A model generated the notes under the pieces. That model saw nothing but the letters and a program-made list of their open reading frames with translations, was not told the DNA's origin and did no database searches. A DNA stretch of 33,934 nucleotides from Promethearchaeota archaeon. GTDB taxonomy: Archaea; Asgardarchaeota; Lokiarchaeia; Sigyniarchaeales; SOKP01. Location of the stretch: NCBI GenBank assembly GCA_016839705.1, contig JAEOTR010000049.1:1-33934 (forward strand), written 5' to 3'. The position numbers were made by a program, and so were the translations under genes. Below, one piece after another: positions 1 through 33,934 of the stretch (positions are counted from its first letter, which is position 1; the number at the start of each line of letters is the position of its first letter).

Positions 1-353
1 CAATGGGTTTTAACAGAGCTGATTATTTAAAAGCAAGAATTGCTCTGGGGGCAAAACTGCTAATCGTAGAAAATGAAGGCTATGCTCTCCTATCCAATGT
101 TTTGTCTAAGATTAGATTAGGACCTTTAATCGCAAAAAATTATGATACAGCACTTCAAATTATTAAGAAAAGCATCAATTTAGGTGTCGATAATTTGATT
201 ATACCATATCATCCTCAGCAACAGAATCTCATGTCAACCATAGCACCTTTAACTGAAAATATAGGGGATCCAAACCTCAAAATGATTTATGGGGAAGATC
301 TCCAAGAAAAATTAACTTACTTGTACTCTATTGGAACCTATGCTAAGGGTTAG
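1..353 (+). CDS. C-terminal part of a GNAT/YitH-like acetyltransferase (5' end outside window)
   Basis: GFNRADYL...GYAL...IRLGPLIAKNYDTALQII resembles the second domain of YitH-type GNATs; ORF runs from the window edge. Confidence 0.55.
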   Translation, partial: MGFNRADYLKARIALGAKLLIVENEGYALLSNVLSKIRLGPLIAKNYDTALQIIKKSINLGVDNLIIPYHPQQQNLMSTIAPLTENIGDPNLKMIYGEDLQEKLTYLYSIGTYAKG

Positions 354-484
354 AGTTAGAATTCGCTTTAATCATTTAGAGGAAAGTTTTTCATTAAGTT
401 ATTATGTTGTTGATATAATTAACTACGTTATATATAAGCTTCTAAAGTAAATTGATTAACAAAAAATGGAGAAAATGTCTTATT

Positions 485-1675
485 TTATATCTCTTTTAGA
501 GCATTATGTATCCTTTCAAGAGCTTTCTTTAGAGTAATTAGTGGACACGCAATATTTATTCGTTGAAAACCTTCTCCACCACTCCCAAACATAGAACCAT
601 CATCTAAAGCAACTTTTGCTTTTTGCTGTAAAAAATTTTTCAATTTATCTATCTCGATCCCCAGTTTTCTAAAATCAAGCCAGACAAGATAAGTAGCCTC
701 GGGTTCAATAACGTCTATTTGGGGGATATTATTATTTAAGAATGATTTTAGAAAATCTAAATTTTGTTTAATATAAATTAAGAGTGAATTTAGCCATGCA
801 TCACATTTCTGATATGCTGTTGTAAATGCGACTAAAGATAAATCATTGGGTAAATATCCAAACTCTTCTGGGATAAAAACACTTTCAATTTGGTTAATAA
901 AGGACTTTCGCAACTTTTTATTTGGAATTATTATAGTAGAGAGTTGAAGACCGGCTAAATTAAATGTTTTACTCAATGATGTGCATGTTATTGAATTCAT
1001 CGCAAAATCATTATTTATTGAGGCAAAATTAGTGTGTCTAAATCCCGGAAGTATTAAATCACAATGAATTTCATCTGTAATAATCATTATCTCATTATTA
1101 ATGCAGATTTCTCCAACATCTATTAATTCCTCTCTCGTCCATACTCTACCTACGGGATTATGAGGACTGCAGAGAATTAGGATTTTTACTCTTTCATCTA
1201 TGATTTTACGTTTGAGATCATCTAAATCCATCTGGTAACGTCCACCTATCCGCTTTAAAGGATTATATAAAATTTGCCTACCATTGTTTTTAATAACGCC
1301 AAAGAATGGGTAATAAACAGGATTTTGTACAATTATTTTATCTCCGGGATTACTGAAAGATTGGATAGCTATATTGATTGCAGGAATCACTCCCGGGGTG
1401 AAAGCTAACCAATTTTTCCTTATTTCCCAATCATAACGCCGTTTAAACCAATCTAACACAGCATCGAAGTAGGTAGAATGGAAATATGAATAACCAAATA
1501 CCCCATGTTTTGCTCGATCGAGTATTGCATCAATGATTGGTTCAGGTACTTTAAAATCCATATCCGCAACCCATAAAGGTAATAAATCTTTATCATAGTA
1601 ATCCCATTTAGCGGATTGAGTCCCAGAACGATCAACAACTTCATCAAAAGACCAATTTTTTTCTTTCACTATCAT
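485..1675 (-). CDS. patB: PLP-dependent cystathionine beta-lyase/aminotransferase, MalY/PatB family
   Basis: DRSGTQSAKWD, LPLWVADMDF, CSPHNPVGRVW, DEIH, SKTFNLAG (PLP lysine), GFQRINIACP. Confidence 0.92.
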   Translation of the reverse strand: MIVKEKNWSFDEVVDRSGTQSAKWDYYDKDLLPLWVADMDFKVPEPIIDAILDRAKHGVFGYSYFHSTYFDAVLDWFKRRYDWEIRKNWLAFTPGVIPAINIAIQSFSNPGDKIIVQNPVYYPFFGVIKNNGRQILYNPLKRIGGRYQMDLDDLKRKIIDERVKILILCSPHNPVGRVWTREELIDVGEICINNEIMIITDEIHCDLILPGFRHTNFASINNDFAMNSITCTSLSKTFNLAGLQLSTIIIPNKKLRKSFINQIESVFIPEEFGYLPNDLSLVAFTTAYQKCDAWLNSLLIYIKQNLDFLKSFLNNNIPQIDVIEPEATYLVWLDFRKLGIEIDKLKNFLQQKAKVALDDGSMFGSGGEGFQRINIACPLITLKKALERIHNALKEI

Positions 1676-1786
1676 GCACGTTTTTTAATTTCTGTTAATT
1701 TATGTAAAAAAGCGATAAAAAAAAGTATTTTCAATTAAGATCTCTTAAAAAACTAAAAAAAAAGAATTAGATAATAAAAACTCATT

Positions 1787-2176
1787 CTATTGTCTTTGTT
1801 GTTGAGTATAGAAGTATAAGAAGGCTACAAAGAATATGATTTGTATCGCAAAATTGAACCATCCTGCAAAACCAGTACCATCAACGAAAACACCTACCAT
1901 TTGGACTATTGCTCCTAGAATGCAAAAAAGCATATCAAAAATTACAAATAATTCCACTTTCTCCCAATCAGTCTCTCTAAAAGCTAAGAATTCTATGAAA
2001 GCTAAACTGAGGAAGATTATACCAATATATCTCCCTGCCGTTGGATCGTAATTAGGCCAACTAAATATAGCGACATACTGTTCGACAAAGAATGTAAAAA
2101 ATATTCCAAATATTAGGAATACTATAAGCTGAACTAGAAATGTATATTTTAATTCTTTTAAAATATCAGGACTCAT
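1787..2176 (-). CDS. 4-TM membrane protein of unknown function
   Basis: 129 aa with four hydrophobic segments; GAGGG SD-like sequence upstream. Confidence 0.75.
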   Translation of the reverse strand: MSPDILKELKYTFLVQLIVFLIFGIFFTFFVEQYVAIFSWPNYDPTAGRYIGIIFLSLAFIEFLAFRETDWEKVELFVIFDMLFCILGAIVQMVGVFVDGTGFAGWFNFAIQIIFFVAFLYFYTQQQRQ

Positions 2177-2277
2177 TTTATTATTCCCTCTTTATGATAA
2201 ATTATTGAAAAATTACAGAAAGGTATGTTGAATGGAATATAAATATTATTACTAATAGAATTATTATTACAGGAACT

Positions 2278-4134
2278 TCATTTACTGGTTAACTCTTTAA
2301 ATTCTTTTAACTCTTTAATGTTATCAAATCTATCATCTGATAAAACTCTTTCAATATAATTTTTATCAATCTCAAATACTATTCTTAATAAATCTAAAGC
2401 TTTGGTATGGTTATTTCTAAGTGATTCAAGACACGCGATGTTATACAAAATCTCACTATTTGCAGGATCTTTTTTGAATGCTTTATTTAGATAATATTCA
2501 GCTTTTTCAAGATTTCTTAAATTTAAAAATATGCTACCAAGGTTGTTTTGAACATCAGCAACGGTGGGGGAATACGTTTTAGGATCTTCTTTTGCATACA
2601 TTTTAAAGATTTTTAAAGCATCAATGTAATATTGTTTTGCTTGTTCGAAGTGTTGTAATCTGGAGTTTATTGTTCCAAGAGAGTTTTGTATAAGAGCGAC
2701 ATTGTATAAGTATACTTCTGGATTTTCTTCTGCTAATTGTTTAGCAATATTTAAGGCTTCATTGAATATTGGTTCTGCGTCTTCAAATTTATTTAAAGTA
2801 GCATATAAATCCCCAAGATCTAATAGGGTGAGCACTAACTCGGGTAAAACTTGATTGGGATAATGTTCCGCTATTTTTCTTTTAATTTTTAATGCCTTTA
2901 GATGCATCCGCTCCGCATCTTCAAATTTCCTTAATTCACTATAAACGAGCCCAAGATTACTCTGAGTCTTAGCAATGTCGATTAAATACATATCATAAGA
3001 TACTTTTGCTAATTTTTTGTAACTATCTATAGAATCAATGGAACCATCCTGAATATCCTCCAATAGGTCTAAATCAATGCCTACGTTTCCAAATTCACTT
3101 GTAATTGAGGGCTCCTCAGGGAGATATATATCATAATATTTTTTTAATAACTCATTATATACCTTTAAATCGTCTAGGTATGAATTTTCTAGACTGCTAA
3201 GCTCTTCTGAGTGAAAATCAGGTGAATGTACATTATTATATCGTCGTTTTAATTCTTTGTATGAACTTAATGCATCAGTGTATATTTTTTCTGCTTCTTC
3301 AAACCGTTTTAAGTCAATATATAAAGTTCCGAGGTTTTTTTGTGTGGCAGCGACATAGGGTAAATAGATTCTATAATATTTTTTCGCCAAATTATTGTAA
3401 AGATCTAAAGCATTAAGATAGACTCTCTCTGCATCCTCAGAATTCCCTATGATAGATAGAATATTACCAACCACGATAAGAATCGGCGCTTTATATTCAT
3501 CTTCAAGTATAAGTAATTCTTGCGCAACGTCAATTAATCTTTTATGATCGTAGTTAAATTGTTGTATTTTATTGGCCACTATTAGAAATTCATTTACTAA
3601 CTCCTCAGAAGGACTTAATTTTGCCCTATGTAATAGAATTTCAATTTCGTCCTTTAGATCACCTCGAAATATCTTACCCTTTTTTTCATAATATTGTAGG
3701 GCTTTTTTATGGGACTTTTCATCACCTAGGGAATTTAAAACATCTTGAATCTCTTGAAATGAGAATTCATATGTCTCTTCTTTACTCTTTTTCTTCTTGA
3801 TTATTCCTGTACCCAACAATTCATTAATAGAATTCTCCACATTTGAAAATTTACAGCATGTTTCAATAGATTTTTTATTAATATTAGTATCTATATTTGT
3901 ATTTATAACACTTAATATTTTGAGCAATTCTAATGCTTCTGGATTCGATGAAAGAATTTCTTTTATAATTTGCATATAAAAATTATATATTTCACCCAAC
4001 TCACTTTTGAGACTAAAAACTTCTAATTTATCAAAATTAATTCTTCTGTAATTTTTTTTTATTATCTTTTCTAACGCTATATGCCCCTCAGGGAGTTGTT
4101 TAACGATTTCTATTACTTTATTTGGATACCTTAT
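2278..4134 (-). CDS. TPR protein (TPR_12-like repeats plus C-terminal YNxACxxS 'end-of-group' TPR) with N-terminal STAND-like helical/winged-helix remnant; start uncertain (TTG 3999 or ATA 4134)
   Basis: Repeated xxTQxNLGxLY TPR units; frame stays open 45+ codons upstream of the track start. Confidence 0.75.
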   Translation of the reverse strand: MRYPNKVIEIVKQLPEGHIALEKIIKKNYRRINFDKLEVFSLKSELGEIYNFYMQIIKEILSSNPEALELLKILSVINTNIDTNINKKSIETCCKFSNVENSINELLGTGIIKKKKSKEETYEFSFQEIQDVLNSLGDEKSHKKALQYYEKKGKIFRGDLKDEIEILLHRAKLSPSEELVNEFLIVANKIQQFNYDHKRLIDVAQELLILEDEYKAPILIVVGNILSIIGNSEDAERVYLNALDLYNNLAKKYYRIYLPYVAATQKNLGTLYIDLKRFEEAEKIYTDALSSYKELKRRYNNVHSPDFHSEELSSLENSYLDDLKVYNELLKKYYDIYLPEEPSITSEFGNVGIDLDLLEDIQDGSIDSIDSYKKLAKVSYDMYLIDIAKTQSNLGLVYSELRKFEDAERMHLKALKIKRKIAEHYPNQVLPELVLTLLDLGDLYATLNKFEDAEPIFNEALNIAKQLAEENPEVYLYNVALIQNSLGTINSRLQHFEQAKQYYIDALKIFKMYAKEDPKTYSPTVADVQNNLGSIFLNLRNLEKAEYYLNKAFKKDPANSEILYNIACLESLRNNHTKALDLLRIVFEIDKNYIERVLSDDRFDNIKELKEFKELTSK

Positions 4135-4347
4135 TTTAAATCACTTGATTATCTAATAAGTATAAAGTGAAAAATCAAATTTTTTCTACTTTAATCACAT
4201 GACTCTTTGAATTTATATTTATGATGTCTTTTTTGATATTATAAAAATCCTAACATAAAAATTCCCCCTAATTAAGATGATTGAGGACTTCACGATTGTA
4301 TGTCCTTAGTTTTTCATTTTTCAAATCGAACTGGTTAACCACCATGA

Positions 4348-4569
4348 TTTTGCGATGGTCAACTTGCAAACGGATTCTATCGCGAACTCACATATAACTT
4401 AAACATTAATTTATTAACAGAGCCTTTACCCGCTGGAACATATACTATTGAGGTATATTGGAAGTCAACTTTTGATGCAACAGGAATCTCTAACTCATTA
4501 AGTGTTGCACATGCCCCTACATACAACTACACAAGAACTTTATTCGCCCAAGAATTAAGTCCATTCTAA
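4348..4569 (+). pseudogene. 5'-truncated gene remnant encoding a beta-rich C-terminal domain
   Basis: 73-codon open frame without start: FCDGQLANGFYRELTYNLNINLLTEPLPAGTYTIEVYWKSTFDATGISNSLSVAHAPTYNYTRTLFAQELSPF*, followed by T-rich terminator. Confidence 0.6.
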
Positions 4570-4678
4570 TTTTTGAAATCTTTCTCTTTTTTTTTAATGT
4601 TTGTAGTCTTTTTCCCTATTTTAAGATTTTTAAATTATTACGTGAAAATTTTTATGTATAATATTATCTAATTTCAAT

Positions 4679-5419
4679 ATGAGTAATCATTTAGATAATT
4701 ATGGTGATAATTTTCAACAAAAATCTAAATATAATAGAGAAAATTTGCCACAACATCGGTTGGATTGGAAAAATAAACCTGAAGTTTATAAGACCTATCC
4801 AAACGCAATTGAAACGATTAAACTAAAAAATCCTGAATTTGATAAAGATCTATCGTTTTGGAAAGTAGTTCTCAACAGAAAGTCTACTCGAAATTACATA
4901 TATGAACCAATTTCTCAGTTGCAACTTAATCTATTATTATTTGGTATGTCAGGTTTAACTCGGATTTTTCCCCAATTTGCATTCAGGACCGTACCTTCTG
5001 CAGGAGGATTATACCCTATTGAAATATACCCAATAATAAATAATGTTGAAGATATTGATCAGGGAATATACCATTATAATGTACCAGACCATAGCCTTGA
5101 ATTATTAAAGGGAGGAGATTCTCGAAATAATATAGCAAAAGGGTGTTTAGATCAAAAAATTGCCTACAACTCAGCAGTCAGTTTTGTATGGACAGCGGTA
5201 ATAGAGCGTTCTAAATGGAAGTATCTCCAAAGATGCTATAGATATATTTATTTAGATGCGGGACATATTGGTCAAAATTTCTATTTAATTGCGGAAGCAT
5301 TAGATTTGGGCGCATGTACTATTGGAGCGATATACGATGATGAAATAAATGAAATATTAGGCATTGATGGGATTAATGAAACAACATTGTATGTCGGTGT
5401 TGTAGGGAAGATACGTTAG
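4679..5419 (+). CDS. SagB/ThcOx-family nitroreductase-like FMN dehydrogenase
   Basis: RKSTR, FRTVPSAGGLYPIEIY, YRYIYLDAGHIGQN motifs; TATA-like TTTTAT about 25 nt upstream (probably leaderless). Confidence 0.9.
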   Translation: MSNHLDNYGDNFQQKSKYNRENLPQHRLDWKNKPEVYKTYPNAIETIKLKNPEFDKDLSFWKVVLNRKSTRNYIYEPISQLQLNLLLFGMSGLTRIFPQFAFRTVPSAGGLYPIEIYPIINNVEDIDQGIYHYNVPDHSLELLKGGDSRNNIAKGCLDQKIAYNSAVSFVWTAVIERSKWKYLQRCYRYIYLDAGHIGQNFYLIAEALDLGACTIGAIYDDEINEILGIDGINETTLYVGVVGKIR

Positions 5420-5450
5420 TTTGAAAAAAGGGATAAAATAGGAATTAAGT

Positions 5451-5885
5451 TTATAATTTCTCTCGTTTTATTAACTGAACTAGAATAATATCAAAGATCA
5501 GTAAAAATGGGATGGGCCAGATGATTACGATTAAATTGTCCCCATGAGAATTGAGAATAAACGTGGCAGGTATGGATATTATTAACGGAATTAACTCACT
5601 AATGACACCCACGGAAATAAAGCGGATTTCATTGAATTTCCCCTTGAAGAACAGAATTACTTCAATTAGGAAGAAAATCCTGAAAAAACAATACATGAAA
5701 TGATACTGAAATGCGCTAAAAAATCTAATTGAATACCATGCGGGTGTAAGAGGTACTTCCCACACCATTGAAAGAATACTATTAGGGCCAGGGCCTAGAT
5801 CCATTTGATAACCAAAAGGTATAATAAAAACTACCAGGATCGATAAAATCCCTACAATTATTATTTTTAAACGCTGATTGCTCAT
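5451..5885 (-). CDS. Membrane protein of unknown function
   Basis: 144 aa, about four hydrophobic segments. Confidence 0.7.
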   Translation of the reverse strand: MSNQRLKIIIVGILSILVVFIIPFGYQMDLGPGPNSILSMVWEVPLTPAWYSIRFFSAFQYHFMYCFFRIFFLIEVILFFKGKFNEIRFISVGVISELIPLIISIPATFILNSHGDNLIVIIWPIPFLLIFDIILVQLIKREKL

Positions 5886-5928
5886 ATTAATTCTTCTAAA
5901 GATTAATGACTTAAATTATTAATGAATA

Positions 5929-6947
5929 TCATCTAATTTTTACATCAATGACTGCCGGTTTACCTGAATTTTTAGCACGCTCAAGAGCATTTTTAATTTC
6001 ATTGGGATCAGAAACCGATTCACCATAACACCCAAAAGCTTTAGCAAGTTTACCATGATCAAATTCAGGGAGGTCTACATCAATAGTACGATTTTTAAAG
6101 ATAGATTGCTGACCTGTTTTGATCATTCCATATGCACTATTATTTGCTACCACATAAATTAGATTATTTAACCCCAAACGTACTGCAGTTTCTAATTCTT
6201 GTATATTTATCATGAAAAAACTATCCCCCGATATTGAAACTACTTGTTTATCTGGTTTTGCCAGTTTAGCACCAATACCATATGGTATTGAAGTCCCCAA
6301 GTGTCCCATACAGATTGAATGAAGTGTTGATAAAGGTTTTCTATTGTACAAATGGAGTAGAGCATGAGTGGTATAAACGATATTCCCACCATCGATTACT
6401 AGTATTGTATCTTCATCAATAAAATCTAATACTTCTTTTACCATCCTGAATGGATCAATTGGCCTGTAGCCTCTCGAAAAGCTTTACGAACCGCATCAGC
6501 AATATCTTCTATCTTGCGGACACTTTTTTGGTATTTAGTTATTGGTTTAAACATTGTGATTTGATCTATTCCTCCTTGTAGTGAGAATTTATTAGCCTCT
6601 TGAGTTTTAACCTGTGCTACAATAGTAATCAGAGGAATATTATCACCCCACGCAGCTGCTACACCCGGTACTAGGTGTGTTGCACCAGGTCCCACCGTTC
6701 CCATACACACTCCAGGAGTATTGGTTACTCTTGCCCACGCATCCGCTGCATGTGCCGCAGCTTGCTCATGTCGAAACATAACAGTATCAATCCCTTTCTC
6801 ACGACCCCATCTGTAAACGGCATCATAAACCGTTAAGAGTTGACCACCAATTATCCCAAATATTTTTGTAACAGATTCTTCGAGGAGGCATTTTATTAAG
6901 ACATCCCCGCCCCTAATTATTTTCTTCTGCTCTTCCACATTTTTCAC
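5929..6947 (-). pseudogene. Acetolactate synthase-like TPP enzyme with internal deletion/frameshift (fragments 6438-6947 and 5929-6444)
   Basis: N-domain (FRHEQAAAHAADAWARVT...GPG) abuts C-domain (MGHLG, GD..MINIQEL..NNSAYG) in a different frame; central domain missing; GDG motif reads GDS. Confidence 0.8.
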
Positions 6948-7120
6948 TTTTAAATAAATACTCTTATGATACTTGTTAAAACTTAACTTTTTACTTATAA
7001 TTAATTAATAACAAATTTAATTACATGAGACAATTTGAGAATTGACAAGATATAGTCGGTTAAACTATTTCCTTATGAATCATATATTGATACATTAAAA
7101 AGTGTTGAAAGAAATAATGT

Positions 7121-7146
7121 CCTCCTAGTATTAGATTACTAGGAGG
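7121..7146. terminator. Perfect 10-bp hairpin downstream of the small-ORF array
   Basis: CCTCCTAGTA-ttagat-TACTAGGAGG. Confidence 0.55.
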
Positions 7147-7212
7147 TTTATTTCTATATTATGGAAATGAAAAATAATCATGAAAAAAATATAAAATTAA
7201 AAAGAATATTTA

Positions 7213-7296
7213 TTAAAGGTCTTTTAGACCAAATTTATATTTAGTTGGATGATACATATAATCTCCAAGTGTATTTTCCCTTTTTTTATTCGACAT
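7213..7296 (-). CDS. 27-aa small protein MSNKKRENTLGDYMYHPTKYKFGLKDL
   Basis: AGGAGG SD 8 nt before ATG; follows the 7318-7401 ORF by 21 nt; not in ORF track. Confidence 0.65.
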   Translation of the reverse strand: MSNKKRENTLGDYMYHPTKYKFGLKDL

Positions 7297-7317
7297 TTTA
7301 TTTTCCTCCTATTTTAT

Positions 7318-7401
7318 TTAGCGAATTGAATTTTGAATTATGGGATTATATCCAGGAAACGCTTTTTTCATATTTTTTATTTCTTTTAATTCTTTTCTCA
7401 T
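7318..7401 (-). CDS. 27-aa small protein MRKELKEIKNMKKAFPGYNPIIQNSIR
   Basis: GAGGT SD upstream; TATA-like promoter about 60 nt upstream; shares RKELxxIKNM with the 8160-8228 ORF. Confidence 0.65.
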   Translation of the reverse strand: MRKELKEIKNMKKAFPGYNPIIQNSIR

Positions 7402-7459
7402 TTTTTTTAACCTCTTAGTTTATTTTTTTTTTACTTAATTTTATAATTATTTTGTTTCC

Positions 7460-7477
7460 ATATATAGTTTTATTACC
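7460..7477 (-). promoter_or_regulatory. Promoter P2 of small-ORF array (GGTAATAAAAC-TATATA)
   Basis: 14/15 identical to 8622-8636; contains BRE/TATA-like AAAC-TATATA; 62 nt from ATG 7401. Confidence 0.55.
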
Positions 7478-7825
7478 ATAACTTTCTGCGAAGTTCGAAA
7501 CTTGTTAAAAATTTAACAAAAAGAAGTAGAAATAATTTATAACTTTGGTATTCTTAAGGGAAATATATCTTTCCTTGGGGGACTTATCTATTTAGAAGAT
7601 AGATATAAACAATTAATTTTGGGTTTTCCAATCTTAAAAAGATGATTGTATATGACTTAATCCTCTTTTTTATCAAAACAAACTAGAATTGAAGCACTGG
7701 TTACACCATGGTTTTTTATACTCTGCTTGATAGTTTCTGATTTTTCTCTGAATTCTGAGTATTCTTTATATTCTTTTATGAGTTCTAAATTCTTATCAAT
7801 CTCTTCTAGTGTAATATTAATTAAG

Positions 7826-8008
7826 TCAGGATGTTTTGGATCTTCGAGTTATACCTATCTTACCCTTTTTCTTTAGTACTTCAGTTTTCTCCTTTCTCTT
7901 TAATTCACATAAAGGACAGGAGATAACCTTGTTATCGATTATAATCATTCCTGTTTTACAATTAGGACATTGAGTACGAACCGTAAAATTAAAATCCTCA
8001 AAACTCAT
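7826..8008 (-). CDS. Small Zn-ribbon protein (CPNC...CPLC), possibly continuing by +1 frameshift to 7657
   Basis: GGTGA SD before ATG 8008 (MSFEDF...); two CxxC motifs; downstream +1 frame open from 7848 to 7657. Confidence 0.6.
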   Translation of the reverse strand: MSFEDFNFTVRTQCPNCKTGMIIIDNKVISCPLCELKRKEKTEVLKKKGKIGITRRSKTS

Positions 8009-8159
8009 ACCTTTCACCCTTTCGTTTACAGTTATTTTACAATTGTCTTTGGGCGGATTGGAGCCCCGCCCTTGCTCTTTTAGTGAAATCAATAGGGAAA
8101 TGGTGAGTTGATAAAAATTGTGAACGTAAAATGTAAATTAAAAATGAAAAAAAAAATAT

Positions 8160-8228
8160 TTAACGACGTATGTAATACATGTTCTTGATAATAATCAATT
8201 CTTTTCTGGATAATTCCTTATTCTTCAT
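8160..8228 (-). CDS. 22-aa small protein MKNKELSRKELIIIKNMYYIRR
   Basis: GGAGGT SD 7 nt before ATG; followed by oligo-T; not in ORF track. Confidence 0.65.
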   Translation of the reverse strand: MKNKELSRKELIIIKNMYYIRR

Positions 8229-8300
8229 TATGTTTACCTCCTTTTTGTTTTTTTTTTATTTTTGTTTTTAGTTATATTTTAAATACTTTTGTTAAATCTT

Positions 8301-8555
8301 CTACCGTAGCCCATAATTCCTGTGAACTCGCTGCCATTCAAGACGGTGGATTGGAATTACATCTTCAGGATATTTTGCGTTTAATTCTGCTTTTTTGAAT
8401 AATTTGGATAATCGCTTTTTAACGGGTTTCTTTTCTATTATCTTAGGTTTGATTGTTTTTTGAATTCTTACCTGCTCTAAGCGCATCTCCAAATTTATCT
8501 GTTCTATATCAATACAATTCATTCTTACCGACTTTTTTTCTGATACATGAGCCAT
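8301..8555 (-). CDS. 84-aa basic hypothetical protein
   Basis: ORF track; Lys/Arg-rich; first gene after promoter P1. Confidence 0.7.
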   Translation of the reverse strand: MAHVSEKKSVRMNCIDIEQINLEMRLEQVRIQKTIKPKIIEKKPVKKRLSKLFKKAELNAKYPEDVIPIHRLEWQRVHRNYGLR

Positions 8556-8618
8556 TTTTTTTTCTCTCTTCTTTGTTTTTTTTCTTTTTTTTCTTAAATA
8601 ATAGGAAGATTTACATCA

Positions 8619-8636
8619 ATTTATAGTTTAATTACC
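8619..8636 (-). promoter_or_regulatory. Promoter P1 of small-ORF array (GGTAATTAAAC-TATAAA)
   Basis: 14/15 identical to 7463-7477; TATA box TATAAA; 67 nt from ATG 8555. Confidence 0.55.
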
Positions 8637-8690
8637 TATACTTCAATTGTAGTTTGTAGTTCATCCGAAGTTTCTACGCTTATGTGAACA

Positions 8691-8705
8691 AGAAACCTTA
8701 AATAA
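8691..8705 (+). promoter_or_regulatory. BRE/TATA promoter for the 851-aa regulator
   Basis: AGAAACC-TTAAATA, archaeal BRE + TATA pattern. Confidence 0.45.
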
Positions 8706-8767
8706 GAGTTGTACTATTCATTATTTGTAATAGAATTCATTTTCTAATGGTACTTCAGTGATTAATT

Positions 8768-11323
8768 ATGAGTGGAACAGAACCGACGAATTTTCCGCCT
8801 GAGGAGGTTGTTCAATCTCTACTTACAGAAAAAAAGAATTTTGAGCATATTATCCTCTGGATGTTGAGTAATAACGATAAAGTTGAGTGGGCAGATTTTA
8901 AGCGAAAACCGATTGATATGGCGCAATCAACGTTATCGAATTATATGACTAAGTTATTAAGCAAAGAATTTGTCGAAAAGATAGAGAGGGGTAAATATAA
9001 AATTACTCCTAAGGGTGAAGAGAGGTATAACGAATTATCAAGGGTCAAAGAAGTAAAGAGAAAATTAAATTGTCCTCCAGATGTAATTAGGCATTCAAGA
9101 GACTATAGTCATATTATCCTTTGGATGGCTTATAATAATAGTTACTTAAAATGGTCAGATTTTACAGAAGAAGATTCTCCACTAAGGATTAATCAATCTT
9201 CTTTGTCAAAGAATTTAAACCTATTGCAGGAATATGAACTCATTAATAAAGGGGAGAATAAAGAATATCGAATTACTCGACTGGGTAAAGCTGAATATGC
9301 CAGAATTTTAAAATCGTATGACTTGGATAGGCAATCAATATTAAATGAAGAAAGTAAACGGATTGAAGAAATAACAAAAAGAACCATCCGGTTTTTTGAG
9401 AGGTATAACATTGAGGATGATGATATCAAATTTCGATTTTTAAACAATGTTTTAACGCTACCTTTTGAGAAGCTGAAAGGTTCATTAGATAGTGAGGATG
9501 ATTTTAATAAAATTCTTCTATTTCTTTCAATGAACCATCCAAATCAGTATCCAGAAAATATTTCACCTGAGGCATTTTCAAAGAAATTTGACATTGATAA
9601 ATTAGATTTGGAATTTAACATTCGAAAGATCACTGAGAAAGGTGTGTATTCTACTAAATTCTTCAAATTAGAGGTTGAAGATGATAAAACTTATTATTTT
9701 CAAGCAAATGAGAAAATAGAGAAAGTGTTAAGTGCGATAACCGAGGATCATATAACGAAATTTACTTATTTAAATAAATTATATGAAAAGACTTCAAGAG
9801 GTACACCCCAATTAACAATGGAATCGACTACTGATGCAATATTACTCGAAATTTGCGATCATTTATTTGATTCAAGATTAAAGGATCCTTTGAGAGAATT
9901 TTTACCAGAATATATTAAATATTTAGCATATAAAATGCAAAAACAGAAAAAGTTAGAAGAAATTACAGATAAATTAGAAGGGACCATATGGCGCGATTTT
10001 CAATATTATAGTGCTACAAGTGAGCCCCCTAAAACTTATGATGAAGACCATGAATATTATTATCTAATGCCTCAAATTTTTGATATATTGGATGATAGTT
10101 ATATAGTTCCTAGTACTTCTGCAGTTGTTAGAAAGACAAAAAAGGTATTAACAAACAAATATGAATACAAAAGAGCTTTAAAATTTGTAGATTCTAGCAT
10201 CAAAAAAGGACTAGATAATATTGAAATTAAGTTATTTAAATCAATAGTTCTATGTTATTTAAATAAATTTTTTGAAGTAATAGATTTAATTGGTAAGGAG
10301 ATAGATTATGAACAATATCAAGATGAAGAAAAAATATATGTGGCATCTTCATTTATTCTTGCCTTTTCGTATACATCTTTAGGTAATGCTGATGCTGCAT
10401 TAAAAATAATAGATAAAACCTATAAAATATATCCAGAGAATCCCATACTATCAGCAGCAAAAGCACTAATCTACGGATATAGCATTATTTATGATTTTGA
10501 TGTTGAAGAGGGAAGTGACGATTCTGTTTTAGATTTAATAGATGAAGTAATCAGAAATGATCCAAAAATTACGAACAAAGCCAGGTATTATCAATTTAAA
10601 AGTATTGTCATGGAACAAATGGATAAGGAAGAAGAAGGTCTTGAGGAAATCAATTTAGCTCTTGATTTAACAGAAGACATTGTGGATTTATACTATTTTA
10701 AATCAAAATTTCTCTCATCATTAGGAAGATATGATGAAGCATTGACGGTTCTTAAGGAAACGATGAAGAAATTCCCGGATAGTAAAAAGCATATGTTAAT
10801 GCAACAAGCCTATATTCTTAAGATGGCAGGTGATTATCAATCGGGTTTAGAGATAATTTCAGATTTGACGCAGACTTATCCAAAAGAAATAGATTTTAAC
10901 AACAACAAAGCATACTGGCACATTTATATTTATCAAGAAAATAGAGATAAGGGAATTGAAGATGAGGAAAATAAAACAGCAGCGATTGAGACGATTAAAT
11001 CTTTAACTGAGGAATCTCCAGAAGAGGGGAATTATTTTGATTCCTATGGTGAAATCCTGATGATAACAGAAGATTACGAAAACGCGATAAAGATGTATGA
11101 AAAAGCTATTGAGACTGAACCAAATGGTTGGTTTATACCTTCTTCTTATGTTGGTATCGGAAAATGTAATGAAAAACTTGGGTTTTACGAGAAAGCGGAA
11201 GTAAATTTCAAAAAAGCAAGACAAATAGTACGTTATTGCTTTTGCCATATTAAGAATAGAAAAGAGTGGATTGAAGAGATTGAATACCACTTAAAGAAAA
11301 TTAATGAAATGAAACAAGAATAA
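8768..11323 (+). CDS. Tandem winged-helix + TPR putative transcriptional regulator
   Basis: Two homologous N-terminal units (HIILWM.NN...W.DF...QS.LS..L..L...Y.IT..G...Y); C-terminal TPRs (YYFKSKFLSSLGRYDEAL, YFDSYGEILM..EDYENAI). Confidence 0.85.
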   Translation: MSGTEPTNFPPEEVVQSLLTEKKNFEHIILWMLSNNDKVEWADFKRKPIDMAQSTLSNYMTKLLSKEFVEKIERGKYKITPKGEERYNELSRVKEVKRKLNCPPDVIRHSRDYSHIILWMAYNNSYLKWSDFTEEDSPLRINQSSLSKNLNLLQEYELINKGENKEYRITRLGKAEYARILKSYDLDRQSILNEESKRIEEITKRTIRFFERYNIEDDDIKFRFLNNVLTLPFEKLKGSLDSEDDFNKILLFLSMNHPNQYPENISPEAFSKKFDIDKLDLEFNIRKITEKGVYSTKFFKLEVEDDKTYYFQANEKIEKVLSAITEDHITKFTYLNKLYEKTSRGTPQLTMESTTDAILLEICDHLFDSRLKDPLREFLPEYIKYLAYKMQKQKKLEEITDKLEGTIWRDFQYYSATSEPPKTYDEDHEYYYLMPQIFDILDDSYIVPSTSAVVRKTKKVLTNKYEYKRALKFVDSSIKKGLDNIEIKLFKSIVLCYLNKFFEVIDLIGKEIDYEQYQDEEKIYVASSFILAFSYTSLGNADAALKIIDKTYKIYPENPILSAAKALIYGYSIIYDFDVEEGSDDSVLDLIDEVIRNDPKITNKARYYQFKSIVMEQMDKEEEGLEEINLALDLTEDIVDLYYFKSKFLSSLGRYDEALTVLKETMKKFPDSKKHMLMQQAYILKMAGDYQSGLEIISDLTQTYPKEIDFNNNKAYWHIYIYQENRDKGIEDEENKTAAIETIKSLTEESPEEGNYFDSYGEILMITEDYENAIKMYEKAIETEPNGWFIPSSYVGIGKCNEKLGFYEKAEVNFKKARQIVRYCFCHIKNRKEWIEEIEYHLKKINEMKQE

Positions 11324-11333
11324 TAGTTGTATT

Positions 11334-12056
11334 CTATTTTTTATAGCCTACTTTAACAATTATTGAAATAGACTCTTCGAAAGTCATTCCTTCTACGCTA
11401 CACTTAAAAGCTAAATCTTCAGATCGAAACAAAGTTGTGAAGTAACCTAGCCAATATTCTGAAAACCGTCTGTTTTGCCTATGTTTAAAAAGCATATGAT
11501 ATTCATCGTTTTCCTCATGTACATCGATCGCATAAAAATAATTTGCGACAACCCACATCTTTGCGATAGTATTTATTATTTCTTCAACTGTAAGGCTTTT
11601 AAGGGGTTTACCGGTATACCACAATATTAGATCAAACGCTACATTCTTATGATATGCTCTTTCTCTGGCATCCTCGGGCATCTCAGCAGCATGAATAAGT
11701 TGATTAAAGGTGGTTTTACCTATAAGGCACATTTTCATTTCATCTCGTGCACGAACCCAAAGATCTCTATCTAAACTTTTTTGTTCCCCAAAATACTTAA
11801 TTGCTCGTTCAATGAAAACGAATTTTGGTTCTTCTTTTTCTTTATATTTCTCGATAATCGCTAGAATTTCAGGTGAAATTGAGTTGAATTCATCAAAACA
11901 CTTAACCGCATTTTTGACTAGATCAGATATAGTACTACCTTGTCCCTTATATTTATCAATTAAACCTCTGATTTCATCACTTACTTTAACATATAATGAT
12001 TTATCTTTAGGTTCAGATTCATCAACTTTATCATTCTCCTTTGCGATAAGAATCAT
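11334..12056 (-). CDS. Ribbon-helix-helix (CopG-like) regulator with C-terminal V4R-like sensor domain
   Basis: SLYVKVSDEIRGLIDKY...ISDLVKNAV RHH pattern, partly duplicated (ISPEILAIIEKY...FIERAIKYF); C-terminal alpha/beta domain. Confidence 0.6.
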   Translation of the reverse strand: MILIAKENDKVDESEPKDKSLYVKVSDEIRGLIDKYKGQGSTISDLVKNAVKCFDEFNSISPEILAIIEKYKEKEEPKFVFIERAIKYFGEQKSLDRDLWVRARDEMKMCLIGKTTFNQLIHAAEMPEDARERAYHKNVAFDLILWYTGKPLKSLTVEEIINTIAKMWVVANYFYAIDVHEENDEYHMLFKHRQNRRFSEYWLGYFTTLFRSEDLAFKCSVEGMTFEESISIIVKVGYKK

Positions 12057-12102
12057 CTCCTTTTTATAATGAATATATATCTTTATATTAATAAACTTTA
12101 TT

Positions 12103-12170
12103 GTATATATTGATATATACTAAAAATTTTTATGATTTTTTAACAATTCTATATATAGATATATATATCT
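12103..12170. promoter_or_regulatory. Cluster of TATATA-core palindromes, candidate operators
   Basis: GTATATAT-tg-ATATATAC (12103-12120), CTATATATAG (12149-12158), AGATATATATATCT (12157-12170). Confidence 0.4.
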
Positions 12171-12331
12171 CAATACTTTTATTTAAAAACCTCTCCGAAG
12201 TATTGTCGGGCATTTATTTTGATCAGTAACATTTAAATATATAATTATATAAGATTATATTGATACAAAAAAAAAATATAATTTCATATATAAAAATATA
12301 ACTATTAAAATAAAGAGGATTAAAGAAAAAA

Positions 12332-12805
12332 ATGGCTTGGATGATCCCAATTGTTGCGGGTAGAAAAAAGAGTTCTAGATCCAGCGTTGGCGGTCTAATT
12401 GCAGGATTGTTTATCTTTTTGATTTTTGGGGTATTCTTTTTCATATTTTTTAATCGATCAGGAATATTCGGATTTGGTTTTCCAATGATATTCATCATGA
12501 TAGGTTTTATAGTGTTTATTATGGTTATTTTCGGTATTGCCATTGCGGCCTCATCAATGAGTAAGGTATACAAACCTCAGAAAGCTAGCATGTATGGGGA
12601 CAATCAAATCTTTAACCAAAAACAGACTTCTCAACCCAATCCCTATGTTGTTCAGGAACCGATTCAGAAGCACGATGAACCACTATATCAAGAGAAACCT
12701 CCAGAAGTGGTTCCTGTTGTTAATGAAATCAATTTTTGCCGTTATTGCGGGGAAAAAGTAGATAGGAAAGCCCAATTTTGTCATCAATGTGGAAGTAAAT
12801 TATAG
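12332..12805 (+). CDS. 2-TM membrane protein with C-terminal zinc ribbon
   Basis: Two hydrophobic helices, Q/P-rich linker, FCRYCG...FCHQCG. Confidence 0.85.
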   Translation: MAWMIPIVAGRKKSSRSSVGGLIAGLFIFLIFGVFFFIFFNRSGIFGFGFPMIFIMIGFIVFIMVIFGIAIAASSMSKVYKPQKASMYGDNQIFNQKQTSQPNPYVVQEPIQKHDEPLYQEKPPEVVPVVNEINFCRYCGEKVDRKAQFCHQCGSKL

Positions 12806-12865
12806 TTTATATTTATTTGAATTTTTAAAACACAAAAAAATAAAAAATAATAAACTAGACGCTCA

Positions 12866-13831
12866 ATGCGAAATAATCTATATAAGAGATTTATGTACTT
12901 TCGTTGGAAAAGGAAGGATAACATTGCTATATTTCTGATAATAACTCTTGGGCTATTAATGACATCAATCGGGTTTCTTTATAACAATTTCTATAGTATT
13001 TTTCTAAGTTTATGTCTAGGATTCTTTATTGGAGGATTTATTTTATCTATTATTTCAACATTCTTGGCTCAGATGGAGTCAAATATAACGGGGGCGGGTG
13101 AGATTGATGCTGAAGTCGATGTAGATGTTGATGCCGAAATAGATGTTGATACTGATATCGATATAGATGCTGATGCTGATATTGATATAGATGCTGATGC
13201 TGAAATAGATATTGATATAGATAGCGATATTGATACTGATGTTGATGTAGATTATGACATAGAGGCAGAAATCGATGTTGAAGTCGATGCAGATATAGAT
13301 ATAGAGGCAGAAGTAGATATGGATGCAGAAGTAGATGTGGATTCTGACGTAGAGGTCGAAATGGAAAGTGAACTTGATTCCAGTTTACTATCCACTATCA
13401 CTCCTGCTCCTATTATGCTTTTGTTTTCAACTGCATTTCTAGTATATGGCATTTCAGGTTTATCTTTGTATTTCCTTGTAGGTGTAAATTTCAAGTATAT
13501 AATTTTCTTTGTCACCCCAATAATTTCATTTATATCTGTTAAATTAATAAATTCTCTTTGGAAAATCCTGGCAAAATCACACTATTATGGGATTTCATCT
13601 ACAATGAATTTAATTGGAAAAGAAGGGGAAGTAATATTAAAAGTTGATGATAGAGGGGGAGTTATTAAAATTCCTTCAAAGACACCTTTAAAATTTGAAC
13701 GATTACATGTTAAACCTGTTATTGAGGAGTCTATTTTTGAAAGAGGTAATAGAGTTTACATTTGTGATGTAAAGAACGGGTATTTACTAGTTGATAATTC
13801 TAAAAAGTTAATAAAAAAAAGAAAAAGATGA
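12866..13831 (+). CDS. NfeD/YqiJ-like membrane protein with long acidic dipeptide-repeat insert
   Basis: TM helices, (D/E)(I/V/A) repeat, C-terminal OB-fold-like LIGKEGEV...G..V.I; upstream of an SPFH gene. Confidence 0.8.
   Translation: MRNNLYKRFMYFRWKRKDNIAIFLIITLGLLMTSIGFLYNNFYSIFLSLCLGFFIGGFILSIISTFLAQMESNITGAGEIDAEVDVDVDAEIDVDTDIDIDADADIDIDADAEIDIDIDSDIDTDVDVDYDIEAEIDVEVDADIDIEAEVDMDAEVDVDSDVEVEMESELDSSLLSTITPAPIMLLFSTAFLVYGISGLSLYFLVGVNFKYIIFFVTPIISFISVKLINSLWKILAKSHYYGISSTMNLIGKEGEVILKVDDRGGVIKIPSKTPLKFERLHVKPVIEESIFERGNRVYICDVKNGYLLVDNSKKLIKKRKR
13100..13378 (+). repeat. Low-complexity coding repeat (alternating Asp/Glu and Ile/Val/Ala, about 93 aa)
   Basis: EIDAEVDVDVDAEIDVDTDIDIDADADIDID...; codons diversified (GAT/GAC, ATA/ATT/ATC). 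Confidence 0.9.
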
Positions 13832-13905
13832 AAGTTTTAAGATTTAAAGAAAAAATTAGAAAAATTTAATAAAAATAAAGAAAAGAAGGAGGTTTTAAAA
13901 AAAGG

Positions 13906-15078
13906 TTGATATACCAAGAACTTAATCCTTTATTTGTCGGGATAGGAGTTACTGTAGGCATTATAGTGTTTTTGTTTGTAATATTTTTGGCTGCACGATA
14001 TAGAAAATTCAAAACAAACCAGTTTGTGATACATTTACGTAATGGTAAAGTCAAACATGCAGGATTGGGAGGAAGTCTATTTCTACTTCCATTAATCGAT
14101 GAATATATTGTAATTCCAACAACAAGCATCCAAACACTTGTTGAAGCCCATGAACAAGTAGTCTCTCATGAGTATCAAAACATTGAAATCGAAGGATTAT
14201 TAATATGGAAAGTTATTGATCCTGAAAAAGCGTTCAGTGCAGTCTCTTGGAATATGAGAGATGAGAACTATGTCGAAAAAATTCTAAAAGGGGCAGCTGA
14301 AGCAATTATTCGTACCACTTGTGCAAATATGCCACTGGAAAAGATCATTAGAGAAAGAAGAGAAATTATTGATCATATTGAAAAAGATTTACATGAATTA
14401 ACGGCCGATTGGGGTATAGTAATCGAATCTTTAGAAATCATAGAAGTGATTATTGTACAACAGGATCTTAAAAAGAATATGGAAGCAACTAAACAAGCGG
14501 AAGAATTAAAGAAAGCTAGGATTGCTAATGCTGAGGCGGAGAGAATGTCAAAGTTGAGAGAATTAGAAGTAAAAAATGAAGTGGGCATTCAGGAACAATT
14601 AGTTGAAAGAGAGATTGAGTTAAGACGTAAAGATAAAGAAATTGCTATTGCTGAACAGGAAAGAGAGCGGAAAAGAATTGAAGCAGATGGTAACAGGCAG
14701 AAAAAAATAATAGAAGTTGATGCTGAGGCTCAACAAATCAAACGTAAGCTCATTGCTCAAGCAGAAGGTGAATCTGAAAACATTAAACAGCAAATGCTTG
14801 CTCAAGCGGAAGGTTTTAAGAAACAAGTAGAGGCTATGGGCGCTGCTGACGAACGATTTTTAGCGGTGCAATTAACTAATATCTTACCTGAAATTTTCAA
14901 GCACATAAGCCCTGAGAAGATGTTTATTATGGGAGATGGGAATGAAGCGTTTTCATCACTTTCGAGATCTATCATGCCATTCCTACAACTATTGCCGGAA
15001 TATTCAGATAAAATAAAGGAATTCTTTAATAATGGAGGAGCTGAAAAACTTAAGGAGATTTTGGTTAAGAAGAAATAA
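13906..15078 (+). CDS. SPFH/band-7 flotillin-like protein
   Basis: N-terminal TM, SPFH core (IIRTTCANMPLEKII..R...WGIVIES), EA-rich coiled coil (AEAE, QAEGE); GGAGG upstream of TTG. Confidence 0.9.
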   Translation: MIYQELNPLFVGIGVTVGIIVFLFVIFLAARYRKFKTNQFVIHLRNGKVKHAGLGGSLFLLPLIDEYIVIPTTSIQTLVEAHEQVVSHEYQNIEIEGLLIWKVIDPEKAFSAVSWNMRDENYVEKILKGAAEAIIRTTCANMPLEKIIRERREIIDHIEKDLHELTADWGIVIESLEIIEVIIVQQDLKKNMEATKQAEELKKARIANAEAERMSKLRELEVKNEVGIQEQLVEREIELRRKDKEIAIAEQERERKRIEADGNRQKKIIEVDAEAQQIKRKLIAQAEGESENIKQQMLAQAEGFKKQVEAMGAADERFLAVQLTNILPEIFKHISPEKMFIMGDGNEAFSSLSRSIMPFLQLLPEYSDKIKEFFNNGGAEKLKEILVKKK

Positions 15079-15168
15079 AATGAGTTTATCGTTGCTTAAC
15101 TCAAACTCTCATTTTTAATTATTTTTTTACTTACTGTTTTACAGATTAATAAGAGGTTTTAAAAAAAA

Positions 15169-16050
15169 ATGATAGATATAGAAAAAATACTAGCTGAAGG
15201 AAATCTACGTTATTATTTGAAGATTACTCAAGATTTAGAAAATATCGAGACTCAAGGCAAATTACCAAAATATCCAGTAATAATTCTTACGTGTATGGAT
15301 CCAAGAATAGATGTCCATCGGATTTTTCAGTTAGAACCAGGGGATGTGATCGTCGTAAGAAATGCGGGTAATCAATATTCTCAAGATAGTTTACGATCTA
15401 TCCTACTTGCCATTTATCAATATAATATTAAGTATATTATAATTTTAGGTCATTTAGATTGCGGTATGACAAAAACTAATTTATTAGAATTAAAAAGAAA
15501 CGTACCATACGAATTTCTCCCACGTATATCAAACAAAACTATAGATGTCTTTAAGGAAACAAAAGAATATTTTAAACCATTTAATGATGAATTAATAAAT
15601 ATCAAGCAGCAGATAGAAGCTTTACAAAGATTAGAAATACACAATCCAAAACTAAAAATCCTAGGAATGCTCTATGATATAGAAACAGGATTTGTACTTG
15701 AATATAGTAGGTTAAAAGAATTTGCATCAATTGAGAATTTTAGAGTTCATTATAAAACTATCTTAAGAGAGAAACAGTTCCAATTCATTGATTTCCTAGA
15801 AACTATTGAAGAAGAAATTATATACGGGGAGAAATTAGAGGCTGTGAATCGGGGAGAAGAAACAGATGAAAAATCAATCAATCCAGTGTTAAAAGAAAAG
15901 AAGGATGTCCCTATTGGTGTTCAAAATCAAAAAGTCGAAGTCCCTACCATTTTAACGAAAATGCAAATTCCTAAGATAAATTTACCCGGAGTTAAAATAT
16001 ACATTCCTAAAATATATAGAAAGAGGAATAAAATTAGGAATGAAAACTAA
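15169..16050 (+). CDS. Beta-class carbonic anhydrase with C-terminal extension
   Basis: TCMDPRI, RNAGN, GHLDCGM zinc-binding motifs, GMLYDIETG. Confidence 0.92.
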   Translation: MIDIEKILAEGNLRYYLKITQDLENIETQGKLPKYPVIILTCMDPRIDVHRIFQLEPGDVIVVRNAGNQYSQDSLRSILLAIYQYNIKYIIILGHLDCGMTKTNLLELKRNVPYEFLPRISNKTIDVFKETKEYFKPFNDELINIKQQIEALQRLEIHNPKLKILGMLYDIETGFVLEYSRLKEFASIENFRVHYKTILREKQFQFIDFLETIEEEIIYGEKLEAVNRGEETDEKSINPVLKEKKDVPIGVQNQKVEVPTILTKMQIPKINLPGVKIYIPKIYRKRNKIRNEN

Positions 16051-16228
16051 ACAAATTAGATATTGTGGAAACTGTGGAAGAGAATATAGTCTTGATGATT
16101 TTATCGTGATTTATCCTCAACCAAATCATAATCAAGTTATGAAAGTATGGGATAATCAAAAGGTACAATTTTATTGTTCTTATTGCTATTTATTGGAAAT
16201 TTTAAAAAAAATCAAAAGAAGAAATTAA
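16040..16228 (+). CDS. Small zinc-finger protein
   Basis: CGNCG...YCSYCY; overlaps the carbonic anhydrase stop by 11 nt. Confidence 0.7.
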   Translation: MKTKQIRYCGNCGREYSLDDFIVIYPQPNHNQVMKVWDNQKVQFYCSYCYLLEILKKIKRRN

Positions 16229-18018
16229 TTCCCAATTAATTTTGTTCTCTTCTTTTCTCCATCCTTTCGATAATCAAAGGATATTTCAAAGAAGATAACA
16301 ATGATTAAGGACATTGAAAAATTCAACAATAATAAAACGTACATGTGATCTAATATTCCTGTTAAAAGAAGTGGTAAAAACCAAATAGCCCAAGTTAAAA
16401 TTAGTTTAACACTTACTTTTATCAGATTTCTCTTTAAACTTTCATGAGGGAATTCCTGATCTTTTTTTTCCTTCTTATTAGCTAATGGTTTGAGTATCAT
16501 AAGCATAATTACTATTAGAGGATACAAGATTACAAACATGAGCCAGTCGACTTTAGGAATAAGGTTGAACACCTCAAGAAAAAGGAAAATACTACCAATT
16601 ACTACTGGAATACTAAAATTAACTATATTTCTCCATTTTTCTCTTTTTCCATGAGCTAAACTTTTTTTTACCAACATTATTAACTCTCCTTTGTTGCTAA
16701 ATGAAAATAATAGATATGCCGTTAGAATTATACCTAGAATACTAAATAGTAGAAAGACATTATAAAATGCATAAAATGGTTGGAGAGACAATTGTAAAAT
16801 TGGAATATCATCAAAAAATGGCCACCATTCTCCATGGTGATTCCAATAGATCATCGGGAAACTTAACAATGACCAAATTATAGCTAAGGAAAGAAATATT
16901 TGCGTTCGAAGGCTTTTGGAAGTATCCCGTTCCGTTTCAAGTTCGCTTGATTCCTCAGATTTTCTTAATTTATGAATTAATCTCTTACTAATTAGAAATA
17001 TAATATATATACACGCGCTAATATCAATGATTATTGTGGCGATCAGAATTACAATATCAGTTGGAATAAGCCGGATCAGAATTGAATAATCATTATACTC
17101 ATTTAACGCTTTACTTACAATTTCTTGTGAAAAGAGATCAGAAATTCGATAAGAATGCCAGCCTTTTTCCAATTCTTCTTCAAGATTTAATATAACAACT
17201 TCTTCAAACTGATGAAAATAATACAGATAAATATCCCCATTTGTTACATCAAAAATATTTGAATATAAGGTATTAACGAGAGGTCCTTCGAAATGAGCTG
17301 AATCTAAAAAGGTTGCGATAGTTTCAATCGTTAAGTTATCATTTGCCATTATATCATTGAACTTTTCTTCTGCAGCATTATATCTTCTAATTGCATCTGA
17401 ACTAGGATTACCTCGTAAAGAATTATCATAATAAAAATTAGAAGCTAATTGAAAAGTTTCATTATTACGAAAAAAATCAAATTCACCATCTATTCCTATG
17501 TTAAATACTACGGATTCCCCTGTTTTGTCGACGTACATTGACTGAATGCTCCCTTCTTGCTGGTAAACATTATGTACTGCTTTATAGTCAACGACCTCAC
17601 TTATGTTTTCACAACTAAATAGTTCCGGAACTAAATAGGGTTGTCTTTCATTATGAAGATTTGGCGTGGTATAAGGAACAGATGTTGAATCAAAAGTTAA
17701 ACCTTTTTCGTTCATACCTCCTTGAAACCAACTGAATCCACTTCCTTCACCATAGCCAACTATTACAGCCCCATATTTTAATATTGAATCATCATACCAA
17801 GTTGAGCCGTTAGGTATAAATGTTATAACAGTATTAGATATTTGAGTCAACGCATGATCCTCATTATTGCCAAAAAAAACATTAGAACCATTTTTGACTT
17901 TAAGATTTAAACATGAAGCACCACTAGTCAAGTTTGATTGATTAATTAAAAAGTTTGAGTTAAAAAAACTAACCAAAACAATTACAATCACATAACTCTT
18001 TTTCATATGAATCTTCAC
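16225..18018 (-). CDS. Exported Cys-Ntn hydrolase (choloylglycine hydrolase/C45/C59-like) fused to a multi-pass membrane domain
   Basis: Signal-like N-terminus then S-C-LNL...FFGNNED, GGMNEKGL, TLYSNIFD; about seven C-terminal TM helices. Confidence 0.75.
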   Translation of the reverse strand: MKIHMKKSYVIVIVLVSFFNSNFLINQSNLTSGASCLNLKVKNGSNVFFGNNEDHALTQISNTVITFIPNGSTWYDDSILKYGAVIVGYGEGSGFSWFQGGMNEKGLTFDSTSVPYTTPNLHNERQPYLVPELFSCENISEVVDYKAVHNVYQQEGSIQSMYVDKTGESVVFNIGIDGEFDFFRNNETFQLASNFYYDNSLRGNPSSDAIRRYNAAEEKFNDIMANDNLTIETIATFLDSAHFEGPLVNTLYSNIFDVTNGDIYLYYFHQFEEVVILNLEEELEKGWHSYRISDLFSQEIVSKALNEYNDYSILIRLIPTDIVILIATIIIDISACIYIIFLISKRLIHKLRKSEESSELETERDTSKSLRTQIFLSLAIIWSLLSFPMIYWNHHGEWWPFFDDIPILQLSLQPFYAFYNVFLLFSILGIILTAYLLFSFSNKGELIMLVKKSLAHGKREKWRNIVNFSIPVVIGSIFLFLEVFNLIPKVDWLMFVILYPLIVIMLMILKPLANKKEKKDQEFPHESLKRNLIKVSVKLILTWAIWFLPLLLTGILDHMYVLLLLNFSMSLIIVIFFEISFDYRKDGEKKRTKLIGN

Positions 18019-18137
18019 TATTTCGATATGAGGTAAAAAAAAATTTTATTTACTTAAAACATTTGTATTAATATATTAAAGTGATAAGTAGACCAGTTCT
18101 TGGTCCTTCAAATTGAAAGAATATTTTGTTTTTTATT

Positions 18138-18590
18138 TTAAAACTTGCCCTCTTGACTAAATTTTGTTAGATTATCCAAAAGACGCCTTAAGTAGTTTTC
18201 AAACTCATTAATTTCTTTTTCTGAAAAATTTTTATAAAATATATCTACCATTTCATTAGATACTTGAATAAATTTATCTTGTAAGGCTTTATTCTTTTTT
18301 GTCAATTTTATATTAAGAGTTCGCTTATCTTTTTGGGACCGCACACGTTTAATATGCCCTGCTGTTTCGAGATTATCTAATAGGTGTGATAAAGTTGCTT
18401 TACTTAACGATGTTCGTTCTAATAGATCTTGAAAAGATAGATTGTCTTGAAGCCAGAGAGGGAACAATACTCTACCTTCAGCAGGATTTATGTCAATTTT
18501 TTCATATTTTCGAAGTAGGTTAGTAAAGATACGACTAGATAATTTTTGAATCTTAGATATTAGAAATCCTCCTTCCCTCAATTCTACCAT
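18138..18590 (-). CDS. MarR-family transcriptional regulator
   Basis: LSKATLSHLLDNLETAGHIKR..SQKDKR..IKLT. Confidence 0.92.
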   Translation of the reverse strand: MVELREGGFLISKIQKLSSRIFTNLLRKYEKIDINPAEGRVLFPLWLQDNLSFQDLLERTSLSKATLSHLLDNLETAGHIKRVRSQKDKRTLNIKLTKKNKALQDKFIQVSNEMVDIFYKNFSEKEINEFENYLRRLLDNLTKFSQEGKF

Positions 18591-19060
18591 TATTCCCCCC
18601 CTGGCTGGAAATGTATTTGGTTTAGTCTATAATAAAACTTTGCATTTTTTGGGCTAAGTTTGATCAAAGTATAATCGGGATCCTCTAAACCTTTCGAATA
18701 ATATCTTTCCCACCAATCCAGCCATATTTCTTTTTTTAATTCAATATCATCAATAATTTCTGCATCGCCACCATACATAACTCCCTTAAAATCTTCCGGT
18801 TCACAGAAATAAACAGATATTTTAGAATTTTTCTTGATATGATCAATTTTTGACGATGAGGTGTTTGTTGAGATATAAATAACGAATTCATTATCTTGTT
18901 TTGCAAAAAACTCAGAAAATTCTGGAAATTGTTCCTTATTTCTCAAGTTAAACATTGCTCTTGTTATTGGATATCCTTCAGAATCAATAGTAGTCAAATA
19001 AGCAGCTTTAGAGGACTCCATTAATTCCAAACTCAGATTTTTTGCTTCTTCTAATTCCAT
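18590..19060 (-). CDS. Pyridoxamine 5'-phosphate oxidase-like FMN-binding protein (general stress protein 26 type)
   Basis: AYLTTIDSEGYPITRAM, STNTSSSKI, YYSKGLEDPDY. Confidence 0.88.
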   Translation of the reverse strand: MELEEAKNLSLELMESSKAAYLTTIDSEGYPITRAMFNLRNKEQFPEFSEFFAKQDNEFVIYISTNTSSSKIDHIKKNSKISVYFCEPEDFKGVMYGGDAEIIDDIELKKEIWLDWWERYYSKGLEDPDYTLIKLSPKNAKFYYRLNQIHFQPGGE

Positions 19061-19094
19061 GTTTCATACATCTCTATTTAATTATAATTTGATA

Positions 19095-19433
19095 TTATTT
19101 ATTTTTTCTAATCTCATCTAATCTTTCTTTAGCCGAAGGATCCATATCAAAAGTCTTTTTTAAATTATCACAGAAATATTCCTCGCAATAAGCGCAATTT
19201 TCAAGTTGGTGTTCTCTACAGCAGTTCCTCGTTGGGCATTCCTTACACCAACTAAAAATTCTTTTATCTGTATTGCATCCATCACAATATATATCTTCTG
19301 GTCTAAATGACATTGAATCGTTTGACCATTGTTCAGCAACCTTTTTAATTTCTTCATAATCATCCTTTTGGGTAGTAATATATGCAGGGCATACTGCACA
19401 ATTATGTCCACAATAGGTAACAATTTTCTCCAT
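19095..19433 (-). CDS. DUF3795 cysteine-rich protein
   Basis: YCGHNCAVCPAY...CDGC...C..C..R.CC....NCAYCEEY.C. Confidence 0.88.
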   Translation of the reverse strand: MEKIVTYCGHNCAVCPAYITTQKDDYEEIKKVAEQWSNDSMSFRPEDIYCDGCNTDKRIFSWCKECPTRNCCREHQLENCAYCEEYFCDNLKKTFDMDPSAKERLDEIRKNK

Positions 19434-19492
19434 ATTTTTGATTCCTCCTTTTTCTAAATTGTATCTTAATTCAATTTTATTTTATTAAATTT

Positions 19493-20071
19493 TTATTTTT
19501 TAGGTTTATAACTTGTTCCTACTTCATAAGATTCAGCTAAATAATCTCCTATTTTTTGGTAGGGTCCATTTGGCATTAAAAAGATGAATGAATCAAAATC
19601 TTTAACGTCTGGGCTTTCTTCTTTTACATAATTATCATCAGAATATATTTCAACAATTTCACCTATGAATAACTCAGTCTTCTTGAAATCTATAGTATTA
19701 ACTAACCTACATTCAATATTTATACCACATTCTTTTATCATCGGAGCTGTTTTAAGTTCTCCATAAAAAAGTGTGAATTCTTTAGATTTGTCCACTTTTG
19801 AACCAGAATGTAATCCACAATAATCTGTTACAACAACCATCTCGCTTGTGGGAATATTGATGCTAAAACTTTTATTTTCCTTAATACCTTGATTAGTATA
19901 ATGCATTTTTGACATAGTAACACCAATCAAGGGGGGATTACCATGGAGCATGTTAAACCAGACTATAGTATTAAAATTTGGTTTTCCCTTGACATGAGCT
20001 CCTAATAAACATACTGGTAATGGCAATATGGGTAATTTCCACCCTGTTTTAACTTTTCCTATTTTTCTCAC
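19493..20071 (-). CDS. Flavin reductase-like (flavoredoxin) protein
   Basis: PLPV.L, FSINIP, DYCGLHSG..VDK, APMIKEC.INIECRL. Confidence 0.9.
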   Translation of the reverse strand: MRKIGKVKTGWKLPILPLPVCLLGAHVKGKPNFNTIVWFNMLHGNPPLIGVTMSKMHYTNQGIKENKSFSINIPTSEMVVVTDYCGLHSGSKVDKSKEFTLFYGELKTAPMIKECGINIECRLVNTIDFKKTELFIGEIVEIYSDDNYVKEESPDVKDFDSFIFLMPNGPYQKIGDYLAESYEVGTSYKPKK

Positions 20072-20236
20072 CTGCTTTATTAGTTTTTTTATTTTTCAGC
20101 TTACTGATATTTAACTCTTTATCTTTTTCAACTTTTTGTAAGGATAAGTTTTTCCCATGATAAAATTCATCTAATTCAAAATAATAATACGATGTATCCA
20201 TGCGTAAATTCTTAATTTTTAACTGTTTTGATAATT

Positions 20237-20264
20237 GTTCGAAATCGAACTGTTCGATATAAAA
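20237..20264 (-). promoter_or_regulatory. TATA box with overlapping inverted repeats, probable MarR operator
   Basis: ATCGAAC-t-GTTCGAT (20244-20258) overlapping GTTCGA-aa-TCGAAC (20237-20250), directly downstream of minus-strand TTTTATAT. Confidence 0.6.
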
Positions 20265-20595
20265 CAAAATAATTAATCTTCATTTTTAAATTTTTCTATC
20301 AAAAAGATCGTAATATTTTATCTACTTTTTTAGGAGGGACCACATGGGGGAGGGAGAAAATTTTGCAAGAAAAAGGTAAAAAATTTGAAATATTAATTTT
20401 TAGAAAGATGAGATAACCAAATATTATTTAATGGGATGCCATAAAAGTAAGTCGATTCGATCAGCATAAAATTTAACTCTGTTTCCTTCCTTCAAATTAA
20501 ACTCTTCTATATCTCGTTCATCAACTAGAAAGACACCACTTAGATAATATTTCAGATGATATAAATAGGGAATAAAACATTATGAGTTTTGTATA

Positions 20596-21171
20596 TTACG
20601 TTCCTAATCCTCTTATTATTTTAATCATCATAGTCATGAATTTTTCATCAGAACCATGAAGGTTTCTAAATATTATGTGTTGCCTTACAATAGCTTTCCA
20701 AACAGCAATTATATCCAAAAGTTTCTCATCTGTTATTGAATGGCCAATGATGTATTCTACAACTTGCTTAAAGGTATCAATATTCAGATCAGAGACATAT
20801 TTTCTTGCTTTCATAATGAAACTATCCGGATTTTTTAAAGTTTCAAGCTGGAGTGCAATAAGGAATTTTCTTCTATTTCGTCCAATATCTAAAGAAGTAA
20901 AGAAAAAATTTTTTATACTTTCTTCATCTAATTTTTGGTATTTTCCTTCAAATTGATCTTTAAAACTCTTCATTATTTCCAGTAAGATATCCTCTTTACC
21001 GTCGGGGAAATCTTTATATAATGTACCTATAGGGATATTAGTGCGTTTATGCAGTAGATTCATTGAAAGATTGTCATAGCCGTCATTATCAATTACTTCT
21101 TGCGATATTTTTACGATCTGAGCAATTCTCTCCTCTTTATCCCTCGCATAACGTTTTCGATGAGATAACAT
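20596..21171 (-). CDS. TetR/AcrR-family regulator
   Basis: GYDNLSMN.L..RTNIPIGTLYKDFPDGKEDIL HTH. Confidence 0.88.
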   Translation of the reverse strand: MLSHRKRYARDKEERIAQIVKISQEVIDNDGYDNLSMNLLHKRTNIPIGTLYKDFPDGKEDILLEIMKSFKDQFEGKYQKLDEESIKNFFFTSLDIGRNRRKFLIALQLETLKNPDSFIMKARKYVSDLNIDTFKQVVEYIIGHSITDEKLLDIIAVWKAIVRQHIIFRNLHGSDEKFMTMMIKIIRGLGT

Positions 21172-21248
21172 AATTGTGTGAATTATTCACTTTTATTTAA
21201 ATATAGATCAACAAAACATTTAAATATTTTGTTTGAATACAATTATTG

Positions 21249-21269
21249 AAAGTGAGAATATCTCACTTT
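21249..21269. promoter_or_regulatory. Perfect inverted repeat, probable TetR operator
   Basis: AAAGTGAGA-ata-TCTCACTTT; related GTGAAT-t-ATTCAC at 21178-21190. Confidence 0.65.
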
Positions 21270-21290
21270 AACATATATGTAAATTTTTAG

Positions 21291-22712
21291 GTGATAAAAA
21301 TGTTAGAACAGATTAAATTAAAAAGTCAATATTTTAAAAGAAAATTGAATCAAAGAGAACGTGTACATTCAAAAGCACCAAATTCAAACATTTCAATGAT
21401 AGCAACCATCCTTGGTAATGTTTCCATTGATGAATTAAAAAAAGCTATTAAAAAGATGCAACAACGTCATCCTATACTCAATGCGCGCTTAGAAATTGAT
21501 GAGAAAAAACTTTATATTGCAGCAAATGATAGTTTAGAAATTCCCTTAAAAATAGTCAATCGTATATCTGATGATCAATGGAGAGATGTAATTATTCAAG
21601 AACATAAAATCCCCTTTGCAATGGAGCAAGGACCGTTAATTAGGTTTATATTACTATATTCACCTGAAATTTCAGATTTAATCATCTTTAGTCAACATGC
21701 GATTTGTGATGGCATGTCCTTGACTTATTTGGCAAGAGATTTAATGATATATCTTGGGAACCCAACCAAAGAGGTTGTTTTACTACCTCCCGCGCCATTG
21801 GTTAACAACGATAATATTCCCTCTGATATTAAACCTAATTTAGTATTGCGTATCTTTAGCAAAACAATCAATAAGAAATGGGAAAAAAGTGAATTCCTCT
21901 TTGATTATGATGATTTTTACGCTCTACATGAAATTTATTATAAGCACTATACATATAAAGCACACTTATATGAGCTTTCTAAGGATGACACAGAAGCTTT
22001 GATTATAGCTTGTCGTAAAAATGGGGTGACTGTGAACACAGCTTTGATCATTGCGTTTGCTATTGCTCAAAACCAGTTAAATCCTAATTCTCCAAAATAT
22101 TTACAGAATTTTGGGTTTGCAGTAAATTTAAGAGATCTCCTAAAAAATCCTGTGGCAGAACAATTTGGCTTTTTCGCAGGAGGAATGCAGCTCAATTTTA
22201 AATATTCTGAAAAAGAGACATTTTGGGAAGCGGTTAAAAAGTTTTACCATATAGCATCACCTGCAGAAGCAAGAAAACAAGCGCTAGTAGGCACTTTAAA
22301 TGCTTTTTTATTAAATTCAACCCTATATGATGCTCAAATCTTCGCTGCTTTCGGTCACTTAATTCCGGCTACTTCACAAAGCTATGATAAAATTCAAGCA
22401 TTTATCAAGGAAAAAAAGAATATTGTAAATAAAATGGTCAAGAAAAAACTTTCAAAAGGATTTGCTATGGCTCAAATAATGACAAACCTTGGAAAAACGG
22501 GCTTTCCAGAAAAATATGGAGATTTAGTATTAAAGAATCTGATTTTGATGCCCTCTTGTTCTCCTTACACTGAATTAGTCTTAGGTGTGGTCACACATGG
22601 TGGAACACTGAGTATAACTTTGAATCATATGGAAGAATCAATCTCTTCAGAAAAAATATTGAAAATAAAAGAAAAAGCAAATCAAATATTAATGAAAGCT
22701 ATAAGGCAATAG
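21291..22712 (+). CDS. Stand-alone condensation-domain/alcohol O-acyltransferase (PapA5/Atf-like)
   Basis: RHPIL.A, GPLIRF.L, catalytic QHAICDGMS (HxxxDG), GVTVNTAL, AVNLR, MTNLG. Confidence 0.85.
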   Translation: MIKMLEQIKLKSQYFKRKLNQRERVHSKAPNSNISMIATILGNVSIDELKKAIKKMQQRHPILNARLEIDEKKLYIAANDSLEIPLKIVNRISDDQWRDVIIQEHKIPFAMEQGPLIRFILLYSPEISDLIIFSQHAICDGMSLTYLARDLMIYLGNPTKEVVLLPPAPLVNNDNIPSDIKPNLVLRIFSKTINKKWEKSEFLFDYDDFYALHEIYYKHYTYKAHLYELSKDDTEALIIACRKNGVTVNTALIIAFAIAQNQLNPNSPKYLQNFGFAVNLRDLLKNPVAEQFGFFAGGMQLNFKYSEKETFWEAVKKFYHIASPAEARKQALVGTLNAFLLNSTLYDAQIFAAFGHLIPATSQSYDKIQAFIKEKKNIVNKMVKKKLSKGFAMAQIMTNLGKTGFPEKYGDLVLKNLILMPSCSPYTELVLGVVTHGGTLSITLNHMEESISSEKILKIKEKANQILMKAIRQ

Positions 22713-22850
22713 ACAAAATTTGTATATTCCAACTTCACAAAGTGAAATTGAGTAGGATTAATTCCCTTTAAATCTACTTTTTTTTTAATATTATTAGAAA
22801 TCTTTATCCGTAATTCTAATGTTATTAATTAAATTTAAAAAAAATTATGA

Positions 22851-23768
22851 TTATTTGTTGAAGGCGGATAAAATCTCTTCATTTATACTCTCAAACAACC
22901 CAGGTTTGGATGGTACACCTCCAAACATGATCTCTTCGACGCCCACGTCTTTATATTGTTGAATGCGGTCGATTATAAAGGAAGCAGTGCCATACATGCC
23001 CCATTCACCGCGAGTTTTGCGAAGTTGTGCAGCTTTTTTTTCATCACTTTCAAGGCGCAAAGGAATGTGAATTGTTTTTTTGATCTCAGCCGGATCACGA
23101 CCAAATTCTTCACAGTGGTGTTCAATCACATCCATTTTATGTTTAAATAATTCTGGAGATGCGGGATAATTAAAATCAAGGTTACAAATATCACCAAATT
23201 TGGCAAGTGTGCGTAATGTTCGTTTTTCTCCATTTCCACCAACCATAATTGGAACATGCGGCTTTTGTGTACAAGCTGGTGAAAAATGCGCCTTATTGAG
23301 TTTATAGTAGTGCCCATTATAGTCAACAGGTCCTTCCGCTGTAAACAGTATCTTTATCAACTCAACTGCTTCTTCCAGACGATCACATCGCTCCCGAACA
23401 CCTGGAAACTCCCACCCGAAAGCTTCATGTTCTCCCTTGTACCACCCCGCACCGATACCAAGGTTAAGACGACCATTAGAAATCTGGTCCACCGTAGCAG
23501 CCATCTTTGCGAGTAGCGCTGGGTTTCTGTAAGTATTACCTGTTACGAGTATACCCAGTCGCAAACGCTTGGTGACGGCAGCGGTAGCAGTAATCAACGA
23601 CCAACCTTCCAGGGCAGGCCTATCTTCTAGACCTGCTCCCGGAACAGGTGTCAGAAAATGATCTGAGTAATAGAGACTGTGCCACCGCCCTGCTTCGACT
23701 ACTTTAATCGTTGAAAGTAATTCTTCCCAAGTGATAGAATAATTAACTAATTGTGCTCCAAATTGCAT
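22851..23768 (-). CDS. LLM-class, probably F420-dependent oxidoreductase (Rv1855c-like)
   Basis: SDHF, RLRLGILVTGNTYRNPALLAKMAATVDQISNGRL.LGIGAGW, PIMVGGNGEKRTL. Confidence 0.92.
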   Translation of the reverse strand: MQFGAQLVNYSITWEELLSTIKVVEAGRWHSLYYSDHFLTPVPGAGLEDRPALEGWSLITATAAVTKRLRLGILVTGNTYRNPALLAKMAATVDQISNGRLNLGIGAGWYKGEHEAFGWEFPGVRERCDRLEEAVELIKILFTAEGPVDYNGHYYKLNKAHFSPACTQKPHVPIMVGGNGEKRTLRTLAKFGDICNLDFNYPASPELFKHKMDVIEHHCEEFGRDPAEIKKTIHIPLRLESDEKKAAQLRKTRGEWGMYGTASFIIDRIQQYKDVGVEEIMFGGVPSKPGLFESINEEILSAFNK

Positions 23769-23989
23769 AGAAATTCCTCTTTTTAATTAATAAATATCTA
23801 ATTGATTATTTTTTAATTATAACAGTAAAAGAAAAAATATTTTTAAAATTTCTCATTAGAGATTAAGAGATGATTTTTTGTCCTAGGCAAGGTAGAATCA
23901 CAAATCTGTAAATGAATATACAAAAATTTTTTAAATATCTTTTAATTAATTGAATATCATTACAAAATACAACTCTGTAGTTTAAAACT

Positions 23990-24673
23990 ATGATTGAATA
24001 CATATTTTTAGTTATTTTTGTTATTGTTGCAATAATCGAAATATTTGGCGAATTCAAAGAAAACACTAAGATTATCTATATTACTAAACCAATTTTAATG
24101 CCCCTATTGATCTTGTTTTATATCTTTGGAGTCATCGAGACAACTTCAATAACCCGAGTAGACTGGTTGATTGTGGTTGCGTTGATTGGTGGAATGGGGG
24201 GGGATATCTTCTTAATGCTTAAAAATGAAGATAAGTGGTTTTTACCAGGAATGGGTTCGTTTCTAATAAACCAGATTTTTTATATTATAGCTTTCTTCTT
24301 ATCAATCACGGATTACGTTGCATTCAATTTATGGGGATTACTTCTAATAATCCCTGCACTTTTAATACTTGCTTTCACTGTACCGAGATTTATTAACAAA
24401 ACAGAAGATATGAAGATCCCGGTTTTGATATATATGGTAGCAATCCTTGTAATGCATATCTCTGCTTTATTGCGGATGGCTGATCCAAGACTTCAAGGTT
24501 TACCATTTGTTTTGATCTTTATCGGTTCTCTGTCGTTTATTTTTTCTGACGCTTCCATTGCTGTAAATAAATGGGCGGGAGAGTTTAAGAACGCAAGATT
24601 AATTATATTAACAACTTATATCTTAGCTCAATTCTATATCGTTTTAGGCGCTTTGTTTACCAGTTTGCTTTAA
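23990..24673 (+). CDS. Lysoplasmalogenase YhhN/TMEM86 family
   Basis: TKPILMP, GDIFLM, GSLSFIFSD, TYILAQ; multi-TM. Confidence 0.88.
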   Translation: MIEYIFLVIFVIVAIIEIFGEFKENTKIIYITKPILMPLLILFYIFGVIETTSITRVDWLIVVALIGGMGGDIFLMLKNEDKWFLPGMGSFLINQIFYIIAFFLSITDYVAFNLWGLLLIIPALLILAFTVPRFINKTEDMKIPVLIYMVAILVMHISALLRMADPRLQGLPFVLIFIGSLSFIFSDASIAVNKWAGEFKNARLIILTTYILAQFYIVLGALFTSLL

Positions 24674-24815
24674 CAAGTTATAATTATTAATTTACTTTTT
24701 TTTTTTATTTGTAATAAAAATAACGTGATAGGTGGTAAATCTTTAAAATAAGATAGTTGTAAAAAAATTTTTAATTTAGCAATAATTAGTTCGTTTGTTA
24801 GATAATTTATTTAAA

Positions 24816-24949
24816 GCCTCGGTGGCTTAGCTGGTATATGATTTTAAATTTGATGATATCAACCGAAAGCACTGCCTTGGTAAGGCAGAGGTCGCGGGTT
24901 CAAAAGTGAAAAAAAAGTCTATTTTTCACTGAAAATCCCGCCCGAGGCT
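24816..24949 (+). tRNA. tRNA-Thr(GGT) with two non-canonical introns (24838-24867 at about 22/23; 24905-24935 at about 59/60)
   Basis: Acceptor GCCTCGG/CCGAGGC, anticodon arm CTGCC-TTGGTAA-GGCAG, T-stem GCGGG/CCCGC; both inserts form BHB motifs. Confidence 0.93.
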
Positions 24950-25126
24950 TAACTTTTTTTTCTAATCCAAGAACCGTGGGTTGGTATTTTAATTCCCCAT
25001 TTCATACAGTATTTTTTAAATCACCTTAACACCAAATTCTATGGTATTTGTGTTTAAAAGGAAAAGAATAAATTTTAAGGATTATTGATTTTTTTTGTAA
25101 TTTTACATAAAATGATGTAATTGATC

Positions 25127-25244
25127 GCCGGTGTGGCTTAGCTGGTTATAGCGCCAGACACACTCTCATGCTGAATACATGGGTCAGACTGAAGGTGCTG
25201 GACTCATAATCTGGAGGTCGAGGGCTCGAATCCCTCCACCGGCA
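25127..25244 (+). tRNA. tRNA-Met(CAT), probably elongator, with 44-nt intron at 32/33 (25160-25203)
   Basis: Acceptor GCCGGTG/CACCGGC, spliced arm CCAGA-CTCATAA-TCTGG, T-stem GAGGG/CCCTC; BHB core CCAG/CTGG with ACA and ACT bulges. Confidence 0.9.
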
Positions 25245-25370
25245 TTTCACTTCCTTCTTTAACGTTATTCTAACAATTTCAAAATTCTCTCTTAAGATAA
25301 TTTTATATTTAGTAGGCTAGGAAATCTTCTTATATTTTTTGAAATAAATGTAAATATCTCAAATATTTAA

Positions 25371-26396
25371 CTATTTTAAAGAAAGTAAATCTTTAGCTAA
25401 TTTATAAAAACCTTCATTTATATTCTCGCCTGTTAAGGCAGAAGATTCAAAATAGTCTAGTTTAAGTTCATTCGCAAGACTAATAGCATTTTCCTTGGGC
25501 ACTTTAATATTATCAATTAAATCTTTTTTATTCCCAAAAATTAATCCAGTAAGCCTTGATTCCCTTCCAATATTTTTCTTAATATCTTTATACCATTGAT
25601 TGATACTATTAATTGAATCTAGATTTGTTAAATCAAAAACAAGTATCACACCATCTGATCCCGCATAAAAATGTTTTCTTAATGTGCCAAATTTAGATTG
25701 ACCTGCAATATCCCAAAAAATAAGTTGAATGCGAGTGTTATCAATGATCAATTTTTTTTCACTTACATTTACTCCAAGCGTTGGAATGTAAGTTCTACTA
25801 AATGCACTTTCTGTATATCTAAGACTAATAGATGTCTTCCCTACACTGGGATCACCACATATTATTATCTTAAATTGATAACTTGGTAAATTTTCTAATT
25901 CAGGAAAAGCTTCTGAATTATTACCAGAGTTCTCCTGTATTCGTAAATGATCAAAAACATCCGATAATTTAATTTGAAGTTTTTTTATTTCCCCTAATAT
26001 CTTTTCTTCACTTCTCTCTGATAACTCCAGTTCAAGAATTTTATTTGCTGTATCGTTAAATAAACCTTCTATATTTTTCAAATGTTTGTAGAAAATAGCA
26101 TCGTCTTCTTCTCTAAAAACCAGTGTAATTGCAGATTGATCTACACCTCCACGACGAATTTCTTCCTTTATTTCTATATATTTAATTATACCCTTCAGTT
26201 TTAGTGAAGGAAATGGAATGAGAACTAAAGATGTAGGTGTAAAACCTTGTTCTGTTCCAAGAAAAGTTATAGATTTAAAGCTGATTAAATTTATAGTATC
26301 TTCTGATAATTCAAGAGAATCCCAACAAACAGAATTCGGGCCAAATACATCATCATTTTCTGAGTATACAATTCCCCTAATAATATCTGATTTCAT
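25371..26396 (-). CDS. Rab/Ras-like small GTPase with N-terminal longin/uDENN-like domain
   Basis: G1 GDPSVGKT, G2 PTLG, G3 WDIAGQ, G4 NKKD, G5 SA; N-domain IRGIVYSENDDVFGP; start placed at ATG 26396 rather than the track start 26561. Confidence 0.88.
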   Translation of the reverse strand: MKSDIIRGIVYSENDDVFGPNSVCWDSLELSEDTINLISFKSITFLGTEQGFTPTSLVLIPFPSLKLKGIIKYIEIKEEIRRGGVDQSAITLVFREEDDAIFYKHLKNIEGLFNDTANKILELELSERSEEKILGEIKKLQIKLSDVFDHLRIQENSGNNSEAFPELENLPSYQFKIIICGDPSVGKTSISLRYTESAFSRTYIPTLGVNVSEKKLIIDNTRIQLIFWDIAGQSKFGTLRKHFYAGSDGVILVFDLTNLDSINSINQWYKDIKKNIGRESRLTGLIFGNKKDLIDNIKVPKENAISLANELKLDYFESSALTGENINEGFYKLAKDLLSLK

Positions 26397-26576
26397 TATT
26401 TCGGATGATCCTTTTAAAAATAAAAAATCGATTACTTTAAACATAAATTTTCCCTTTTTAATTTTAACTTTTAGGTAATAGCTAAAACATATAGAAATAT
26501 GAGTGAAGTTAAAGCCTTTCGCTTTGTCTAAGAGTATCGATCCGCCGGCACTCTTTTTCAATTAAGATAAACTATA

Positions 26577-27575
26577 TTAAAAATTGAATTCACCATCTCT
26601 AAATAAAGTTTTAGTGGAACCATCTTTATAAGTAACTTTTATTGTTGGTTTATAGAATAAAAAATCTCTATGAGTTCTTGATCTATTTTGTCCACCTTCC
26701 ATTTCTTCATTATTACCGAATGCAATGTGTGCTGTTTGAATGGCTTTTTCATCCTCGAGTAAATTTCCACTTAAATTAGCACCAGGATTAACGCCTAATC
26801 CTAACTCGCCAATAATTCTTGCTTCTTCATCGATATTAATTAATTTTTTAACTTCCTCAACTAAATTTTGATCGTCACTTTCGATCGTAAGAACCTTACC
26901 GTTTTTTACAACAATTTTCAAAGGGCTGTTTACTTTCCCAATATCACCAATAGAACCATCACACACAATTATACCATTAGCTTTATCCTCAATTGGACCA
27001 CACCATATTTCCCCACAAGGTAGATTCGCAAAATATGGTAATTTAGTAATTTTAACATCTGTTGAAAATGGTCGATCTTCAATATAAAGAACAATGTCTG
27101 TTCCTCCTGGGGCTGAAACATGTACTTTTTTAGCATTTTCGAAGCTTTTTATTAATTTCTCTGCCGTATCTGCCATCTTTTCATAATCGATATTCATAGG
27201 ACCTTCAATCATCATAGATTTAGTAATCCCTGCACCATGACCTAATCGAATTGATTTAGTAGCAAGAATCTCCTTTCCCCATTTAATTCGAAATGGTGTT
27301 TCTTCACTTAATCCCTTAAATGCATTAATCACTATTGTTTTGCCTATTGCTAACTCATTCATTTCTGTGGGTATTTCTAATAATGGACGATCTTTTTCAG
27401 GCAATAAATATAATCGTGCCGAACAACCATACTCAATAGCAGCATTATAAAAGGCTTCTCCTACAGATCTAGTAAATTCATCAGTCACTATTAATACAGC
27501 ATCTTCCTTAGTCAAATTCAGTACATGAATCATTACATTTTGAGCCGAAGTTGTCATCTTTTGGAATTCACTCAT
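26577..27575 (-). CDS. Thermophilic metalloprotease M29/aminopeptidase T-like protein
   Basis: NLPCGEI, IGELGLGVNP, LLEDEK...TAHIAFGNN, H.D. Confidence 0.88.
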   Translation of the reverse strand: MSEFQKMTTSAQNVMIHVLNLTKEDAVLIVTDEFTRSVGEAFYNAAIEYGCSARLYLLPEKDRPLLEIPTEMNELAIGKTIVINAFKGLSEETPFRIKWGKEILATKSIRLGHGAGITKSMMIEGPMNIDYEKMADTAEKLIKSFENAKKVHVSAPGGTDIVLYIEDRPFSTDVKITKLPYFANLPCGEIWCGPIEDKANGIIVCDGSIGDIGKVNSPLKIVVKNGKVLTIESDDQNLVEEVKKLINIDEEARIIGELGLGVNPGANLSGNLLEDEKAIQTAHIAFGNNEEMEGGQNRSRTHRDFLFYKPTIKVTYKDGSTKTLFRDGEFNF

Positions 27576-27685
27576 TTTAATTCACTCACTAAATTTTTAT
27601 ACAATGACTAAATTATTTCCTTCAATATTGGAAAAAATAAAGTATTAGACTTATTTCTTTTTAAAATGATTTAAAACAGTTTATG

Positions 27686-27967
27686 TTACCCTTCACTCCT
27701 ATTTTTACGTTTCCAGTGCACTCGGTTCATTAGTAGTGGATTAAACGTGATAGCGCCCGGTTTTGGACATTCAACTACACAGTTGCCACAGTACCAGCAC
27801 TCTCCCGGATAAAGTACAATAGGTGGTTTGTTCTCCTCGGGACTTGGGATAAAAATATCAACTTGGCATATTTCTACACAAATATTGCATCCAATACATA
27901 TTTTTGAGTTAAATGTAATTGGATTCGAGATTCCAGGTTCTGGGATAGCATATACTTTTTTGTTCAT
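27686..27967 (-). CDS. 2x[4Fe-4S] ferredoxin, AprB-like
   Basis: CIGCNICVEICQVD and ECWYCGNCVVECP. Confidence 0.88.
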   Translation of the reverse strand: MNKKVYAIPEPGISNPITFNSKICIGCNICVEICQVDIFIPSPEENKPPIVLYPGECWYCGNCVVECPKPGAITFNPLLMNRVHWKRKNRSEG

Positions 27968-29919
27968 AATTCGACACCCCCCTCTATATATTCTTTATTG
28001 TGAATTTCATAATTCTCTCTTAGAGAGCCAAAATAATCAATGGGCTTTTCACCAACCTTCACTTCATTATTTTCAAGTTTTACAGTAATAAATTTATGCC
28101 ACTCAGGTAGATCCACTTCAGGATAATCTGAGCGAAAAAAGTGTAGATGTTTTGAGCTTGCTTTCCTAGCCAAACAGGAATGTATAATTATTTTAGCATT
28201 CGTAAGTATATTTGATACCTCCAGTGAGCGAATTAATTCATGTGGATTTCGAGCATATAATTTTGGGGCTTTATTATATTCTATATCTTCCAGCAATCTT
28301 AATCCAACTTTTAATAATTCTTCACTCTTCACCTCACCGCAATAATTTTGCATTATTCGTGTAATTAGCATGTTAAATTCTTTCCAGCCAAATCCATCGC
28401 TCCGGTTTACTAGAGAATAAATCCGTGTTTTTTCAGCCTTTACTTGCAGATAATCTATTGTTGGTTCAGATTCACTCATTGAATAATCAGCAGCATGCCT
28501 TCCAGCATAATATCCTGTAGCCGCGGCATGACCAACACAATCCGAGGCAAATAATTGATCACCCGCAGCATAAAGGCCTTCAAGATTCAATTTCAGATCC
28601 CAATCATTTAACATACCACCGGGGAGCCCAAAGAGTTGTCGCTCTCTCGGGAGGAAAGAAGCTGATGTCCATCCTTCTCCATAACTTTGGAGCAAATCTT
28701 TCTCGGGATCGAATCCAGTTTCAGTATAATTTTGAAATATTGGAATTTTTGATTTTCCTTCTTGTCCAACCATTAATCCCCATATAGCTCTTCGTTCATG
28801 TTTAGGCATACTTGGTAAATCAGCATAAAATGGTAGTCTAAACCCATTTTCTAAAAGTTTTTCAACAGGAGGAGTATCTGGTCCCTGATACTGATACAAA
28901 TGGAAATCTGATTCACCTCCTCCTTTTAGGAAAAATTTTTGTCCAGGTGCTGGACGATATCGCTGAGAAATACTTTTTAAAATATTGCCATCCCGGTCAA
29001 TCCAAGGAACTTCTTTACCATTTGCATCAACCATTGAACAAGCATACCAGGTATTATGAGTATTTCCAGTTCCATAAGGTGGATAGCTACGTTCACCAGA
29101 CCATTGACCCCTAATAGATTTTTCCATCATGGTAAACTCCACACCCACTTTCCAACCCATAGCATGACCATCTCCCATACACTGAAGTGGTCGAAATTCA
29201 GAAATTCCGGGTAATCCTGGGGAAAAAAGCCAAATACGGGCTGGACGAGCCATACAAAGTATTGTGGCTTTGCCTTTAAAGATAATAAATTCACCCGTTC
29301 GACCATTTACCCCCGTAGCTCCAATGATTTTCACTCCTTGTCTACATTCTTCTGTTAATAGACTCGTTGCCATTGTCCTATCATAAATTTCCACACCTAA
29401 GCGTTTACATTCTTTAAAAAGAGCGGGTTTAAAAGTTGATCCCCATACTCGCAAAGTAAATTTATTTTCATAATCATAAGCAAATAGAAATTTAGTTTTT
29501 TCGTCTCTAAACTCAGCACCTTTGAATTCATCATCAATGTCCCTAATCTTAGCTCCCATTTTTTCTAGATCTACAAGTCTATCATAACCCTCTCTACACT
29601 CAATATAATGTGAAATTCCATTATTATACCCATTATGATCTTCTATCATTGCTAAAGTCAGTTCTTCAGAGGTGACATGTGAGCAGGGATTGGTAGCTGC
29701 AGATTCCCAATGATCACAGCCCGATCCACCAGCTCCACTCCTAATTGTTGCTCCCTTTTCAACTAATACCACTTTTAGTCCTTTTTTTGCTACTGCTATT
29801 GCTGCCCAGCAACCTGCTATTCCTCCACCTAAAACTATAACATCAGCACTTATTTCTTTCTCTACATGCCATTTCACGGGATACGGCCATTCCAGTTTGT
29901 CAAAAAACTGGTCTCTCAT
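27964..29919 (-). CDS. FAD-dependent oxidoreductase, AprA/SdhA/FrdA flavoprotein family
   Basis: DVIVLGGGIAG, EKGATIRSGAG, GDGHAMG, GLYAAGD, R.DYP C-terminal motif; 4-nt overlap with the ferredoxin gene. Confidence 0.88.
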   Translation of the reverse strand: MRDQFFDKLEWPYPVKWHVEKEISADVIVLGGGIAGCWAAIAVAKKGLKVVLVEKGATIRSGAGGSGCDHWESAATNPCSHVTSEELTLAMIEDHNGYNNGISHYIECREGYDRLVDLEKMGAKIRDIDDEFKGAEFRDEKTKFLFAYDYENKFTLRVWGSTFKPALFKECKRLGVEIYDRTMATSLLTEECRQGVKIIGATGVNGRTGEFIIFKGKATILCMARPARIWLFSPGLPGISEFRPLQCMGDGHAMGWKVGVEFTMMEKSIRGQWSGERSYPPYGTGNTHNTWYACSMVDANGKEVPWIDRDGNILKSISQRYRPAPGQKFFLKGGGESDFHLYQYQGPDTPPVEKLLENGFRLPFYADLPSMPKHERRAIWGLMVGQEGKSKIPIFQNYTETGFDPEKDLLQSYGEGWTSASFLPRERQLFGLPGGMLNDWDLKLNLEGLYAAGDQLFASDCVGHAAATGYYAGRHAADYSMSESEPTIDYLQVKAEKTRIYSLVNRSDGFGWKEFNMLITRIMQNYCGEVKSEELLKVGLRLLEDIEYNKAPKLYARNPHELIRSLEVSNILTNAKIIIHSCLARKASSKHLHFFRSDYPEVDLPEWHKFITVKLENNEVKVGEKPIDYFGSLRENYEIHNKEYIEGGVEL

Positions 29920-30152
29920 CTCTCGTTTCTCCTCATTTTGTGATTAGGTTTTTACTCAAATTAATTACTATAAATAAAGTACGTAATAAATTTATAAAAA
30001 TCAATGTACTTATTAAATATTAATAATAACCACACTTCCCTCAACACTTCCTTTTTTGTTCCCAAATAATTTTTACTTCTAGTTAATAATTAAAACATCC
30101 CTGACCTAGAAAATTTTAAAATAGAATCCATTTTTTATATAATTTGAGAGAT

Positions 30153-30926
30153 ATGAAGTCAAAAAAAGAAATTAAGCAATTCCAAGAATTTTTGCTAAAT
30201 TCATGGCCGGCTAAGCATTATTATTTTTTAAATGGATGGATATTACGCTTTACTGATGGTATTACATCTCGAGCTAATTCAGTTTTTCCTATAAGATATA
30301 CTGGTACTGATGAAATTCTGGAAAGTGATATCGCTATTGTTGAAAAAGCATATAAAGCACATAATTTGCCACCTGTATTTACAATGCATGAATTTTATGA
30401 ACCCAAGAACCTTAAAGGTAAGTTGTTAAAGCGGGGATACCACACATATGATCAAACTATTGCTTTAGGAATACAGATTGATGATATTCACCCTACAACA
30501 ATAACAAATGATTTTGAGTATTTCATTTTTAATTCAAGAGTTAAAGAATTCTCAGAATTTTTAACTAGATTTTCAAAATGGAATGAAGATGAGCAGAATA
30601 TTATTCAAGAAATCAATCAAAGAATAGTTATTCCTAAGAAATGTTACGTGATCGCAGAATACCAGAATGAAGTCATGGGAACACTTTTTGCAGCTCTAGT
30701 GCCTCAAGGATACCTTTATATCGGAGATGTTTTCGTCCACCCTGATTTCAGAAGAAAAGGTGTTGCAACATCGATGTTATTTAAATTAAAAAATGAGTGG
30801 GTAAAGTCAAATAGAGTTAAGACTATTTGGTTACAAGTAGAAAAAGTAAATACTAAAGCATTGGATCTGTATCACAAACTTGGAATGAAAAAATTATATG
30901 ACTATTACTATATGAAATATGAGTAG
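30153..30926 (+). CDS. GNAT acetyltransferase
   Basis: GWILRFTDGITSRANSV; V.PDFRRKGVA; WLQVE..N..A..LY.KLG; ATG 30153 preferred to TTG 30144. Confidence 0.88.
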   Translation: MKSKKEIKQFQEFLLNSWPAKHYYFLNGWILRFTDGITSRANSVFPIRYTGTDEILESDIAIVEKAYKAHNLPPVFTMHEFYEPKNLKGKLLKRGYHTYDQTIALGIQIDDIHPTTITNDFEYFIFNSRVKEFSEFLTRFSKWNEDEQNIIQEINQRIVIPKKCYVIAEYQNEVMGTLFAALVPQGYLYIGDVFVHPDFRRKGVATSMLFKLKNEWVKSNRVKTIWLQVEKVNTKALDLYHKLGMKKLYDYYYMKYE

Positions 30927-30945
30927 AAAAGATTTTGTCTTTCTT

Positions 30946-31473
30946 TTAATTGCTAAGTCTATTATTACTAGCTAATGTATTCTCAATAGCCTTAACTTCA
31001 GCTCGGGATCTTATTTTCATTTCTTGCTGTAAATTTTCTAGAATTAATTTTTCACTAAAACCTCGTTTATAGAACTGTTTGAAACGCTCAACCCCGTTCT
31101 CATTTAAAAATATATAGCGTCTATTCAAAAAGACAACTAACCATCTTTTCTTTTTCTGATTTTTAGCTAATGAATATAATATCTTTCTAATATCTTCTAC
31201 GGAACGTTTTAATTTTTCAGCAACGTCTATGTCGCTTATTATTGAATATTCCTGCATTATCCTTAGAAGTTTTCTCTTAGAAGAAAGAGTTATCAAGTAT
31301 GAAACTAGATATATAATGAAAAAAGAACCTGCTAACCATATTCCTAATATTTGATCATATATGAAGGTAATAACTACAATACCTAATAGTAGATAAAAAA
31401 TAATGTTCTTGAAATTATCTTTCAATTTTGAAACAATATTAGGGCTCCGATCATCTCTTTTCAGATTAGACAT
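30946..31473 (-). CDS. 2-TM membrane protein with cytoplasmic winged-helix-like domain
   Basis: Two TM helices then ISDIDVAEKLKRSVEDIRKIL. Confidence 0.7.
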   Translation of the reverse strand: MSNLKRDDRSPNIVSKLKDNFKNIIFYLLLGIVVITFIYDQILGIWLAGSFFIIYLVSYLITLSSKRKLLRIMQEYSIISDIDVAEKLKRSVEDIRKILYSLAKNQKKKRWLVVFLNRRYIFLNENGVERFKQFYKRGFSEKLILENLQQEMKIRSRAEVKAIENTLASNNRLSN

Positions 31474-31483
31474 ATCACACTCT

Positions 31484-33514
31484 TTACTGAGTAATTGATT
31501 TAAGAAGTTCTTTAGGTCGTTTGTTTACAGTTGTTTTATTTTCGGGATTTTTTAAGTTTCGAATTGCATACTCAATTGCTTCAAGTTTGATTGAATATTT
31601 CTCAAAGAGTTCAGTAAAACTGTTAATATCGATATCATTATTTTCATACAAAATTTTCAATTGTTTCAACGTACGGCCAATACCTGCTTTATTATTTTTT
31701 AACTCGTCGATTTTATTGAAATTAATCAAAACATCCGACATCAGATTTTTATATCGTAAATAAGCGTCGAAATTAAGATCTGCCTGTTTGTAGTTTGTTA
31801 AGAAATTGGTAGTTCGTGGAATAAAAGGTGCTAAATTTTCGGGGATTATTATAAGTGGTTCGGGATCTTGTATTTCTGAAGCTTCTTTATCATATATTAT
31901 CTCAACATCATTTTCTATGATATTATCATTTACTATTGATAAATTGGAACGTATACTCTCCCTTTCAAGTTCCGCCAGTTCTTCAGAGTTTTTTAACATG
32001 GATTCCCATATTTCTTCTGCCTTAACATAATAATAGTTTGCTTTTTTCTGTAATTTTTCAATTTTATCTTCATTTTTTCCTTCTGGTGACACTTTTAATA
32101 AAGATTTAGCTTTGAAATGACAGGCTCTGCCAAGATCATAATTGGTCTGAGCTTTAAATTGACTTTCCTTTTTATTATCAAACTTTCTTAAAAATGCTAG
32201 TCTTTTGGTTAATGCACTTAATCCTGCGGATAATTTAGATGCCATTGCAAAATTTTCATTCTTTTCTTCATTTATAGTGGCTAAATTTTGAGCAAGTATA
32301 CGAGATTCCTCAGAGTTTAATTCAAGGTTCTCAACAGATAACGTGATTCCCTTATCCTCTTGTCGAGTGCATGCTGCACTAAAATATGCCGCCGTTTTGT
32401 ACATTTTACTGCACTCAACCATCGCTACTATTGCATTTTCCATTAAATTTTCAGCTTCGAATTTGGTGGAAAGGTAAGAATATGCTTGTGCCGCAATGTA
32501 TAATACTCGCGAACACTCAAAAATTAGATCCCATATTTTAATCTCTTTTCTCGCAATAGGATCATAGAACATTGGGGTAATATCTAATTCTTTAAAGATT
32601 TTGATTTGGCTTTGGGTTTTATAATTAACATTAAGGATTTTTATATAATCTAGAACATTATTAAGCTCAGAGAATGAAAAGTTTTCATTTCTTCCCAATG
32701 TTTCTTCTAATTTTTTAATTTTAAAGTGTAAAAATCGAATCTTTTGAAGTTTCGCGGGAGGAAAAAATGTTTTTAGTTGTGGTTGTTTCTCTATCTCTGT
32801 TTTTGTTGGTGTTGATTTTCTTCCCTTTTTATGCTCTGGTTTTTTGATTGATTTAAATTCAACTTGAGGTTTTCTTAGAGGGACACCTTTAATTTTCGGA
32901 GGTATTATTTCTGTTTTTGGTTTCGGAGATGGTACTTCTATGTTTATGTTCCTCGGTTTACTTTTACTGTCTAATTTTATGAAACCTATAGCCTGTTTTT
33001 GTGGAATAGATTTTGAACTTGAAACACTTGAAACTAATTCTTCTTTAACCTTATCTTCATTTTCTTCTTTAATCCTCATACTTTCAAGATATTTCTTTGC
33101 TATCTCAACGTACCTCTTCGCATTTGGTATTCCAATGTGTTCTAACTTTGATATATCTTTCATACTCGAAGAAGCTAGTTTTTTTATTGAGCTTATAGGA
33201 ACTGTAGGGATATTTTTTTTATCAGAGGGTTTTCGAACGCTTAAGATATCTTGTGATCTTGTTACATTTGAAGAATTTCCTTTGTTAATTATGTTATATA
33301 TTTTTTCCCTTGCCTTAATTCTTTCAATATGCTCCTTTGCAAACTGGATATAGCTATTCGCTTTTTTAACTCCAATATCATCGATAGCTAGTAAATTTTC
33401 AATACTGGCGGAAGCTAGCTTCTCTACCGAGTCTATCCCAATCTCTTTCATTCTTTCCGCAGTCGATTTTCCAATACTATTTGCTACTTGCATAATTGTT
33501 GTTATATTAATCAC
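31484..33514 (-). CDS. Helix-hairpin-helix-repeat protein with large alpha-helical C-terminal domain
   Basis: SIGKSTAERMKEIGIDSVEKLASA...IGVKKA (RadA N-terminal-like HhH), second copy KLASSS..HIGIPNA; P/K-rich linker; GGTGA SD. Confidence 0.75.
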   Translation of the reverse strand: MINITTIMQVANSIGKSTAERMKEIGIDSVEKLASASIENLLAIDDIGVKKANSYIQFAKEHIERIKAREKIYNIINKGNSSNVTRSQDILSVRKPSDKKNIPTVPISSIKKLASSSMKDISKLEHIGIPNAKRYVEIAKKYLESMRIKEENEDKVKEELVSSVSSSKSIPQKQAIGFIKLDSKSKPRNINIEVPSPKPKTEIIPPKIKGVPLRKPQVEFKSIKKPEHKKGRKSTPTKTEIEKQPQLKTFFPPAKLQKIRFLHFKIKKLEETLGRNENFSFSELNNVLDYIKILNVNYKTQSQIKIFKELDITPMFYDPIARKEIKIWDLIFECSRVLYIAAQAYSYLSTKFEAENLMENAIVAMVECSKMYKTAAYFSAACTRQEDKGITLSVENLELNSEESRILAQNLATINEEKNENFAMASKLSAGLSALTKRLAFLRKFDNKKESQFKAQTNYDLGRACHFKAKSLLKVSPEGKNEDKIEKLQKKANYYYVKAEEIWESMLKNSEELAELERESIRSNLSIVNDNIIENDVEIIYDKEASEIQDPEPLIIIPENLAPFIPRTTNFLTNYKQADLNFDAYLRYKNLMSDVLINFNKIDELKNNKAGIGRTLKQLKILYENNDIDINSFTELFEKYSIKLEAIEYAIRNLKNPENKTTVNKRPKELLKSITQ

Positions 33515-33792
33515 CTAATAATGAATTCAATACCTATAAATATATATTCAATATTTTTTTTTAAACTTAATCAATCTTCCGACTAATTATAAATTAAAAA
33601 TTAAACGATTTAAATCATTGAAAAATTAACCTATAAGTTTATATTGATTATATGAAATTTTATACAGGTTAGAGGTACAATTTAGAGAAAAATCTTCATA
33701 TGCAAAAAATTTATAAATAAGTGAAATAAAATATATATCAGCATTTCAATAAATCGAAGGTGATTTGCTAAGTTAGAAAGTGAAAAAGGGCA

Positions 33793-33934
33793 ATGAGAAT
33801 AGATACGACGAATCAGCGTCAATCTAAATTTATTATAGGGACTCTGGTAATAACAGTATTTTCTATTTGCATTGCAATCGCATTGGGATATGGGGGTTAT
33901 CTCACAGCAGAACCTGATGATTACTATTTACCTA
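33793..33934 (+). CDS. 5' part of a membrane-anchored/exported protein (runs off window)
   Basis: MRIDTTNQRQSKFIIGTLVITVFSICIAIALGYGGYLTAEPDDYYLP... with one hydrophobic helix. Confidence 0.5.
   Translation, partial: MRIDTTNQRQSKFIIGTLVITVFSICIAIALGYGGYLTAEPDDYYLP

Follow-up and report, generated by a model that had tools for sequence, protein, structure and literature searches.

Here, we found that the gene of an 851-aa protein with tandem winged helices and a TPR array, encoded in a 33,934-nucleotide stretch of a Promethearchaeota genome (the window), lies next to conserved genes of only 22-84 codons, and that these are real genes. On balance, we lean towards the reading that the protein is a lineage-specific activator of a dispersed micro-protein regulon, of which the peptides are the output.

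A preliminary description had claimed five minus-strand ORFs in the gap ahead of the regulator gene, and all five are present (Table 1). Four are preceded by the Shine-Dalgarno (SD) sites reported there (GGAGGT before 8228, GGGTGA before 8008, GAGGT before 7401 and GGAGG before 7296); the 84-aa ORF is without a canonical SD. Between 6948 and 8300, the minus strand carries four SD-led ATG ORFs of at least 20 aa and the plus strand carries none; in 2000 dinucleotide shuffles the average was 0.028 and the highest count 2. The products are Lys/Arg-rich, as described (net charges +11, +5, +8, +5 and +3), and the perfect 10-bp hairpin was recovered as well. The gap has a GC content of 26%, as would suit chance ORFs in AT-rich spacer DNA, and a mis-assembly could also be considered; the probability of either is practically negligible, since the shuffle test, conservation across genera, selection and public-run contigs all oppose them, and the conservation data refute them. 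Indeed, one public-run contig covers 6768-9200 with a single difference to the window (the run is possibly the window's own source) and a second covers 7199-8365 with none, which rules out an assembly artefact for the layout. Among the sequencing runs listed as containing the locus none was of RNA, which is no indication of expression either way. What did not hold is the claim of a single array: the ORFs form two promoter-led transcription units about 420 bp apart, each with its own operator, unit 1 comprising the 84-, 22- and 60-aa genes and unit 2 the two 27-aa genes.

Table 1. Features of the locus, in window coordinates, from the regulator gene to the end of unit 2.
Feature	Position	Strand	Basis
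851-aa regulator	8768-11323	+	Pfam; AF2; structural matches; hhalign
Putative half-site and BRE/TATA of the regulator gene	8686-8705	+	sequence; conserved in close loci
Two tandem operator boxes, AACT-N6-GAA(G/C)T, predicted to be bound	8640-8654 and 8658-8672	-	conservation
BRE/TATA of unit 1, AAACTATAAA	8620-8629	-	sequence; conservation
84-aa small protein, family A; first gene of unit 1	8301-8555	-	homologues; alignment; dN/dS 0.52
22-aa micro-protein, family B, RRELIIIxN motif, SD GGAGGT	8160-8228	-	dN/dS 0.23
7-bp GC hairpin after U-tract and CATTTCC motif	8051-8071	-	10 loci aligned
60-aa zinc-ribbon protein, CPxC...CPxC	7826-8008	-	homologues; dN/dS 0.52
57-codon open stretch without ATG between the units, possible gene remnant	7657-7830	-	
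Dyad operator heading unit 2, type of the ~635-aa paralogue loci	7480-7496	-	PWM score
BRE/TATA of unit 2, AAACTATATA	7461-7470	-	sequence; PWM scan
27-aa micro-protein, family C, GYNP motif; first gene of unit 2	7318-7401	-	paralogue; alignment
27-aa micro-protein, family D, PxKYKFGLKDL tail	7213-7296	-	dN/dS 0.43
Perfect 10-bp hairpin closing unit 2, after U-tract and CATTTCC	7121-7146	-	folding; homologues

The ORF families are under purifying selection (dN/dS 0.2-0.5, in alignments whose rows were chosen in part by protein motif), and the micro-proteins have conserved lengths and aromatic or Arg C-termini. Family A carries the motif N[AP][KR]YxEExIP and an aromatic/Arg tail; it has matches (E<=0.1) in 45 of 53 genomes of the same genus, and most of the strong ones lie about 200 bp from a regulator. 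Family B has 10 orthologues in the same position, and the four Cys of the zinc-ribbon protein are invariant across 13 homologues. In the same genome a paralogue of family C lies at C30:23617 behind a near-identical promoter. Family D is present in 37 of 40 same-genus genomes, its tail also ending proteins of 65-95 aa. We rejected a motif ancestral to every peptide family because hhalign gives three separate groups, A, B/C (related at 88%) and D. A HbYX proteasome-gating tail was inconsistent among members, and ESM Atlas returned nothing informative for the 84-aa and 71-aa proteins. The possible gene remnant had no further match in its own genome; an inverted repeat (7678-7701/8634-8657) was set down to chance because one arm lies inside this coding-like stretch.

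How are these genes controlled? The unit-1 boxes are the best match in the genome (41 bits), and at 45 training loci motif and TATA spacing are identical, the box ending about 11 bp before BRE/TATA, as it does in both units of this locus. The unit-2 dyad scores 37.7 bits, the same as the C30 cassette, and its region forms a direct repeat (D3) shared with the unit-1 promoter. Among loci, the spacing between operator and TATA is fixed and the operator variants are subfamily-specific. A genome-wide PWM scan found 13 sites above 20 bits, against none in 10 column permutations; 10 of the 13 precede proteins of 25-84 aa, and four of these ten head monocistronic family-A genes that have no regulator in their vicinity (contigs C85, C52, C20 and C21; 9 matches to this subfamily in the genome). 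Paralogues that face genes of 199-445 aa (L101, L186, L188, L193, L211) share this operator and TATA. Archaeal activators typically bind just upstream of BRE (PMC5512572), and the operator next to BRE/TATA occupies a putative activator position. On these sequence grounds the regulator probably switches on the adjacent micro-protein genes, and the conserved operator position fits the suggestion, made in the preliminary description beside that of ligands, that the peptides are regulated effectors. Ptr2, TFB-RF1 and EarA likewise use repeated sites at a fixed distance directly upstream of BRE/TATA; unlike them, the protein described here is far larger, combines tandem winged helices with a TPR sensor, and would act mostly on micro-protein genes.

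The 3' motif and hairpin are conserved in both units and at homologous loci. The folded 60-nt segment with the unit-2 hairpin yields -21.6 kcal/mol and has homologues at C30:23699-23781 (89%) and L105; the 7-bp hairpin shows a compensatory change in two of seven pairs (10 loci), which is weak support because the alignment rows were selected by the hairpin pattern. Such conservation would suit a working product that is RNA, namely a short stable transcript with CATTTCC and hairpin, or translation itself (leader control), with the peptides secondary, as would the larger co-oriented genes that often follow cassettes (MFS, Rab-like GTPase, bactofilin). We give this explanation scant credence, however, since the 22-aa ORF has a dN/dS of 0.23, the zinc-ribbon Cys are invariant, and monocistronic copies have nothing downstream.

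The regulator consists of wHTH1 (25-93), wHTH2 (113-183), a helical bundle, a wHTH-like domain (243-340), a linker and about 10 TPR repeats (435-850). The two wHTH domains and the C-terminal TPR array reported earlier are thus both present, while the AF2 model adds the third domain, which is wHTH-like by its predicted topology; neither Pfam nor hhalign supports it at the sequence level. Pfam places HTH_45 at 50-97 and TPR_2, TPR_1 and TPR_8 (E 1e-13 to 2e-10) at 640-786, and wHTH1 and wHTH2 derive from a duplication within the protein (hhalign 99.9%). The best structural matches of the wHTH are of MarR/PadR/HxlR type (Z 9-10, rmsd 1.6-3.7 A over 69-83 residues), and those of residues 447-851 are OGT, BBS4, LGN/Pins and LbcA (Z 20-22.5, rmsd 7-10 A, about 290-360 residues).

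The regulator family is nearly restricted to one family of genomes, with several paralogues per genome. The host belongs to the Promethearchaeia (Loki). In two closed genomes of the same order (4.4 and 6.0 Mb) a match is absent or merely weak (E 1e-6), so that Ribo-seq in cultured Lokiarchaeia, as proposed earlier, is probably unworkable. Genes for Rab-like GTPases and TPR proteins often lie nearby. The literature searched contained no description of this system. The preliminary description had named a lack of conserved small ORFs beside homologous regulators as grounds for abandoning its proposal; they are clearly conserved, and the head-to-head pairing is kept across four genera.

Do the peptides act back on the regulator? 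Between sister subfamilies the TPRs are only about 33% identical, against about 66% for the DNA-binding halves, as ligand diversification would predict. In Rgg/SHP, PlcR/PapR and ComR/ComS the receptors activate their own peptide genes, so being a target is compatible with being a ligand. We consider it possible, if rather doubtful, that at least one micro-protein is a true TPR ligand, which would make the locus a candidate peptide-responsive switch with paralogue-specific codes, independent of RRNPP. An intracellular feedback, in which a cassette product (the 84-aa protein or a 22-27-aa peptide) binds the TPR groove as an anti- or co-activator and creates a timer or bistable switch without export, would account for the head-to-head pairing, the hypervariable TPR and the conserved peptide lengths and C-termini. 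The family-A distance matrix correlates better with the TPR (r 0.85) than with the physically closer N-terminal half (0.68), a weak hint from non-independent data. For the short peptide at 28 curated loci, a partial Mantel test gave 0.32 for the TPR and 0.31 for the N-terminal half, with p-values inflated by kinship; the TPR and helix-A bias recurred in non-coding control DNA. We judge such a feedback unlikely, as the peptides also serve elsewhere: family B heads a bactofilin operon with a different operator, with an RHH_8 gene adjoining one locus and an ArsR-type gene another, and family D stands alone beside an AbrB-domain regulator with another promoter. Furthermore, some TPR-bearing paralogues lack peptides (the regulator tree is a quick one, with pattern-based peptide labels that overlook some ORFs), and the discordant locus L014 combines a TPR of the 836-aa clade with two peptides of 850-aa type. 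The peptides vary between loci (A is missing at L089 and L189, B/C at L090 and L061) and none is universal. A pairing of one receptor with one peptide is weakened, because the families occur under other regulators and as stand-alone copies, and paralogues drive large genes. When the regulator was modelled in complex with the 84-aa protein, the score was 0.00 and the partner fold uncertain, which is evidence for neither side.

The preliminary description had likened the system to RRNPP regulators, and this membership we refuse. The regulator shares TPR repeats with these receptors, but at 851 aa (TPR-bearing paralogues, about 635-1000 aa) it exceeds the 250-500 aa given for them (10.1101/2021.08.18.456871), and it carries MarR/PadR-type winged helices (HTH_45/HTH_34) instead of a Cro/XRE HTH (PF01381), which is absent among the Pfam matches listed for it. 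Where RRNPP receptors adjoin a pro-peptide of 10-70 aa, the adjacent ORF here encodes 84 aa at 212 bp and the 22-aa ORF comes after it; many ~635-aa paralogues have a first gene of 23-27 aa. As noted earlier, hydrophobic signal sequences are missing: the longest apolar run is <=5 residues in all six alignments, and judged by these runs the peptides lack the Sec signal of pro-peptides (exceptions being SHP, PrgQ and leaderless peptides). HTH type, size and the missing Sec signal thus place the regulator outside RRNPP. Its TPR scores lower against RapH (Z 16.4, rmsd 5.4, 249 aligned), NprR (14.7) and PlcR (14.4) than against BBS4 (22.5) and OGT (22.0), so the modelled array appears closer to generic OGT/BBS4-type arrays; no RRNPP protein is among the best 50 Foldseek matches, an absence that excludes nothing. 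OGT, BBS4, LGN/Pins and LbcA share the repeat fold, which by itself shows no function; many such TPRs bind extended peptides and none is fused to winged helices.

The likeness to RRNPP(A) systems of Bacillota, especially Rgg/SHP and ComR/ComS, lies in the plan of N-terminal DNA-binding and C-terminal TPR parts, the adjoining short genes (divergent as in Rgg/SHP), the paralogue expansion with variable TPRs, and a regulator that probably drives the peptide promoter. The differences are two MarR/PadR winged helices plus a third wHTH-like domain in place of one Cro/XRE HTH, several unrelated peptide families per cassette that are shared with other regulators, and the archaeal host. A quorum-sensing system convergent with Rgg/SHP, in which the 22-27-aa peptides are exported independently of Sec, trimmed, re-imported and sensed by the TPR, would agree with the divergent layout, the activator-position operator and peptides with a basic N-terminus, a short Ile-rich core and a variable C-terminus. 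Downstream of the cassette, about 11 loci of the clade have a MFS transporter (MFS_1/MFS_3) and several ~635-aa loci an oligopeptidase F gene, and SHP, PrgQ and leaderless peptides bypass Sec. We nevertheless hold it to be quite improbable, given the short apolar runs, transporter and peptidase neighbours that are syntenic, perhaps one event each, and missing at this locus, several unrelated families per cassette including Zn ribbons, and an HTH type and size unlike RRNPP.

For the activator reading, we propose that the duplicated winged helices bind the GAACT-N6-GAAST boxes that lie about 11 bp ahead of BRE/TATA, and that the bound regulator helps to recruit TFB/TBP; operator and spacing are shown by conservation. 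Activation would yield short transcripts with A-rich leaders, and the micro-proteins would form the output, multi-copy, module-shuffled and probably disordered. They are most likely intracellular, and their short conserved motifs may dock on common cellular targets; by their architecture, they could serve a stress or dormancy-type response, either as inhibitors or as adaptors. The fast-diverging TPR array would be the sensor of a protein or peptide signal, not necessarily encoded at the locus. The window would then contain two cassettes, one belonging to the regulator itself (84, 22 and 60 aa) and another (27 + 27 aa) of the ~635-aa-paralogue type, the latter probably run in trans. Small acid-soluble proteins (SASPs) are an example of multi-copy small-protein outputs of bacterial stress and sporulation regulons; here, too, several paralogous tiny genes with separate promoters would be under one regulator, and no sequence relationship to such proteins was found.

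The regulator family, undescribed so far, occurs in most members of one large Lokiarchaeia family, with several copies in each genome; it comes with a DNA site defined by conservation and a predicted regulon largely of genes too small for routine annotation, which makes gene regulation in uncultured Asgard archaea testable with purified protein, synthetic DNA and peptides. If the peptides are not ligands, it would still be a regulon devoted to micro-proteins, which is rare, and the targets of these proteins would merit a search among neighbours and elsewhere in the cell. If they are the TPR ligand, this would be the first archaeal peptide-responsive transcription switch known, evolved independently of RRNPP, and, among the closest relatives of eukaryotes, an archaeal system that converged on the peptide signalling of bacteria; in its strongest and quite improbable form, the peptide would be a secreted cell-cell signal.

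The five minus-strand ORFs beside the regulator are genes. They and their four SD sites lie exactly where the preliminary description had located them, and the 10-bp hairpin was confirmed. On one strand of 6948-8300, four SD-led ORFs were observed against 0.028 expected from shuffles, and public-run contigs across the region show 0-1 differences. The proposed recurrence of small ORFs beside homologous regulators was found in Promethearchaeia/Lokiarchaeia MAGs, Loki_b32 among them: the 84-aa ORF has matches in 45/53 same-genus genomes, and most of its strong matches sit ~200 bp away from where a homologous regulator starts on the other strand. The families of the 22-aa ORF, the Zn ribbon and the two 27-aa ORFs likewise recur at these loci, SD-led and in similar order, and the cassette of ~80 aa followed by 22-29 aa is kept in three genera (g1, g18, g38), its first gene also in g19. 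Pairwise dN/dS, from rows partly chosen by motif, was 0.23 for the 22-aa ORF, 0.43 for family D and 0.52 for both the 84-aa ORF and the Zn ribbon. A 57-codon open stretch in the same region has protein-like composition and no ATG start; we looked for other matches to it in its own genome and found none.

Coordinates of features in the window and, where a contig (C) is named, in the rest of its genome
Feature	Position	Strand	Remark
Regulator	8768..11323	+	851 aa
Promoter copy 1	boxes 8640-8672		ahead of 84-aa gene
84-aa ORF	8301..8555	-	family A
22-aa ORF	8160..8228	-	family B
60-aa Zn ribbon	7826..8008	-
57-codon stretch	7657-7830	-
Promoter copy 2	7480-7496		ahead of first 27-aa gene
27-aa ORF	7318..7401	-	family C
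27-aa ORF	7213..7296	-	family D
Hairpin	7121-7146
TPP-dependent enzyme, acetolactate-synthase-like	5929-6947	-	N-terminal ORF (169 aa) and overlapping C-terminal ORF (171 aa)
240-aa gene	11334-12056	-
Stand-alone small-protein genes	C85:106629, C52:50416, C21:11275, C20:9122, C17:43407
Micro Zn-ribbon genes, 990-aa paralogue	C65:5900-6000
Region with Rab-like GTPase genes	C30:23470-30322

A feature absent from the preliminary description is the conserved promoter. Upstream of the first small gene, we found an AACT-N6-GAAGTT consensus followed after ~11 bp by AAACTATATA (45 training loci), with one operator variant per regulator subfamily; archaeal activators bind at that promoter position (PMC5512572). 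The promoter is present twice, and the two 27-aa genes with their 3' hairpin closely resemble the cassette adjoining the 635-aa paralogue on contig C30. Thus, the supposed single array, whose five ORFs and hairpin are in place, consists of two units, each with its own promoter copy, the second probably controlled in trans.

Are the small proteins the private peptide of one regulator? They look more like a regulon. In the same genome, an operator/promoter PWM found 13 sites above 20 bits against 0 in 10 permutations. Of the 13, 10 lie ahead of genes for 25-84-aa proteins, and four of these genes are monocistronic, of family A and distant from any regulator. Five stand-alone genes in unrelated neighbourhoods encode acidic proteins of ~70 aa with an LNPRY motif or variant and have near-identical operator and TATA promoters, and for five paralogues the same operator drives genes of 199-445 aa. 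Family B also stands first in a bactofilin operon with an ACACA-type operator, where the neighbouring gene is of RHH_8 or ArsR type, and family D is found alone next to an AbrB-domain regulator. At the bactofilin operon, a second micro-ORF locus (L121-L123, L128, L130, L141, L143), 23-aa family-B genes, sometimes tandem, precede bactofilin and coiled-coil genes, accompanied by a 25-32-aa family (YEDLExVK motif) and repeated upstream ACACA boxes; L122 also has an upstream RHH_8 gene. Family-D-tailed proteins of 70-95 aa (L148-L155, L160-L165, L172) stand alone, often adjoining a 296-aa AbrB-domain regulator, and most have another promoter motif in common.

By profile comparison, the small proteins fall into three groups unrelated to one another, namely A (64-92 aa), B/C (22-29 aa) and D (which is a tail that occurs alone or ends 65-95-aa proteins), plus the Zn ribbons. 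Modules are shuffled: L189, L274 and L275 carry A-type starts joined to a C or D tail. None of the peptides occurs at all regulator loci, the subfamily with which the TPR groups at L014 is not that of the peptides there, and none of the small-protein families has an apolar run of >5 residues. We also observed a conserved 23-27-aa family starting MKKGPVCY in upstream cassettes (L069, L077, L086) and, in 990-aa paralogue cassettes (L189, L195-L201, L208 and contig C65 of the same genome), micro Zn-ribbon genes of 31-46 aa with a CxKCGK motif, often two in tandem.

In the AlphaFold2 model of the regulator (pLDDT 82), two winged helices that are duplicates of each other are followed by a helical bundle, a third wHTH-like domain and, after a linker, ~10 TPRs. 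The winged helices match MarR/PadR-type wHTH; for the TPR array, BBS4, OGT and LGN are better matches than RapH, NprR and PlcR. The family is present in 94/120 genomes of the host family; in a phylum-wide draw, 2/196 genomes outside it matched, weakly. In addition, one same-order genome gave a strong match. The genome itself holds five copies, and length classes are ~450 (no TPR hit), 635, 830-850 and 990 aa. Sister subfamilies share ~66% identity in the DNA-binding half and ~33% in the TPR. Cys 800, 824 and 826, near the C-terminal end of the array, are kept in at least 95% of the 830-850-aa proteins, a possible metal or redox site. Converging on the regulator is a 240-aa gene of no Pfam family, whose product gives the impression of an RHH-plus-sensor regulator; its homologues have the same convergent position at L067-L069, L015, L011 and L080, among related loci. 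Elsewhere in the window, the split of the TPP enzyme, whose middle domain has no Pfam match in the two ORFs, is real, because two public-run contigs span the junction with zero differences.

Judged by published criteria (10.1101/2021.08.18.456871; PMC12700828), the system is not an RRNPP member, because the regulator falls outside them in size and HTH type and the peptides in the Sec signal. Of the RRNPP-like module proposed earlier, the conserved small genes beside homologous regulators stand and the membership does not; the system may still work like Rgg/SHP. The papers covered by our literature search contain no description of the regulator family or its peptides.

It is established that the micro-genes are real, that copies are dispersed, that the conserved operator has activator spacing and that a wHTH-TPR protein is always available. 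We infer that the regulator would bind the operator boxes and activate, that its TPR would sense a protein or peptide, and that the peptides would act intracellularly via short motifs. That the peptides are output, with the ligand coming from elsewhere, is the reading we lean towards. RRNPP receptors likewise activate the genes of their own peptides, so evidence from the operator does not suffice to tell output from intracellular feedback via the TPR, which we consider unlikely, or from secreted RRNPP-like signalling. The latter would fit the MFS transporters and oligopeptidase F adjoining some cassettes, but these neighbours are syntenic and absent from the window's locus, and we regard it as quite improbable; an RNA or leader role is the least probable of these four. 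Downstream of the micro-gene cassettes of 635-/830-aa paralogues, we repeatedly observed Rab-like small GTPase genes (Pfam Ras; L175, L184-L194, L212-L214 and contig C30), and in other such cassettes an oligopeptidase F gene. That this Asgard archaeon has a switch responding to peptides is a tentative proposal, possible though doubtful.
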